Shown here: positions 1-19,899 of the stretch, piece after piece
Numbering within the stretch: the stretch's first letter is position 1
Layout: each line of letters begins with the position of its first letter
Source of the DNA: Promethearchaeota archaeon
GTDB taxonomy: Archaea; Asgardarchaeota; Lokiarchaeia; Sigyniarchaeales; SOKP01
Direction of reading: 5' to 3'
Assembly (NCBI GenBank): GCA_016839765.1
Contig: JAEOTP010000053.1
Coordinates: 1 to 19,899 of the forward strand
DNA length: 19,899 nt
Program-made: the position numbers and the translations under genes
Notes under the pieces: generated by a model
Databases searched by the model: none
What the model was told of the DNA's origin: nothing
Seen by the model: only the letters and a program-made list of their open reading frames with translations

Positions 1-8
1 AATAAAAG

Positions 9-968
9 TTATTTAAGGTATTTACTTCTTTCTAAATGTTTACTTATTATTCCTGATTCCCAATAATTGTAAATTTCCAATAAAAAGCCTTTCATCTTCT
101 TTTTTGGAAAAAATAAATCGAATTTAAGTAAATTTTCAAGAGTTATTTCGGATTTATTAGAAGCTATAAATGATAAGATTGCTTGATCCACAATAGTTTG
201 GTTTTTCCGAATTTTGCCTCGTATATAATTAAAAGGAGTGCTATCAGGATTTTTAACTATATATGAGTGGCTTGAAGTTAGAAGATCAGCTTGTTCAAGA
301 AAAATTTCTTCTGCCAAATCGATATCCTTTAAGTACTGCTCAATTAAACATTCATCAAATCCATACCACGGACCAAATCCATCCGCTCCTGGATTAGGCT
401 GATCGAAACCTAAACAACTTATATGGATAATTCTTTCTTTTGCGAGTAAAAATCCAATATGAGATTTTGAATGCCCCAAAAAAGGAATGGTTTCAATAGT
501 AAAATCTTCAAACTCTAATAAATCACCCGGTTTGAAAGAGTTAACTCTCTTGCATTTTTTATAACCATTTACCTCTCCAAATTTTTGTATAATGGAATAA
601 TCCATTGCTTTACTAAATCCAAAACCTCTATAAAAATTCTTTAGATTCTGTAAATATGTTGATTCTGGGAATGGAGCATAAATTTTTGCTCCTAGACTTT
701 CCCATTGATGTACATGAGCAATATGATCCATATGACCATGACTACATACGTAATCTGATACTGGACCATAAATTTCATTAACTTTCTTAACTAAATAAGG
801 CTCAATATTTAAATCTAAAACTATGCTATTGGAATTTCTCTCCTTCTTAGGCAGAATAACAAGTCCATCACAACAAGAAAAACGAAATGGAGGTTTAATT
901 TGATGAATTTTTAAAATATCATCAGTAACTTTATTAATTTCTAAATTTTCAATATTAGGTAATTGCAT
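9..968 (-). CDS. Metallo-beta-lactamase-fold metallohydrolase
   Basis: HxHxDH motif (SHGHMDH), GHSKSH and a C-terminal SSH. The ORF track starts at TTG 1016. ATG 968 (MQLPNIE) is preferred because a TATA-like TTTAATA lies at 1002-996. Confidence 0.85.
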   Translation of the reverse strand: MQLPNIENLEINKVTDDILKIHQIKPPFRFSCCDGLVILPKKERNSNSIVLDLNIEPYLVKKVNEIYGPVSDYVCSHGHMDHIAHVHQWESLGAKIYAPFPESTYLQNLKNFYRGFGFSKAMDYSIIQKFGEVNGYKKCKRVNSFKPGDLLEFEDFTIETIPFLGHSKSHIGFLLAKERIIHISCLGFDQPNPGADGFGPWYGFDECLIEQYLKDIDLAEEIFLEQADLLTSSHSYIVKNPDSTPFNYIRGKIRKNQTIVDQAILSFIASNKSEITLENLLKFDLFFPKKKMKGFLLEIYNYWESGIISKHLERSKYLK

Positions 969-1064
969 TTGATTTAGAATGATTTTTTCTATCAGTATTA
1001 AATAAAATTGATACAAAATTAAGAACTTAACTTTTATACAATCAAATTTTCCAAATTTATAAAA

Positions 1065-2543
1065 TCAATCTCTCTCTAAAACTTTATCTGGATTCCAAAA
1101 GGATCTAACACCATGAAAATCCCTGAAGTTATTTATATTATGTGCTAAAAAACTAAATGTTGCAAATATTCGATATGAGCTCGTAATAGTCCTATAAAAC
1201 TCTTTTAAAATATATTTGGGATCTCTTAAAAACTTTCTAAACATTTCCAGAATTAGATTTGAAATTTCCTCGGTTGGAATCCCATTGGGATCTATGTCTG
1301 GAATATGAACTCCATCTTCCCAATATTTTTCCTCATCTAGAATGTTTTTTTCTACTAATTCATCCCAAATGTCTGTTCCTGGCATTGTTCCAAGAAGATT
1401 AAAAACAGGGAAATCTATATTCAATTTTTGAGCAAATTTCAATGTGTTATATACTTCTCTAAAAGTTTCACCTGGTGCTCCAACTATAAAGGAACCTAAA
1501 ATAAAGGGAATTTTTGATTTTCTTGCCTTCTTTACTGCCAATATTGATTGAGCAGGAGTAATCCCTTTTTTATAATAATCAAGAATTCTCTGGTTTGCAC
1601 TTTCTATACCATAACAAATGATTCTACAATTAACTCGACGCATTTCCCTTAACACTTCAACCGACTCTTGAGTAACCCTTCCTTGACACATCCAATTCAT
1701 ATCAATCTTGTTTTTTCGCATTGATTGGCAAAGCTTAAGTACCCTTTTCTTTGAAAATGTGAAATTATCATCTACGAAATTTATGAATCTAAAGCCCTCA
1801 CTATCTAAATAAAGAATTTCTTCCATTATATTTTCTACTGAGCGAGTTCTAAATCCAACAGACCTTCTTCCATAACAAAAAGTACAATGATATGGGCATC
1901 CACGAGATGAAACTATTGAAGTAAAACCTTTTGAAACTAAATCTAAATTACCGAAGTTCCCTGTATATTCGATCTTTAGGGATTTTCTATCGGGGAATGG
2001 TAATGAATCAAGATCCTTTATTAGCTCACTATTTTCATTTCTTAAAATATTTCCATTATTTCTATATGTTATTCCCTTAACATCTTTTAAAGGAAGGTTT
2101 CTTTCAAATGCTTTAATTAATTCCAAAATGGTATATTCTCCCTCATCTCTTACGCAAATATCAACCTGGGGATATTTGTTTAAGATTCTATAATCATTAA
2201 CCGTTGCATGGCGATTTCCAAATATTATTTTAATATTAGGATTCCACTTTTTCACTTCTTTTGCAGTTATTGCAGCACTAATCCCTGATCCGGAGGCTGT
2301 TAAAGTAGAAAAACCTAAAATATCAGGGTCTTTCTTTTTTATCCATTTAACAATTTGTTCTAAACTAAAACCTCTCGCAGCTTGGTCGATAATTTCAACT
2401 TTATAGTTTGCCTTCTTCAAAATGGCACTTAAATAGCAGATACCCAGAGGTGGATAAAAGTAGTCCACGTTTGCTAGAAGTCTGCCCTTTTCTAAAACAT
2501 CCCCGGGCCCTGGATTAATTAAAGCTATTTTAAAAATCTTCAC
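1065..2543 (-). CDS. B12-binding domain radical SAM protein (class B methyltransferase-like)
   Basis: N-terminal cobalamin-binding domain (PPLGICYLSAIL, PDILGFS, EGEYT), SRGCPYHCTFC = CxxxCxxC, FVDDNF, GIESANQRIL, FIVGAPGET. GTG start. Confidence 0.92.
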   Translation of the reverse strand: MKIFKIALINPGPGDVLEKGRLLANVDYFYPPLGICYLSAILKKANYKVEIIDQAARGFSLEQIVKWIKKKDPDILGFSTLTASGSGISAAITAKEVKKWNPNIKIIFGNRHATVNDYRILNKYPQVDICVRDEGEYTILELIKAFERNLPLKDVKGITYRNNGNILRNENSELIKDLDSLPFPDRKSLKIEYTGNFGNLDLVSKGFTSIVSSRGCPYHCTFCYGRRSVGFRTRSVENIMEEILYLDSEGFRFINFVDDNFTFSKKRVLKLCQSMRKNKIDMNWMCQGRVTQESVEVLREMRRVNCRIICYGIESANQRILDYYKKGITPAQSILAVKKARKSKIPFILGSFIVGAPGETFREVYNTLKFAQKLNIDFPVFNLLGTMPGTDIWDELVEKNILDEEKYWEDGVHIPDIDPNGIPTEEISNLILEMFRKFLRDPKYILKEFYRTITSSYRIFATFSFLAHNINNFRDFHGVRSFWNPDKVLERD

Positions 2544-2660
2544 ACCTCAATTATACACTTATTTCATTAGCTTCAGTTAAAAAATCTTCTACTTTCTTTT
2601 TTATTTATCTCTAGAGAATTTAAACTTGAATTCAGTATAAATAGAACTATTATAGAATTT

Positions 2661-2679
2661 AAAAAAAACCAAAAAAAAA
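2661..2679 (-). terminator. Oligo-T archaeal-type terminator downstream of lsrF
   Basis: T9-GG-T8 on the minus strand, starting about 19 nt after the lsrF stop. Confidence 0.5.
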
Positions 2680-2697
2680 TAATATTGAAAATAATAA

Positions 2698-3492
2698 TCA
2701 TAGCCCTAAGGGACCATTTTTGTAAATTTCAAATGCCTCATCTACCGAAGCTTTTTCATGGACAATTGCTCTTACAGCTTTAATCATGCCTAATGGACTA
2801 TTAGATTGAAAAATATTTCTTCCCATGTCCACTCCTACTGCCCCCTTATCAACTGCATTTTTAGCCATCTGAAGAGCATCTCGTTCTTCAATTTTTTTAC
2901 CACCAGCTATAACAATTGGTGCTGGGCAGATACTTGTGACCTCTTCAAAATTTTCGCAATAATAAGTCTTCACGAAGGTTGCACCCATTTCTGCTGCCAT
3001 TCTACTTGCCATTCCTAGATATCGTGCATCCCTAACCATTTCACGTCCAACTGCAGTGACAGCTAAGGTAGGAATTCCATATTCTTGCCCCCAGTTTACT
3101 AACTTCGATAAATTCATTAAAGATTGTTTCTCATACTCTCCCCCCACAAAGATTGAGCAAGTAATTGCTGAAACATTTAATCTTATCGCGTCATCAATAG
3201 CTACGTTAATTTCTTCATTAGAAAGTTCCTTAAGCATACTAGCACCAGCTGAAACTCTTAATACAACTGGAACGTCTATTTCTGAGGGTACACAATTTCT
3301 TAACATACCTCTAGTTAACATAAGGGCATCAGCGTACTCAAATAATGGCTTCATATCAGTAAAGCATTTTAATTGACCTGGAATATTCCCAAAATATCCA
3401 TGATCTATTGCCAGCATAACACATCGTCCGGATTTAGGCTTAATAATCCTATTAAAGCGGTTTTGAAAGCCCCAATCGCCTACTAAAACCAT
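2698..3492 (-). CDS. lsrF: LsrF-family 3-hydroxy-5-phosphonooxypentane-2,4-dione thiolase / class I aldolase
   Basis: LsrF-type N-terminus DWGFQNRFNRII..SGRCVMLAIDHGYF, Schiff-base Lys in FVKTYY, IVIAGGKK, GVDMGRNIFQS. Confidence 0.88.
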   Translation of the reverse strand: MVLVGDWGFQNRFNRIIKPKSGRCVMLAIDHGYFGNIPGQLKCFTDMKPLFEYADALMLTRGMLRNCVPSEIDVPVVLRVSAGASMLKELSNEEINVAIDDAIRLNVSAITCSIFVGGEYEKQSLMNLSKLVNWGQEYGIPTLAVTAVGREMVRDARYLGMASRMAAEMGATFVKTYYCENFEEVTSICPAPIVIAGGKKIEERDALQMAKNAVDKGAVGVDMGRNIFQSNSPLGMIKAVRAIVHEKASVDEAFEIYKNGPLGL

Positions 3493-3515
3493 TTTAAATC
3501 ACTTTTTATTCTTTT

Positions 3516-3563
3516 GATTGCATTTTTGAATTATTTTGATAAATAAATTAACGATTGCATTTT
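3516..3563. repeat. 11-bp direct repeat GATTGCATTTT x2 upstream of lsrF, candidate regulator sites
   Basis: Exact copies at 3516-3526 and 3553-3563, between a TATA-like element (3592-3586) and the lsrF start. Confidence 0.45.
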
Positions 3564-3673
3564 ATTTTTTCTATACAAAGTTCAGTATTAAAAAAGATTA
3601 ATTAATATTTTAAACAAGACATAAAATTCTTCCTCTATATTTATTAAATATATTAATTGCATAGTAAAACAGC

Positions 3674-4510
3674 TTAAAGAAGATTTAAAAATTCTTCCAC
3701 TTTACTTTTTATTTTTGCTGCTAATTTAGGAGAATATCTTTGTTTTATAAAATCCTTAATTAAGCTTATTCGATAATAGTTAGGTTTAGGAATCATTAGT
3801 TCTCGTGCTATTCGGTCTACTAGATCCTCGTCATATATTTCTTTTACCTTTTCTAAAACCCTTTTAACATATTCAGCTTCTCTTACCAATTTCGAAATAC
3901 TTTGTTGAATTAGATTCACTTGTTCTTCTTCATCAAAAATATCTAGCGCTTTTCTGATCATTTCTTCTTCAAATTTTAACTTTTCCTCCCATGGTGTTTG
4001 TAAGATATTTTGATGAGTATCCATAAGGAAAGCATTCTTGTCATTTAACTTTATTTTATTATAATCAGTTTCATCAAAAAAACTAACATTAGAGGTACCC
4101 CGATAGGCTTCTGGGAGTAATTTCTCACCAATTTTATTAATAACATACGAAAAATCTTCAGATTCCTTATCTCTTATAATATATATAGGATAATTAAATA
4201 TTTTAGCATGAATCAAGCAAAATACTCCATATAAACCATACAAGTTTATGAAGTGTTTCATACTAAATTTCTTTCTTTTATCTTCCCTTTCGGCAACTGT
4301 TTTCATTAACAAATCAATTCGGTCATAACCTCTGACAATACCCTTGGTATCAACAAATACAATGAATTGATGTTCTTTACACACTCCACCTTGAGGAACT
4401 TGTATTTTAATCGTTCCAAATTTTTTCTGAGAAAAAATTCTCATAGGAACTTTAATTACTTTAACTAAGGAACATGTTGGACATGTAACTTCAATTTCTT
4501 TGTAGCTCAT
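3674..4510 (-). CDS. Hypothetical protein with N-terminal CxxC...CxxH zinc-binding domain (Lokiarchaeia-type family)
   Basis: 278-aa ORF with CPTC (C10, C13) and CKEH (C44, H47), followed by FIVFVDTKGIVRGY and a helical charged C-terminus. Confidence 0.8.
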   Translation of the reverse strand: MSYKEIEVTCPTCSLVKVIKVPMRIFSQKKFGTIKIQVPQGGVCKEHQFIVFVDTKGIVRGYDRIDLLMKTVAEREDKRKKFSMKHFINLYGLYGVFCLIHAKIFNYPIYIIRDKESEDFSYVINKIGEKLLPEAYRGTSNVSFFDETDYNKIKLNDKNAFLMDTHQNILQTPWEEKLKFEEEMIRKALDIFDEEEQVNLIQQSISKLVREAEYVKRVLEKVKEIYDEDLVDRIARELMIPKPNYYRISLIKDFIKQRYSPKLAAKIKSKVEEFLNLL

Positions 4511-4599
4511 CTTGTAATTATCTTATTTAAATCTTTAATACTAAATATTAATGCTTAAAACCTAAATTAATCTTTTGACTATTTAATATTCTTTTTAAA

Positions 4600-5325
4600 T
4601 TAAAAATTAGTTCTTATCAATAATTCTTCAAATTTTTCTTTCCAATCTGAATAATCATCTACATAATTATACCCACAAACCTTACTGAGAGCCTTATTTT
4701 CAATTATTTCTTTAATTTTATAAGCTCCATAAATAGTTCTTTTATTTGAACCGTAAGGATTAAGACGCATTCTTTCTTTAATAAGGAATACATAATCACA
4801 TATAAATAACACATCCTCAAATATATAAAATGTAAATCCTTGTGTATGTCCATTAATATGAAACGCTTCTATTCCATCTAATTCAAAATTTTCTAAAAAT
4901 AATTTATCAAAAGAGTGATTTTGAGCAAGTATATTTTGAGTATCATATTGATGGATCCAAATAAATGCAGTATAGTAGCTTCTATAGAGATTTGAAGCAC
5001 CTAGAAAATGGTGATGGGTAAATAATATTTTTTCCATTCTGTCTAGACTAGATTGAAAAGTAGAAGGACAATCAATCCAAATTTTCTGATTATCAGAAAT
5101 TATACAATATGCAAGATGCTCTAAACCCAATTTTGGTGAACTTTCTAAACTAAAAACTCTATTTGTAACTTTTTCCTTTTTAATACTATATTTTTTTGAA
5201 CAAAATTCAGCTGTTATAAATTTTTCCCTTGACGATCCACAGAAAGGGCAATTATCAGGAAGATAACCAATCATATTATAACCACATATTTCACAAACAA
5301 ATTGCTCCAATCTAAAAATATTCAT
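4600..5325 (-). CDS. Rubredoxin-like domain fused to a degenerate MBL-fold domain
   Basis: CEICGY...PDNCPFCG rubredoxin/zinc ribbon, then WIDCP, LFTHHHFLGA, GHTQG and LFICD in MBL motif order. Confidence 0.8.
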   Translation of the reverse strand: MNIFRLEQFVCEICGYNMIGYLPDNCPFCGSSREKFITAEFCSKKYSIKKEKVTNRVFSLESSPKLGLEHLAYCIISDNQKIWIDCPSTFQSSLDRMEKILFTHHHFLGASNLYRSYYTAFIWIHQYDTQNILAQNHSFDKLFLENFELDGIEAFHINGHTQGFTFYIFEDVLFICDYVFLIKERMRLNPYGSNKRTIYGAYKIKEIIENKALSKVCGYNYVDDYSDWKEKFEELLIRTNF

Positions 5326-5422
5326 GGAAATCTTGCTCTTTTTTTAATATTTAATTTTATATTTATTGAGATTTAATATTTTTTTGATATATTTATTTTT
5401 TTTAATGAAGATAGGTAATTTT

Positions 5423-6706
5423 ATGAAAATAGAGGCCTCAAAAGAAGATTCTGATTATATGTATAATTTTGTAAAAAAGATCATAAATGAATGTGGTCCT
5501 AGGATGCCTTGTAGCCCAGCAGAAGCTAAAGCTGCTGAAATAATAAAAAGAGAAATGGAAAAAATATGTGATACTGTTTCTTTGGAGCATTTTACATGCC
5601 ATCCTAAAGCATTCCTTGGGTGGATAAGATTAATTATGATTTGTATTCTGTCATCAATTGGACTTTATCTTATTATGCAATTACTTTCAAATCCTTTTTG
5701 GTTGGCGTTTATATCCATTATATCTTTCCTTTTAGTCTTTCTTTCAATAGTAATAATGTGGGAGGAATTTTTTAACTATCGAGAGTTTATTGACCCCTTA
5801 TTTCGCAAGAAATCGTCTCAAAATGTAATCGGAAAAATAATAAATGGAGAGCCAAAAAATATTATCATTTTTTCAGCTCATATAGACTCCGCAATCCAAT
5901 TTACTCTATTAAAGCTACTAAAATGGGGTTTTCTAGTTTTAGCTTTTGGAGGGATTTTGTTAATTCTAATTTGGTTGATTATTGCATTTTTAAATCTTAT
6001 GTTCATGGTGATTGGATTCATTACGCTTAAGTCAATCTTCTTCAATACTTCAATATGGCTACTAATAATCGGGAGTCCCTCTATTATTGGGTTGTTTTTC
6101 TTCGTACCTTCTGGAGAAAAAGGTAATGTAGTACCTGGTGCTGTCGATAATTTAAGTAGTTGCTCTGTTCTTATTGGGCTTGGGCGTTATCTCAAAAATA
6201 ATAAAGGTATTATTCCCAATAATACAGAAATTAGATTAATAGCATTTGGTTGCGAAGAGGCTGGTTTAAGAGGAGCATATCGGTATGTATCTTCGCATTT
6301 AGATGAATTAATCGATTACAATGCTATGGTTGTAAATATGGATGGATTAGAGACCCCTGATGGATTCCATGTTATCGATTATGAACCAACTACTAGAACA
6401 AAACATTCAGAAGAGATGGTACTAAAACTATTAAACGCAGCAAACCTCGTTGGAATAGAAGCAAAAAGATTAGGTTCTGGAAAATTAGAAAAAACTTTGG
6501 GTAGACTATCCGGTGGTTCTGATGCTGCAGCATTTTCAAAGGCAAATATAAAAGCAGGATTTATAAATTCAGCTGATTGGAAGACTAGATCGAGTTATTA
6601 TCATCAAGACACTGATACACCTGATAAAATTAAAAAAGGTACATTAGAAAATGCATTATGTATATGTATTGGATTTTTAATCAATGAATCAAAAAAAGTA
6701 GTATAA
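5423..6706 (+). CDS. Membrane-embedded M28 family zinc peptidase
   Basis: SAHIDS, GAVDNLS, GCEEAGLRGA, VNMDG, GSDAAAF, YYHQDTD plus several hydrophobic segments. ATG 5423 is preceded by AGGT. Alternative starts are ATG 5405 and TTG 5366. Confidence 0.9.
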   Translation: MKIEASKEDSDYMYNFVKKIINECGPRMPCSPAEAKAAEIIKREMEKICDTVSLEHFTCHPKAFLGWIRLIMICILSSIGLYLIMQLLSNPFWLAFISIISFLLVFLSIVIMWEEFFNYREFIDPLFRKKSSQNVIGKIINGEPKNIIIFSAHIDSAIQFTLLKLLKWGFLVLAFGGILLILIWLIIAFLNLMFMVIGFITLKSIFFNTSIWLLIIGSPSIIGLFFFVPSGEKGNVVPGAVDNLSSCSVLIGLGRYLKNNKGIIPNNTEIRLIAFGCEEAGLRGAYRYVSSHLDELIDYNAMVVNMDGLETPDGFHVIDYEPTTRTKHSEEMVLKLLNAANLVGIEAKRLGSGKLEKTLGRLSGGSDAAAFSKANIKAGFINSADWKTRSSYYHQDTDTPDKIKKGTLENALCICIGFLINESKKVV

Positions 6707-6735
6707 AAAAATAATAAAAAAATTTTGAATATTTT

Positions 6736-9327
6736 TTATGGTTTTCTATTTCTTACTATTAACTTTGTAAACAACAGAATTAATATCATAGGTACTAAGC
6801 CTACTCCATATACGAGAAATAAATAGTAATTCACTGCATTTGAAAATAATGAATTTGCGAATAGCTGTCCAAATGAATTGAATAAGTAATGTAATATAAT
6901 ACATGGTAAGAGGCTTTCAGTTTTAACATAAGCATAAGCTAGTGCGACTCCAAAGCAACTCGCATAAAATACTTGAAATATTACATAATCTAGAGGAAAA
7001 CCACTTAATAGGTTGACAAAATGAAAAAGACCAAATAAAAATCCATTTACTATAACGGATGTCAGCTTTGAATATTTTTTAAGCTGTAAGTTTAGAATTA
7101 CACCTCTGAAAGCTACTTCTTCTAAAATTCCCGGTTGAAGCATTATATAAAATAAAGCCCAACCTAGGTTATATATTGTAGGATAACCAAATAGAACATT
7201 AGGATCAAAAATGTAAGTTCCCAATAGGTTAGCAAAACCCCACGTAGAGAGAGCGTATAATAGGAAGGACAATATCCCTAGTAAAATATTTCTTGCTACT
7301 GGTTTGCTTCTTGTAAATCCAATGGAATAAGCATATTCTTTAAAAATAGCTTTACCATGTGGTAGTTTTAGGCCATATGGAGTAATTACAAAAAGAAGTA
7401 CCGATAATAGACTGAAATTGATAATTAAATTTATTAAAAATTGTTGCCATACTGTCATATGCATTAAAATTGGTGATAAAACTAGTACAATTGGTATTGC
7501 TGCATATGGTAAAGCATAAAATAATACCATAATAACAGTAGCTCCAGCATTTACGTTTCTTCTTAATAATCCGCCTGTGTAGTATGTAGCCAACTCTTTT
7601 TCTTTAGGAAACATTCTCGTGAAAGCATAAAGTAATGAACTAAGACCGATTATACTAATAATCACTAACCCAATAATAATCCCTAAGATTCCATATAAAC
7701 TTAACAACGTAAATTCAATGATGATAACAGTAAAATAAATTAACAGTTCTGAGCAAATTAATATTGTCCATTTTAATACCTTCCGTTGTTTGTTTACTTC
7801 TTCAACAACATATTTGTATTTCATTTTTCCAAAAAAACGAATCTTTAGTTCAAATGTAAAGAGAAGAAATATCCATGCAATTGGAATGGTTAGAAGAAAA
7901 AGTGTCAATAATATTAATGACTTTATCATAATCATTAATATGACCCCCATCAGTCCGAGACCGATAGCCTGAATCGTTAGCATCAAATATATTTTTGCCT
8001 TCGCTTGTTTCCGTCCAAGTAATGGTAACGATGCTAAAATAGATGCTCCTGATTCTTCCATATTTAAAAAGCCAGCTACAAGCATAAAGGGTATGAATTG
8101 ATTCACCCCAATTACTATTGACCATAAAATAATTATGCTCTCAAGAGAGATTATTTCCTCAGCAAAAGCAGGCGTCATCATTAGAACTAGGATAACAGGA
8201 TATATAATAGGCATTATTAGAAAAATAAAACTTTGATAATCCCTAGTTGTTGATATTAAATCCTTCCGAATAAATGATTTTTCTGTTGAAATAGTCTTGA
8301 TTTCTACTGTTACTTCTTTTTTGCTAATAAATTTCTTCTTTCGCTTTTTATCAAGCTCAACTTCAGTAGCGGTTACACTTTTAAGTTGCTTTATAGCAAC
8401 TTTATATAATAAGAAAGTTAATCCAATAAATAAAGCAAAACCAACCATTGAAGTAAGAATCAAGTCTGGTGGGATTAGTACTGGATTTGCTATAAAGGTA
8501 ATTAAATAAGTTATTCCAAAAGGGAAAGGAATAAGGCTTAAAATGCGATTTAACAAACTAGCAGATTCATTGGTGGGGAATATTATGAAAAAATCTCCAA
8601 TAAGATTCAATGCCCAGGAAAGGAGGAAAGAAGTTCCAAATGCTAATAAGAAAAAACCTCCCATAGTAATTATTCTTAAAACACTAGCCTTCTTTGAATT
8701 ACCACTAGACTCTGAAAATATTTTAGCCATTTTTTCTGAAAGAATAACGAGAATACTAAATGCAAAAATAGCATTTAATGTGGATGATGCTAAACAAATA
8801 AGAAAAAGCCAAAAATTTTGTGTCATGATTAACAGGATTGTTGGAAATCCTAAAATTAAAGCTATAAGAGCTATATCAAGATTGCGAAAAATGGTTACAT
8901 AACCAAGTTTTTTCAAATCTTTTTTTGAGAGAGGAAGAGTTTGTAGCCATTTAAATGCATTACCGGACATAAATGAGCTTGTACTAAATAATCCCATAAG
9001 AAGAACATAAAGAACTGACATCAGAAAAAATATTCCAAAGACAAAACTATTAGTCAATAATAATGTTTCAATAGGTGAAGATGATGAATAACCTCCAACG
9101 ATTGCTAAATAACCCCATACGGAAAACAAAGGAATAAATACAAAAATAAATCCATAAACAACTTTAAGCGCGATAAGTTGGCGTTTGATAGCTTTCTTAT
9201 TTTTCTTATATCTTTCTAATAACTTTGCCTGATTACCTCCCGCTGAAGCTAATTGGGAATCCATTAATATTTCTAAATTAGGGTATTTTGCTAAAGAATA
9301 AAATTTGTACTTGACCTCTTCCTCCAT
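6736..9327 (-). CDS. ABC transporter permease fused to C-terminal CPBP/Abi (type II CAAX protease-like) intramembrane protease
   Basis: About 580 aa of polytopic ABC-2-like permease (LQTLPLS and LASLPL repeats, IRKDL), then intact CPBP motifs EEVAFRG (7122-7102), FGLFH and HYLFN. ATG 9327 sits 1 nt after the ATPase stop. The ORF track start is GTG 9342. Confidence 0.82.
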   Translation of the reverse strand: MEEEVKYKFYSLAKYPNLEILMDSQLASAGGNQAKLLERYKKNKKAIKRQLIALKVVYGFIFVFIPLFSVWGYLAIVGGYSSSSPIETLLLTNSFVFGIFFLMSVLYVLLMGLFSTSSFMSGNAFKWLQTLPLSKKDLKKLGYVTIFRNLDIALIALILGFPTILLIMTQNFWLFLICLASSTLNAIFAFSILVILSEKMAKIFSESSGNSKKASVLRIITMGGFFLLAFGTSFLLSWALNLIGDFFIIFPTNESASLLNRILSLIPFPFGITYLITFIANPVLIPPDLILTSMVGFALFIGLTFLLYKVAIKQLKSVTATEVELDKKRKKKFISKKEVTVEIKTISTEKSFIRKDLISTTRDYQSFIFLIMPIIYPVILVLMMTPAFAEEIISLESIIILWSIVIGVNQFIPFMLVAGFLNMEESGASILASLPLLGRKQAKAKIYLMLTIQAIGLGLMGVILMIMIKSLILLTLFLLTIPIAWIFLLFTFELKIRFFGKMKYKYVVEEVNKQRKVLKWTILICSELLIYFTVIIIEFTLLSLYGILGIIIGLVIISIIGLSSLLYAFTRMFPKEKELATYYTGGLLRRNVNAGATVIMVLFYALPYAAIPIVLVLSPILMHMTVWQQFLINLIINFSLLSVLLFVITPYGLKLPHGKAIFKEYAYSIGFTRSKPVARNILLGILSFLLYALSTWGFANLLGTYIFDPNVLFGYPTIYNLGWALFYIMLQPGILEEVAFRGVILNLQLKKYSKLTSVIVNGFLFGLFHFVNLLSGFPLDYVIFQVFYASCFGVALAYAYVKTESLLPCIILHYLFNSFGQLFANSLFSNAVNYYLFLVYGVGLVPMILILLFTKLIVRNRKP

Positions 9328-9328
9328 C

Positions 9329-10138
9329 TTAACTCGTTTCACCTTTGAATTTCCTTTTATAAGATGCTCTTAATCTTTTAACAATTTCATCTACAGAGGC
9401 GTCTTGCTCTGTTAACCTGAGAAATACTTCTTCTAAACTTGCTCCTAATTTGTTAGATTGTTGACGTAATTCTTCAATTGTACCTATACCAACTAATTTA
9501 CCTTTATTTATAATACCTATTCTATCACAGAGTTCTTGAGCGATTTCCATTATATGAGTGGAAAAAAGAACCGCACCCCCTTGTTTTGTATGTAAATCAA
9601 GTATCTCTTTGACAACTTTCACAGATTTTGCATCCAATCCCGCAATAGGTTCATCTAATATGAGTAAATCGGGTTCATGAAGGATAGCTGCTATTATTTG
9701 TATTTTTTGCTTATTTCCATGGGATAATGTGGCAATTAATTGTTCATAATATTCATCAGCTTCTAAGCTCTCTAAATAGTCTTTTGCCTTTTCTGAAGTT
9801 TCCTCTCCATCTAATCCTCTAATTGAAGCAATAAAACTGAATAAATCTTTAGGAGTAAGTGATTTAAAAATTAATGGTTCTTCTGAAACATAACCCACTC
9901 GACGTTTAATTTGCACTTCATCTCGTTCAGGATTTAAACCAAAAATACTCATATCTCCTTCTAAAGGTTCTAATAAACCTAATAGTAACTTAATAGTTGT
10001 GGTTTTTCCAGCACCATTGGGTCCTAATAAACCAAAAACTTCACCATTATAGACATTAAAAGAAATATCATTTACTGCTTTAACTTCACCGAAGTATTTT
10101 TTTAAGTTTTCCACTTTTATTATAACATCATTTGACAT
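9329..10138 (-). CDS. ABC transporter ATP-binding protein (ABC-2/exporter type)
   Basis: Walker A GPNGAGKTT, signature LSHGNKQK, Walker B LILDEP, H-loop STH and C-terminal LEEVFLRLT. ATG 10138; alternative GTG 10147. Confidence 0.95.
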   Translation of the reverse strand: MSNDVIIKVENLKKYFGEVKAVNDISFNVYNGEVFGLLGPNGAGKTTTIKLLLGLLEPLEGDMSIFGLNPERDEVQIKRRVGYVSEEPLIFKSLTPKDLFSFIASIRGLDGEETSEKAKDYLESLEADEYYEQLIATLSHGNKQKIQIIAAILHEPDLLILDEPIAGLDAKSVKVVKEILDLHTKQGGAVLFSTHIMEIAQELCDRIGIINKGKLVGIGTIEELRQQSNKLGASLEEVFLRLTEQDASVDEIVKRLRASYKRKFKGETS

Positions 10139-10384
10139 ATTTAACACTCATTTTACTTACTTTTTATAACTTCTTTATAATATCGAATATTATGATATTT
10201 ATTTTTATATTTGAGTATATATTGCAATATTTAAATATTTCGAATCAATCTGTGAATTGAGGTAAATTAGGTTATGGAGCTATTTTGTAGTATATATTTT
10301 ATATATATCAAGATATTTTATTTCTATATTGTTAATAACTTTAAGCTAAAACCATGCTATACATGAAAATCTAAAAAATCATTA

Positions 10385-11248
10385 TTAATTATCCGAAAAG
10401 ATACTCTTTTTTATTCTTTTTCCCGTTTTGGTTGCAGCAATTCCACCTAATCCTGTTTCCTTCAATTCATATGGGAGTTTTCGACCTACTTTCATCATCG
10501 CATCAATTATTTCATCCGCAGGTATAATTGATGTGAGTCCTGATAGTGCCATTTCAGTTGCTAAAAAAGCATTCACAACTCCAATTGCATTTCGTTTAAT
10601 ACAAGGCGATATAACTAACCCAGCAACTGGATCACAAACAAGTCCTAATAAATTCTTCAAACTTAAGGCAATCGCATTACTAATCTGAGTATGTGACCCT
10701 CCCGCCATATATGTTATAGCTGCAGCAGACATAGCAGATGCAACTCCTACTTCAGCCTGACATCCCCCCTCACTTCCAGAGAGCATAGCACGATTTCCAA
10801 TTATTGCACCAATCGCGGCTGCAACCACTAAAGCATTAAATACATCCTCCTCTGATTTTCCTAGAATATCCTTAGCTTTAAAAAGAACAGCAGGCAAAAC
10901 TCCAGATGAACCTGCTGTAGGAGCTGCAACAATTAATCCCATACCGCTATTATATTCACTAATAATCATTGCCCAAGCGATAGCATCTTTCATATTGTCT
11001 CCAAAAAATATTCCTGGTGTGAGTAGTTTTTTCGCTTGATTGCTTGCTTCCTTAATAGGTAATTCTATATCAGTCTTAAGGGCTTTCTCGAGAGACTGTT
11101 TCATAATTGTTAAAGTCTTTTTTAGACGTTCAATTATATCAGACTCTGAAATATGTGTATATTCACTTTCATCTTTTAATATTAACTTGTGTAAAGGAAT
11201 GCTTTTTGTTTCAGATTCATCAAGTAATTGTGAAATTGATTCAAACAT
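10385..11248 (-). CDS. sdaAA: L-serine dehydratase, iron-sulfur-dependent, alpha subunit
   Basis: AAPTAGSSGVLP, GGCQAEVG, LGLVCDPVAGLV..PCIKRNA (three [4Fe-4S] Cys) and LKETGLGG. Confidence 0.95.
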   Translation of the reverse strand: MFESISQLLDESETKSIPLHKLILKDESEYTHISESDIIERLKKTLTIMKQSLEKALKTDIELPIKEASNQAKKLLTPGIFFGDNMKDAIAWAMIISEYNSGMGLIVAAPTAGSSGVLPAVLFKAKDILGKSEEDVFNALVVAAAIGAIIGNRAMLSGSEGGCQAEVGVASAMSAAAITYMAGGSHTQISNAIALSLKNLLGLVCDPVAGLVISPCIKRNAIGVVNAFLATEMALSGLTSIIPADEIIDAMMKVGRKLPYELKETGLGGIAATKTGKRIKKSIFSDN

Positions 11249-11906
11249 TAATAATCCTCACCCATTTTATTTCTGAATATTTTTTTAATGCAGAAATTAC
11301 TTCATCTGGGATAACCGAATCTGCCTCGAGCCAGGTAAGAGCAATCTTCTTTTTTAAATCTCTAGATATTTTCATTGAACCAATATTTAAATTAAATTTT
11401 GAAAGGGTATTTGCAATATTTACTAGTGCTCCGATCTTATCTTGGTTTAAAATTACTAAAGTGTTTGGCTCTCCCCCAAATCCTGCATCTAATCCATTTA
11501 CATTTTTGATTATAATATTGCCCCCTCCTATTGAAGAACCTATAACAGTCATTTTTTCTATTTTGTCACTCATTTCAATACTAACAGAATTAGGATGATA
11601 TTCAGATCCTAAATCTACAATTTCAAAAGTATAATTAAGACCTTCTTCTTGAGCAATTTCAAAAGCATTTTTTATTTCCTCATCCTCAGGTTTAAATCCT
11701 AGTAATCCTGCTAGTATTGCAATATCGGTTCCATGACCACGATATGTCTCAGCAAATGAACCATGAAGGCCTATCTTTACACTTTTAGGCTTTTTTCCGA
11801 ATAGCAGTTGAGCAACATATGCAATTTGACACGCTCCTGCTGTATGGCTCGAGCTTGGACCTACCATTATATGTCCTATTACATCAAATATTGAAGTATA
11901 TTTCAC
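11241..11906 (-). CDS. sdaAB: L-serine dehydratase, iron-sulfur-dependent, beta subunit (C-terminal ACT domain)
   Basis: MKYTSIFDVIG.IMVGPSSSHTAGA, GSFAETYRGHGTD, HPN, SIGGG and an ACT-like C-terminus. GTG start, 8-nt overlap with sdaAA. Confidence 0.95.
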   Translation of the reverse strand: MKYTSIFDVIGHIMVGPSSSHTAGACQIAYVAQLLFGKKPKSVKIGLHGSFAETYRGHGTDIAILAGLLGFKPEDEEIKNAFEIAQEEGLNYTFEIVDLGSEYHPNSVSIEMSDKIEKMTVIGSSIGGGNIIIKNVNGLDAGFGGEPNTLVILNQDKIGALVNIANTLSKFNLNIGSMKISRDLKKKIALTWLEADSVIPDEVISALKKYSEIKWVRIINV

Positions 11907-11953
11907 GATTTATTCAACTTTTTTTTGTAATAATAATTATTTTAAGAATAATA

Positions 11954-12904
11954 TTAGTTTCTTTTTAATCTCATAATTAGAATTATTGATATTATAATTA
12001 TTATTGTGCCAATAATATGAAAAATGGTAAAATCTACGTCAAGGATAAATGTAGCAAATATTGCTGTAACAATTGGAGTCGGTGAAAGCAATATTGTAGC
12101 TTTTGAAACATCCAAATATGAAAGAGTTTTGTACCAACAGAATAATCCCAGGCTATAAACTGCCCCCATTGCAAAAAAATAGAAATTATTAATCGGATCT
12201 AAGAAAACACTTAAATTTTGTAAAGGGAAAAATATAAAATAAGTTGAAAATAAGATGGAACCACTAAGAATATTTCTTATAAATACCATTTGCGTAGGTG
12301 TCGCTTCATTTCTAGAAAAGATTGGTTTTGTTATAGTATGACCTAACATCCATAAACACGCCACAAGCAATAATGTTAAAACCCCTAAAATAATATCACC
12401 GTTGATATTTTCTAAATTAAAAGGAAATTGGGTGATGGCAATTACTAAACCGAAAAAAAGGATAATAGAAAATAAAATCTGGATTTTAGTTATTTTCTCT
12501 TTTAGTATTAAATATCCAAAAATCAATCCAAAAAACACAGTTGTTTTTTGGGTTAATGCTCCATTTATCTCCTCTGCTAATTTATAGCCAATAAAAAATA
12601 AAAGCTGGTTAAAACCAAATAGTAATCCTATAAATAGAAAAACTTTTAAATTTTTCTTCCATTTTTTTAGAATAGAATCATGATTATTAATTGTTAGGTT
12701 ATTTTTCCTTGCTTTTAAACGATTAAGTTTGACTTCTATTAACATTAATGGGATAAATATCACTGCTTCTATTAAACATGTCATCGCAGCAAATATGTAG
12801 GCATCAATAGACTCTGGCCGTGAATTTGCTACTATCGGTTGAAGACCTACAAAGATGTTACCCAAAATTCCAAAAATAAGTCCTTTTTTTATATTATTGC
12901 TCAA
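11954..12904 (-). CDS. DMT/EamA family transporter (paralog 3 of 3)
   Basis: About 10 hydrophobic segments in two EamA repeats (ILKEKIT, WYKTLSYLDVSKA..PI). TTG start. Confidence 0.9.
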   Translation of the reverse strand: MSNNIKKGLIFGILGNIFVGLQPIVANSRPESIDAYIFAAMTCLIEAVIFIPLMLIEVKLNRLKARKNNLTINNHDSILKKWKKNLKVFLFIGLLFGFNQLLFFIGYKLAEEINGALTQKTTVFFGLIFGYLILKEKITKIQILFSIILFFGLVIAITQFPFNLENINGDIILGVLTLLLVACLWMLGHTITKPIFSRNEATPTQMVFIRNILSGSILFSTYFIFFPLQNLSVFLDPINNFYFFAMGAVYSLGLFCWYKTLSYLDVSKATILLSPTPIVTAIFATFILDVDFTIFHIIGTIIIIISIILIMRLKRN

Positions 12905-12966
12905 GATATTTACCTAAGTTCATTAAATATTAAAAATGTTTAGAAGTTAAAATTTAATGAAATATA

Positions 12967-13908
12967 TCATTTCCCTTTTACCTTCACTATAACTAAAATT
13001 GAAATTATGATAATCATCGTTCCAAATAGATGGAAAATTGTAAATTTTTCACCTAAAAATAAAGTAGCAAGTAATGCTGTAATAATCGGTGAAGGGGAGA
13101 TAATTATTGTTGCAGTTGAGACATCTATATAAGATATCGCTTTATACCAGAAAAATAAATCAAACCCATAAGCAAAACCCATAATAATGAAATAAAATTG
13201 AGATATTGGATCAAAAATTAGCCATATATTTTGAATAGGGAAAAAAATGAAATAGGTTGAGCCTAAAACAATTGAATTTAACAAATTTCTTATAAAAACT
13301 AATTGAATTGAAGTGAGCTCTTTTCTTTCTAAAATTGGTTTTGTAAATGTATGAGCAAGCATCCATATTGCAGCTGTCAAGAGCATTATTAAAACACCAA
13401 TATTGAATTCAAGAATATTAAAATTTCCTTTAGTAACAGTTAAAGTTAATCCAAATAATAAGATAATAGAGAAAATAATTTGCGTGAGAGATATTTTTTC
13501 ATGATTAATTAAAAAACCAAATAATAAGCCAAAAATAATAGTTGTTTTTTGTGCTAACGAAGCATTTATCGCTTCAGAAAGTTGATATGCTAAATATAAT
13601 AATATTTGAGCAATAGCAAAATTAATTCCGATATATATCAAAAAATATTTATTTTTTTTCCATCCATTTTTTAAAATATTTATTTCATCTAGTTTTGATG
13701 GGTCTTGTTTTAAAGTTAAATTAAGACGTTTTCTTTCTAAGAAGAATAATGGTAAAAATATGATGGTTTCATAAAAGACTGTCATAGTAGCAAATAAATA
13801 TGCATCTATTTCAGGTGGGCGTGAGATTACAATAATTGGTTGAATACCAATTAAAATTGCAGAACCTATTCCAAACAAAATACCTTTAATATAATTTAAT
13901 TTGGCCAA
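12967..13908 (-). CDS. DMT/EamA family transporter (paralog 2 of 3)
   Basis: Same motifs as its neighbours (QPII..SRP, HEKIS, WYKAISY, FLGEKFTIFH). TTG start. Confidence 0.9.
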   Translation of the reverse strand: MAKLNYIKGILFGIGSAILIGIQPIIVISRPPEIDAYLFATMTVFYETIIFLPLFFLERKRLNLTLKQDPSKLDEINILKNGWKKNKYFLIYIGINFAIAQILLYLAYQLSEAINASLAQKTTIIFGLLFGFLINHEKISLTQIIFSIILLFGLTLTVTKGNFNILEFNIGVLIMLLTAAIWMLAHTFTKPILERKELTSIQLVFIRNLLNSIVLGSTYFIFFPIQNIWLIFDPISQFYFIIMGFAYGFDLFFWYKAISYIDVSTATIIISPSPIITALLATLFLGEKFTIFHLFGTMIIIISILVIVKVKGK

Positions 13909-13932
13909 GATATTAAAATGAATTAGTACCGA

Positions 13933-13940
13933 TATTTAAA
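13933..13940 (-). promoter_or_regulatory. TATA box candidate for a leaderless EamA paralog 2 transcript
   Basis: TTTAAATA ends 24 nt before TTG 13908. A similar TTTTAATA ends 23 nt before TTG 12904. Confidence 0.4.
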
Positions 13941-13961
13941 CAATTATAGTTTTGGATAAAA

Positions 13962-14912
13962 CTATTTACCCTTTTCTCTGACAATCATTATAATGGAAAT
14001 AATTATAATTATTGTCCCAATCAAATGAAAAATTGTAAAAGTTTTACCAAGAAAGATAACAGAAAAAAATGCAGAAACAATGGGGGTCAAGGAATTAATT
14101 ATCCCTGCCTTTCCAATTTGAATATATGAAATTGTTTTATACCAAAAAAACAAAGAGAATCCATAATCTAAACCCATTAACATGAAAAATATGAAATTAT
14201 CAAAATCTAACAACAATAAGAAATTTTCTTTAGGAAAAATAACTAAATAAACTAGCGTTAAGATAATTCCACTACATAAATTGCGGATAAATCCGACTTG
14301 AGTGGGAAATAATTCATTGCGATCAAAAGCAGATTTTGTGAATGCATGCACCAATGTGAATAATGCCACACTAATTAATAATATGACAACACCTATATTA
14401 AATTCAAGCAAATTAAATGAACCCTCAGTAATTGCAATAACCAAACCAATAACCAATAAAATACAAAATAAGATTTGAATTTTAGAAATCCTTTCCTCCT
14501 TTAAAATTAAATGCCCAAATAAAAGAGCAAATACTATTTCACTCTTCAGGGCTAGAGAACTATTAATTGGTTCTGCTAGGTCATAACCAATGTATAGCAA
14601 AACAGGAATAACGCTAAAAGTTAATGTAATTACAATTAACAGTTTAATATTCTTCTTTTTTTTCCATCCATTTAATAGAGAATTAATTCTGTTCTCTTCT
14701 GATGGATTATTTTTACTACTATTGTTCAATCTTCGAATCTCCACCATAAAGATTGGAAGAAAAATTAAAGCTTCAATTAAGGCAGTAATTGCCGCAAATA
14801 TGTATGGATCTATGATTGAAGGTCTTGAAACTGCTATAACAGGCTGCATTCCTATTAAAAACACAGCAATTAATGCACAAATTATCCCTTTCTTTAAATT
14901 ATAATTTTCCAC
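13962..14912 (-). CDS. DMT/EamA family transporter (paralog 1 of 3)
   Basis: QPVI..SRP, LKEERIS, FIRN, WYKTISY, FTIFHLIGT. GTG start. Confidence 0.9.
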   Translation of the reverse strand: MENYNLKKGIICALIAVFLIGMQPVIAVSRPSIIDPYIFAAITALIEALIFLPIFMVEIRRLNNSSKNNPSEENRINSLLNGWKKKKNIKLLIVITLTFSVIPVLLYIGYDLAEPINSSLALKSEIVFALLFGHLILKEERISKIQILFCILLVIGLVIAITEGSFNLLEFNIGVVILLISVALFTLVHAFTKSAFDRNELFPTQVGFIRNLCSGIILTLVYLVIFPKENFLLLLDFDNFIFFMLMGLDYGFSLFFWYKTISYIQIGKAGIINSLTPIVSAFFSVIFLGKTFTIFHLIGTIIIIISIIMIVREKGK

Positions 14913-14966
14913 GTTATTGAGAAAAAGGAAATAAGGAATTTAGGACTTATTATTTTGGAACACAAT

Positions 14967-15320
14967 TTATAGAAGCTCAATATTTTTCCTTATTTCATCT
15001 AACCTTTGTTTAGCTGAAGGGTCAATATTTTTTCCAAAAGCAATATTTAAAAGCTCACATAGATAATCTTTACAATAAGCGCAATTTTCTAATCCTTTTA
15101 CGCGAGCACAGCTTTTAATATCACATTCTTTACACCATTTAAAAATCCTATCATCAGAGTGGCATCCATCACACAAAATATCATTAGCTTTAAATTGCAT
15201 CTCTTCATTAGACCACTTCTTAGCAATTTCTTCTAACTTATTTGTATCATTATTTTGAGTTGCTATATATGCTGGGCAATCTGAACAATTTAGACCGCAA
15301 TATGCTATTATATTACTCAT
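14967..15320 (-). CDS. DUF3795 cysteine-rich protein
   Basis: IAYCGLNCSDCPAY, CDGC, CKECDIKSCA and NCAYCKDYLC match the DUF3795 cysteine pattern. Confidence 0.85.
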   Translation of the reverse strand: MSNIIAYCGLNCSDCPAYIATQNNDTNKLEEIAKKWSNEEMQFKANDILCDGCHSDDRIFKWCKECDIKSCARVKGLENCAYCKDYLCELLNIAFGKNIDPSAKQRLDEIRKNIELL

Positions 15321-15380
15321 AATTCACATTTTTTTTATAATAAAAGTACTATATAGAACTACTTTTCTTTCTTTATAAAT

Positions 15381-16085
15381 TTAACTTAATCTCTCTAATT
15401 TATTTTTATTTATCCCAAAAGCACTTGGGCATAGTTTGCGGCATAAATTACATTTTCTAAGTATATACCCTTTCTCCGTCTTAAATGTTGATAATTCTCT
15501 ACATAACTTCTGATCAACTGTAATACCGTTTAAGGCTTTTTTTGGGCAATTTTCCAGGCAAATTTGACAATTATCATCACATAAATTATAGTTTGCTGTT
15601 GGATCTCCATTTAAATTAACGTTTACTAAGATTGCTCCTAATTGAACCATATTACCATATTGATCATTAAGTAGGAGTGTGTTTTTTCCTAATGTTCCTA
15701 AACCGGCGAGATAAGCAGCATGCTTTAATGATAATATGGCACGACCATATGATCTTTCGGGCTCCCAATGCTCATAAGGATCATCAGAAGGAATGGGAAC
15801 ACATCCAATTCCCATCTTTTCAATGCGTCGTGTAAGTTTTAATGTTAATTGGTCAACTTCCTGTATTACTAAATTCTGAATATGAGTATATGGGATACAA
15901 CTTGATGCAAAGAGGGATGTTGTTGGCATTTTTATAGCAAATACTATGACTGATTTACAAGATCTATAGATATCACATGGATGAAATCCTTGAGGTGCTT
16001 CTTTAAATCTTTCAATTGGAGCAAAACCACATAAATCTGCCCCAAATTTTAATATTATTTTCTTAATTGAATTTGAATCTATCAT
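15381..16085 (-). CDS. Epoxyqueuosine reductase / reductive dehalogenase-like 2x[4Fe-4S] (putative corrinoid) protein
   Basis: GADLCGFA, KSVIVFA, SLKHAAYLAGLGTLGKNTLL...YG, CDDNCQICLENCP and C-x16-CNLCRKLCP. Confidence 0.82.
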   Translation of the reverse strand: MIDSNSIKKIILKFGADLCGFAPIERFKEAPQGFHPCDIYRSCKSVIVFAIKMPTTSLFASSCIPYTHIQNLVIQEVDQLTLKLTRRIEKMGIGCVPIPSDDPYEHWEPERSYGRAILSLKHAAYLAGLGTLGKNTLLLNDQYGNMVQLGAILVNVNLNGDPTANYNLCDDNCQICLENCPKKALNGITVDQKLCRELSTFKTEKGYILRKCNLCRKLCPSAFGINKNKLERLS

Positions 16086-16274
16086 TAAATGGAATTAATA
16101 GATCTTTATTTTCAAGATTTAGTATATAATATATGAATTTTATATAGTAGGAAAAACTAGAAAAAAATGTATAAAAACTATTTTATATAGCTACCAAACT
16201 GGGGCCCATTCTTTATAAATCTAACTTTAAATCAAATACTCATATGCACGAGATCCAACCCAAATTACATTTTT

Positions 16275-16304
16275 TATAACTCAAAAAGTTATAGGAAAAA
16301 AAAA
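16275..16304 (-). terminator. Possible terminator downstream of the SRPBCC-like gene
   Basis: T9 tract on the minus strand (16304-16296) followed by a 7-bp inverted repeat TATAACT/AGTTATA (16275-16293). Confidence 0.35.
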
Positions 16305-16338
16305 GTTATTAATTATTTCAAATTACTTGTCCTCACTG

Positions 16339-16884
16339 TTATTGAGGACCGTGAACCATCTTCATACTAGGCGAAAATTTTGAAATACTTTTTCCTGTTT
16401 TCAGGTAATGGTCGATCATTTTGATAATTGCATTAAACGTTTTATTTTCAACATGAATGCTGTCAATTTCTTTATTTCCTTTTTCAGATAAAGCTGTATA
16501 TATATATTTCCAAGAAGTTGTTGTTGTTCCGTCTTTATTTTGAGTTAAACTGATCTTGCAATGAGTTAGCAAATCTTGTTGAAATCTCACAAATTCAATA
16601 GAGTTATTTAGCTTGAACCCTGTGAATGTCCATAGCCCTTCACCCATATGATCGGACTTTTCGGTTTGAAATACACACTTATCTTCTGCATAACCAGATT
16701 CTGTATAGATTAACTTACAATCCCATCCAGGAATCCAATCTGCTTCTCTAGCAGGACATAAGAGAGGAAAAATTTTCTCTGGTGTTGTATCAAGAGTCCC
16801 AGAAAATTCTTGAATTTTTCTTTTATATTTCGGTTCATGTTGCAAGTAATCTTGCACTATTCTTTCTGATTTTAAAGTATCCAT
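16339..16884 (-). CDS. Conserved hypothetical protein, probable SRPBCC/START-like fold
   Basis: TPEKIFPLLCP.RE.DWIPGW N-terminal motif, beta-rich middle and C-terminal helix ending IDHYLKTG. GGGAG SD-like sequence upstream. Confidence 0.7.
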   Translation of the reverse strand: MDTLKSERIVQDYLQHEPKYKRKIQEFSGTLDTTPEKIFPLLCPAREADWIPGWDCKLIYTESGYAEDKCVFQTEKSDHMGEGLWTFTGFKLNNSIEFVRFQQDLLTHCKISLTQNKDGTTTTSWKYIYTALSEKGNKEIDSIHVENKTFNAIIKMIDHYLKTGKSISKFSPSMKMVHGPQ

Positions 16885-16942
16885 TTTAATTAACTCCCAT
16901 GTTTTTGAATATTTTAAGAATTATTTCTTTAAATAGTAAAAC

Positions 16943-16965
16943 TTGTGTTTAGTATCTAAACACAA
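16943..16965. promoter_or_regulatory. Putative MarR operator 1 (perfect 10-3-10 palindrome)
   Basis: TTGTGTTTAG-TAT-CTAAACACAA, immediately downstream of a minus-strand TTATATAT box (16974-16967). Confidence 0.75.
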
Positions 16966-17038
16966 TATATATAAGTTTATTCTAATATAAAAACTTTTTT
17001 TTGCATTAAATCGAGATTTAAAACAAAAAATATATAAT

Positions 17039-17061
17039 ATGTGTTTAGTTACTAAAATCAA
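17039..17061. promoter_or_regulatory. Putative MarR operator 2 (imperfect copy, autoregulatory)
   Basis: ATGTGTTTAG-TTA-CTAAAATCAA lies between TATATAA (17031-17037) and ATG 17063. Confidence 0.65.
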
Positions 17062-17062
17062 T

Positions 17063-17518
17063 ATGGTTCAAGATAAGGTACTTGTAGAGAAGATTCTTGA
17101 AATTCTAAATAAAGTTGCATTTTTGGATAGGAGAAGAATTATTATATATGATGACATCAAACTCTATCCTTCAGAGATTCATCTATTATTATTCTTACAT
17201 TATGTCCAAGATAAAAATATAACAAATATTGCTCATAAGATGGGTTTAACAAAGGGAGCCATCTCTCAGACTCTCTCTCGACTTTATAATAAAGGAATTA
17301 TTAAAAAAGAGACTGATCCACATAAAAAGAATGAATTACATGCTCATTTTACAACTAAAGGTCAGAAGCTAGCGAAACATATAATTGAAGTGAAAAATTC
17401 AATTGAATCTAAATACTTAACATATATAAAAACGCTTTCAGAAAGGGATAAAAAAACAATATCGGATTTCCTTGATAAGATGGTTTCAATATTGCACAAT
17501 AAACATCAATTAAGTTGA
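17063..17518 (+). CDS. MarR family transcriptional regulator
   Basis: LYPSEIHLL, NITNIAHKMGLTKGAISQTLSRLYNKGII winged HTH and FTTKG. ATG 17063 is preferred to 17039 because the TATA box and operator 2 occupy 17031-17061. Confidence 0.92.
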   Translation: MVQDKVLVEKILEILNKVAFLDRRRIIIYDDIKLYPSEIHLLLFLHYVQDKNITNIAHKMGLTKGAISQTLSRLYNKGIIKKETDPHKKNELHAHFTTKGQKLAKHIIEVKNSIESKYLTYIKTLSERDKKTISDFLDKMVSILHNKHQLS

Positions 17519-17618
17519 ATCATGTCTTCAATTCAGTTTAATTTATATATTAATTGTTTTTATATCAATACTTCTAAAGGAATAAAAACATTTTAAATAA
17601 AATTAGAAAGATAATAAA

Positions 17619-19436
17619 TTATTTCACATATTTTCCAAATTGAGGAAATTTCCTCAATTGAGTAGCATTAAAGACAGGCCCTTCTTTACATACAGTAACA
17701 TCATTATTTTCACCAATACAACAAGAACCGCATAAACCGACCCCACATTTCATTTTCCTTTCCAAACTAGCCTGTATCTCTATTTTATGAGCTTCAGCAA
17801 TTTCTAAGACACGTTTCATCATAACTTCCGGTCCACATGTTATTATAAGGTCTATTTTTTCTTTCTTTATAAGATCTTCAACCGTGTCTGTCACTAAGCA
17901 CTTTTTTCCAAAAGATCCATCCTCTGTAGCACACATTGTATTTGGAATTAGTTCAATTAATCTTTCAGAAAAGAGCAACGAAGCTTCATCTTTCGCGCCT
18001 ATAGAAACAAAAAAATTTTTCTTATTTTTCTTAAGTGGCTCGATCAAAGATGTTAAAGCAGCTATACCCATTCCCCCACCAACTACTAAGATATTATTTG
18101 TATCTTCATAGTTAAAAGTATTACCATATGGTCCTCGAATTCCTATTAAATCTCCCGTTTGTAGTTCAAATAATTTAGTGGTACCTTCGCCAATCTTTTG
18201 GACAGTAATTTCGAGCATATTTCCTTCAACACTTGAGATAGACATTGGAAAAAAGTCAACATTAGGAATCCAAAGTATTACAAACATTCCTGGACGATAA
18301 GCCTTGGCAATTCTTTGATTTCTAACAATAAAACTCTTAATATCTTGAGAATGTTCAACAATGGAATCAATTTCTACGATCTCTACCTTGTTCCTTGTAA
18401 TATCTAACACTAATTCTTCCTCATCTTTTCCAAGTGGTTTTATCTCGATGAATCCTTGATCTAAGGCTAAATCAAAAACTTCTTTGCCCCGTTTTGTTCT
18501 AATTATAAATGTGTCCCACCCTTGTTCACTACCAACCCTCCCCACTGAGATATCAGCAAACGATGCGGTATAGTCAGAACATGTAAAACAAGCGTTTCTA
18601 ATGGCTTTTTCATATAGATAATTAAATGCAATTTCTTTTGTTGTTGAGTTTGTTTTAACTTGCATTTTAAAGTTATGTTGATGAGAATCAATCATTTCAA
18701 TCTGGTTTAGTTTAATGTCTAATTCCATATATAACTCACTCAATTCTTGATTATGAAATGTGCCGAAACAAAAAGTACCAACTGCTAAAGAAACTAAATC
18801 ATACGCTTCATAATCAAAAATAGAATGGTTTTGTAGCTTTCTTAAAGCTTGAATTTGGCAAGGAGTTCCAACTACAGCAATATCAGTAAACCCTTTATTA
18901 ATAGCTTCTCCTAAAAGCGATATCGTTGGACTTTGACTTGGTTTATAGCCAGCACCTCTGAATAAATCTTGTTTATTTTTAGCAATCATAGGAAATGGTC
19001 TGAAATTTTCATCTTTATCAGTAATAATAGAAGCGTCAATCAAACTATTTTGCATTGCAACCCATAATAAACCAGTTAAAGGCCCAGCACGACTAGGAAT
19101 AACTTCTCTGGCCTTATCTGTTAATCTTACCGAATAAATATCAATGTAGTGCCCCAAAATTTTGTCATGCTTTTTTCCAAAAACCCATTTATCCAATAAA
19201 GATAATGAAATTCTGTCAATTTCTGTTTTAGGGCATAAGTTATAACATAATCCAAAACCATCTCTACAAGTATTTGCATCTTTACACGAACCATCTTCTA
19301 TAGGTATTTCCTTCTCTCTATTAAATTTAATATTCGCACAAAAAGCAGCACAAGCTCCACAATATACACATTTGTTTGTTTTTATAATCTCATTTTCTAA
19401 TTCAGTCCAACCCTTTTTAACTTTTCCAATAAACAC
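17619..19436 (-). CDS. Fusion: 2x[4Fe-4S] + FrhB/FpoF-like domain + PyrK/HydG-like FAD/NAD(P)/[2Fe-2S] electron transfer domain
   Basis: Residues 1-350 carry CVYCGACAAFC, GLCYNLCP, VVGTPCQIQALRK, GTFCFG and CFTCSDYTASFADISVG. Residues 351-605 carry RPGMFV, GPYGN, VGGGMGIA, TCGPEVMM and MKCGVGLCGSC..VCKEGPVF. Single uninterrupted frame, GTG start. Confidence 0.88.
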   Translation of the reverse strand: MFIGKVKKGWTELENEIIKTNKCVYCGACAAFCANIKFNREKEIPIEDGSCKDANTCRDGFGLCYNLCPKTEIDRISLSLLDKWVFGKKHDKILGHYIDIYSVRLTDKAREVIPSRAGPLTGLLWVAMQNSLIDASIITDKDENFRPFPMIAKNKQDLFRGAGYKPSQSPTISLLGEAINKGFTDIAVVGTPCQIQALRKLQNHSIFDYEAYDLVSLAVGTFCFGTFHNQELSELYMELDIKLNQIEMIDSHQHNFKMQVKTNSTTKEIAFNYLYEKAIRNACFTCSDYTASFADISVGRVGSEQGWDTFIIRTKRGKEVFDLALDQGFIEIKPLGKDEEELVLDITRNKVEIVEIDSIVEHSQDIKSFIVRNQRIAKAYRPGMFVILWIPNVDFFPMSISSVEGNMLEITVQKIGEGTTKLFELQTGDLIGIRGPYGNTFNYEDTNNILVVGGGMGIAALTSLIEPLKKNKKNFFVSIGAKDEASLLFSERLIELIPNTMCATEDGSFGKKCLVTDTVEDLIKKEKIDLIITCGPEVMMKRVLEIAEAHKIEIQASLERKMKCGVGLCGSCCIGENNDVTVCKEGPVFNATQLRKFPQFGKYVK

Positions 19437-19437
19437 G

Positions 19438-19899
19438 TTAATTATTTCCCTCCTTTAATCGTTTAAGAAACTCTATACCCTCTTGTTTGCCCAATTCAAA
19501 TGATTCTAAGTTTTTATCTAATGTAGAACTTGGTACGAATTTTTTGATAGTTTCAAGGGCAGATTCTTCAGAAAAAATACCAGAAAGAATCGTAAAGACA
19601 CCTAATAAAATTGAATTTCCATATACAATATTTCCAAATTTCTCAACAGCCATTTTCTGAATCGGTATACCCAAAGATTTGTCAACCTTCTTAGCTGCTC
19701 TAACTTTTTGAATGGTAGAATTATCCCAGATTAAATAGCCTGTATTGGGTTCTTTCTTTATCATATTTGGTTTAACATCTGCAGCTGCTTCTTCAGAAAG
19801 AATAATTAAAAAATCATAAGGCTCTAGTGCTTTTGGATAATCAATAATTTTCACAGTTTTATCTAAATCAATAACGACTTCAGCCCAGCACTTTCCTCC
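19438..19899 (-). CDS. 2-oxoacid:ferredoxin oxidoreductase gamma subunit (5' end outside window)
   Basis: The frame stays open to the window edge (GGKCWAEVVIDLDKTVKIIDYP...). It carries the POR/KOR gamma-type motifs NSILLG and KNLESFELG. Confidence 0.85.
   Translation of the reverse strand, partial: GGKCWAEVVIDLDKTVKIIDYPKALEPYDFLIILSEEAAADVKPNMIKKEPNTGYLIWDNSTIQKVRAAKKVDKSLGIPIQKMAVEKFGNIVYGNSILLGVFTILSGIFSEESALETIKKFVPSSTLDKNLESFELGKQEGIEFLKRLKEGNN

Follow-up and report, generated by a model that had tools for sequence, protein, structure and literature searches.

An FrhB-PyrK fusion flavoprotein encoded with a four-subunit 2-oxoacid:ferredoxin oxidoreductase in a Loki-type Asgard archaeon, a candidate electron-output subunit

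Introduction

The closest structurally solved relatives of the N-terminal half of the protein presented here are F420-reductase subunits of Ethanoperedens thermophilum, with structures available as PDB 8RIU (chain B) and 8RJA (chain E) (Lemaire et al. 2024, PMC11493965). The zeta subunit in 8RIU wires CO dehydrogenase directly to F420, chain E of 8RJA is its Fwd-bound counterpart, and both dock through the ferredoxin domain, residues 10-83 of 8RIU chain B being the anchor of zeta on CO dehydrogenase (PMC11493965).

In Loki-type Asgard archaea, the oxidation of 2-oxoacids has been proposed as the main energy-yielding step, and its electrons have been assumed to exit as reduced ferredoxin (PMC7015854). 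Here we describe a gene that follows the genes of a 2-oxoacid:ferredoxin oxidoreductase (OFOR) in such an archaeon, and that joins an FrhB-type flavoprotein to a PyrK-type module in one chain. No paper dealing with FrhB together with PyrK was found, and the literature on Asgard archaea, OFOR and F420 yielded no description of such a fusion enzyme.

Results

The window analysed, 19,899 nt in length, is a whole contig, and the OFOR gamma gene is therefore cut at the contig end. The genes and signals referred to below are located as follows.

19438..19899, minus strand: C-terminal 153 residues of OFOR subunit gamma (Pfam POR; tblastn; 127-nt overlap)
19449..19453, minus strand: GGAGG, ribosome-binding-like, 12 nt upstream of the fusion GTG and within the end of the gamma gene
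17619..19436, minus strand: FrhB-PyrK fusion gene, 605 aa, GTG start at 19436, TAA stop at 17619-17621 (ORF, Pfam, NCBIfam)
17039..17518, plus strand: MarR-family regulator gene, convergent, marking the end of the operon
10385..11906, minus strand: L-serine dehydratase beta (11241-11906) and alpha (10385-11248) genes (Pfam SDH_beta, SDH_alpha)

The first-pass annotation had described a single 605-residue chain that starts 1 nt past the gamma stop, with GGAGG upstream, and that closes the operon. Positions read directly bear this out, as the gamma TAA (19438-19440) is separated from the GTG by a single base, and the Pfam and NCBIfam matches agree with the domains claimed. On its 3' side the fusion gene is followed by a T-rich spacer and the convergent MarR gene, and neither pyrD nor a hydrogenase gene was found downstream of it in the window.

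An exact overlap of 127 nt joins the window to contig C35. Bases 2-2646 of that contig carry the OFOR delta, alpha and beta genes together with the first part of gamma, which occupies bases 2-265. Completed over both contigs, the operon consists of five genes in the order delta-alpha-beta-gamma-fusion. The OFOR has the composition of a four-subunit enzyme, with delta (two 4Fe-4S), alpha (POR_N), beta (TPP) and gamma (POR) subunits; alpha scores 398.6 bits on NF006412, just short of the cut-off of 411. At least four further OFOR loci in the genome have no fusion-like partner.

Synteny was surveyed in about 60 loci, including divergent copies from Sigynarchaeum, CR_4 and Bathyarchaeota (35-52% identity). 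The same five-gene order was present in every related locus with enough upstream DNA, the spacing between gamma and the fusion was 1-14 nt in all loci surveyed, and the fusion was never seen apart from its OFOR type. The delta gene was present also where gene callers had missed it. We considered the ferredoxin domain of the fusion as a substitute for OFOR delta and rejected it, since delta precedes alpha in every sufficiently long locus. Furthermore, in five sister genomes (91-100% complete) that have no fusion, an OFOR alpha of more than 45% identity is likewise missing. The fusion and its OFOR type are thus gained or lost as a unit, and the coupling to the OFOR operon, claimed from the window alone, is strict.

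The same 605-residue architecture occurs in hundreds of independent assemblies, and clusters of this length (about 605 aa) number more than 120, with identities given as 64-93% or 68-91%. At 50% identity, the full-length fusion forms only two clusters among 1.84 billion representatives. Its distribution is restricted to one family and is patchy within it. An assembly artefact, against which the first-pass annotation had cautioned, was rejected on the strength of this recurrence, which shows the fusion to be a genuine and conserved gene. AlphaFold2 gives a compact model of high confidence (mean pLDDT 90.6, pTM 0.86). The domains of the chain are arranged as follows.

19188..19409, minus strand: ferredoxin domain with two [4Fe-4S] motifs, about residues 10-83 (invariant Cys; alignment with 8RIU_B)
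18402..19163, minus strand: FrhB-type [4Fe-4S]/flavin domain, about residues 92-345 (PF04422, PF04432, Foldseek, motif comparison)
17622..18389, minus strand: PyrK-type FAD/NAD(P) domain with C-terminal [2Fe-2S], residues 350-605 (NF000796, Foldseek, alignment with the genome's own PyrK)
17688..17747, minus strand: all-Cys [2Fe-2S] motif, C564-x4-C569-x2-C572 ... C583 (sequence, alignments)

Both N-terminal [4Fe-4S] motifs noted at first reading were found, one in the standard CxxCxxCxxxC form (C23-x2-C26-x2-C29-x3-C33) and the other as C51, C57, C64 and C68-P, and all eight Cys are invariant in the alignment of fusion relatives. This domain aligns with residues 10-83 of 8RIU_B, and the same chain is the best match of the whole N-half, by sequence (E 1.4e-58) as well as by fold (Foldseek TM 0.81, rmsd 2.7 A).

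The second domain belongs to the FrhB/FpoF family in its Pfam matches (FrhB_FdhB_N, PF04422, residues 101-175, 33 bits; FrhB_FdhB_C, PF04432, residues 185-335, 127 bits), in the NCBIfam FpoF models that span residues 16-327, and in its fold (TM 0.78-0.82 with FrhB chains). Its C193, C223, C283 and C286 are invariant and match the FrhB cluster ligands C104, C134, C192 and C195. The conserved FAD contacts and the F420 pocket motifs of the family, with residue roles taken from work on FrhB (PMC3591093), are not retained. The start of the FAD-pyrophosphate helix, QDGG, is replaced by (x)AGP(L/I)T, in which only G118 is invariant, and the Lys-Tyr (KY) loop that contacts FAD is replaced by GYKPSQSP; the altered AGP and GYKPSQSP motifs are themselves conserved across the fusion family. 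In the F420 pocket, the IGKGK turn is variable (entropy 1.3-2.6 bits), the small Ser of GS(V/I)GS that contacts F420 is replaced by N, K, E or R (2.2 bits), and F420-contact positions reach entropies as high as 2.2-2.6 bits among family members. Four FrhB paralogs of the same genome, and all solved F420-reactive relatives compared, have QDGG, the KY loop and GSVGS intact. The first-pass annotation had doubted F420 or FAD binding from a single altered loop, SRAGPLT. That change is real and the doubt stands, but its extent was underestimated, as all four FrhB FAD/F420 motifs are changed.

The genome carries F420 biosynthesis genes (CofD, two CofE and CofG), whose location had been pointed to as informative, and a genome without F420 was accordingly rejected as an explanation. 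A weaker match to the CofG family, below cut-off and directly downstream of CofG, was taken as CofH. Canonical Fno/npdG was not found in the genome. The nearest stand-alone FrhB relatives (loci L104 and L101) showed no OFOR connection in their gene context.

The C-half is the better-conserved half of the fusion and is nearest to genuine archaeal PyrK. It exceeds the cut-off of the NCBIfam PyrK equivalog NF000796 (257.7 bits against 224, residues 350-604), matches 5KSW_B with a TM of 0.85, and contains NAD_binding_1 (residues 452-543), DHODB_Fe-S_bind (residues 559-594) and the GGGMGIAAL nucleotide loop. It thus has the FNR-like FAD/NAD fold and the all-Cys [2Fe-2S] site of PyrK, while partnership with pyrD is lacking. 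Alignment with the genome's own PyrK and NfnA confirms the assignment of this site to the PyrK type and not to the NfnA type: like the genome's PyrK, the fusion uses Cys for every ligand (C564, C569, C572, C583), whereas NfnA has Asp as first ligand where the fusion has Cys564; the fusion also has no NfnB partner. The true NfnA of the genome (NF004862, 360 bits) lies on contig C33, adjoining an NfnB-type gene in which an FrhB is joined to an NfnB/GltD module. Tetrahydromethanopterin-pathway genes are found nearby on the same contig.

Discussion

In regard to architecture, the fusion shares with zeta and 8RJA_E the ferredoxin domain with two [4Fe-4S] motifs, the FrhB-type [4Fe-4S]/FAD domain and the location in the operon of a normally CO2-releasing, ferredoxin-reducing enzyme. 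It differs from them in its partner, which is an OFOR, in its C-terminus, where a whole PyrK FAD/NAD/[2Fe-2S] module stands in the place of the short dimerisation tail of zeta, and in the FAD and F420 motifs, which are kept in zeta and changed in the fusion. With PyrK (PDB 1EP1-3, 5KSW), the C-half has in common the fold, the nucleotide loop and a [2Fe-2S] site formed by Cys alone; however, it is encoded apart from pyrD, is joined to FrhB and ends without the C-terminal tail that stand-alone PyrK of archaea has. Likewise, NfnAB/NfnI (PDB 4YLF, 5JCA) combines a PyrK-like FAD and [2Fe-2S] part with a second flavin unit that holds two [4Fe-4S] clusters and faces ferredoxin, but this unit is of the GltD type in NfnAB and of the FrhB type in the fusion, which is a single chain, and the [2Fe-2S] site is Asp-ligated in NfnAB. 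Group I Fsr (PDB 7NP8, 7NPA), the third-ranked Foldseek match, also has ferredoxin, FrhB and C-terminal redox domains in one chain, about 620 aa long; only the N-half superposes, the C-terminal domain being a sirohaem sulfite reductase instead of PyrK, and Fsr retains the canonical F420 site, unlike the fusion.

OFORs with a built-in NAD(P) output are represented by the pyruvate:NADP+ oxidoreductase (PNO, cited in PMC13768988) of Euglena and Cryptosporidium and by the five-subunit NADH-dependent phenylglyoxylate dehydrogenase PadEFGHI. Their resemblance to our system would be one of functional analogy only, with electrons passing from an OFOR core over a flavoprotein to NAD(P)+ and no free ferredoxin in between. 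In these enzymes the flavoprotein part is either unrelated or built differently (a CPR-type FMN/FAD domain in PNO), and FrhB is absent.

We propose, with about even confidence, that the fusion serves a four-subunit OFOR of the Oor/Kor type (delta-alpha-beta-gamma) as a fifth subunit dedicated to electron output. According to this model, a 2-oxoacid, likely pyruvate or 2-oxobutyrate, would be decarboxylated at TPP, and the electrons would leave via the [4Fe-4S] clusters of beta and delta. They would enter the two-cluster ferredoxin domain of the fusion, which would bind the OFOR and stand in for free ferredoxin, in a role likened to that of zeta on the F420-reducing CO dehydrogenase. From there they may pass to the FrhB-type [4Fe-4S]/flavin domain, then to the [2Fe-2S] cluster and finally to the PyrK FAD, where NAD(P)+ would be reduced, so that the net reaction would be 2-oxoacid + CoA + NAD(P)+ -> acyl-CoA + CO2 + NAD(P)H. 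The NAD(P) end of the fusion is well supported, and NAD(P) is the probable electron acceptor. The FrhB flavin may in addition exchange electrons with F420, as acceptor or as donor, but this is rather doubtful; doubt about F420 use by the fusion comes from the four FrhB motifs that are changed in its sequence and kept in paralogs of the same genome. The likely substrate is suggested by neighbouring genes, namely the L-serine dehydratase, which makes pyruvate, and D-Ser-dehydratase/RidA and LutAB-like genes, which also lie nearby.

The main reading of the first-pass annotation, whose interpretation is partly supported overall, was a free-standing ferredoxin:NAD(P)+ and/or ferredoxin:F420 oxidoreductase, co-transcribed but unbound, that reoxidises the soluble ferredoxin reduced by the OFOR. 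The N-half also resembles FpoF-type proteins, which in their free form are said to react with ferredoxin. As delta is kept in all loci, the OFOR still has its normal ferredoxin exit, and a soluble ferredoxin could connect the two. Since the nearest solved relatives are tightly bound, directly wired subunits, we consider direct wiring to the OFOR at least as likely. A general ferredoxin oxidase would need no specific OFOR, yet the fusion always accompanies this OFOR type at the short spacing described, both are lost together, and the other OFOR loci of the genome are partnerless; we therefore regard a free-standing enzyme as rather unlikely. The output-subunit model has its own difficulties. 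Passing electrons of -500 mV directly to NAD(P) would waste energy in an organism to which a life by hydrogen or formate syntrophy is ascribed (PMC7015854). One flavin alone would suffice to connect Fe-S clusters with NAD(P), so the second flavin is left unexplained, and conservation of the FrhB domain points to a further substrate or to bifurcation. Related to this, the fusion could be an Nfn-like three-way enzyme, either a bifurcating or confurcating hub of F420, ferredoxin and NAD(P) or an F420H2:NAD(P)+ transhydrogenase, in which the FrhB flavin would pass hydride to or from F420(H2) and divide or combine the electrons of two branches, the [4Fe-4S] chain towards ferredoxin or OFOR and the [2Fe-2S]/PyrK FAD towards NAD(P). 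Two flavins are hard to account for otherwise, the cofactor set parallels that of NfnAB, the FrhB-NfnB/GltD arrangement beside NfnA indicates that combinations of FrhB with NAD(P) flavoproteins recur, and a genome with F420 biosynthesis genes and no canonical Fno/npdG would fit such a role. However, the alteration of all four FrhB motifs, three of which the paralogs and solved F420-reactive relatives keep, and the variability of the F420-contact positions make this reading improbable. More improbable still would be an OFOR with a built-in flavin-based bifurcating or confurcating output, the first such, in which electrons of the Fe-S chain of OFOR/ferredoxin and of the PyrK-NAD(P) branch would diverge or converge at a remodelled FrhB flavin, with F420 or another cofactor as hydride partner; electron bifurcation by the fusion is at present pure speculation.

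The direction of electron flow could alternatively be reversed, with NAD(P)H and/or F420H2 supplying electrons to the OFOR as a 2-oxoacid synthase. OFORs are reversible, and operon-encoded extra Fe-S subunits are known for anabolic enzymes, PorEF having been proposed to feed the anabolic pyruvate oxidoreductase of Methanococcus; the tetrahydromethanopterin-pathway genes near the NfnA locus would also agree with such a role. On the other hand, reductive carboxylation at about -500 mV is out of reach for NAD(P)H by itself unless a second acceptor takes electrons downhill, the genes in the neighbourhood (serine dehydratases, RidA, LutAB-like) are catabolic producers of 2-oxoacids, and a patchy presence in one family is unlike an essential anabolic step, which makes this role very unlikely. 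Finally, the fusion carries the database name "dihydroorotate dehydrogenase electron transfer subunit", and its C-half passes the PyrK threshold. Service to a distant PyrD, as the first-pass annotation had allowed, is ruled out, because pyrD and its own adjacent pyrK form a canonical pair at C52:26522-28307, and pyrD was found beside the fusion in none of the roughly 60 loci surveyed. A plain subunit of dihydroorotate dehydrogenase B has, together with a chimera, a negligible probability, and the database name is wrong in this context.

On the proposed reading, the fusion would bring the known theme of an operon-encoded flavoprotein output to an OFOR, by means of an FrhB-PyrK chain. The "plug-in reductase" idea, demonstrated on CO dehydrogenase and formylmethanofuran dehydrogenase in 2024, would thereby extend to OFORs. 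Loki-type Asgard archaea are the closest cultured relatives of the eukaryotic host, and the fusion with its OFOR would be an archaeal functional parallel of the eukaryotic pyruvate:NADP+ oxidoreductase. By passing electrons to NAD(P), and perhaps to F420, it would alter the balance in current metabolic models of these organisms, and a bifurcating output, if true, would mean that Loki-type Asgard archaea could set the redox level at which electrons of 2-oxoacids exit from their central catabolic step.

The fusion gene and its operon

The 605-aa fusion of a ferredoxin domain, an FrhB-type domain and a PyrK-type domain is encoded in a genome of 3.32 Mb, 96 contigs and 30% GC (G000), of which the window represents one entire contig, C31. 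Public relatives of the proteins of the window carry the labels Promethearchaeota or Lokiarchaeota.

Window 17619-19436, (-) strand: fusion ORF, 605 aa

Pfam matches in the fusion are FrhB_N, FrhB_C, NAD_binding_1 and the DHOD-B Fe-S domain, while NCBIfam FpoF models match residues 16-327 and residues 350-604 pass the PyrK equivalog (257.7 bits vs. a cut-off of 224), in agreement with the FrhB-type and FNR-like FAD/NAD(P) domains described in the first-pass annotation. Both N-terminal [4Fe-4S] motifs, which it had likewise placed in this single chain, are invariant among relatives, together with the four cysteine ligands of each of the FrhB and [2Fe-2S] clusters. The first [2Fe-2S] ligand is Cys in the fusion and in PyrK, whereas it is Asp in the NfnA of this genome, and the assignment to the all-Cys PyrK type rather than the Asp-ligated NfnA type therefore stands. 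The AlphaFold2 model (142 sequences) is compact and confident (pLDDT 90.6, pTM 0.86).

On its GTG side, the fusion starts one base past the TAA of the gamma gene of the 2-oxoacid:ferredoxin oxidoreductase (OFOR), with GGAGG 12 nt upstream, and beyond its stop lie a T-rich spacer and a convergent MarR gene; its position as the last gene of the operon, 1 nt after the gamma stop, was thus correctly read in every detail. The gamma gene is truncated by the end of C31, and the final 127 bases of this contig recur without a mismatch at the very start of contig C35. The start of gamma is found there, with beta, alpha and delta next to it in this order on the same strand, and the overlap completes the operon. 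NCBIfam classes the OFOR as Oor/Kor-type, with alpha reaching 398.6 bits on NF006412, just under the cut-off, and delta resembling OorD. LutA/LutB-like genes, a UxaA-like dehydratase, RidA and a D-serine-dehydratase-like gene lie upstream on C35, and both L-serine dehydratase chains are encoded within the window. As neighbouring enzymes make pyruvate or 2-oxobutyrate, this context weakly hints at one of them as the OFOR substrate. At least four further OFOR loci are present in the genome, none with a fusion-type partner.

Downstream of the operon, three EamA-family transporter paralogs are found in tandem, and in two distant relatives (loci L016 and L018) the operon is likewise followed by an EamA gene, an ABC ATPase and a 12TM/Rce1-like membrane protein.

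Window 11954-14912, (-) strand: three tandem EamA-family transporter paralogs (316, 313 and 316 aa)

Conservation and distribution

From many assemblies, a word-based search recovered over 120 clusters, about 605 aa long and 68-91% identical to the fusion, which refutes an assembly artefact. When 1.84 billion representatives were searched exhaustively with HMMER, only two full-length clusters were found at the 50% level (68% and 42% identity), the remaining matches being the FrhB half alone, the PyrK half alone, or PyrK-PyrD fusions. Synteny was surveyed in 80 loci from species-representative genomes and six from metagenomes. In every locus with sufficient upstream DNA the genes stand in the order delta-alpha-beta-gamma-fusion, and gamma is separated from the fusion by a few bases; this also holds for the divergent copies of Sigynarchaeum (41%), Lokiarchaeon CR_4 (~50%), a Bathyarchaeota MAG (35%) and GCA_012798355.1 (42%).

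Across 200 genomes sampled evenly from the phylum, approximately 27 of the 41 genomes of the window's own family carried the full-length fusion, and none of the 160 outside it did. Fusion-linked OFOR alphas are 52-82% identical, and in five same-family genomes devoid of the fusion (91-100% complete) the nearest OFOR alpha does not exceed 45% identity. Since the gene order is kept and an alpha of this type is missing from these five genomes, the five genes behave as a unit, with joint gain and loss.

Inserts in gamma genes of relatives

OFOR gamma genes of several relatives are broken by 29-31-nt inserts containing stop codons and a small hairpin, at three recurrent sites: within the GYGG|QG codons, after EAYS and after AAAR. 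The inserts resemble tRNA-type mini-introns; in simple folds, only one of the three stood out from shuffles.

Approximate positions of gamma inserts
L018: 9385-9412 and 9501-9522
L027: 5498-5528
L028: 806-836
L041: 3227-3256
L068: 5417-5446
L086: 1800-1830 and 1925-1955

The end of C31 (window 19899) lies within 1-2 nt of one such site, after GCTAGA, while the gamma of G000 itself reads through without any insert. The break between C31 and C35 may reflect strains with and without the insert.

Possible electron partners of the fusion

Among solved structures, residues 11-363 are closest to 8RIU chain B, the zeta subunit of the F420-reducing CO dehydrogenase of Ethanoperedens thermophilum (E 1.4e-58; fold TM 0.81, rmsd 2.7 Å), followed by the Fwd subunit 8RJA chain E. 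The 8RIU-type subunit docks on its enzyme via the two-cluster ferredoxin domain at its N-terminus, a bridge between the last cluster of the enzyme and FAD (PMC11493965). The closest matches of the C-terminal half in sequence and fold are PyrK (5KSW, 1EP1), NfnA and the sulfhydrogenase gamma subunit, and this half is ~42% identical to the genome's own PyrK. It is more conserved than the FrhB half, and its nucleotide loop is kept. A role as the PyrD electron-transfer subunit is refuted, as the genome has pyrD with its own adjoining pyrK on contig C52.

Concerning F420, whose biosynthesis genes were to be located, CofD, two CofE and CofG were found, and a weaker, below-cut-off CofG-family match directly downstream of CofG was taken as CofH; the organism can probably make the cofactor. 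Two Mer-like genes of the luciferase family are present (C53:10112-12327), and no canonical F420H2:NADP+ oxidoreductase (npdG/Fno) passed its cut-off in the whole genome. FrhB modules are widely used in this genome, given 11 FrhB_C matches in all. In the cryo-EM structure of FrhB, the FAD pyrophosphate sits at a helix start (QDGG), a Lys-Tyr loop lies beside the flavin, and F420 packs against small Ser-Val residues (GSVGS) and an IGKGK turn (PMC3591093). The altered loop behind the doubt raised earlier about F420 or FAD binding is real, and the change extends to all four contact motifs. QDGG is replaced by AGP(L/I)T and the KY loop by GYKPSQSP, and since both replacements are conserved across the family, this region is still constrained. 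N, K, E or R occupies the Ser position of GSVGS, and the IGKGK turn varies as well; entropy within the region is highest at these sites. Four FrhB paralogs of the genome and the solved F420-reactive proteins compared retain QDGG, the KY loop and GSVGS; 8RJA chain E already shows a diverged IGKGK turn. Judged from these motifs, the domain has probably kept a flavin or an interface, and canonical F420 binding is doubtful.

Other FrhB-linked genes were noted in the genome (locus L108, C33:5500-16500).

L108 1007-2002: methylene-H4MPT-dehydrogenase-like gene
L108 2090-2977: true NfnA, 295 aa, following the preceding gene
L108 2979-5765: 928-aa fusion of ferredoxin and FrhB (canonical F420 motifs) with an NfnB/GltD-type flavoprotein
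L108 8145-9302, (-) strand: further stand-alone FrhB gene

This NfnA and the 928-aa protein are a candidate F420-linked Nfn complex. In a Hydrothermarchaeales MAG (L101:5601-10680), genes for an AprA-like flavoprotein and an ATP-sulfurylase-TusA fusion come immediately after an FrhB-like gene, and the set may form an F420-linked APS reduction module.

Proposed function

The best-supported reading is that the fusion would be a dedicated fifth OFOR subunit, in which the delta clusters would pass electrons into its own Fe-S chain and the PyrK flavin would hand them to NAD(P)+. The analysis establishes the architecture of the fusion, its cofactor ligands, the operon linkage and the joint loss with this OFOR; we infer its binding to the OFOR, as well as the cofactor order and the acceptors. 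F420 as a second partner at the FrhB flavin is possible, but weakened. Competing explanations are a free ferredoxin:NAD(P)/F420 oxidoreductase, a three-way enzyme resembling Nfn, or an anabolic role in the reverse direction.

Our literature search found no mention of FrhB together with PyrK, and no description of the fusion in papers on Asgard metabolism and OFOR diversity. The plug-in FrhB-type reductase subunit is a known kind; what is new here is that it sits on an OFOR and is fused to PyrK.
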